This document shows positions 1-4,075 of a stretch of DNA of 4,075 bases, one piece after another. Location of the stretch: the IMG/VR virus record IMGVR_UViG_2778261316_000010; one strand, written 5' to 3'. This stretch comes from a virus (lineage: Duplodnaviria; Heunggongvirae; Uroviricota; Caudoviricetes). Numbering within the stretch: the stretch's first letter is position 1; the number at the start of each line of letters is the position of its first letter. The notes under the pieces are model-generated. The model searched no databases and was not told the origin of the DNA. It worked only from the letters and a program-made list of their open reading frames with translations. The translations under genes were made by a program, and so were the position numbers.

Positions 1-45
1 ATAAAACCGGGTGATGCAAAAGTAGCCATTTGATTCACAAGGCCA

Positions 46-74
46 TTGACGCATCGCCCGGTTAGTTTTAACCT
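46..74 (+). promoter_or_regulatory. Candidate sigma70 promoter for thrW
   Basis: TTGACG at 46-51, 17-nt spacer, TAACCT at 69-74, about 40 nt upstream of the tRNA 5' end. The -10 match is weak and no TSS can be confirmed from sequence. Confidence 0.3.
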
Positions 75-114
75 TGTCCACCGTGATTCACGTTCGTGAA
101 CATGTCCTTTCAGG

Positions 115-190
115 GCCGATATAGCTCAGTTGGTAGAGCAGCGCATTCGTAATGCGAAGGTCGTAGGTTCGACTCCTATTATCGGCACCA
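115..190 (+). tRNA. thrW: tRNA-Thr (anticodon CGU)
   Basis: 76-nt sequence GCCGATATAGCTCAGTTGGTAGAGCAGCGCATTCGTAATGCGAAGGTCGTAGGTTCGACTCCTATTATCGGCACCA folds as a cloverleaf: acceptor GCCGATA/TATCGGC, D stem GCTC/GAGC, anticodon stem GCGCA/TGCGA with loop TTCGTAA (anticodon CGT), T stem GTAGG/CCTAT with TTCGACT loop, encoded CCA. It matches enterobacterial thrW as I recall it, the known attachment site of P22-type integrases. Confidence 0.95.
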
Positions 191-204
191 TTAAAATCAA
201 TAAG

Positions 205-1368
205 TTACACATCATTAGTACCTTCCTTATTTTTTGACTGGGACAAATTTGGGACCGATGGGTTCAGGATCGAGTCTATTTGCCGTGCGTGTTCGGTAAG
301 GTGATTAGGTGCGAGGTGAGCATATCGACGAACCATTTCGATAGACTCCCAGCCTCCCATTTCCTGTAACACTGACAACGGGACACCGGCTTGAACCAGC
401 CAACTTGCCCAGGTGTGTCTCAAGTCATGAAATCTGAAATCATCAATACCAGCTCGTCTCAGCGCCGCTTTCCAGGCTGTGTTTGCGTCATACCGCATCT
501 TCCTGACTGTTGGCGCTTTCGTTCCGTCTGGTTTGGTACAGCTTTCCTTGTACACAAATACCCAACGGTGATGATTCCCGATTTGTTTTTTCAATACGCG
601 ACATGCAGTATCATTCAGCGCAACGCCAATTGCGCGGTTTGATTTACTCTCTTCCGGGTTTATCCATGCCACCCGGCGCTGCATATCTATTTGTTGCCAT
701 TCAAGGTTGATGATGTTCGAGCGTCTTAAGCCTGTTGCCAGTGCAAATTCAACAACAGACTTTAATGGCTCCGGACATTCATCAATCAGCCTTTGTGCTT
801 CATGGGGCTCCAGCCAGCGGATCCGTTTATTCTTTGGTTGAGGCACTTTAATAATTGGTGCCTTATCCAGCATTTTCCATTCACGCTCTGCGGCTCTTAG
901 TAGGGCCTTTATAAATGAAAGATGCGTAGCCTTCGTTGCAACGGACGCTGGTTTTGGCGTGTATTCTGGAACAGGTTTCCCTTTTTTTCTGCATGCTTCT
1001 GCCCTGAGTTTCCAGTTTTCCTCATGACGCCGGTTCGTCATTTTCTGCATTGCTGAATAAATTTTTGATTCAGTGATGTCTCTTAGTTGCATCCCTGCGA
1101 AATGTTGAAGCCAGAATCCGATCCGGCTTTTGTCATCGTCCAGTGATTTCTTATGTGCTTTCTCTTCGAGCCACCTGACACACGCTTCCTCAAACGTCAT
1201 ATCAGGTATTTCACCAAGTTTGCTGACCCGCCATGCTTCAGCCTTTAGCTTGTCATGGAGCTCTGTCGCCTGCCTTTTGTCCTTTGTTCCAAGAGACTGT
1301 TTAAATCTTTTACCGTTCGGCAATGTGAAACTGGCGTACCATATTTCACTTCTGCGGAAGAGTGACAT
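205..1368 (-). CDS. int: Phage tyrosine integrase (site-specific recombinase), P22 Int-like
   Basis: 387-aa ORF starting [31 protein letters not shown], with GAGGAAA ribosome-binding site about 7 nt upstream of ATG 1368. C-terminal catalytic domain has the tyrosine-recombinase HxxR box ([10 protein letters not shown]) and the tyrosine nucleophile context (MVRRYAHL). It ends 15 nt from the tRNA 3' end, the classic tRNA-int arrangement. Resemblance to P22 Int is from memory. Confidence 0.95.
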
Positions 1369-1595
1369 TTTCTTTCCTCTGTTATGCCATCACCCGCGCT
1401 CACCTTGATAGTATGCAGCGGAGACTGAAGCGCCGCAATGCAGGCTTGTCGCGTTGTGAGGTAAGGAGATTTTGGTTTAGTGGGGTCTTTGCGTGTTGCC
1501 TGTAGGCGGCCTGTTCGTATCCAGTTGGTGGCGGTTGGTCTGGATATCTTAAGAAACTGACAGGCCTCATCGAGTGTGAGGCTGTATGATTCCAT
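1245..1595 (-). CDS. xis: Excisionase (Xis), P22 Xis-like
   Basis: 116-aa product from ATG 1595 ([31 protein letters not shown]...), preceded by GAGGT. It has an N-terminal HTH typical of excisionases and overlaps the int start by about 124 nt, as in lambda and P22. The ORF track's 126-aa version uses an upstream GTG without a convincing ribosome-binding site. Confidence 0.85.
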
Positions 1596-1845
1596 GGTTA
1601 CCTCTGCTTTTTGAACGCATGTCACGTAACTTCTTAATGTGTTCTGCCGTTTCGATCTCTTCTGCTATCCGATCTGCATCAGCTTTATTCACAGGTTCAA
1701 AGTCATGATTAAAGCGGAACATGCTGGCGATACATGTTCTGCCTTTTCGGATGTAGTGAACTTTGTTGTGGGTAGAACGCAGGATTTTGCAGGGAGTGCC
1801 GTGGTGGTCGACGTACCAGGTGTTAGGAAAAATGATTCTGAACAT
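1567..1845 (-). CDS. Hypothetical phage protein (92 aa), exo-xis region
   Basis: ATG at 1845 preceded by GAGGTG. It overlaps the xis start by 29 nt and is co-oriented with the operon. No family recognised from sequence. Confidence 0.65.
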   Translation of the reverse strand: MFRIIFPNTWYVDHHGTPCKILRSTHNKVHYIRKGRTCIASMFRFNHDFEPVNKADADRIAEEIETAEHIKKLRDMRSKSRGNHGIIQPHTR

Positions 1846-1892
1846 TTTTACACCTCAGTTGGACGATGTTGAAATTTGCTGCTTTGAGGCCA

Positions 1893-2111
1893 TCACAATC
1901 CCCATTGTTTGTTCTTAAGTTCGATCTCCTCCTGGCAACTTGCACAAGTCCGACAACCCTGAACGACCAGGCGTCTTCGTTCATCTATCGGATCGCCACA
2001 CTCACAACAATGAGTGGCAGATATAGCCTGGTGGTTCAGGCGGCGCATTTTTATTGCTGTGTTGCGCTGTAATTCTTCAATTTCTGATGCTGAATCAATG
2101 ATGTCTGCCAT
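1893..2111 (-). CDS. TraR/DksA-family C4 zinc-finger protein (lambda Orf73-like RNA-polymerase-binding regulator)
   Basis: 72-aa product with two CxxC pairs in the spacing of the TraR/DksA zinc ribbon (HCCECGDPIDERRRLVVQGCRTCASCQEEIE). Size and position in the leftward early operon match phage TraR homologues. Confidence 0.85.
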   Translation of the reverse strand: MADIIDSASEIEELQRNTAIKMRRLNHQAISATHCCECGDPIDERRRLVVQGCRTCASCQEEIELKNKQWGL

Positions 2112-2160
2112 CTTCCATTAATCCCTGAATTGTTGGTTAATACGCTTGAGGGTGAATGCG

Positions 2161-2189
2161 AATAATAAAAAAGGAGCCTGTAGCTCCCT
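2161..2189 (-). terminator. Probable Rho-independent terminator between orf71 and the TraR-like gene
   Basis: Minus strand reads AGGGAGC-TACAG-GCTCCT followed by TTTTTTATTATT: a GC-rich 5-7 bp stem, 5-nt loop and U-rich tract, 22 nt after the orf71 stop. Position is analogous to lambda tL terminators. Confidence 0.45.
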
Positions 2190-2209
2190 GATGATTTTGC
2201 TTTTCATGT

Positions 2210-2425
2210 TCATCGTTCCTTAAAGACGCCGTTTAACATGCCGATTGCCAGGCTTAAATGAGTCGGTGTGAATCCCATCAGCGTTACCGTTTCGCGGTGC
2301 TTCTTCAGTACGCTACGGCAAATGTCATCGACGTTTTTATCCGGAAACTGCTGTCTGGCTTTTTTGATTTCAGAATTAGCCTGACGGGCAATGCTGCGAA
2401 GGGCGTTTTCCTGCTGAGGTGTCAT
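2210..2425 (-). CDS. Hypothetical phage protein (71 aa)
   Basis: MTPQQENALRSIARQANSEIKKARQQFPDKNVDDICRSVLKKHRETVTLMGFTPTHLSLAIGMLNGVFKER. ATG at 2425 overlaps the TGA of the upstream 27-codon ORF (ATGA), suggesting translational coupling. The ORF track's 104-aa version needs a TTG start inside the methyltransferase gene and is not preferred. Confidence 0.6.
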   Translation of the reverse strand: MTPQQENALRSIARQANSEIKKARQQFPDKNVDDICRSVLKKHRETVTLMGFTPTHLSLAIGMLNGVFKER

Positions 2426-2505
2426 TGAACAAGTCCCATGTCGGCAAGCATAAGCACACAGAATATGAAGCCCGCTGCCAGAAAAATGCATTCCGTGGTT
2501 GTCAT
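2422..2505 (-). CDS. Candidate small hydrophobic peptide (27 aa), not in ORF track
   Basis: ATG at 2505-2503 overlaps the methyltransferase TGA stop (ATGA) and has GGGAGG 4 nt upstream. Product MTTTECIFLAAGFIFCVLMLADMGLVQ has a single hydrophobic helix-length core. Its TGA overlaps the orf71 ATG. Coding status is inferred from this coupling geometry only. Confidence 0.45.
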   Translation of the reverse strand: MTTTECIFLAAGFIFCVLMLADMGLVQ

Positions 2506-3059
2506 GCAGCCTCCCGACGGGCAAGAATCCTTGAGCCGAACGCCATCAACTCTCCACGATCAACGGTCGTAAAGTGGCAGTGTGTACGGGGGTATGGGTG
2601 CCAGATAATGAGCATCGAGCCTTTATTATTTCCACTGACGGGTTTCTCAGTGAGTGGGTTAATAAATGCCAGTCGTCCTGCCGTGATGAATCTGACCTCA
2701 CTGGCGGTTTGTATCGCTTCATGAAACCATCCGACAGATGTGTCAGCAGGCAATAACATTACACATCCCACACTACTGAATTTGTTTTCAGTGGCTGCCT
2801 TTTTCACAAAAGGGGAAATATTGCTGTATGGTGGATTCAACCAGACATAACCAGAGGCATATCCCATTGCTTCAGGCCATGAAGTGGTTAATGTGTTCTG
2901 CTCCTGTGAGATAAAAAGCCGACATAGTCGGTTTTTTTCGCTGGCGGCAGCATCAAGTTGAAAAACGAACTCTGCATTAAGCGCAGCAAAAATCTCTGGT
3001 GGTGTGCGCCAGCTGTCGCGATGTTCGGCAGGAGTATTGCTTCCGGTGAAATCAGTCAT
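2502..3059 (-). CDS. Phage-type DNA N6-adenine methyltransferase (Dam family, orphan)
   Basis: 185-aa product with the N-terminal WRTPPEIF...FVFQLDAAAS block and catalytic motif IV NPPY (GYVWLNPPYSNI), characteristic of the phage Dam N6-adenine methyltransferase family. GGGGG ribosome-binding site 4 nt before ATG 3059. No adjacent restriction endonuclease gene. Confidence 0.88.
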   Translation of the reverse strand: MTDFTGSNTPAEHRDSWRTPPEIFAALNAEFVFQLDAAASEKNRLCRLFISQEQNTLTTSWPEAMGYASGYVWLNPPYSNISPFVKKAATENKFSSVGCVMLLPADTSVGWFHEAIQTASEVRFITAGRLAFINPLTEKPVSGNNKGSMLIIWHPYPRTHCHFTTVDRGELMAFGSRILARREAA

Positions 3060-3213
3060 ACAGCCCCCGTTTATTATTTATCTCCTCAGCCAGCCGCTGT
3101 GCTTTCAGGGGATTTCGGATAACAGAAAGGCCGGGAAATACCCAGCCTCGCTTTGTAACGGAGTAGACGAAAGTGATCGTGCCTACCCGGATATTATCGT
3201 GAGGATGCTTCAT
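3052..3213 (-). CDS. Small phage protein (53 aa), lambda orf60a-like by position; not in ORF track
   Basis: ATG at 3213-3211 overlaps the exo TGA stop (ATGA) with GGGGAG 8 nt upstream. Product [53 protein letters not shown]. Its stop overlaps the methyltransferase start. In lambda the gene after exo (orf60a) overlaps the exo stop the same way; similarity is by position, not verified. Confidence 0.55.
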
Positions 3214-3488
3214 CGCCATTGCTCCCCAAATGCAAAACCAATTTCAGCTAGTGCCTCGTCCATTTTTTCGATGAACTCCGGCACCATCTCGTCAAAACTC
3301 GCCATGTACTTTTCATCCCGCTCAACCACGACATAATGCAGGCCTTCACGCTTCATACGCGGGTCATAGTTGGCAAAGTACCAGGCATCTTTTCGCGTCA
3401 CCCACATGCTGTACTGCACCTGGGCCATGTAAGCCGACTTTATGGCCTCGAAACCACCGAGCCGGAACTTCATGAAATCCCGGGAGGT
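3210..3488 (-). pseudogene. exo: Truncated exo (lambda Red-alpha exonuclease), C-terminal ~90 codons only
   Basis: Translation ...[92 protein letters not shown] is near-identical to the C-terminus of lambda Exo as I recall it. Upstream the frame has no start codon back to a stop at 3585-3587, similarity is lost, and the first ATG (3473) is preceded by CCTCCC rather than a Shine-Dalgarno. The N-terminal ~135 codons are absent. Confidence 0.85.
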
Positions 3489-3878
3489 ACTGTAATCGAC
3501 AGCTGGTCCAGTATGGTGTTTTTGAAGTTCAACGGGGCGAAATTTTCTGCCTCTGATTACCCTGTGCTGGCGAAAGTGTTTCCTTCACTGGTATTACCTG
3601 AAGCCCGCGGTGATTTCATTCGTATCTGGGATGACGGGCGAGGTGCCGATGGTGGTCGCGAATTATTAAGCTGGCAGGAAGCTACAAACTTTTCTCAGTT
3701 TGCCGGGAATATAGGCGGAGGTGCGGGACACACAATTAACTTTCATGATGGCATCGCCGGAAATCAGCCAGGATTTTCACGATTTAATTTCACCAGTAAC
3801 TCTGTGGGTGATGGTGTGAATTTTGTTGCTGTCAGACCGCGAAATATTGCATTTAACTTTCTTGTGAGGGCTAAATAA
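3489..3878 (+). pseudogene. C-terminal fragment of a phage side tail-fibre gene
   Basis: Plus-strand translation ...[55 protein letters not shown]... carries the tail-fibre collar signature (CNGA..S...YP.L ... LPD.RGRFIR.WD.G.G.D.GR...S.Q.DA). Only about 120-130 C-terminal codons are present and there is no credible start or ribosome-binding site; the ORF-track start at 3336 lies antisense to exo. Left boundary is approximate. Confidence 0.7.
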
Positions 3879-4000
3879 TGAAACCTGTTTTTGATGAAAA
3901 TGGGCTGGCTACAGTGCCGGGCGATATGCGTTGTTTTTATTATGATGCTGAAACATCTGAGTATACGGGCTGGTCTGATGAATATATTAATACTGGCGTA
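3878..4000 (+). pseudogene. Tail-fibre assembly gene, N-terminal 41 codons, interrupted by IS1
   Basis: ATG at 3878 overlaps the tail-fibre TAA (TAATG). MKPVFDENGLATVPGDMRCFYYDAETSEYTGWSDEYINTGV matches the N-terminal pattern of caudoviral tail-fibre assembly proteins (compare lambda Tfa ...IKIYNLLAGTNEFIGEG). The frame then runs into IS1 sequence at 4001. Confidence 0.65.
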
Positions 4001-4023
4001 GGTAATGACTCCAACTTATTGAT
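4001..4023. repeat. IS1 terminal inverted repeat (IRR)
   Basis: GGTAATGACTCCAACTTATTGAT, the canonical IS1 right inverted repeat as I recall it. The 9 bp before it (3992-4000, ACTGGCGTA) would be the target-site duplication if repeated at the other IS1 end. Confidence 0.85.
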
Positions 4024-4075
4024 AGTGTTTTATGTTCAGATAATGCCCGATGACTTTGTCATGCAGCTCCACCGA
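4016..4075 (-). CDS. insB: IS1 transposase InsB, C-terminal end (partial)
   Basis: Minus-strand translation of 4075-4019 gives SVELHDKVIGHYLNIKHYQ then TAA, the known C-terminus of IS1 InsB. The rest of the gene is outside the window. Confidence 0.85.
   Translation of the reverse strand, partial: SVELHDKVIGHYLNIKHYQ

Follow-up and report, generated by a model that had tools for sequence, protein, structure and literature searches.

The thrW locus analyzed here raises the question of whether a prophage that has lost most of its genes, while keeping int and xis, can still leave the chromosome or has become fixed there. The window, by which we mean the whole stretch of 4,075 nucleotides under study, comes from an E. 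coli chromosome and opens directly behind the proA stop codon; its features are listed in Table 1. We consider it fairly probable that it forms the left-hand 4 kb of a lambdoid temperate phage, SfI/SfV/e14-like, that has been reduced by deletion to 9.4 kb and resides in thrW. For the element as a whole, the explanation that we favor, with moderate confidence, is a deletion remnant that would be excisable by its own Int and Xis. The nearest genome, NZ_CM194533.1 (assembly GCF_061073875.1), matches all 4,075 bases of the window except one T at 3598-3600 and was treated as the same lineage, though not as the same sequence.

Table 1. Features of the window, with coordinates, strand and the basis of each assignment.
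Feature	Coordinates	Strand	Basis and remarks
thrW, tRNA-Thr(CGU), complete	115-190	+	ARAGORN, sole tRNA called (CGT anticodon)
attL core	145-200	+	145-190, published 46-bp core; perfect identity to attR up to 200 (56 bp)
P' arm of attL	201-330	+	overlaps int 3' end; four-way alignment of the remnant, SfI, ST69 prophage and P22
int, 387-aa heterobivalent tyrosine integrase, P22/SfI type	205-1368	-	Pfam and alignment; frame intact
xis, 116-aa HTH_17 excisionase (recombination directionality factor)	1245-1595	-	Pfam and alignment
DUF4222 gene	1567-1845	-	Pfam; PGAP of the nearest genome; also in SfI
TraR/DksA-type zinc finger gene	1893-2111	-	Pfam; PGAP of the nearest genome; also in SfI
Terminator-like hairpin and T run	2171-2189	-	upstream of the traR-DUF4222-xis-int block; consensus scan only
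Hypothetical gene	2210-2425	-	
Phage Dam N6-adenine methyltransferase	2502-3059	-	
DUF1317	3052-3219	-	
exo 3' fragment, lambda-type	3210-3488	-	PGAP 'exonuclease, missing N-terminus'; left edge of the large internal deletion
Deletion junction, exo'/tail-fibre fragment	3488/3489	.	about 30 kb removed (bet to Q, lysis, head and tail genes), as estimated from the gene content of an intact relative
Tail-fibre gene 3' fragment	3489-3878	+	
tfa, first 41 codons	3878-4000	+	
IS1 end (768-bp IS1 inserted in tfa)	4001-4075	-	9-bp target duplication ACTGGCGTA; simple insertion

Attachment sites and the extent of the insertion

The earlier note on this DNA had proposed that the tRNA gene is reconstituted, and the gene found is indeed intact and identical to thrW of O157 Sakai. 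Its 5' part is bacterial, and homology to phages begins at position 145, from which point the sequence is common to phage attP. For SfI, attP, attB, attL and attR have been determined by PCR and sequencing, and the 46-bp core ATTCGTAATGCGAAGGTCGTAGGTTCGACTCCTATTATCGGCACCA is common to SfII, SfV, SfX and P22 (PMC3636060). This core matches the window exactly at 145-190, spanning thrW from the anticodon loop to the 3' end. It starts at tRNA position 31, the base preceding the anticodon loop (146-152), and strand exchange probably takes place within that loop. An attL core overlapping the 3' end of thrW had been suspected at approximately 150-204; the overlap holds, but the coordinates have to be shifted to 145-190, with identity between attL and attR continuing to 200.

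A search for a downstream direct repeat of the thrW 3' segment had been recommended as a check, and it revealed a perfect 56-bp copy 9,392 bp downstream of the attL copy in NZ_CM194533.1, in which the thrW 3' part recurs once. Given that this position lies outside the window, attR was read from that genome, which differs from the window by the one T mentioned above. In the genome carrying the window itself, the layout GCGGATTCTTATG-ATTCGTAATGCGAAGGTCGTAGGTTCGACTCCTATTATCGGCACCATTAAAATCAA-ATTGTTACGTAAG would be expected approximately 9.39 kb downstream of position 145. The inner flank of the repeat in NZ_CM194533.1 corresponds to the P arm of SfI and its outer flank to the sequence downstream of thrW in K-12. 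The P arm occupies about 125 bp on the left side of the attR core and matches both SfI attP and attR of the ST69 prophage almost base for base; with the latter, homology runs approximately 100 bp further to the left. Homology within the P arm starts at the motif TGGGACAAAA, where that with P22 starts as well, and the alignments suggest that functional attP has its left boundary at this motif. The terminal part of the phi458 record was considered as a source of the P arm and dropped, because on that side the record has not been cut at attP.

That the downstream repeat is not attR at all, and instead reflects chance or an attachment scar of the CP4-6-like island, appears extremely improbable to us. 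The repeat does directly adjoin that island, but it starts exactly at the start of the phage core, is preceded by the P arm nearly identical to that of SfI, and had no second match in any of 100 shuffles. Moreover, CP4-6 of K-12 adjoins a complete thrW, and in-silico removal of the 9.4 kb restores precisely this arrangement: when window positions 1-200 were fused to what follows the second repeat on its right, the resulting 450-bp string matched the thrW/CP4-6 junction of K-12 MG1655 at 99.8%. The P-arm flank, the four-way alignment and this junction match led us to reject a chance repeat or CP4-6 scar. The empty-site string of 450 bp is contiguous in 368 genomes. Since in-silico removal recreates the K-12 junction, the 9.4 kb constitute a precise insertion, and the product of its excision is a known natural allele. 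A larger composite excision, including the CP4-6-like and heat-resistance islands, was likewise rejected, as no third copy of the core was present within approximately 70 kb downstream.

Both arms carry repeats of the TGGGAC type that are conserved in the remnant, SfI, the ST69 prophage and P22. On the P' arm, TGGGACAAA (239-247) and TGGGACCGA (250-258), both conserved in P22, are candidate arm-type Int sites, and on the P arm TGGGAC or TGAGAC motifs occur at L001 positions 29412, 29423 and 29477. Together, the arms hold four exact TGGGAC copies and one TGAGAC variant, all pointing the same way (background rate, 0.29 per kb), and to judge from this conservation the repeats are likely to be arm-type Int sites. 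The base immediately left of the attR core is a G here versus an A in SfI, ST69, Sakai Sp1 and P22, and probably lies within the C core-type Int site, a point that speaks against excisability. We considered this G as a disabling mutation and found no support for it: the same 34-mer is a natural variant in seven IMG/VR prophage contigs, six of which carry the same right-end cargo.

Int, Xis and the proposed excision

The earlier note had further claimed that the frames, ribosome-binding sites and catalytic motifs of Int and Xis are intact, and each of these was found. Int gave a full-length match to the Pfam Phage_integrase family (PF00589, residues 1-171 of 172, E 5e-48), is identical to SfI Int at 386 of 387 positions (the sole difference being R96 here and K in SfI) and shares 90% identity with P22 Int. 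Its residues R215, K242, H314, R317, W340 and Y349 align with the catalytic R212, K235, H308, R311, H333 and Y342 of lambda integrase, and the HxxR...Y segment aligns as well with HP1 integrase, whose structure is solved. An N-terminal arm-binding domain appears to be present, as the alignment with SfI and P22 Int runs collinearly from the first residue onward. The catalytic set and this domain would together make Int a heterobivalent tyrosine recombinase of the lambda/P22 kind. PGAP places the start of int at 1323, which results in a protein of 372 aa that is 15 codons shorter. The start at 1368 is the better call, because collinearity with SfI and P22 Int begins at that ATG and a Shine-Dalgarno sequence precedes it at 1373-1381 (AGAGGAAAGAAA-ATG, by direct reading).

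Xis is identical to its SfI counterpart at 115 of 116 positions (S3 here, T in SfI) and to P22 Xis at 103 of 116 (89%), and its gene has a Shine-Dalgarno sequence at 1601-1606 (AGAGGTAACC-ATG, likewise read directly). The overlap of 124 nt between xis and int looks odd, yet it is the native arrangement and the same in SfI and P22. Both proteins have the same accessions as those in the full-length prophage of strain ST69. At the DNA level, positions 145-1700 are 99.0% identical to phi458, 98.9% to SfI, 97-98% to SfII, SfIV and SfV, and 81% to P22. The near identity with the inducible phages SfI and phi458 bears out the view that the module is intact.

With int and xis intact, attL carrying its P' arm and attR carrying its P arm, all cis- and trans-acting parts for excision are present, and we regard it as highly probable that the remnant is structurally complete for this reaction. 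In the proposed course of events, a phage would have integrated by P22-type site-specific recombination into the part of thrW from the anticodon loop to the 3' end, exchanging this part for an identical phage copy and leaving the tRNA intact at attL, while the displaced bacterial copy would have become attR, directly before the CP4-6-like island. One internal deletion from exo to the tail fibre and one IS1 insertion would subsequently have removed the genes for immunity, replication, lysis, packaging and the virion, sparing both arms, int and xis. During excision, Int would bind and bridge the arm-type sites (the TGGGAC repeats) and the core sites, Xis would bind and bend the P arm, and both proteins, with IHF and Fis of the host, would synapse attL with attR and exchange strands within the core. 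Two products are predicted: a thrW/CP4-6 junction of exactly the K-12 form, and a circle of 9.4 kb whose junction should read P arm, core and TAAGTTACACATC.

The element had also been suggested to excise or be mobilized together with its cargo if a matching attR survived. The attR repeat does exist, but autonomous transfer is unlikely, as the functions for replication and cos/packaging and the structural genes are deleted. Because the circle lacks an origin, an O/P gene, cos, terminase, and capsid and tail genes, excision would result in loss rather than transfer, and the cell would be cured unless the circle re-integrates. The cargo is unlikely to be mobilized unless another phage recombines with the element or transduces it.

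Expression and precedents for excision

Lambdoid phages transcribe xis and int from pL under antitermination by N, and the pL/N/cI region is deleted in the remnant. A crude consensus scan, which a weak promoter may escape, detected no sigma-70-like promoter along the whole minus strand of the window, and a search for CII/C1 boxes found no TTGC-N6-TTGC box of the CII type near xis. Four terminator-like hairpins were predicted on the minus strand upstream of xis by consensus scan, the nearest of which would stop read-through when N is absent. The DUF4222 and TraR/DksA-type genes are probably co-transcribed with xis. The transposase gene of IS1 reads in the same direction as exo'-xis-int, and because it is directed toward the operon, weak read-through into xis-int from IS1 is possible.

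These data bear on the view that the remnant is fixed and silent, its parts being intact only since the deletion is recent, with xis and int not usefully transcribed and further decay to be expected. We regard this as possible, though rather doubtful. The missing promoter-like site and CII box and the terminator-like hairpins speak for it, and so does the apparent youth of the element: the exo'/tail-fibre junction occurs in one of 5,426 complete E. coli genomes (NZ_CM194533.1 only), rendering the deletion lineage-specific, and a module approximately 99% identical to those of active phages would have had no time to decay. In addition, no circular products were obtained from Sakai Sp1 or any of the six SpLE elements (PMC2669165). 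However, the failure of Sp1 is accounted for by its truncated int; the consensus scan was crude, so that a weak promoter is still possible, and IS1 transcription is directed at exo'-xis-int. Moreover, KplE1, a 10.2-kb remnant, was excised in vivo by its own Int and recombination directionality factor (PMC2951348), and the highly degraded Sakai prophage Sp7 circularizes spontaneously (PMC2669165), although both lack a repressor or pL. In K-12, spontaneous excision has been reported for seven of nine cryptic prophages (Wang et al. 2010, as cited in PMC9701743).

KplE1 (CPS-53), inserted in argW of K-12, is the best functional precedent for the remnant: it measures approximately 10 kb, has no repressor, and keeps int, the gene for its directionality factor, attL and attR (PMC2951348). 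It differs in its integrase branch (IntS/TorI), its tRNA target, its 16-bp core and the orientation of int. The int promoter of KplE1 overlaps attL and is autoregulated, while the convergent thrW-int arrangement is reported not to be autoregulated in the case of intH (PMC2951348). Returning to the excisable remnant that we favor, xis and int would have to be expressed, which we presume, and the chances that excision proceeds at a detectable rate without help appear evenly balanced to us.

Relatives, cargo and significance

The closest relatives of the module are found in SfI and in SfII, SfIV, SfV and SfX, which carry attP-int-xis for thrW. SfI shares with the remnant the identical 46-bp core, P and P' arms that are about 97-99% identical, the DUF4222 and DksA-like genes upstream of xis and the insertion site beside proA. 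It differs in being a complete inducible myovirus, compared with 9.4 kb for the remnant, and in having gtrABC adjoining attP, whereas the P arm of the remnant adjoins an IS3 fragment and an AraC-family gene in the place of gtrA. Phi458 is a spontaneously inducing coliphage. P22 has an integrase of the same family, the same architecture and the identical 46-bp core, and the arm motifs TGGGACAAAA, TGGGACGTGTGAGCGCAG and TGGGACA-ATTTGGGAC are conserved, but the rest of this podovirus is unrelated.

The remainder of the prophage is gutted, as had been stated before: exo breaks off at 3488/3489, where it meets the 3' part of the tail-fibre gene, homology to intact prophages ends at 3489, and IS1 lies in tfa. 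The element at the window end is IS1 and not IS5. Between attL and attR, Pfam and PGAP assignments list int, xis, the DUF4222 gene, the TraR-like gene, the hypothetical gene, Dam, DUF1317, exo', the tail-fibre and tfa fragments, IS1, pin, a GIY-YIG protein, an AraC-family gene and a partial IS3. No primase or replication gene, terminase or capsid gene is present in this list, and a reading as a PICI or satellite was rejected, as the listed genes are devoid of replication and packaging functions.

The tail-fibre and tfa fragments are 97% identical to their counterparts in Sp1 of O157 Sakai (CP-933H of EDL933), a 10.6-kb remnant at the same thrW site with the same 46-bp core repeats. Sp1 shares with the remnant the 3'-terminal 930 nt of int (98.7%), the P arm (98%) and, at 94-97% identity, the right end, which comprises the tail fibre, tfa, an inverted tfa/fibre segment, pinE, the GIY-YIG protein, the AraC-family regulator and a partial IS3. 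In contrast to the remnant, in which int and xis are complete, it keeps cI-cro-cII-O'-P' and lacks xis and the first approximately 82 codons of int. As judged by these alignments, the remnant is a sibling of Sp1/CP-933H, and the differing end points of the deletions argue that the two have decayed independently.

The AraC-family protein is identical at 244 of 247 positions to ECs_0287, the sole AraC-like gene in Sp1. According to published work (PMC3681947; also PMC10057817), CP-933H carries the gene for PatE, which activates hdeAB and further acid-resistance operons, and because of this report and of ECs_0287 being the only AraC-like gene in Sp1, the cargo of the remnant is probably the patE acid-resistance regulator. 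It could be lost through precise excision. This lineage and O157 Sp1/CP-933H have in common a pin-invertible tail-fibre segment, the GIY-YIG protein and the PatE-type activator, while the lytic core was deleted independently in each. One might hypothesize that the remnant is kept by selection and that int, xis and the att sites turn the right-end cargo into a switch that can be reversed or lost, part of the population losing patE by excision, a scenario that we consider quite unlikely.

We find it very unlikely that the remnant acts mainly in trans within the prophage pool, providing att landing sites, DNA for recombination, and Int and Xis for co-resident elements that share the core. SfI-like phages would then integrate in tandem, and the 3.3 kb of early-left DNA and the tail-fibre DNA would recombine with superinfecting relatives. 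There is precedent in Sakai, where Sp10 used attR of Rac for tandem integration and the prophage pool gave rise to Sp5/Sp15 recombinants (PMC2669165). Window positions 1-3489 are at least 99% identical to many full-length prophages, and thrW is occupied in tandem both here (the remnant and the CP4-6-like island) and in Sakai (Sp1 and Sp2). However, the sequence shows no sign of such a role, the missing third core copy within 70 kb speaks against it, and it would be compatible with both a silent and an excisable remnant rather than an alternative to them.

The integrase family, the tRNA target, the core and arms, the order of xis and int, the tandem occupancy of thrW and the existence of small excision-competent remnants are all already known. 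Cryptic Shigella serotype-converting prophages are known similar remnants. New in the present analysis are the exact boundaries, the int start corrected to yield 387 rather than 372 aa, and the lineage-specific deletion. As module, target and similar remnants had already been described, the practical value is modest and no new biological question is opened. The locus illustrates that a nearly empty prophage can retain a complete cut-and-paste apparatus, with thrW still open to SfI/P22-type phages and the DNA of the remnant to recombination with them. For annotation, the boundaries of the element are attL at 145-200 and attR approximately 9.39 kb downstream.

Sp1 and the right end of the remnant

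Sp1 of O157 Sakai, known as CP-933H in EDL933, is a sibling of the remnant at thrW that decayed independently. The first ~82 codons of its int are missing, and so is xis. Asadulghani et al. 2009 (PMC2669165) did not detect an Sp1 circle and scored Sp1 Int and Xis as present; the missing circle would be explained by the loss of the ~82 int codons together with the loss of xis. The right end of Sp1 carries the same block, from tfa to the partial IS3, as the remnant does in its nearest genome, NZ_CM194533.1 (L001). The AraC-family regulator within this block is identical to Sakai ECs_0287 at 244 of 247 positions; it is probably PatE, the acid-resistance activator of CP-933H.

Coordinates of the remnant's right part, its sibling and neighbouring features (L001, nearest genome; L015, O157 Sakai; L005, strain ST69)
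Feature	Location	Position relative to the window	Contents or remark
IS1, 768 bp	L001 24002-24769	4001-4075	inserted in tfa
Remainder of remnant	L001 24764-29298	about 4.8-9.3 kb from window start	rest of tfa; inverted tfa/gp53-like fibre segment with pinE invertase; LEM-3-like GIY-YIG protein; AraC-family regulator; partial IS3
Heat-resistance island, LHR/tLST type	L001 38076-44076; L014 38970-49901	17-30 kb downstream	clpK, hsp20-GI, yfdX1/2, hdeD-GI, trx-GI, kefB-GI, psiE-GI, htpX, degP-like
Sp1	L015 10043-20628
Tail-fibre ORF, 180 aa		3336-3878
Base left of attR core	L001 29536
attR core, ST69 prophage	L005 10492-10528

IS1 and the downstream heat-resistance island

The IS1 copy is flanked by a 9-bp target duplication, ACTGGCGTA, and so entered tfa by simple insertion; it did not cause the large deletion. 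The identical transposase (WP_250112393.1) is encoded by a further IS1 ~30 kb downstream, adjoining the heat-resistance island. This island lies within or next to the CP4-6-like island, with fragments of IS1 and IS5 on its flanks, and the isolate carrying it came from a reusable food-transport container.

The int start and the tail-fibre fragment

PGAP annotates int as a protein of 372 aa (WP_224628705.1), starting 15 codons into the ORF (window 1323-1368). The annotations of SfI and P22, conservation from residue 1 and the ribosome-binding site support the form of 387 aa, and the shorter call may have been propagated through many RefSeq genomes. The window and NZ_CM194533.1 differ solely by one T within the tail-fibre fragment, at 3598-3600 (CCTG versus CCTTG). 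PGAP describes this gene as frameshifted in the reference; in the window it forms a continuous ORF. The discrepancy may stem from sequencing or from a homopolymer, the two assemblies being of one lineage.

Variants at the att cores

The attR core of the full-length ST69 prophage has two mismatches to thrW, both in the T-arm part: GTAGG is replaced by GGAGG, and CTATT by CTCTT. This suggests either that another thrW allele was the source of the prophage or of the bacterial DNA flanking it, or that there has been divergence at the site. The base immediately left of the attR core, a position that probably falls within the C core-type Int site, is G in the nearest genome and A in SfI, ST69, Sakai Sp1 and P22. 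This G was found in seven IMG/VR prophage contigs, six of them with the patE-type right end, and may be characteristic of one sublineage among the thrW prophages.

Follow-up and report, generated by a model that had tools for sequence, protein, structure and literature searches.

A lambda orf73 allele of the TraR family in a recently truncated lambdoid prophage of Escherichia coli

An intact open reading frame (ORF) in a broken prophage raises two questions: what its protein does, and whether that protein is made at all. Both are posed by a short minus-strand ORF in the window, that is, the whole 4,075-nucleotide stretch of DNA analysed here. The ORF opens with an ATG at 2111, closes with a TGA that ends at 1893 and is uninterrupted, as the original prediction, made from the sequence alone, had stated. 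The 72-aa product (MADIIDSASEIEELQRNTAIKMRRLNHQAISATHCCECGDPIDERRRLVVQGCRTCASCQEEIELKNKQWGL) is named WP_033554594.1 in RefSeq ('TraR/DksA family transcriptional regulator').

A degraded prophage at thrW

The window is 100% identical to the E. coli chromosome NZ_CM194533.1, and its setting is a degraded SfI-like lambdoid prophage at thrW. The gene order in the chromosome starts from proA, followed by thrW, and all protein-coding genes from thrW to the truncated exonuclease gene (exo') lie on the minus strand. Read from 5' to 3' on that strand, the order is exo', orf60a-like, dam, orf61-like, the terminator t2, orf73, DUF4222, xis and int (Table 1). The synteny of orf73 matches that of phages SfI, 933W and lambda, and the gene occupies the position of lambda orf73, with orf61 on one side, the ea22-type slot on the other and t2 upstream. 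The prophage had been described as cryptic, and the map bears this out: what is left of exo is joined to part of a tail-fibre gene, and tfa is interrupted by IS1. The promoter pL, nutL, N and the repressor gene are absent from the remnant. The layout around exo' and the tail-fibre fragment is the pattern expected of one internal deletion extending from the middle of exo to the tail-fibre gene.

Table 1. Features of the window, in order of position
Feature	Position	Strand	Basis
tRNA-Thr (CGT), thrW; prophage attachment site	115..190	+	ARAGORN and RefSeq tRNA-Thr
Tyrosine integrase, SfI-like	205..1368	-	PF00589, E=5e-48
Excisionase-type HTH protein	1245..1595	-	PF12728; phrog_2907 'excisionase', E=9e-52
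DUF4222 protein, gene downstream of orf73 (ea22 slot in lambda)	1567..1845	-	PF13973, E=2e-19; phrog_285
orf73 allele, TraR-family protein with predicted binding in the RNA polymerase secondary channel	1893..2111	-	Family matches, lambda identity, RefSeq
Weak Shine-Dalgarno region (AGGGA 2126-2122; GGAAG 2116-2112, abutting the ATG)	2112..2126	-	Duplex with 16S 3' end
Intrinsic terminator 't2' of lambda and phi24B, between orf61 and orf73	2161..2189	-	Terminator scan, RNA fold
orf61-like ORF, long form of 93-104 aa (RefSeq 2210-2425)	2210..2524	-	phrog_303, E=5e-36; 933W homologue of 93 aa
Phage Dam-type N6-adenine methyltransferase	2502..3059	-	PF05869, E=2e-56
orf60a-like DUF1317 protein, includes terminator-like 't1' (3149-3127)	3052..3219	-	PF07026, E=3e-33
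exo 3' fragment, lambda-type pseudogene; upstream pL operon deleted	3210..3488	-	RefSeq 'exonuclease, incomplete'; homology to intact prophages ends at 3489
Deletion junction between exo' and tail-fibre gene, microhomology of at most 2 bp	3488..3489		exo homology up to 3489, tail-fibre homology from 3488
Tail-fibre gene, C-terminal fragment	3489..3879	+	RefSeq 'phage tail protein, frameshifted, incomplete'
Tail-fibre assembly gene (tfa), 5' fragment, IS1-interrupted	3879..4001	+	RefSeq; IS1 end starts at about 4003

The 3' 25-mer of thrW is repeated 9.4 kb downstream (L001 12166-12190 and 21558-21582), and the second copy looks like attR, the far end of the island. Between the two copies lie the prophage remnant, which includes a pinE invertase gene and alternative tail-fibre ends, as well as a GIY-YIG gene, an AraC-family gene and a fragment of an integrase-core (transposase-type) gene. 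CP4-6-like genes (ykfI/yafW and others) lie beyond the second thrW copy, indicating that elements are arranged in tandem at thrW. The IS1 element (window 4003-4075; L001 16017-16714) has its transposase gene on the orf73 strand, about 1.9 kb upstream in the direction of transcription.

Several neighbours of orf73 differ from their annotation or from their lambda counterparts. The integrase start given by RefSeq (TTG at 1323; 372 aa, Shine-Dalgarno pairing of -2.9 kcal/mol) is probably too short, and the alternative ATG at 1368 (387 aa, -6.0 kcal/mol) matches the 1164-nt int of phage SfI. An extra A within an A-run in lambda (A7 versus A6; L002 3213-3525) splits the orf61-like ORF, which is continuous in the window, into the 61-aa orf61 and an unannotated 60-aa ORF. 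Judged by these sequences, lambda orf61 seems to have arisen by a frameshift in the longer form seen in 933W and the window; its truncation had already been remarked on (PMC8614690). The Dam-type methyltransferase gene sits in the orf61/orf60a slot, in which lambda and 933W have orf63 (DUF1382).

The orf73 product and its relatives

The product matches Pfam family PF01258 (zf-dskA_traR; 34.2 bits against a gathering score of 24.9, E=2.5e-8) and, over residues 1-70, PHROG 54 ('DksA-like zinc-finger protein'; E=4.5e-25). Its best matches among solved structures, which are nearly full length, are to F-plasmid TraR in complexes with RNA polymerase (RNAP) (5w1s, E=7e-6; 6n57, E=1.2e-5). The dN/dS ratio across the first 61 codons is 0.0-0.28 among eight phage alleles of orf73. 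A chance ORF is ruled out by the family matches, the dN/dS values and the identity with lambda. A single-sequence AlphaFold2 model of the protein is of low confidence (pLDDT 58.6, pTM 0.30); its layout of a helix (6-32), a loop and a second helix (57-70) fits TraR and was not relied on.

The protein has the residues that published work singles out as important to TraR and Orf73 function (PMC9239242, PMC6970531, PMC8614690). In a three-way alignment of the window protein, lambda Orf73 and F TraR, the columns D3, D6, A8, C35, C38, E44, R46, R47, C56, C59, E64 and K68 are invariant. The 72 residues align end to end with the 73-aa TraR. The DxxDxA tip is present as M-A-D3-I-I-D6-S-A8, with columns unchanged relative to TraR and lambda Orf73, and the zinc motif CxxC-17-CxxC is made up of C35/C38 and C56/C59, which align to TraR C37/C40/C58/C61. 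The globular domain carries E44-R45-R46-R47-L48, in which E44, R46 and R47 correspond to TraR E46, R48 and R49; the ExxRL form of the ExxRK motif is common to the window protein and lambda Orf73. In the C-terminal helix (residues 57-70, predicted at low pLDDT), E64 and K68 are the aligned counterparts of TraR E66 and K70, within a tail that is unlike that of the assayed lambda protein. The alignment to TraR and lambda Orf73 that had been proposed as a check thus places both the four-Cys motif and the acidic N-terminal tip in register. Together with PF01258 and PHROG 54, it upholds the assignment to the TraR/DksA-like zinc-finger proteins and narrows it to an allele of lambda Orf73.

Lambda Orf73 is encoded in the exo-xis region and is also called TraR-lambda and Orf2310. 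The lambda reference record has a gap between ea22 and orf61, and the 73-aa ORF found there (L002 2893-3114, minus strand) is Orf73. It is identical to the window protein over amino acids 1-61 and 92% identical overall, with the same six cysteines, DxxDxA tip and ExxRL motif. Both genes lie at the same place in the leftward early operon, and the upstream leader, the terminator t2 and the orf61 neighbour are shared at about 99% nucleotide identity. The lambda operon has the promoter and antitermination system that are deleted in the remnant.

From orf61 to the end of codon 61 of orf73, leader and terminator included, the window and lambda hardly differ in DNA sequence; beyond that point homology stops. 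The break falls inside codon 62 (window 1893-1930 covers codons 62-72). The last 11 residues are EEIELKNKQWGL in the window protein (72 aa) versus EDLELISKQRGSK in lambda Orf73 (73 aa), and the downstream gene encodes a DUF4222 protein in the window whereas it is ea22 in lambda. The two differences go together across phages: the 72-aa tail EEIELKNKQWGL accompanies DUF4222 in SfI, in phi458 (in which int is shown and the genes between are unannotated) and in the window, and the 73-aa tail EDLELISKQRGSK accompanies ea22 in lambda, 933W and YYZ-2008. The simplest reading of this covariation is a mosaic recombination boundary within the 3' end of orf73, in the part that would encode the helix contacting beta Si1.

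Shigella phage SfI, which integrates at thrW, encodes a DksA-like zinc-finger protein (gp31) that, like the phi458 protein, has 72 aa and the tail EEIELKNKQWGL. The SfI and phi458 proteins are 94-99% identical to the window protein, from which they differ by 1-4 substitutions in the N-terminal helix and linker (H27Y, A29T, I30V) and in the globular domain (V49A). The SfI gene order (DksA-like, DUF4222, xis, int) is that of the window, and int of phi458 is in the matching position. SfI and phi458 are complete phages whereas the window holds a remnant.

More distant members of the family share the architecture of the protein and differ in sequence or size. F-plasmid TraR (PDB 5W1S, 6N57/6N58) has the same three elements, and its D3, D6, A8, C4 zinc motif, R48/R49 and C-helix residues E66/K70 have conserved counterparts in the window protein. 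However, the two proteins are only 32% identical, F TraR does not contain the two extra cysteines (C36 and C53) that the window protein shares with lambda Orf73, and its gene lies in a conjugation operon whereas the window gene is of a type found in phage early operons. E. coli DksA has in common with the window protein the C4 zinc-finger domain (PF01258), an acidic tip and the predicted binding site in the secondary channel, but it is a 151-aa protein with a coiled coil that needs ppGpp, whereas the window protein has a single N-terminal helix. The 72-aa protein does not qualify as DksA proper, and the NCBIfam scan returned no DksA model at E<=0.01.

Expression signals and the age of the deletion

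The original prediction placed the gene downstream of a probable terminator, and t2 is a real intrinsic terminator. At 2189-2171 on the minus strand, it consists of an 8-bp GC-rich stem and a 3-nt loop followed by TTTTTTATTATT, with a tail reaching 2161; the hairpin and U-run lie 60-78 nt upstream of the orf73 start codon. The element is 100% identical in lambda. Bloch et al. predicted t2 and listed the same sequence, and lambda mRNA levels fall across it (PMC4195576). The t1 sequence is given in the same paper, which is the only source of the name 't2'; no open-access source was found that gives a historical name (possibly tL3). Both t1 and t2 stand between any upstream source of transcription and orf73, and since N is absent, t2 should block read-through into the gene.

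A 31-aa ORF (MNMKSKIIRELQAPFLLFAFTLKRINQQFRD) at 2118-2213 on the minus strand spans t2 and the orf73 leader, and the underlying DNA is conserved in lambda; SfI has a 29-aa 'hypothetical protein' annotated at the matching place (L005 605-694). In Shigella phage POCJ13 (L009), the region upstream of orf73 is unrelated, yet a GC hairpin and T-run (AAAGGAGCTTCGGCTCCTTTTTT) are present about 20-45 nt 5' of the gene, which suggests that terminator-gated, N-dependent expression of orf73 may be a conserved feature.

A promoter scan of the minus strand of the window found no sigma-70-like promoter reaching 9/12. A relaxed scan of 2112-2600 (490 nt upstream) returned a single candidate, TTCACC-16-AACAAT, at 8/12. 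A BPROM promoter, 'p1' (-35 TCATCA, -10 TTTTATTAT), has been predicted to overlap t2 (PMC4195576), and the p1/t2 sequence is unchanged in the window. In the hexamer scan p1 is below 8/12, and it fails the relaxed criteria on spacer length and on its -35 match. The ribosome-binding site that had been credited to orf73 exists as a pairing of AGGGA with the anti-Shine-Dalgarno sequence, but it is weak, with a dG of -4.9 kcal/mol versus -7.2 to -9.4 kcal/mol for four neighbouring genes.

The deletion that separated orf73 from its promoter is young. The exo/tail-fibre junction occurs in 1 of 5426 complete E. coli genomes, and 76 other genomes match window positions 1-3489 and then run on into full exo. 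One of the intact prophages, in NZ_CP102488.1, is 99.9% identical over 1-3489, continues with bet, gam, kil, the repressor gene and replication genes, and encodes the identical WP_033554594.1. The truncation is therefore recent and strain-specific, and orf73 is intact because there has been no time for decay, not because it was kept. Selection for retention in the remnant, which the original prediction had implied in calling the gene retained, is ruled out by the single occurrence of the junction and the 99.9% identity of the flanking DNA to an intact prophage. The gene itself is widespread: related copies are found in 3312 of the 5426 genomes (3309 at a coverage of at least 80%), or about 61%, and all sampled E. 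coli copies are annotated as TraR/DksA family.

These observations bear on the proposal, considered unlikely, that the remnant expresses orf73 and that its product has been domesticated to restrain host rRNA transcription independently of ppGpp. Expression would come from a private promoter adjacent to t2, possibly a stress-responsive one, or by read-through from IS1 or from the antisense tail-fibre DNA. BPROM p1 does lie at exactly the t2 sequence, and after H2O2 treatment of phi24B the mRNA of orf73/ea22 rose disproportionately, above that of the upstream genes (PMC4195576). The IS1 transposase gene upstream is on the orf73 strand, and a TraR homologue of phage VP882 mediates growth arrest. 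Against this, p1 does not reach 8/12, the -10 of the sole 8/12 candidate is not conserved in lambda (AACAGT there), and no promoter-like site was found on the minus strand in the scan of the whole window. Transcripts entering from upstream would meet t1 and t2, with N and nutL gone. The Shine-Dalgarno pairing is weak, and the lambda protein is strongly growth-inhibitory: it slows host growth, and derepression of pL in a defective lysogen lowers the plating efficiency about 10^4-fold (PMC9239242), so that constitutive expression would be costly. The intactness of the ORF is no signal of selection either, since the deletion is confined to one genome that is 99.9% identical to an intact prophage.

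A broader conjecture, regarded as very unlikely, is that a weak stress-responsive promoter at or just after t2, of the kind hinted at by the H2O2 response of phi24B, could allow E. coli strains that carry decayed lambdoid prophages, in their thousands, to make a ppGpp-independent regulator of the RNAP channel that brakes host growth. As a related part of this conjecture, the covariation of the Orf73 tail with the downstream gene might reflect a partner protein, after the QisA-TraR pair of VP882. Comparison of VP882 gp60 with the orf61-like ORF (E=0.19) and with the DUF4222 protein (E=0.016 over 30 aa at 23% identity) gave no significant match and lends the partner idea no support.

With pL, nutL, N and the repressor absent, two terminators upstream, no convincing promoter, a weak Shine-Dalgarno region and a product that would be toxic if strongly expressed, orf73 is most likely silent in the remnant. 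The anatomy of the locus does not support the suggestion that the gene is expressed from the lysogen and affects rRNA and stress promoters.

Predicted action on RNA polymerase

The lambda protein was purified and tested in 2022, when it was shown to compete with DksA for RNAP and to bind in the secondary channel (PMC9239242). Its inhibition of rrnB P1 (IC50 about 50 nM) and of rpsT P2 requires no ppGpp; the protein is as potent as TraR in inhibition, complements a dksA-null strain and loses its activity upon the substitutions D3N and D6N (PMC9239242). The same study showed that lambda orf73 is repressed in the lysogen and transcribed from pL during lytic growth, after loss of the repressor, and that Orf73 raises the burst size and increases phage yield 3- to 4-fold (PMC9239242). 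In the cryo-EM structures of TraR with RNAP, the N-terminal helix reaches through the secondary channel to the active site, the zinc domain contacts the beta' rim helices and Si3, and the C-terminal helix contacts the beta lobe-Si1 (PMC6970531). The experiments that had been proposed for the window protein, namely alignment, in vitro transcription from rrnB P1 and growth upon ectopic expression, are thus already published for the lambda protein.

That the window protein is a TraR look-alike without a role in RNAP regulation, either through its divergent C-terminal tail or through disturbance of the zinc domain by the extra cysteines C36 and C53, is exceedingly improbable. The tail (residues 62-72) does depart from that of lambda Orf73 in the beta Si1-contacting helix, but it is the normal allele of the functional phages SfI and phi458 and retains the invariant E64 and K68, and purifying selection is seen across alleles. 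The extra cysteines may affect folding, and Orf73, unlike F TraR, gives little or no activation of the promoters tested (PMC9239242); however, the same cysteines are present in lambda Orf73, which inhibits as strongly as TraR. The score against NCBIfam TIGR02419 (C4_traR_proteo) is below the cutoff (53.5 bits against 59.7, E=2.7e-14), but the validated lambda Orf73 (54.7 bits) is also below it while F TraR scores 80.5 bits, which shows that the cutoff shuts out the whole lambda subgroup and not the window protein specifically.

The reading that the ORF is an allele of lambda orf73 of the TraR branch, encoding a protein that binds the RNAP secondary channel, and that it is a silent passenger of a recently deleted SfI-like prophage is considered probable. 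With 61 of 61 N-terminal residues identical and the effect shown for the lambda protein, we infer with high confidence that the mechanism would be the same as that of lambda Orf73. The N-terminal helix would enter the secondary channel and bring D3 and D6 of the DxxDxA tip close to the active site. The globular Zn ribbon (C35, C38, C56, C59; R46/R47) would sit against Si3 and the rim helices of beta', and the C-terminal helix would touch the beta lobe-Si1. The three contacts jointly would destabilise open complexes at rRNA and ribosomal protein promoters in the absence of ppGpp. In an intact phage, orf73 would be a delayed-early pL gene behind an intrinsic terminator, made only after loss of the repressor and N antitermination, and Orf73 would then slow host growth and raise the burst size. 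In the prophage of the window, the loss of the segment from the middle of exo to the tail-fibre gene, and with it of pL, nutL, N and the repressor, would leave orf73 intact and silent.

The gene itself is already known: it has a RefSeq annotation, and the biochemistry and physiology of its lambda counterpart have been worked out, as has its structural basis by homology to the TraR-RNAP cryo-EM structures. The locus offers a caution, in that an intact ORF in a cryptic prophage is no evidence of retention or of expression; here, truncation took away both the antitermination system needed to pass t2 and the one promoter documented for the gene. If the gene were expressed nevertheless, prophages would commonly carry a protein that imitates the stringent response in its effect on host rRNA synthesis, a prospect of moderate interest.

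Follow-up and report, generated by a model that had tools for sequence, protein, structure and literature searches.

A conserved 27-codon reading frame next to orf61 of lambdoid phages as a candidate gene for a translationally coupled membrane peptide

[quoted passage not shown] The locus described here raises the question of whether this region holds a further gene; an earlier note had pointed out a hydrophobic reading frame of 27 codons between a methyltransferase gene and a 71-aa gene (orf71) of a viral sequence of 4,075 nucleotides (IMG/VR record IMGVR_UViG_2778261316_000010; the window, meaning this whole stretch of DNA). Our analysis points to a real gene for a small protein in the early (pL) exo-xis operon of lambdoid phages, forming a two-gene module with orf61/orf71, and we regard this reading as likely. 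Its modelled product is most likely a translationally coupled small membrane peptide, and the small ORF probably relays ribosomes to orf61, whose own start is poor in Shine-Dalgarno (SD) sequence.

The small reading frame and its setting

The window corresponds to the thrW-proximal end of an E. coli lambdoid prophage. On the minus strand the tRNA gene is followed by an integrase, an HTH/xis-like gene, a DUF4222 gene, a TraR/DksA gene (lambda orf73) and the 71-aa gene, and beyond the latter by a Dam-type methyltransferase, a DUF1317 gene (lambda orf60a) and an incomplete exonuclease gene. Of the latter, only the C-terminal 87 codons remain (3210–3473); near 3475–3488 they join the C-terminal part of a plus-strand tail-fibre gene, and the next gene, for tail-fibre assembly, is broken by an IS1 end that starts at about 4001. 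Of 5426 complete genomes, a single one (NZ_CM194533.1) had the same decayed arrangement (3210–4075). What is left of the prophage lacks pL and the immunity region. Transcription comes from pL in intact phages; because the pL region is deleted here, the copy of the small ORF in the window may be silent and its product not expressed. The features of the locus are as follows.

115–190: tRNA-Thr(CGT)
2210–2425, minus strand: orf71, the lambda orf61 homologue (PHROG 303) at full length; its SD is weak, and it forms the downstream half of the module
2422–2425, minus strand: downstream ATGA junction, at which the small-ORF TGA overlaps the orf71 ATG; GTGA in some alleles
2422–2505, minus strand: the 27-codon small ORF (frame A), MTTTECIFLAAGFIFCVLMLADMGLVQ, with an ATG start; corresponds to lambda complement(30925..31008)
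2426–2491, minus strand: frame-B reading of the same DNA (MHFSGSGLHILCAYACRHGTCS), which phage records treat as the N-terminal part of a 93-aa Orf61
2502–2505, minus strand: upstream ATGA junction, at which methyltransferase TGA and small-ORF ATG overlap; the mosaic break with respect to lambda and Stx phages falls here as well
2502–3059, minus strand: phage Dam-type N6-adenine methyltransferase (PF05869), the upstream gene, occupying the place of lambda orf63
2510–2515, minus strand: Shine-Dalgarno GGGAGG, with a 4-nt spacer (CTGC) to the small-ORF ATG, inside the 3' end of the methyltransferase gene

The ORF listing and the sequence itself confirmed the frame at 2422–2505 as it had been proposed, with its GGGAGG SD and an ATGA overlap at both ends. 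The small-ORF ATG reads at 2505–2503 and the methyltransferase TGA at 2504–2502; at the other end the small-ORF TGA reads at 2424–2422 and the ATG of the 71-aa ORF at 2425–2423. Predicted pairing with the 16S 3' end (anti-SD) amounted to −10.3 kcal/mol for the small ORF, the strongest of the gene string in the window, to −3.9 kcal/mol for orf71 and to −2.6 kcal/mol for the frame-B ATG at 2491. At loci carrying orf63 the small-ORF SD was weak by the same prediction (−3.1 to −5.6 kcal/mol). The double overlap had been called unlikely by chance, and a crude estimate for an open frame with an ATGA overlap to both neighbours indeed gave ~0.0065 per gene pair; taken alone, this figure is only suggestive across a genome scan, and the weight rests on the comparative evidence. 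A programmed −1 frameshift into orf61 was discarded, as inspection by eye revealed no X XXY YYZ heptamer in the zero frame.

The small ORF is omitted from RefSeq lambda, from current PGAP output and from all phage records inspected. PGAP starts the downstream gene at MTPQQ, the start at 2425 used here (WP_000188870.1), and leaves a 76-nt unannotated gap. The stretch can accordingly be read in three ways: as the small ORF in frame A, as an extension of Orf61 in frame B, or as spacer DNA without coding function. The name 'cell division protein ZapA', which NCBI often gives to this downstream protein, looks unfounded, the Pfam ZapA match being sub-threshold (E=0.014, 16.1 bits vs a cut-off of 23.8). 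The exact peptide was found on 981 contigs of the protein collection as GenBank 'hypothetical protein' (e.g. ETI79567.1) and has the UniRef entry A0A0A2SGE8_ECOLX. The description of the frame as unannotated thus holds for RefSeq, PGAP and the inspected phage records but not for some GenBank records, and the peptide is not new to databases. Literature searches did not find it, nor does it occur in the supplements of the EHEC small-gene ribosome-profiling paper, and the exo-xis literature searched does not list the small ORF among the recognised exo-xis genes (orf60a, orf63, orf61, orf73 and ea22). Searches of curated families yielded no significant match, the best being the sub-threshold phrog_21538 (E=0.68) and TIGR02507 (E=0.034), and none in Pfam. 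Members of 428–471 aa in the clusters of the peptide were set aside as unrelated clustering noise.

Two further identities were considered and rejected. The small ORF is not a C-terminal remnant of lambda orf63, since translation shows that orf63 ends at the overlapping TGA. For the lambda ribosome profiling of Liu et al. 2013, a review (PMC8614690) names only orf2311 (7 aa) and orf2313 (31 aa) as novel ORFs of this region. That the small ORF read stop-to-stop is the 31-aa orf2313 was judged less likely than an identity with a separate, exact 31-aa ATG ORF between orf61 and orf73; orf2313 is most likely the corresponding ORF at 2118–2213 of the window. This 31-codon ORF (MNMKSKIIRELQAPFLLFAFTLKRINQQFRD, minus strand) overlaps the orf71 stop with its ATG as ATGA, contains a terminator-like hairpin and T-run at 2171–2189 and is called hypothetical protein in some records. 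Three of its nine common changes were synonymous, i.e. it displayed no synonymous bias.

Distribution of the module and exchange of the upstream gene

The 84 nucleotides are 100% identical in lambda (NC_001416), where they lie between orf63 and orf61. Alignment with this genome placed the beginning of the homology exactly at the ATGA: lambda carries orf63 (DUF1382) upstream where the window carries the methyltransferase, and orf63 ends in ...ERNQV-TGA, with its TGA overlapping the same small-ORF ATG. At orf63-type loci the match to the window starts at the A of this ATG. Among 5426 complete E. coli genomes, 3144 contained the 84-nt stretch, at 4261 places in total, and tblastn recovered the full-length peptide at ≥92.6% identity in 175 phage records, all of E. 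coli lambdoid/Stx phages. A species-level scan of genome contigs returned, outside Escherichia, lambda contamination only. The orf61 family is essentially confined to E. coli, and the small ORF does not extend beyond the lambdoid and Stx phages of Escherichia. Lambda DNA (~48 kb contigs or fragments) was noticed in assemblies labelled Shewanella, Pseudomonas, Bradyrhizobium, Kitasatospora, Paenibacillus, Oceanobacillus and others (loci L008–L021), where the near-full-length lambda DNA is evidently spike-in or contamination.

In all 107 loci gathered by a core-sequence pattern the upstream TGA overlapped the small-ORF ATG, behind several orf63 alleles as well as the Dam gene, and the downstream gene was always orf61, several alleles of which start with GTG. 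Altogether three types of upstream gene were found, all ending in a TGA that overlaps the small-ORF ATG and with mosaic junctions exactly at this ATG. The double overlap pointed out in the earlier note is kept behind these three different upstream genes. The window and locus L007 share the junction motif GGAGGC(T/G)GCATGACAA.

Locus L007 (Escherichia sp. E1V33) carries at 371–1438 a 355-aa DGQHR-motif (DndB-like) gene in the slot taken elsewhere by orf63 or the Dam methyltransferase, and this gene, too, ends with the junction motif GGAGGCxGCATGA. The slot seems to be a hot spot for swapping DNA-modification or defence-type genes. The DndB-like gene ends ...GGAGGCGGCATGA; as the sequence after it is 14 nt shorter, the ATG of this junction opens a 93-aa ORF in frame B, and in frame A a TGA comes at codon 6.

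Further exceptions were noted at three loci. At L106, in one E. coli assembly, an IS66-family element lies in the first codons of the small ORF (about 1150–1215); gene callers report here a 100-aa chimeric 'orf61', whose cluster comprises 125 member sequences. At L107 the gene upstream encodes 250 aa; the orf61 allele behind it (MTIEHNN..., 344 cluster members) is preceded by a GAGG SD of its own and comes without the small ORF and without the frame-B extension. This arrangement shows the small ORF to be separable and dispensable, and the own SD of an allele lacking any upstream extension shows that orf61 can start at the 71-aa position. The third locus, L232, has been reduced by deletion to a remnant. 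The frame loss in L007 and the insertion in L106 likewise speak for dispensability, and we read L007, L106 and L232 as occasional loss in prophages amid near-universal integrity. The divergent orf61 clusters P0023 and P0036 were uninformative, being prophage deletion remnants.

Selection on the frame and competing readings of the same DNA

For the selection analysis 229 loci were collected, of which 217 could be placed by anchors in orf71, and each (site, allele) event was counted once. Frame A was full length in 216 of the 217 loci, the exception being a change of Q27 to a stop, one codon early. Stops or frameshifts beside conserved neighbours had been named as the observation that would speak against a gene; the 216 intact loci run counter to this, but in L007 the frame is lost while orf61 is kept. 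The loci fell into 26 DNA haplotypes, and one and the same peptide is encoded by 14 of them, which account for 193 loci. In frame A, 12 of the 21 substitution events were synonymous (null 6.1, P=0.002); for events present in three or more loci the proportion rose to 10/13 (null 3.8, P=1e-4), so that the synonymous-biased conservation for which the earlier note had suggested a test was indeed found. A second extraction gave, for common events, 11/13 synonymous in the small ORF vs 15/20 in the orf71 control, a bias as strong as in orf71. Divergence is low, and this signal rests on ~13 common polymorphisms. Nonsynonymous variants in frame A were rare and mostly conservative (T3A, F8L, E5K, V17L, V26I, A21S/D22G).

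One alternative holds that the small ORF is a coupling bridge only, leading from the upstream gene to the SD-poor orf61, with a functionless peptide. It accords with the ATGA overlaps kept at both ends in every context, with the weak SD and occasional GTG start of orf61 and with the fact that small ORF and orf61 always travel together. A bridge, however, needs an open frame only, yet the 14 haplotypes converge on one peptide, with synonymous variants common and replacements such as T3A, F8L, V17L and V26I both rare and conservative; moreover, the L107 allele of orf61 manages without a bridge, using its own SD. We consider a function restricted to bridging unlikely.

A second alternative assigns the 84 nucleotides to the N-terminal 22 residues of the 93-aa Orf61 in frame B (MHFSGSGLHILCAYACRHGTCS-MTPQQ...), with frame A open by chance. 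Phage annotation follows this reading: Stx-phage records list a 93-aa Orf61 starting MHFSGSG... (b51 in AP005153, 93 aa), the annotated orf61 of lambda (MRETRYDNHGMHFSGSGLHILCAYACRHGTCSMTPQQ...) reads the same DNA in frame B from another start, the PHROG 303 profile includes the frame-B extension, and the 93-aa protein was used for published modelling (PMC8614690). In addition, frame B is open in all haplotypes, and in L007 a GGAGG and an ATGA-coupled ATG drive frame B into the 93-aa ORF. Open codons alone weigh little, as a run of 22 is expected by chance about a third of the time, and the substitutions point the other way. Only 4/21 events, and 1/13 of the common ones, were synonymous in frame B, with radical replacements (G7R, H18Y, T20A) and 13 variants of the extension. 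Lambda-type and Stx-type sequences differ by ACC>ACA, ACG>ACA/ACT, GCG>GCA, GAC>GAT, GGA>GGG and CAA>CAG, all silent in frame A, which in frame B amount to H>N, G>R or stop, G>R, H>Y, T>A and M>V. The frame-B ATG is essentially without an SD, the start of the annotated lambda orf61 is cut off by a TGA in 69 loci, and the 71-aa position serves as the start in the L107 allele as well as in PGAP. The model of the 93-aa reading had pLDDT 42–57 for residues 1–20 vs 75–94 in the core, and the published models disagree over residues 1–23 of the 93-aa protein (PMC8614690). Taken together, we judge this assignment distinctly unlikely.

An A6 run of orf71 (2360–2365, minus strand) has seven A in reference lambda, where the resulting frameshift leads to a truncated 61-aa orf61 product. 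Most relatives encode the full 71-aa protein, and several database variants slip further at the same A run.

That the wobble pattern stems instead from a plus-strand antisense ORF at 2438–2572 (MSASISTQNMKPAARKMH...) or from a non-coding RNA element is most improbable: the antisense ORF is open in all contexts because it shares third-codon positions with frame A, and 7/13 common substitutions are synonymous in it, but every change silent in it leaves frame A unaltered as well, three common changes are silent for frame A alone, and one of these three destroys the antisense start codon in nine loci. Its C-terminus runs into unrelated upstream genes, giving 44 aa in the window, 61 aa in lambda and 95 aa in L007, and the sole promoter-like plus-strand site nearby (2499–2528) would start transcripts downstream of the antisense start at 2438. 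It is probably not a gene. As for an RNA element, folding against shuffles was not unusually stable (z = +0.76), and Rfam gave no match.

The putative membrane peptide, its possible role and known systems

On the preferred reading, that of a small gene with a conserved product, the peptide has a GRAVY of 1.62, with an uninterrupted 16-residue apolar core (C6–A21) and a mean KD hydropathy of 2.87 over 15 residues, or 2.33 over 19 residues in a stretch that includes D22. It contains no K or R, hence none flanking the core, and two acidic residues, for a net charge of −2; the apolar core is short for a bilayer span. AF2, run on the peptide together with four upstream in-frame residues, predicted a single helix for peptide residues 3–25 at a mean pLDDT of 82. 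The hydrophobic single-helix character of the product is in line with both its hydropathy (rounded, a KD mean of 2.9 over 15 residues) and this predicted helix.

We propose that ribosomes would start on the small ORF via its SD and/or by reinitiation after the overlapping upstream TGA of orf63 or the Dam methyltransferase. The 27-residue peptide would then be made, its C6–A21 core forming, according to the model, a single helix that would insert into the inner membrane or attach to it. At the end of the small ORF, whose TGA overlaps the orf61 (A/G)TG, the ribosomes would terminate and be handed over to this poor-SD start. Because the amino-acid sequence itself is conserved, the peptide would be more than a coupling device; most likely it would be an accessory host-directed membrane factor acting in early lytic growth or in the lysis-lysogeny decision.

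A bolder proposal, which we regard as speculative and unlikely, is that the peptide represents a missing exo-xis effector, a membrane-embedded helix made in step with its neighbours. In such a role it could account for part of the phenotypes now ascribed to orf61 or orf63; the published Δorf61 alleles replaced the annotated orf61, which contains most of the small ORF. It could likewise explain the lower levels of the host membrane-stress genes degP (log2 −3.0) and htpX (log2 −2.4), ~5–8-fold lower, in infection with the Phi24B exo-xis deletion mutant vs wild-type infection, a stress response for which Orf73/TraR could be an alternative cause. Lastly, a peptide-binding cleft has been described on the Orf63 dimer, and the small-ORF peptide could be its natural helical ligand; the small ORF persists, though, where the methyltransferase replaces orf63.

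If the small ORF is a gene, lambda gains one conserved gene at complement(30925..31008), and structure modelling has used a 93-aa 'Orf61' of which 22 residues are probably not produced at all. The Δorf61 mutants, associated with a pro-lytic role, would also have removed the membrane peptide, so that their phenotypes would need re-attribution. The locus would further offer a clean natural example of a small gene serving as a relay between two translational couplings. No concept would be changed, as phage ORFs that are small, hydrophobic and overlooked by pipelines already form a known class.

[quoted passage not shown] Unlike them, it lies in DNA that annotation at present gives to orf61, read in another frame. 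The exo-xis products are not described as membrane proteins in the literature searched, and the small ORF would encode the first predicted membrane peptide of the block.

Surveys of the Hemm/Storz kind and of phage small genes have reportedly catalogued small (≤50 aa) single-helix inner-membrane proteins of E. coli and phages. The candidate peptide resembles these in its length, its predicted single hydrophobic helix, its having been missed by pipelines and its conservation in close relatives only; it differs in lacking flanking positive charges, in a core of 15–16 residues and in being doubly coupled within an operon.

Type I toxin peptides such as DinQ (27 aa), TisB, Ibs and ShoB provide another comparison. 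By analogy with these, the small-ORF peptide, being hydrophobic, predicted to be helical and ~27 residues long, could perturb the inner membrane. In contrast to type I toxins, the small ORF is operon-internal and ATGA-coupled, the plus-strand promoter-like site would direct transcripts away from it, and around it we found no antisense sRNA antitoxin, no promoter of its own and no long structured 5' UTR.

With regard to its junctions, the module can be compared to trpB-trpA, a translationally coupled overlapping pair (ATGA, termination-reinitiation). Pairs of this type share with it the 4-nt ATGA overlap, which the small ORF has at both ends, and a weak SD on the downstream gene; the difference is that here a whole 27-codon gene with a conserved product appears to lie between two couplings.

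Follow-up and report, generated by a model that had tools for sequence, protein, structure and literature searches.

We propose that the gene at positions 2502 to 3059 of the window, by which we mean the whole 4,075-nucleotide stretch of DNA analyzed here, in all likelihood encodes a small, single-domain, AdoMet-dependent phage methyltransferase of the Dam type that probably recognizes GATC, and that this gene, a cargo gene of the pL operon in the parent phage, is now a promoterless and likely silent passenger in a dead prophage.

The window was identical over its whole length to a stretch of Escherichia coli chromosome NZ_CM194533.1. It begins with the end of proA, followed by thrW and then by a lambdoid prophage remnant, with the following features.

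115 to 190, plus strand: thrW, tRNA-Thr (CGU), detected by ARAGORN and annotated in RefSeq with proA directly upstream; the chromosomal attachment point of the remnant.
205 to 1368, minus strand: tyrosine integrase, a 387-amino-acid open reading frame (ORF; Pfam PF00589, E 5.3e-48, and annotation).
1245 to 1595, minus strand: excisionase-like helix-turn-helix protein (HTH_17, E 1.4e-8; TIGR01764 "excise" just under its cutoff; PGAP coordinates).
1567 to 1845, minus strand: DUF4222 protein (PF13973, E 1.9e-19).
1893 to 2111, minus strand: TraR/DksA zinc-finger protein (PF01258; 93% amino acid identity to a lambda frame).
2171 to 2189, minus strand: putative terminator-like hairpin with a T-run downstream of the orf61-like gene, from a consensus scan only.
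2210 to 2425, minus strand: orf61 homologue of 71 amino acids (PHROG 303, E 4.7e-36; "orf61" in the PhiR30_1 annotation).
2502 to 3059 (stop codon included), minus strand: methyltransferase ORF of 185 amino acids, a phage N6-adenine DNA methyltransferase of the T1/HP1/VT2 "Dam" family.
2506 to 3056, no strand: a 551-bp cassette without a lambda counterpart that replaces lambda 31009-31193 (blastn).
3052 to 3219, minus strand: orf60a homologue (DUF1317; PF07026, E 2.8e-33; 96% amino acid identity to lambda orf60a).
3210 to 3488, minus strand: C-terminal fragment (pseudogene) of a lambda-type exonuclease, equivalent to lambda Exo residues 135-226 with 95.7% amino acid identity.
3488 to 3489, no strand: deletion or rearrangement junction, seen in this genome only.
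3489 to 3879, plus strand: frameshifted phage tail fiber gene fragment (PGAP annotation).

Several of these gene models merit comment. The methyltransferase lies on the minus strand, which the initial annotation had not specified. PGAP placed the integrase at 205-1323, while the longest ORF spans 1,164 nucleotides and 387 amino acids, the same size at which the homologous integrase of Escherichia phage PhiR30_1 is annotated; with this 387-amino-acid form, the overlap with the excisionase-like gene would be 124 nucleotides. The lambda match of the TraR/DksA protein lies at approximately 30401-30613 of NC_001416, in a frame without an annotated coding sequence at what is presumably the position of lambda "orf73." The 71-amino-acid orf61-like protein matched lambda at approximately 30715-30928 (NC_001416) in two reading frames, with amino acids 1-24 in the annotated orf61 frame and amino acids 21-71 in another frame at 100% identity, implying that the annotated 61-amino-acid orf61 of lambda is a frameshift from the widespread 71-amino-acid form (WP_000188870.1).

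Profile searches proposed in the initial annotation placed the 185-amino-acid protein in the Dam family far beyond chance. The Pfam scan returned PF05869 "Dam" (E 2.3e-56; 190.5 bits against a cutoff of 28.1), aligned over profile positions 1-168 of 169, and the NCBIfam scan returned the equivalog TIGR01712 "phage_N6A_met" (165.6 bits against a cutoff of 97.05), aligned over positions 3-165 of 165. PHROG 111 "DNA methyltransferase" also matched (E 1.5e-77). PF05869 was the only Pfam family found for the protein; neither PF02086, the canonical Dam/D12 class, nor the MT-A70 family matched, and the catalytic motif is NPPY rather than DPPY or DPPW. This catalytic motif IV, (D/N)PPY, which had been claimed from the sequence, was located at amino acids 75-78, and LDAAAS at amino acids 35-40 is the presumed equivalent of motif I in the AdoMet-binding region.

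We aligned the window protein with VT2-Sakai orf32, T1 gene 20, and HP1 orf13. Invariant in all four proteins were D15, W17, T19, P20, L35, D36, A39, N43, W61, W73, NPPYS (75-79), D106, S108, W111, F112, E121, R129, F132, I133, N144, and K146. Among 37 enterobacterial homologues, N75-S79, D36, and A38-A39 were invariant, as were most of the residues conserved across the four-protein alignment. LDAAAS, of which L35, D36, and A39 are invariant, and the N-terminal D-x-W-x-T-P motif (D15, W17, T19, and P20) would both appear to have a role in cofactor binding.

The absence of a partner endonuclease was likewise confirmed. No restriction endonuclease matched among the ORFs neighboring the methyltransferase, PADLOC found no credible restriction endonuclease model, and its top model for the protein was "orphan methyltransferase." The neighbors are homologues of orf60a, orf61, and TraR, all known from lambda, and the arrangement in PhiR30_1 is the same.

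Comparison with lambda by blastn defined how the gene came to lie in the exo-xis interval. Window positions 1916-2505, containing the orf73-type frame and orf61, matched lambda 30418-31008 at 98.8% identity, and positions 3057-3489, containing orf60a and the end of exo, matched lambda 31194-31627 at 97.5%, with nothing matched between 2506 and 3056. These lambda-like flanks bear out the assignment to the exo-xis interval. Since lambda orf63 occupies 31005-31196, the cassette stands in the place of orf63. The methyltransferase stop codon adjoins the left cassette boundary, and at the other end of the gene the start codon shares bases with the stop codon of orf60a (ATGACTGA, read directly from the sequence). 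The cassette is thus a gene-exact replacement of orf63, and orf60a, orf61, and the orf73-type TraR gene are kept at 97 to 99% nucleotide identity to lambda. The initial annotation had placed the gene where lambda carries orf61 and orf63; the orf63 slot is correct, but an orf61 homologue remains at 2210-2425. This swap identifies the place of orf63 as a site of exchange within an otherwise conserved exo-xis region.

A sequence search of the PDB with the methyltransferase found no solved relative, the single match being a chance one (E 0.28), and we therefore modeled the protein and searched by fold. The AlphaFold2 model, built with 37 homologues, had a mean pLDDT of 84 and a pTM of 0.83 and showed an alternating strand-helix core with NPPY immediately after a predicted strand at residues 71-74. 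The 185-amino-acid protein was thus predicted to adopt a class I (Rossmann-like) methyltransferase fold as a single small domain, the fold whose absence the initial annotation had held would count against its assignment. A separate target recognition domain would have no room in a protein of the modeled size. E. coli Dam was similar to the model only at the level of fold, with 9% identity in the structural alignment. The top match in the fold search was PCIF1, an RNA cap m6Am methyltransferase, at 16% sequence identity, and given this match, the predicted fold alone does not discriminate between a DNA and an RNA substrate.

Characterized relatives were more informative regarding the target. 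The window protein was 48.6% identical to the VT2-Sakai enzyme, 43.5% to that of T1, and 36.9% to that of HP1, while these three are just 31 to 36% identical among themselves. HP1 Dam is GATC-specific. M.EcoVT2Dam has a reported GATC target (PMC6602927), and M.EcoT1Dam is described as modifying GATC (PMC4996451). A prophage orphan 35% identical to M.EcoT1Dam, M.Btr190III, methylated GATC when cloned, with substantial off-target methylation, and was apparently silent in its native host (PMC4996451). Because GATC enzymes bracket the window protein in sequence space, its predicted target is most probably the A of GATC. The highest of these identities, 49%, is below the level normally used to transfer recognition sites (approximately 80%; Nanomotif uses 80%), and no enzyme at least 80% identical to the window protein with a measured specificity appears to exist. 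The initial annotation had described the target specificity as unknown, which holds strictly in that nothing at least 80% identical has been characterized, but GATC is a clear prediction.

M.EcoVT2Dam, encoded by orf32 of the Stx2 phage VT2-Sakai (AP000363, 16434-16961) with copies in 933W-type Stx phages, shares the Pfam and NCBIfam family of the window protein, is of comparable length (175 versus 185 amino acids), aligns at NPPYS and the other motifs, and is also an orphan in a lambdoid E. coli phage. In contrast to the window gene, it belongs to the rightward (pR) operon, where nin146-like and nin60-like genes flank it in the nin region, and more than half of its residues are different. T1 Dam (M.EcoT1Dam; NC_005833, 39024-39737) has the family and the invariant motifs in common with the window protein, the 43.5% identity applying to the shared core, but it is from a virulent phage and has 45 extra residues at its N terminus and an insertion of 14 residues. 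HP1 Dam (orf13; NC_001697, 9166-9687) is of the same family and similar size and is also a temperate-phage orphan, but its phage is P2-like and infects a different host genus, Haemophilus. The E. coli host Dam (PF02086, alpha class, DPPY) belongs to a distinct sequence family and has a separate DNA recognition domain.

The analysis also considered and set aside several other enzymes. M.EcoGIX was suspected of being related, but it is plasmid-borne according to the literature and outside the PF05869 family. The nonspecific enzymes Hia5 and M.EcoGII were suspected as kin, but neither is of this family, Hia5 having a DPPY motif and being kin of canonical Dam. M.EcoMIV, whose native expression has been measured in the ST131 strain EC958, belongs to PF02086 and was therefore rejected as the same protein. 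The Stx phage rRNA methyltransferase was rejected as a model since it is of the MT-A70 family with a DPPW motif.

These comparisons bear on whether the protein might be a DNA m6A enzyme that does not strictly target GATC but recognizes another short motif or acts in a relaxed, nearly nonspecific manner, which would mean that the phage is protected against many restriction systems. By analogy with the off-target methylation of M.Btr190III, specificity in the PF05869 family may be relaxed, and the identities of just 37 to 49% to characterized members, the 185 residues without a separate target recognition domain, and the existence of nonspecific prophage adenine methyltransferases in other families (Hia5 and M.EcoGII) are all compatible with such a target. 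We nevertheless consider this unlikely, as M.EcoVT2Dam, M.EcoT1Dam, and M.Btr190III are all reported GATC enzymes, the window protein is closer to each of the GATC enzymes than they are to one another, and many noncatalytic residues are invariant in all four aligned proteins.

Of the genomes in our search, 77 covered at least 80% of the window, and in all of those listed except the source the match ended at 3489, with a full "lambda exonuclease family protein" at exo. The deletion at 3488/3489 is therefore strain-specific and presumably recent, so that the intact state of the methyltransferase ORF is uninformative regarding selection for function in the remnant. Lost by the deletion were the N terminus of exo and everything beyond it, including the pL control region, N, and cI. 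Only the 92 C-terminal residues of exonuclease are left, annotated by PGAP as "exonuclease, missing N-terminus." Annotation of the remnant contained no replication, regulatory, lysis, or head genes, consistent with the initial view of a prophage that had lost its lytic genes. A 180-amino-acid ORF at 3336-3878 on the plus strand, which crosses the junction from exo antisense into the tail fiber fragment, is an artifact of the rearrangement and not a gene.

Past the right end of the window are a tail fiber assembly fragment and IS1, followed farther on by an invertase and then a toxin-antitoxin island. On this side of the junction (3489-4075; stretch L001, 15489-19477), a tail fiber assembly gene is split by IS1, and the same stretch contains more tail fiber assembly and gp53-like genes and the pinE invertase. 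At the nucleotide level, the tail fiber fragment in the window matched none of the PhiR30_1 tail genes. The remnant may derive from a phage whose tail module was different, or two elements may have recombined.

In lambdoid phages, pL drives transcription of the exo-xis genes, which cI keeps repressed in lysogens (PMC3824215). A scan of positions 1800-4075 for sigma-70 consensus sequences found no promoter-like site on the minus strand, a weak negative given the crudeness of the scan, and consensus scanning also indicated several putative terminator-like hairpins on this strand. IS1 is approximately 1 kb upstream of the methyltransferase, just past the right end of the window, and is transcribed in the same direction, making low-level read-through from IS1 into the methyltransferase possible. 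Prophage methyltransferases have repeatedly been found to be transcriptionally silent in published methylomes. The methyltransferase in the remnant is most likely silent as well. Furthermore, GATC in E. coli is approximately 99.9% methylated by host Dam. Because the predicted target would already be methylated, any mark made by the methyltransferase if it were expressed would probably be largely redundant with that of Dam, and marking from the remnant would be difficult to detect even if present, were the target GATC.

The claim that ongoing expression of the gene would leave an epigenetic mark on the host chromosome and alter host gene expression was therefore not supported. In its favor, the ORF is undamaged and exactly matches the copy carried by a complete phage, the IS1 transposase gene could in principle supply read-through, and the idea that orphan methyltransferases act as gene regulators is reasonable as a general point. 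EcoGIII, an example of a regulating methyltransferase, is a member of a restriction-modification system and not an orphan. Against it are the deletion of the native pL promoter, N, and cI, the lack of a promoter-like site upstream on the minus strand in the consensus scan, and the terminator-like hairpins that would be encountered with the N antiterminator gone. With a deletion unique to one genome, the ORF is intact because decay is recent and not because of selection, and both the near-complete Dam methylation of the predicted target and the silence of prophage methyltransferases in methylomes argue further against marking, which we regard as very improbable. A combination of relaxed or non-GATC specificity with transcription in the remnant, such as by read-through from IS1, would produce a strain-specific adenine methylation pattern; if so, this distinct pattern from a dead prophage would have regulatory or antirestriction consequences, but we give this combination only a slight chance. 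Finally, an RNA methyltransferase, such as one for rRNA and possibly with a partner, has analogy in its favor, to PCIF1 and to the MT-A70 prophage enzyme M.EcoPA8orf6770P/M.EcoGV of Stx phages, which has a DPPW motif and methylates 16S rRNA with a partner (PMC10810198), but is hardly credible considering that this enzyme is of a different family while the window protein matches only PF05869, that PF05869 members have demonstrated activity on GATC in DNA, that orf60a and orf61 occur in lambda without a methyltransferase and so are not dedicated partners, and that identity to PCIF1 is just 16%.

We therefore favor a Dam-type enzyme probably methylating GATC that would be active in the intact phage and is likely silent in the remnant. 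The parent phage, when intact, would have carried the methyltransferase as cargo in its early leftward (pL) operon, at the orf63 slot. Synthesis of the enzyme in an intact carrier, PhiR30_1 for example, would be early and confined to the time following infection or induction. By the time lambda DNA is packaged, host Dam has methylated only about half of its GATC sites (PMC3299994). The phage enzyme may top up GATC methylation of fast-replicating phage DNA beyond the pace of host Dam, and progeny DNA would thereby be shielded from restriction enzymes blocked by GATC methylation. In the source genome, the deletion from inside exo to a tail fiber gene left the gene intact but promoterless in a dead prophage.

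PhiR30_1 (PV340558) carries the gene at 2338-2895 with 100% nucleotide identity and the same flanks, orf61 and orf60a. Unlike the remnant, it is a complete 47-kb lambdoid genome in which, leftward from the methyltransferase, exo, bet, gam, kil, two hypothetical genes, and cI are present, upstream genes that are deleted in the window. Searches of the literature on PhiR30_1 returned nothing relevant, and those linking the exo-xis region to a methyltransferase returned unrelated mentions only.

Among complete E. coli genomes, 312 of 5,426 matched the gene and 244 held at least 80% of its length, and each full-length copy among the matches listed adjoins a DUF1317 gene. Klebsiella, Enterobacter, Citrobacter, and related genera contain many homologues at 65 to 84% identity, nearly all with the same name. 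The window protein itself is "phage N-6-adenine-methyltransferase" in RefSeq (WP_000129285.1). The gene is thus already known, belonging to a curated and experimentally anchored family and correctly named in RefSeq, and beyond its correct annotation it matters little. Determining the target of one clone would inform many prophages, as the enterobacterial clade at 80% identity or above seemingly has no member of measured specificity.

Decay of this module was also evident elsewhere. In E. coli B strains (REL606, NC_012967; BL21 and derivatives), the C-terminal two-thirds of the methyltransferase gene survive in the DLP12 prophage at 98.7% identity. This fragment, equivalent to window positions 2502-2872 and located at positions 4001-4613 of stretch L008, is fused by a deletion to a piece of replication gene P, and the DUF4222, TraR, and orf61 genes adjoin it. 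In DLP12, which lies at another tRNA site (tRNA-Arg), the module decayed independently. At the far side of the remnant studied here (L001, 21964-28076), we observed a tandem island of toxin-antitoxin and related genes, including ykfI/yafW, an antirestriction gene, and yfjR. Together with the remnant, this island indicates that thrW in this genome bears at least two decayed mobile elements.

Follow-up and report, generated by a model that had tools for sequence, protein, structure and literature searches.

The window analysed here, a stretch of 4,075 nucleotides, raises the question of how the remains of a lambda-type exonuclease gene (exo) on the minus strand and those of a tail-fibre gene on the plus strand came to abut one another at the tRNA gene thrW. 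According to an original prediction, such genes lie tens of kb apart in a lambdoid prophage, and their juxtaposition would reflect one large internal deletion that left a minimal cryptic prophage; an inversion or a mis-assembly was named as an alternative.

Organization of the window

The window opens directly behind proA, which ends one base 5' of its start, and its features are listed below with their coordinates, strand and the basis of each assignment.

115..190, plus strand: thrW, tRNA-Thr (CGT), found by ARAGORN; its 3' part is the prophage attachment site
205..1368, minus strand: tyrosine integrase of the P22/SfI type, an intact 387-aa open reading frame (Pfam Phage_integrase, E=5e-48)
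1245..1595, minus strand: excisionase-like HTH_17 protein (Pfam HTH_17; the SfI homologue is annotated xis)
1567..3219, minus strand: genes of the xis-exo interval (Pfam and RefSeq annotation of the identical region), given singly in the next five lines
1567-1845, minus strand: DUF4222 (Pfam/RefSeq)
1893-2111, minus strand: TraR/DksA zinc finger (Pfam/RefSeq)
2210-2425, minus strand: 71-aa hypothetical open reading frame (RefSeq/Pfam set)
2502-3059, minus strand: phage Dam methyltransferase (Pfam/RefSeq)
3052-3219, minus strand: DUF1317 (Pfam/RefSeq)
3210..3489, minus strand: 3' fragment of a lambda-type exo, codons 135-226 and the stop codon (alignment to an intact 226-aa exo)
3488..3489, no strand: probable deletion junction, a TA dinucleotide (three-way alignment of the window, intact exo and intact tail fibre)
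3490..3878, plus strand: C-terminal 129 codons of a tail-fibre gene, the variable, receptor-binding part (identity to intact fibre genes)
3878..4006, plus strand: first 43 codons of a tail-fibre assembly (tfa) gene, cut by IS1 (RefSeq annotation)
4007..4075, no strand: end of IS1, the first 69 nt with the terminal inverted repeat (an IS1 family transposase is annotated directly beyond it in L001)

By annotation comparison, the protein accession of the integrase is identical to that in intact prophages. In the complete genome NZ_CM194533.1 (L001), the IS1 element has its inverted repeats at 16002-16024 and 16747-16769, and the 9-bp target duplication ACTGGCGTA that surrounds it inside tfa is intact, the left copy corresponding to window 3998-4006. 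An independent IS1 insertion into the same cassette was observed in strain N9 (L004), where it is situated between window positions 3582 and 3591 with ISKpn26 just upstream.

Position of the junction

Upon a megablast search of 5,426 complete E. coli genomes, the window was matched over its full length in one, NZ_CM194533.1. In many further genomes the match covers exactly window 1-3489 at 99.1-99.9% identity, and it ends exactly at 3489 in at least 29 complete genomes among the matches listed. NZ_CP102488.1 (L002), with 99.9% identity over 1-3489, continues from there into a complete exo, followed by bet, gam and kil and by the remainder of an intact prophage. Approached from the other side, with window 3470-4006 as the query, the tail-fibre part is covered by 460 genomes, all beginning at 3487-3488, and the junction is spanned by NZ_CM194533.1 alone among those 460. 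A three-way alignment reads ...CCCGGGAGGTA|AACGGGC... for the intact exo at the break, ...GCCAAATA|CTGTAATCG... for the intact tail fibre, and ...CCCGGGAGGTACTGTAATCG... for the window across it. Aligned in this manner to intact prophages at thrW, the exo side extends to 3489 and the fibre side begins at 3488, the overlap between the two homologies being 2 nt (TA at 3488-3489). As near-identity extends over hundreds to thousands of bases on each side, chance is not an issue. The original prediction had the exo homology end near 3488 and the fibre homology begin at about 3486-3513, which was right to within a base of the break as now placed. The sole difference between NZ_CM194533.1 and the window is an extra T at window 3600, equivalent to L001 15600 (TTACCTTGAAG vs TTACCTGAAG), by which the fibre fragment is frameshifted in that genome; the window and the intact fibre genes are without it, so that either the base was gained later by mutation or that assembly contains a sequencing error.

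Recurrence of the junction in separate assemblies

The same junction is present in 11 separate assemblies (L001 and L009-L018), in which the remnant is 99.8-100% identical to the window. These originate from different projects: one is a RefSeq assembly at chromosome level, four are from GenBank and six are metagenome contigs from ENA. Among them, L009 (GCA_019780515.1) is identical to the window over all 4075 nt. The 87-aa open reading frame that remains of exo (described below) is recorded in 46 blocks of the assembly collection, and each of the ten contigs that were fetched (10/10) carries the identical junction. A search with the exact junction 40-mer gave 0 matches in species-representative genomes and 0 in JGI metagenomes, so the allele is absent from those two collections, yet it is carried by ENA and NCBI assemblies. 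The scar constitutes a stable marker, common to several E. coli assemblies and to metagenome contigs of gut or environmental origin.

Several of these loci have undergone further rearrangement. In L009, all that is left of IS1 is a stub of ~113 bp; ~113 nt past window 4007 the sequence passes into the early-left operon of a second phage, which encodes DUF551, Ead/Ea22, an anti-RecBCD protein, SSB and a Rad52-type recombinase and points toward the int of the remnant. This arrangement suggests that a second deletion merged the remnant with a tandem prophage without an int end of its own. In L010, L012, L013, L015 and L016, similarity to the window stops at ~142-145, inside thrW, and the remnant sits behind another element that abuts the att core (either tail genes that belong to another prophage, or an island whose integrase is of the P4 type). 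In those five loci, later integrations at thrW have apparently displaced the remnant downstream.

The whole remnant in a complete genome

In L001, window 145-200 is repeated exactly (56 nt) at 21537-21592, and the attL and attR so delimited enclose a remnant of ~9.4 kb, the 0.8-kb IS1 included. The order of genes is proA, thrW, int and the remainder of the left arm to the exo fragment, then the fibre fragment, tfa interrupted by IS1, a second tfa and an alternative fibre tip (both minus), pinE, a GIY-YIG protein gene, an AraC-type regulator gene, an IS fragment and attR, beyond which a CP4-6-like island begins. Direct att repeats at a known integration site, an integrase beside a tRNA gene, and junction flanks that are both collinear with intact relatives whose interior is absent here mark the element as a defective prophage. 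The predicted minimal cryptic prophage was accurate in that the integration module, the exo-xis cargo and a fibre tip are kept; however, it was too narrow, as the second half of the cassette, pinE, the GIY-YIG gene, the AraC-type regulator gene and the IS fragment are retained in L001 as well.

Int, xis, attL and attR are intact, and the remnant may still be excisable. It would be expected to be harmless to its host, to yield no virions and not to be inducible as a virus, and it would persist either passively or by way of its surviving cargo. The AraC-family regulator gene, at L001 20304-21047 next to attR, is common to the prophage Sp1 of O157 (OI-8 region), and it may be a candidate for PatE (z0321). 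PatE is a prophage-encoded activator of acid resistance in O157 (reviewed in PMC10877973).

Full-length relatives and the extent of the loss

The sequenced phage closest to the left arm is Shigella phage SfI (38.4 kb), with 97.9% identity over 81% of the arm. The left arm is also found in the thrW prophage of strain ST69 (~39 kb), which combines lambdoid early genes with an HK97-like head and a Mu/e14-like contractile tail, and in the prophage of strain PM4, which has a lambda-like tail; the right arm is held in common with the thrW prophage of strain SZQ1 (~39.4 kb) at 98.2% identity. Full-length relatives at thrW measure 38-39 kb (39.4 kb in SZQ1). Measured in SfI, the distance from one break position to the other is 30,974 bp, and in the ST69 prophage it is ~31.6 kb; the expectation that exo and the fibre gene lie tens of kb from each other thus agrees with the ~31 kb observed in full-length relatives.

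The interior missing from the remnant is present in SfI, ST69, SZQ1 and PM4, and its length of ~31 kb and its content are estimates, since the parent can only be reconstructed from mosaics. Among the early functions, the N-terminus of exo, bet, gam, kil/cIII, N, the immunity region, O/P, the nin region and Q would have been lost, and among the late functions lysis, terminase, portal, capsid, sheath, tube, tape measure, baseplate and the first 118 codons of the fibre gene. The designation of the parent as a lambdoid prophage holds for the early region, but the phage as a whole would be a mosaic of the SfI/SfV type with a Mu/e14-like contractile tail and not a classical lambda. Among the genomes inspected (ST69, SZQ1, PM4, O157 SS52 and B-JRPT-4119), none is an undeleted parent with both arms, all being mosaics or separately decayed; as no sequenced genome was found in which an undeleted interior is flanked by the two arms at high identity, the parent is reconstructed rather than observed.

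Origin of the deletion

On the strength of these comparisons, the junction is very probably the scar of a ~31-kb deletion in an SfI/SfV-like temperate phage integrated at thrW. One large internal deletion, as originally proposed, is what the arms indicate: the left is collinear with intact relatives as far as 3489, the right from 3488 onward, and both lie between attL and attR. The proposed model holds that the left break is at codon 134/135 of exo, that the right break cut off the first 118 codons of the tail-fibre gene and lies 53 nt past the left Pin (pix) crossover site, and that the ends were joined with a mere 2-nt overlap (TA). Joining may have proceeded by RecA-independent illegitimate recombination that is essentially independent of homology, possibly through the joining of a double-strand break or through an error of replication or of a topoisomerase. 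This type of joining is suggested by the fact that neither homology nor recognisable sites are present at the break. Homologous recombination, whether by RecA or by Red, depends upon tens of shared bases; only TA is shared here, and recombination between repeats is ruled out by the 2-nt overlap. Secondary structure was likewise set aside as evidence: the exo break lies in the loop of an imperfect hairpin that is no better than shuffled sequences (z = -1.6, 12/200), and no notable secondary structure was found at the fibre-side break.

An alternate scenario, which is rather unlikely, envisions two or more successive deletions, or one deletion across two tandem thrW prophages whereby each arm would have its own source, phage A for the left and phage B for the right. 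Elements integrated in tandem at thrW are indeed common in these data, in that L010, L012, L013, L015 and L016 have an element ahead of the remnant and the CP4-6-like island lies behind it in L001. Such a history is also favoured by the variety of morphogenesis modules that accompany the left arm (the tail is lambda-like in PM4 and SfV-like in ST69), and by the fact that no single intact parent was found. However, B-JRPT-4119 (L019) has the same kind of left arm together with the same right arm within one attL-attR pair, and SfI and the ST69 prophage indicate that the left arm naturally belongs to phages with such a tail. A single 31-kb deletion is the most parsimonious reading.

Two mechanisms that involve resident recombinases are highly improbable. 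Quasi-site recombination is known for Cin of phage P1, and the PinE invertase might by analogy have recombined the left pix site with a pseudo-site in exo, given that the fibre-side break is close to that site and that an intact pinE is located 2.6 kb downstream in L001. However, the 26-bp site ends 53 nt upstream of the break and was thus deleted rather than recombined, the parental sequences at the breaks (GGTA/AACG and AATA/CTGT) are unlike the crossover site, and no match to it exists in the window at up to 3 mismatches; with the break 53 nt beyond the site and no hybrid site at the junction, such an event is effectively refuted. An adjacent deletion mediated by the IS1 transposase is just as hard to credit. 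It could be entertained on the grounds that IS1 lies 518 bp to the right of the junction and that, in L009, IS1 itself underwent a further deletion. However, IS-mediated adjacent deletions end exactly at the terminus of the element, whereas this junction is 518 bp from the IS1 start (4007), and the intact 9-bp duplication ACTGGCGTA in tfa of L001 denotes a simple insertion, by which this mechanism too is effectively refuted.

Lastly, an assembly artefact or an inversion breakpoint can be dismissed almost outright: no evidence in support of either was found, 11 assemblies that include a chromosome-level RefSeq, four GenBank and several metagenome assemblies agree on the identical junction, which contains no repeat to mislead an assembler, and an inversion would expose an inverted interior, whereas the DNA past the junction keeps its native order and orientation as far as attR, through tfa, the second tfa, the alternative fibre tip and pinE. 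The opposite strands of exo and the fibre gene need no special explanation, as this is their normal arrangement, with the early-left operon directed toward int and the late genes toward attR.

The exo fragment and the open reading frames at the junction

The exo fragment ends at a stop codon at 3210-3212 and retains codons 135-226 of a 226-aa lambda-type Exo, from which the first in-frame ATG opens an 87-aa open reading frame (3210-3473). Only the last 33 of the 150 positions of the Pfam YqaJ nuclease profile are left (117-149). The intact exo of NZ_CP102488.1 is ~98% identical to the lambda exonuclease of known structure (PDB 1AVQ, 6M9K), of which the catalytic residues are Asp119, Glu129 and Lys131 in lambda numbering. 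Alignment to PDB 6M9K/1AVQ places D119, E129 and K131 upstream of the break in the intact relative, and all three are deleted from the window, which accordingly encodes no complete YqaJ/lambda Exo nuclease domain. With codons 135-226 alone remaining and these residues lost, the Exo product is devoid of its active site and catalytically dead. In the identical region of NZ_CM194533.1, both junction genes are already annotated by RefSeq as partial pseudogenes.

On the plus strand, a 180-aa open reading frame (3336-3878) begins with 51 codons antisense to exo and continues in frame into the fibre tip; versions of 121 aa or 133 aa are called in other assemblies, and promoter-like sites for this chimeric frame do not exceed chance. 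We take it to be a probable by-product of the joining. For purposes of annotation, the 87-aa "exo" frame and the 121-180-aa tail-fibre frames at this locus are best treated as pseudogene fragments.

The fibre fragment and a frozen invertible cassette

From 3488 to its stop codon at 3876-3878, the fibre fragment is 97-99% identical to annotated tail-fibre genes, the identity being 97.9-99.4% to the intact genes that it matches from L019 8497 and L003 6001. It is without the 118 N-terminal codons (L019 8141-8496) and the upstream Pin crossover site. Its Pfam match to Collar is partial and below the gathering cut-off, and its phage matches are annotated as tail fibre. The N-terminal part, which attaches to the baseplate, is missing along with every tail gene upstream and the late promoter region, and promoter-like sites do not exceed chance, none of which is compatible with a functional fibre.

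The fragment belongs to an invertible cassette (L001 15490-18090) that is composed of a fibre tip and tfa on the plus strand, a tfa and an alternative fibre tip on the minus strand, and then pinE. The right crossover site, the 26-bp TTCTCCTAAACCAACGTTTATGAAAA, is located at L001 18009-18034 next to pinE. In intact genes, the left crossover site is located at L019 8418-8443 and L003 5923-5948 and ends 53 nt upstream of the break. No pix-like site was detected in the window at up to 3 mismatches, and 28 kb of L001 contains one only. Segments inverted by Pin, Gin, Cin or Hin have two sites; here pinE is intact and one 26-bp site is left. As the deletion removed the left pix site and a single site remains, the cassette is locked, with no more inversion, and serves as a clean example of a phase-variable tail-fibre switch frozen by the loss of one crossover site. 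In L012 and L013, all of the 4-7 substitutions relative to the window are confined to 3732-3910 (fibre/tfa), with none in the 3.3-kb left arm; such clustering might be due to gene conversion, with other fibre cassettes of those genomes as donors.

Sister scars and significance

Two other members of this thrW prophage family carry scars of their own. In B-JRPT-4119 (L019 5027-5033), a truncated DUF1317 gene is joined to a truncated baseplate gene with a 7-nt overlap, the left break being ~300 bp from that of the window, and in O157:H7 SS52 (L006 7845-8366) the more complex junction of Sp1 joins a truncated P gene to the fibre region. These scars represent independent deletions in the same family. 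The left arm (int/xis) and the right arm (fibre cassette, pinE, GIY-YIG and AraC-type genes) are kept in each of the three, i.e., the window, B-JRPT-4119 and O157 Sp1. The retention of both ends is the default product of internal deletions, and the reading that the scars converge under selection for a small, domesticated and still excisable element with host-benefiting cargo is doubtful. If true, cargo such as the AraC-type regulator (possibly PatE) or a trans-acting Pin invertase would be under selection. In itself, the scar in the window represents ordinary prophage decay; this further case now has a breakpoint placed to the base and a likely mechanism, in which ~31 kb was lost and the ends overlapped by 2 nt.

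Comparison with known systems

The closest parallels are found in SfI, SfV, SfII and SfX, the serotype-converting phages of Shigella flexneri, which have in common with the remnant the thrW site, the integrase and xis, as well as the order int-xis-DUF4222-TraR/DksA-...-DUF1317-exo-bet-gam up to the break. These phages have a Mu/e14-like contractile tail, and the tail fibre is their last structural gene. SfI is complete (38.4 kb), whereas the remnant is short of ~31 kb; in place of the gtr O-antigen genes at the right end of SfI, the remnant has the invertible fibre cassette, pinE, the GIY-YIG protein gene and the AraC-type regulator gene.

Sp1 of E. coli O157:H7 Sakai (CP-933H of EDL933) is likewise a degraded prophage at thrW. 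Its right arm, to which that of the remnant is 96.3% identical over 86%, has the same succession of fibre, tfa, tfa, alternative fibre tip, pinE, GIY-YIG, AraC-type regulator and IS fragment. According to PMC2669165, Sp1 is severely degraded and probably stems from a lambdoid phage, and no circular form of it was detected. The two differ in that the integrase of Sp1 is cut and adjoined by IS1203, cI, cro, cII and O survive, and a P fragment is joined to the fibre region, whereas int is intact in the remnant and its scar lies in exo.

The element e14 of E. coli K-12 is a small lambdoid remnant in which int/xis and the Pin-invertible stfE/tfaE, tfaP/stfP and pinE are kept; it sits in icd, retains both crossover sites and still inverts. 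The present remnant resembles e14 in its fibre cassette and int/xis, and its homologues are named stfP, ymfQ and pinE in RefSeq; unlike e14, its left site is deleted and the segment is fixed. The defective lambdoid prophages Rac, DLP12 and Qin of K-12 have large internal deletions that left integration-proximal and cargo genes, and they are non-inducible. The remnant is the same in kind as these, and the breakpoints and the parental phage alone differ.

Follow-up and report, generated by a model that had tools for sequence, protein, structure and literature searches.

The question raised by this locus is whether the copy of IS1 that cuts into a tail-fibre assembly gene (tfa) arrived by simple transposition, or whether it marks the edge of a deletion. 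The window, by which we mean the whole stretch of 4,075 nucleotides of prophage DNA analysed here, holds 75 bp of IS1 and a single, left copy of the putative target sequence ACTGGCGTA. We consider it very probable that a full-length IS1 of 768 bp entered tfa by transposition at codon 41/42, within a cryptic prophage remnant at thrW, and that it is a simple insertion and no deletion boundary.

Comparison of the window with uninterrupted tfa places the breakpoint at exactly 4000/4001. The uninterrupted gene reads ...ACTGGCGTA|AGTATGCC and the window ...ACTGGCGTA|GGTAATGAC; over a longer stretch, the former reads ...ACTGGCGTA AGTATGCCCGCC... and the latter ...ACTGGCGTA GGTAATGACTCC... As reference for the element we used the annotated IS1A of Escherichia coli K-12 MG1655 (NC_000913.3 19796-20563). 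Because IS1A lies on the minus strand in MG1655, the low-coordinate end that was matched is the insB-proximal right end (IRR). Window positions 4001-4075 are identical to this terminus at 75/75 bases, and a perfect match of this length is far too long to be due to chance. Moreover, read on the minus strand, 4016-4075 supplies the final 19 codons of InsB together with its stop (SVELHDKVIGHYLNIKHYQ*, stop codon at 4016-4018). The 75/75 match and the InsB C-terminus on the minus strand therefore identify the end that abuts tfa as the right end of IS1. Its first 75 of 768 bp occupy 4001..4075 on the minus strand, starting at 4001 with the imperfect terminal inverted repeat GGTAATGACTCCAACTTATTGAT..., and the transposase genes are oriented opposite to tfa. 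The first-pass annotation had tfa cut after codon 41 by the IS1 right end at 4001; its coordinates, codon count and end assignment all agree with the uninterrupted gene, the IS1A match and the InsB C-terminus.

The tfa frame opens with the ATG at 3878 and comprises 123 nt (41 codons) up to 4000. This ATG overlaps the stop codon of the upstream tail-fibre fragment (TAATG; TAA at 3876-3878). Intact 197-aa Tfa proteins, for example WP_000805547.1 of strain 2013C-4974 (L003), begin with exactly these 41 residues; in many E. coli prophages such proteins are encoded after this same 3′ end of the tail-fibre gene. The plus-strand fragment at 3878..4000 is thus codons 1-41 of 197 by its identity to WP_000805547.1, and RefSeq labels the corresponding part of the sister genome described below 'tail fiber assembly protein, missing C-terminus'. 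As for members of the Caudo_TAP family, the gene lies directly downstream of a tail-fibre gene, and intact prophages show the same arrangement. The 41-aa fragment alone gave no Pfam match. Its frame continues for 26 codons into IS1, giving a predicted product of 67 aa with a TGA stop 4-6 nt past the window end, and a 67-aa gene is called here in one contig (L012). Such a Tfa-IS1 product would be without the whole Caudo_TAP chaperone domain (residues 77-196).

The far side of the insertion can be read in a sister genome. Among 5,426 complete RefSeq E. coli genomes a single one covers the whole window, namely NZ_CM194533.1 (L001), which is identical to it at 4075/4076 positions. The first-pass annotation had proposed to find the other IS1 end and to look for a 9-bp duplication of ACTGGCGTA, the lack of which would make the IS1 a deletion boundary. 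In L001 both are in place. IS1 occupies 6603-7370, a length of 768 bp, and its ends read GGTAATGACTCC... and ...GGCAGCATCACC, the latter being the left end (IRL); 18 of the outer 23 positions match between IRL and IRR. The 9-mer, which is single-copy in uninterrupted tfa, flanks the element at 6594-6602 and 7371-7379, a spacing of 777 (768 + 9), and its presence on both sides of IS1 in L001 identifies window 3992..4000 as the left copy of a target-site duplication. Directly after the duplication the rest of tfa resumes at 7380-7850, labelled 'missing N-terminus' in RefSeq. When IS1 and one repeat copy are removed from L001, an ORF of 197 aa is restored that is identical to WP_000805547.1 at 191/197 residues and matches Pfam Caudo_TAP (PF02413) over residues 77-196 (92.4 bits against a cutoff of 22.1; E = 3.3e-26). 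For L001, the duplication and the adjoining rest of tfa refute a deletion boundary at IS1, and the same far side would be expected, from L001, in the window's own genome.

The element itself is unremarkable. IS1 has been described as 768 bp long, with imperfect terminal inverted repeats and target duplications of 8 or 9 bp (PMC12428005), and the length, inverted repeats and duplication found in L001 agree with this description. Its assignment to IS1 thus draws on the IRR sequence in the window and on the 768-bp length, the imperfect IRL and the 9-bp duplication in L001. RefSeq annotates the L001 copy as 'IS1 family transposase, programmed frameshift' (WP_250112393.1) and not as a pseudogene. 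Together with the InsB C-terminus in the window, this annotation is consistent with the production of InsAB' from insA and insB by a -1 programmed frameshift.

The L001 copy differs from K-12 IS1A at 24/768 positions (96.9% identity), and 22 of these differences fall together in the 3′ half of insB, at 91-283 nt from IRR. This clustering suggests a mosaic or a variant IS1 isoform. The 75 bp in the window do not suffice to tell the isoform. The lone difference between L001 and the window is an extra T in L001 (6209), at window position 3600, which leaves the tail-fibre remnant of L001 frameshifted. Here the window agrees with intact tail-fibre genes and carries the ancestral reading; the extra T may be a homopolymer sequencing error.

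The window has a record of its own, in which window 1-4075 corresponds with 100% identity to positions 2489-6563 of a draft contig (L005; NMEQ01000068.1, GCA_002542525.1). This contig ends 2 bases past the window, 77 bp into IS1 and short of its other end. In the window's own genome, then, IS1 might be the boundary of a rearrangement or deletion, where an adjacent deletion or recombination between two IS1 copies removed or moved the 3′ part of tfa and no duplication is present. Both the window and L005 end inside IS1 with the far side unseen, IS1 is multi-copy in this lineage (at least 40 pieces in L001), and in other strains this cassette has been rearranged in association with IS elements. 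We nevertheless regard this as very improbable, given that L001, different at one base in 4076, has an intact duplication with the rest of tfa right after IS1, and given that a contig break at a repeat is expected from short-read assembly anyway.

A complete IS1 simply inserted into tfa would be one lesion in a prophage that carries a much larger one. The window begins in the proA-thrW intergenic region, and the prophage attachment site, the tRNA-Thr(CGU) gene thrW, lies at 115..190 on the plus strand (ARAGORN and Rfam); an Rfam search over the window found this tRNA and nothing else. Window positions 145-200, which comprise the 3′ part of thrW and 10 further nt, are repeated exactly at L001 12138-12193. 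This 56-bp direct repeat represents attL and attR of a remnant of ~9.4 kb. In L001, attR is followed by CP4-6-type genes (ykfI), and thrW is thus occupied by tandem elements. The left end of the remnant is occupied by a tyrosine integrase gene on the minus strand (205..1368; Pfam Phage_integrase, 5.3e-48; also annotated by RefSeq in L001). Its longest ORF, of 387 aa with an ATG at 1368, overlaps the upstream small HTH/xis-like ORF (1245-1625, minus strand) by ~120 nt; the RefSeq integrase is shorter (372 aa) and still overlaps that ORF by 79 nt. Several small early genes, seen as minus-strand ORFs, lie between the xis-like gene and that for a phage Dam methyltransferase (2502-3059, minus strand), which is intact at 185 aa in the window. 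In two metagenome contigs Dam is split into ORFs of 85 and 84 aa (L006 3460-4016 and L007 3399-3955, equivalent to window 2502-3059).

Next comes a 3′ remnant of exo, the lambda-type exonuclease gene, on the minus strand at 3210..3489, recognised by a YqaJ match and labelled 'exonuclease, missing N-terminus' in RefSeq; its reading frame in the window spans 3210-3473, and homology extends on to 3489. It adjoins a plus-strand 3′ remnant of a tail-fibre gene (3488..3880), identified by homology, which consists of ~130 codons of the variable C-terminal part. Many E. coli prophages have 'phage tail protein' genes whose 3′ ends show 99.4% identity to this remnant from 3488 onwards; identity to the phage 500465-2 tail protein is 98.4%, and there is a weak match to Phage Tail Collar. 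The exo homology ends at 3489 and the tail-fibre homology starts at 3488, and hence the deletion junction (CCGGGAGGTACTGTAATCGACAGC) lies at 3488/3489 with a 2-bp TA overlap. The deletion has fused the 3′ ends of exo and of the tail-fibre gene head-to-head. Intact thrW relatives (~36 kb) match window 1-3489 only and then diverge, continuing with exo, bet, gam and the immunity, replication, lysis, head and tail genes, all of which are absent from the window. The loss of ~30 kb, from exo to the last ~130 tail-fibre codons, is the main inactivating lesion of this prophage, and a 2-bp TA overlap is typical of illegitimate recombination. We rejected IS1 as the agent of the deletion, since 512 bp separate the junction from the IS1 end and the overlap at the junction is just the 2-bp TA. 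Pin was rejected likewise, since in intact relatives the crossover site is 52 bp upstream of the junction. No example of the exo/tail-fibre deletion with an uninterrupted tfa was found: L001 is the sole carrier of the junction among the 5,426 complete genomes, and the draft contigs with it all contain IS1 or end before IS1.

To the right of the interrupted tfa, L001 contains an inverted tfa, an inverted alternative tail-fibre C-terminus, pinE, a GIY-YIG gene and a gene for an AraC-type regulator. The serine invertase gene pinE (L001 8690-9244), which lies outside the window, is annotated as intact, and a crossover site, TTCTCCTAAACCAACGTTTATGAAAA, is found next to it at L001 8609-8634. The tfa gene was thus once part of a tail-fibre cassette invertible by Pin. 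The left crossover site is present in L003 at 3922-3947 (TTCTCGCATACCTTGGTTTGGGAGAA), 52 bp upstream of where homology to the window starts. Because this places it 52 bp upstream of the deletion junction, it has been lost from the remnant, and a search of L001 found no second crossover site at up to 3 mismatches. Of the two hallmarks of a Pin/Gin-type segment, the adjacent serine invertase is there and the pair of inverted ~26-bp sites is not. Deletion of the left site leaves the cassette frozen and pinE an orphan invertase. Independent IS1 copies are seen in the same cassette in strains GF66.2 (L002 5124-5821), in the inverted tfa copy, and N9 (L016 3119-3816), in the variable part of the tail-fibre gene; in N9, ISKpn26 also adjoins the cassette.

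We also looked for both junctions in other assemblies. An exact-protein look-up with the 121-aa tail-fibre remnant, counted from an internal Met, returned 24 contigs, ten of which were listed; the 180-aa ORF that spans the deletion junction was absent from the records covered by such a look-up. Among the ten listed of the 24, at least seven contigs (L005-L009, L011 and L012) carry the identical tfa/IS1 junction, and every one of them ends inside IS1, 27-139 bp in. L010 ends 2 bp past the breakpoint, L014 exactly on it (0 bp) and L013 earlier, within tfa. Since short-read assemblies break in multi-copy IS1, contigs stop at the element, as the window does at 4075. The junction-bearing assemblies come from different sources, comprising an NCBI draft genome, ENA metagenomes and Logan, and the occurrence of the same junction in independent samples shows that it is real. 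Exact-pattern scans for the tfa/IS1 and exo/tail-fibre junctions found neither in GTDB species-representative genomes or JGI metagenome contigs.

Two of these contigs, L010 (ERZ773514) and L013 (ERZ28656495), align to window 3057-4002 and share the exo/tail-fibre junction. The 15 differences between L010 and the window all fall at 3062-3399; from 3400 until the contig ends at 4002 the two agree at every base. Both have a different integrase/excisionase module (lambda-type, Arm-DNA-bind), and a DUF1382 gene replaces Dam. This variation suggests recombination among lambdoid prophages or chimeric metagenome assembly. As the exo/tail-fibre junction occurs with differing integrase-proximal modules in L010 and L013, and as L010 breaks 2 bp past the tfa breakpoint, where further carriers have IS1, one might suppose that the IS1-bearing remnant is an old and stably kept unit, passed between E. 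coli lineages or re-assorted through recombination of resident lambdoid prophages. We think this very improbable; if true, it could hint at selection on some part of the remnant, such as the orphan pinE, the GIY-YIG gene or the read-through peptide of 67 aa from Tfa and IS1.

It is scarcely conceivable that assembly created the tfa/IS1 junction by mis-joining repeat reads into a chimeric contig end. The junction does sit at the very end of a draft contig, where mis-joins are commonest, but it is identical in seven further independent assemblies (NCBI draft, ENA metagenomes, Logan), and the complete chromosome of L001 resolves both IS1 ends and the duplication. Nor is there any real likelihood that the element is a solo IS1 end or truncated fragment, as the 75 bp visible in the window would allow, since IS1 continues beyond the equivalent of 4075, reaching a length of 139 bp in L012 (with no difference from the window in the 75 bp that both contain) and the full 768 bp, with an annotated non-pseudogene transposase, in L001.

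The simple insertion of a complete IS1 into tfa would have proceeded as follows, with the chemistry taken from established IS1 biology. The InsAB' transposase would bind both terminal inverted repeats and the target would be cut with a stagger of 9 bp, such that gap repair would duplicate ACTGGCGTA on both sides of the element. With IRR facing the start of tfa, insA and insB are transcribed opposite to it, and on the far side IRL would be followed by ACTGGCGTAAGTATGCC. Tfa is cut after residue 41, with a predicted extension by 26 IS1-encoded residues before a stop. Independently, the prophage has lost ~30 kb, and the same deletion has taken the left Pin crossover site.

The first-pass annotation held that the insertion further inactivates the prophage. 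Formally this is so, but there would be no functional change in an element that has lost ~30 kb, from exo to the tail-fibre 3′ end. Because the prophage is defunct through that loss, IS1 is without consequence for phage production, and its insertion is presumably neutral. The abundance of IS1, which had been called typical of Shigella and some E. coli lineages, fits L001 (at least 40 pieces against a median of 10 places per genome); this genome is an E. coli, and nothing shows it to be a Shigella. We found no evidence for a Shigella origin of the window, the matching records being E. coli in a collection that was searched without Shigella genomes.

This is a textbook IS1 insertion and thus ordinary, known biology. 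RefSeq already annotates the pieces, as a two-part tfa pseudogene and an IS1 transposase, and one more IS1 copy in decayed prophage DNA carries little biological weight. The tfa::IS1 and exo/tail-fibre junctions together form a rare and specific lineage marker, present in 1/5,426 complete E. coli genomes and recurring in several gut or environmental metagenome assemblies. Moreover, the locus illustrates why draft contigs end at IS1, and the intact target duplication indicates that this copy has so far driven no adjacent deletion or inversion.

Lastly, we compared the locus with known systems. IS1A of K-12 shares the terminal 75 bp and the InsB C-terminus with the window, and with L001 the 768-bp length, IRL/IRR, insA/insB with their -1 frameshift and a 9-bp duplication, whereas its sequence departs from the L001 copy at the 24 of 768 positions noted above. 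The Caudo_TAP chaperones (lambda Tfa, Mu U, P2 G and e14 TfaE) have the same tail-fibre-adjacent position, the overlapping stop and start codons and the domain that is present in the rejoined 197 aa. The rejoined Tfa shares 97% identity with its counterparts in P2-like and SfV/e14-like E. coli prophages, and its gene is ~98% identical at the DNA level to that of phage 500465-2. In contrast to those genes, codons 1-41 here lie upstream of IS1, the domain is set 777 bp apart and the partner tail-fibre gene is a 3′ stump. The closest counterparts of the left part are the SfV/e14-like thrW prophages (~36 kb; E. coli ST69, NZ_CP102488.1), in which the equivalent of window 1-3489 (thrW, int, the xis-like gene, Dam and the exo 3′ end) is 99.9% identical. 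Unlike the ST69 prophage, the window element has lost all the DNA that reaches from the 5′ part of exo into the 3′ part of the tail-fibre gene. The ST69 prophage, for its part, terminates in another tail-fibre/tfa pair plus an acyltransferase gene in place of a pin cassette. The right part resembles the Pin, Gin and Cin cassettes (the e14 P region, the Mu G segment and the P1 C segment), whose canonical layout L001 retains, with a variable part and tfa, an inverted tfa and variable part, and pinE. It differs from them in that the left site is gone, the segment is frozen and an IS1 sits inside it.
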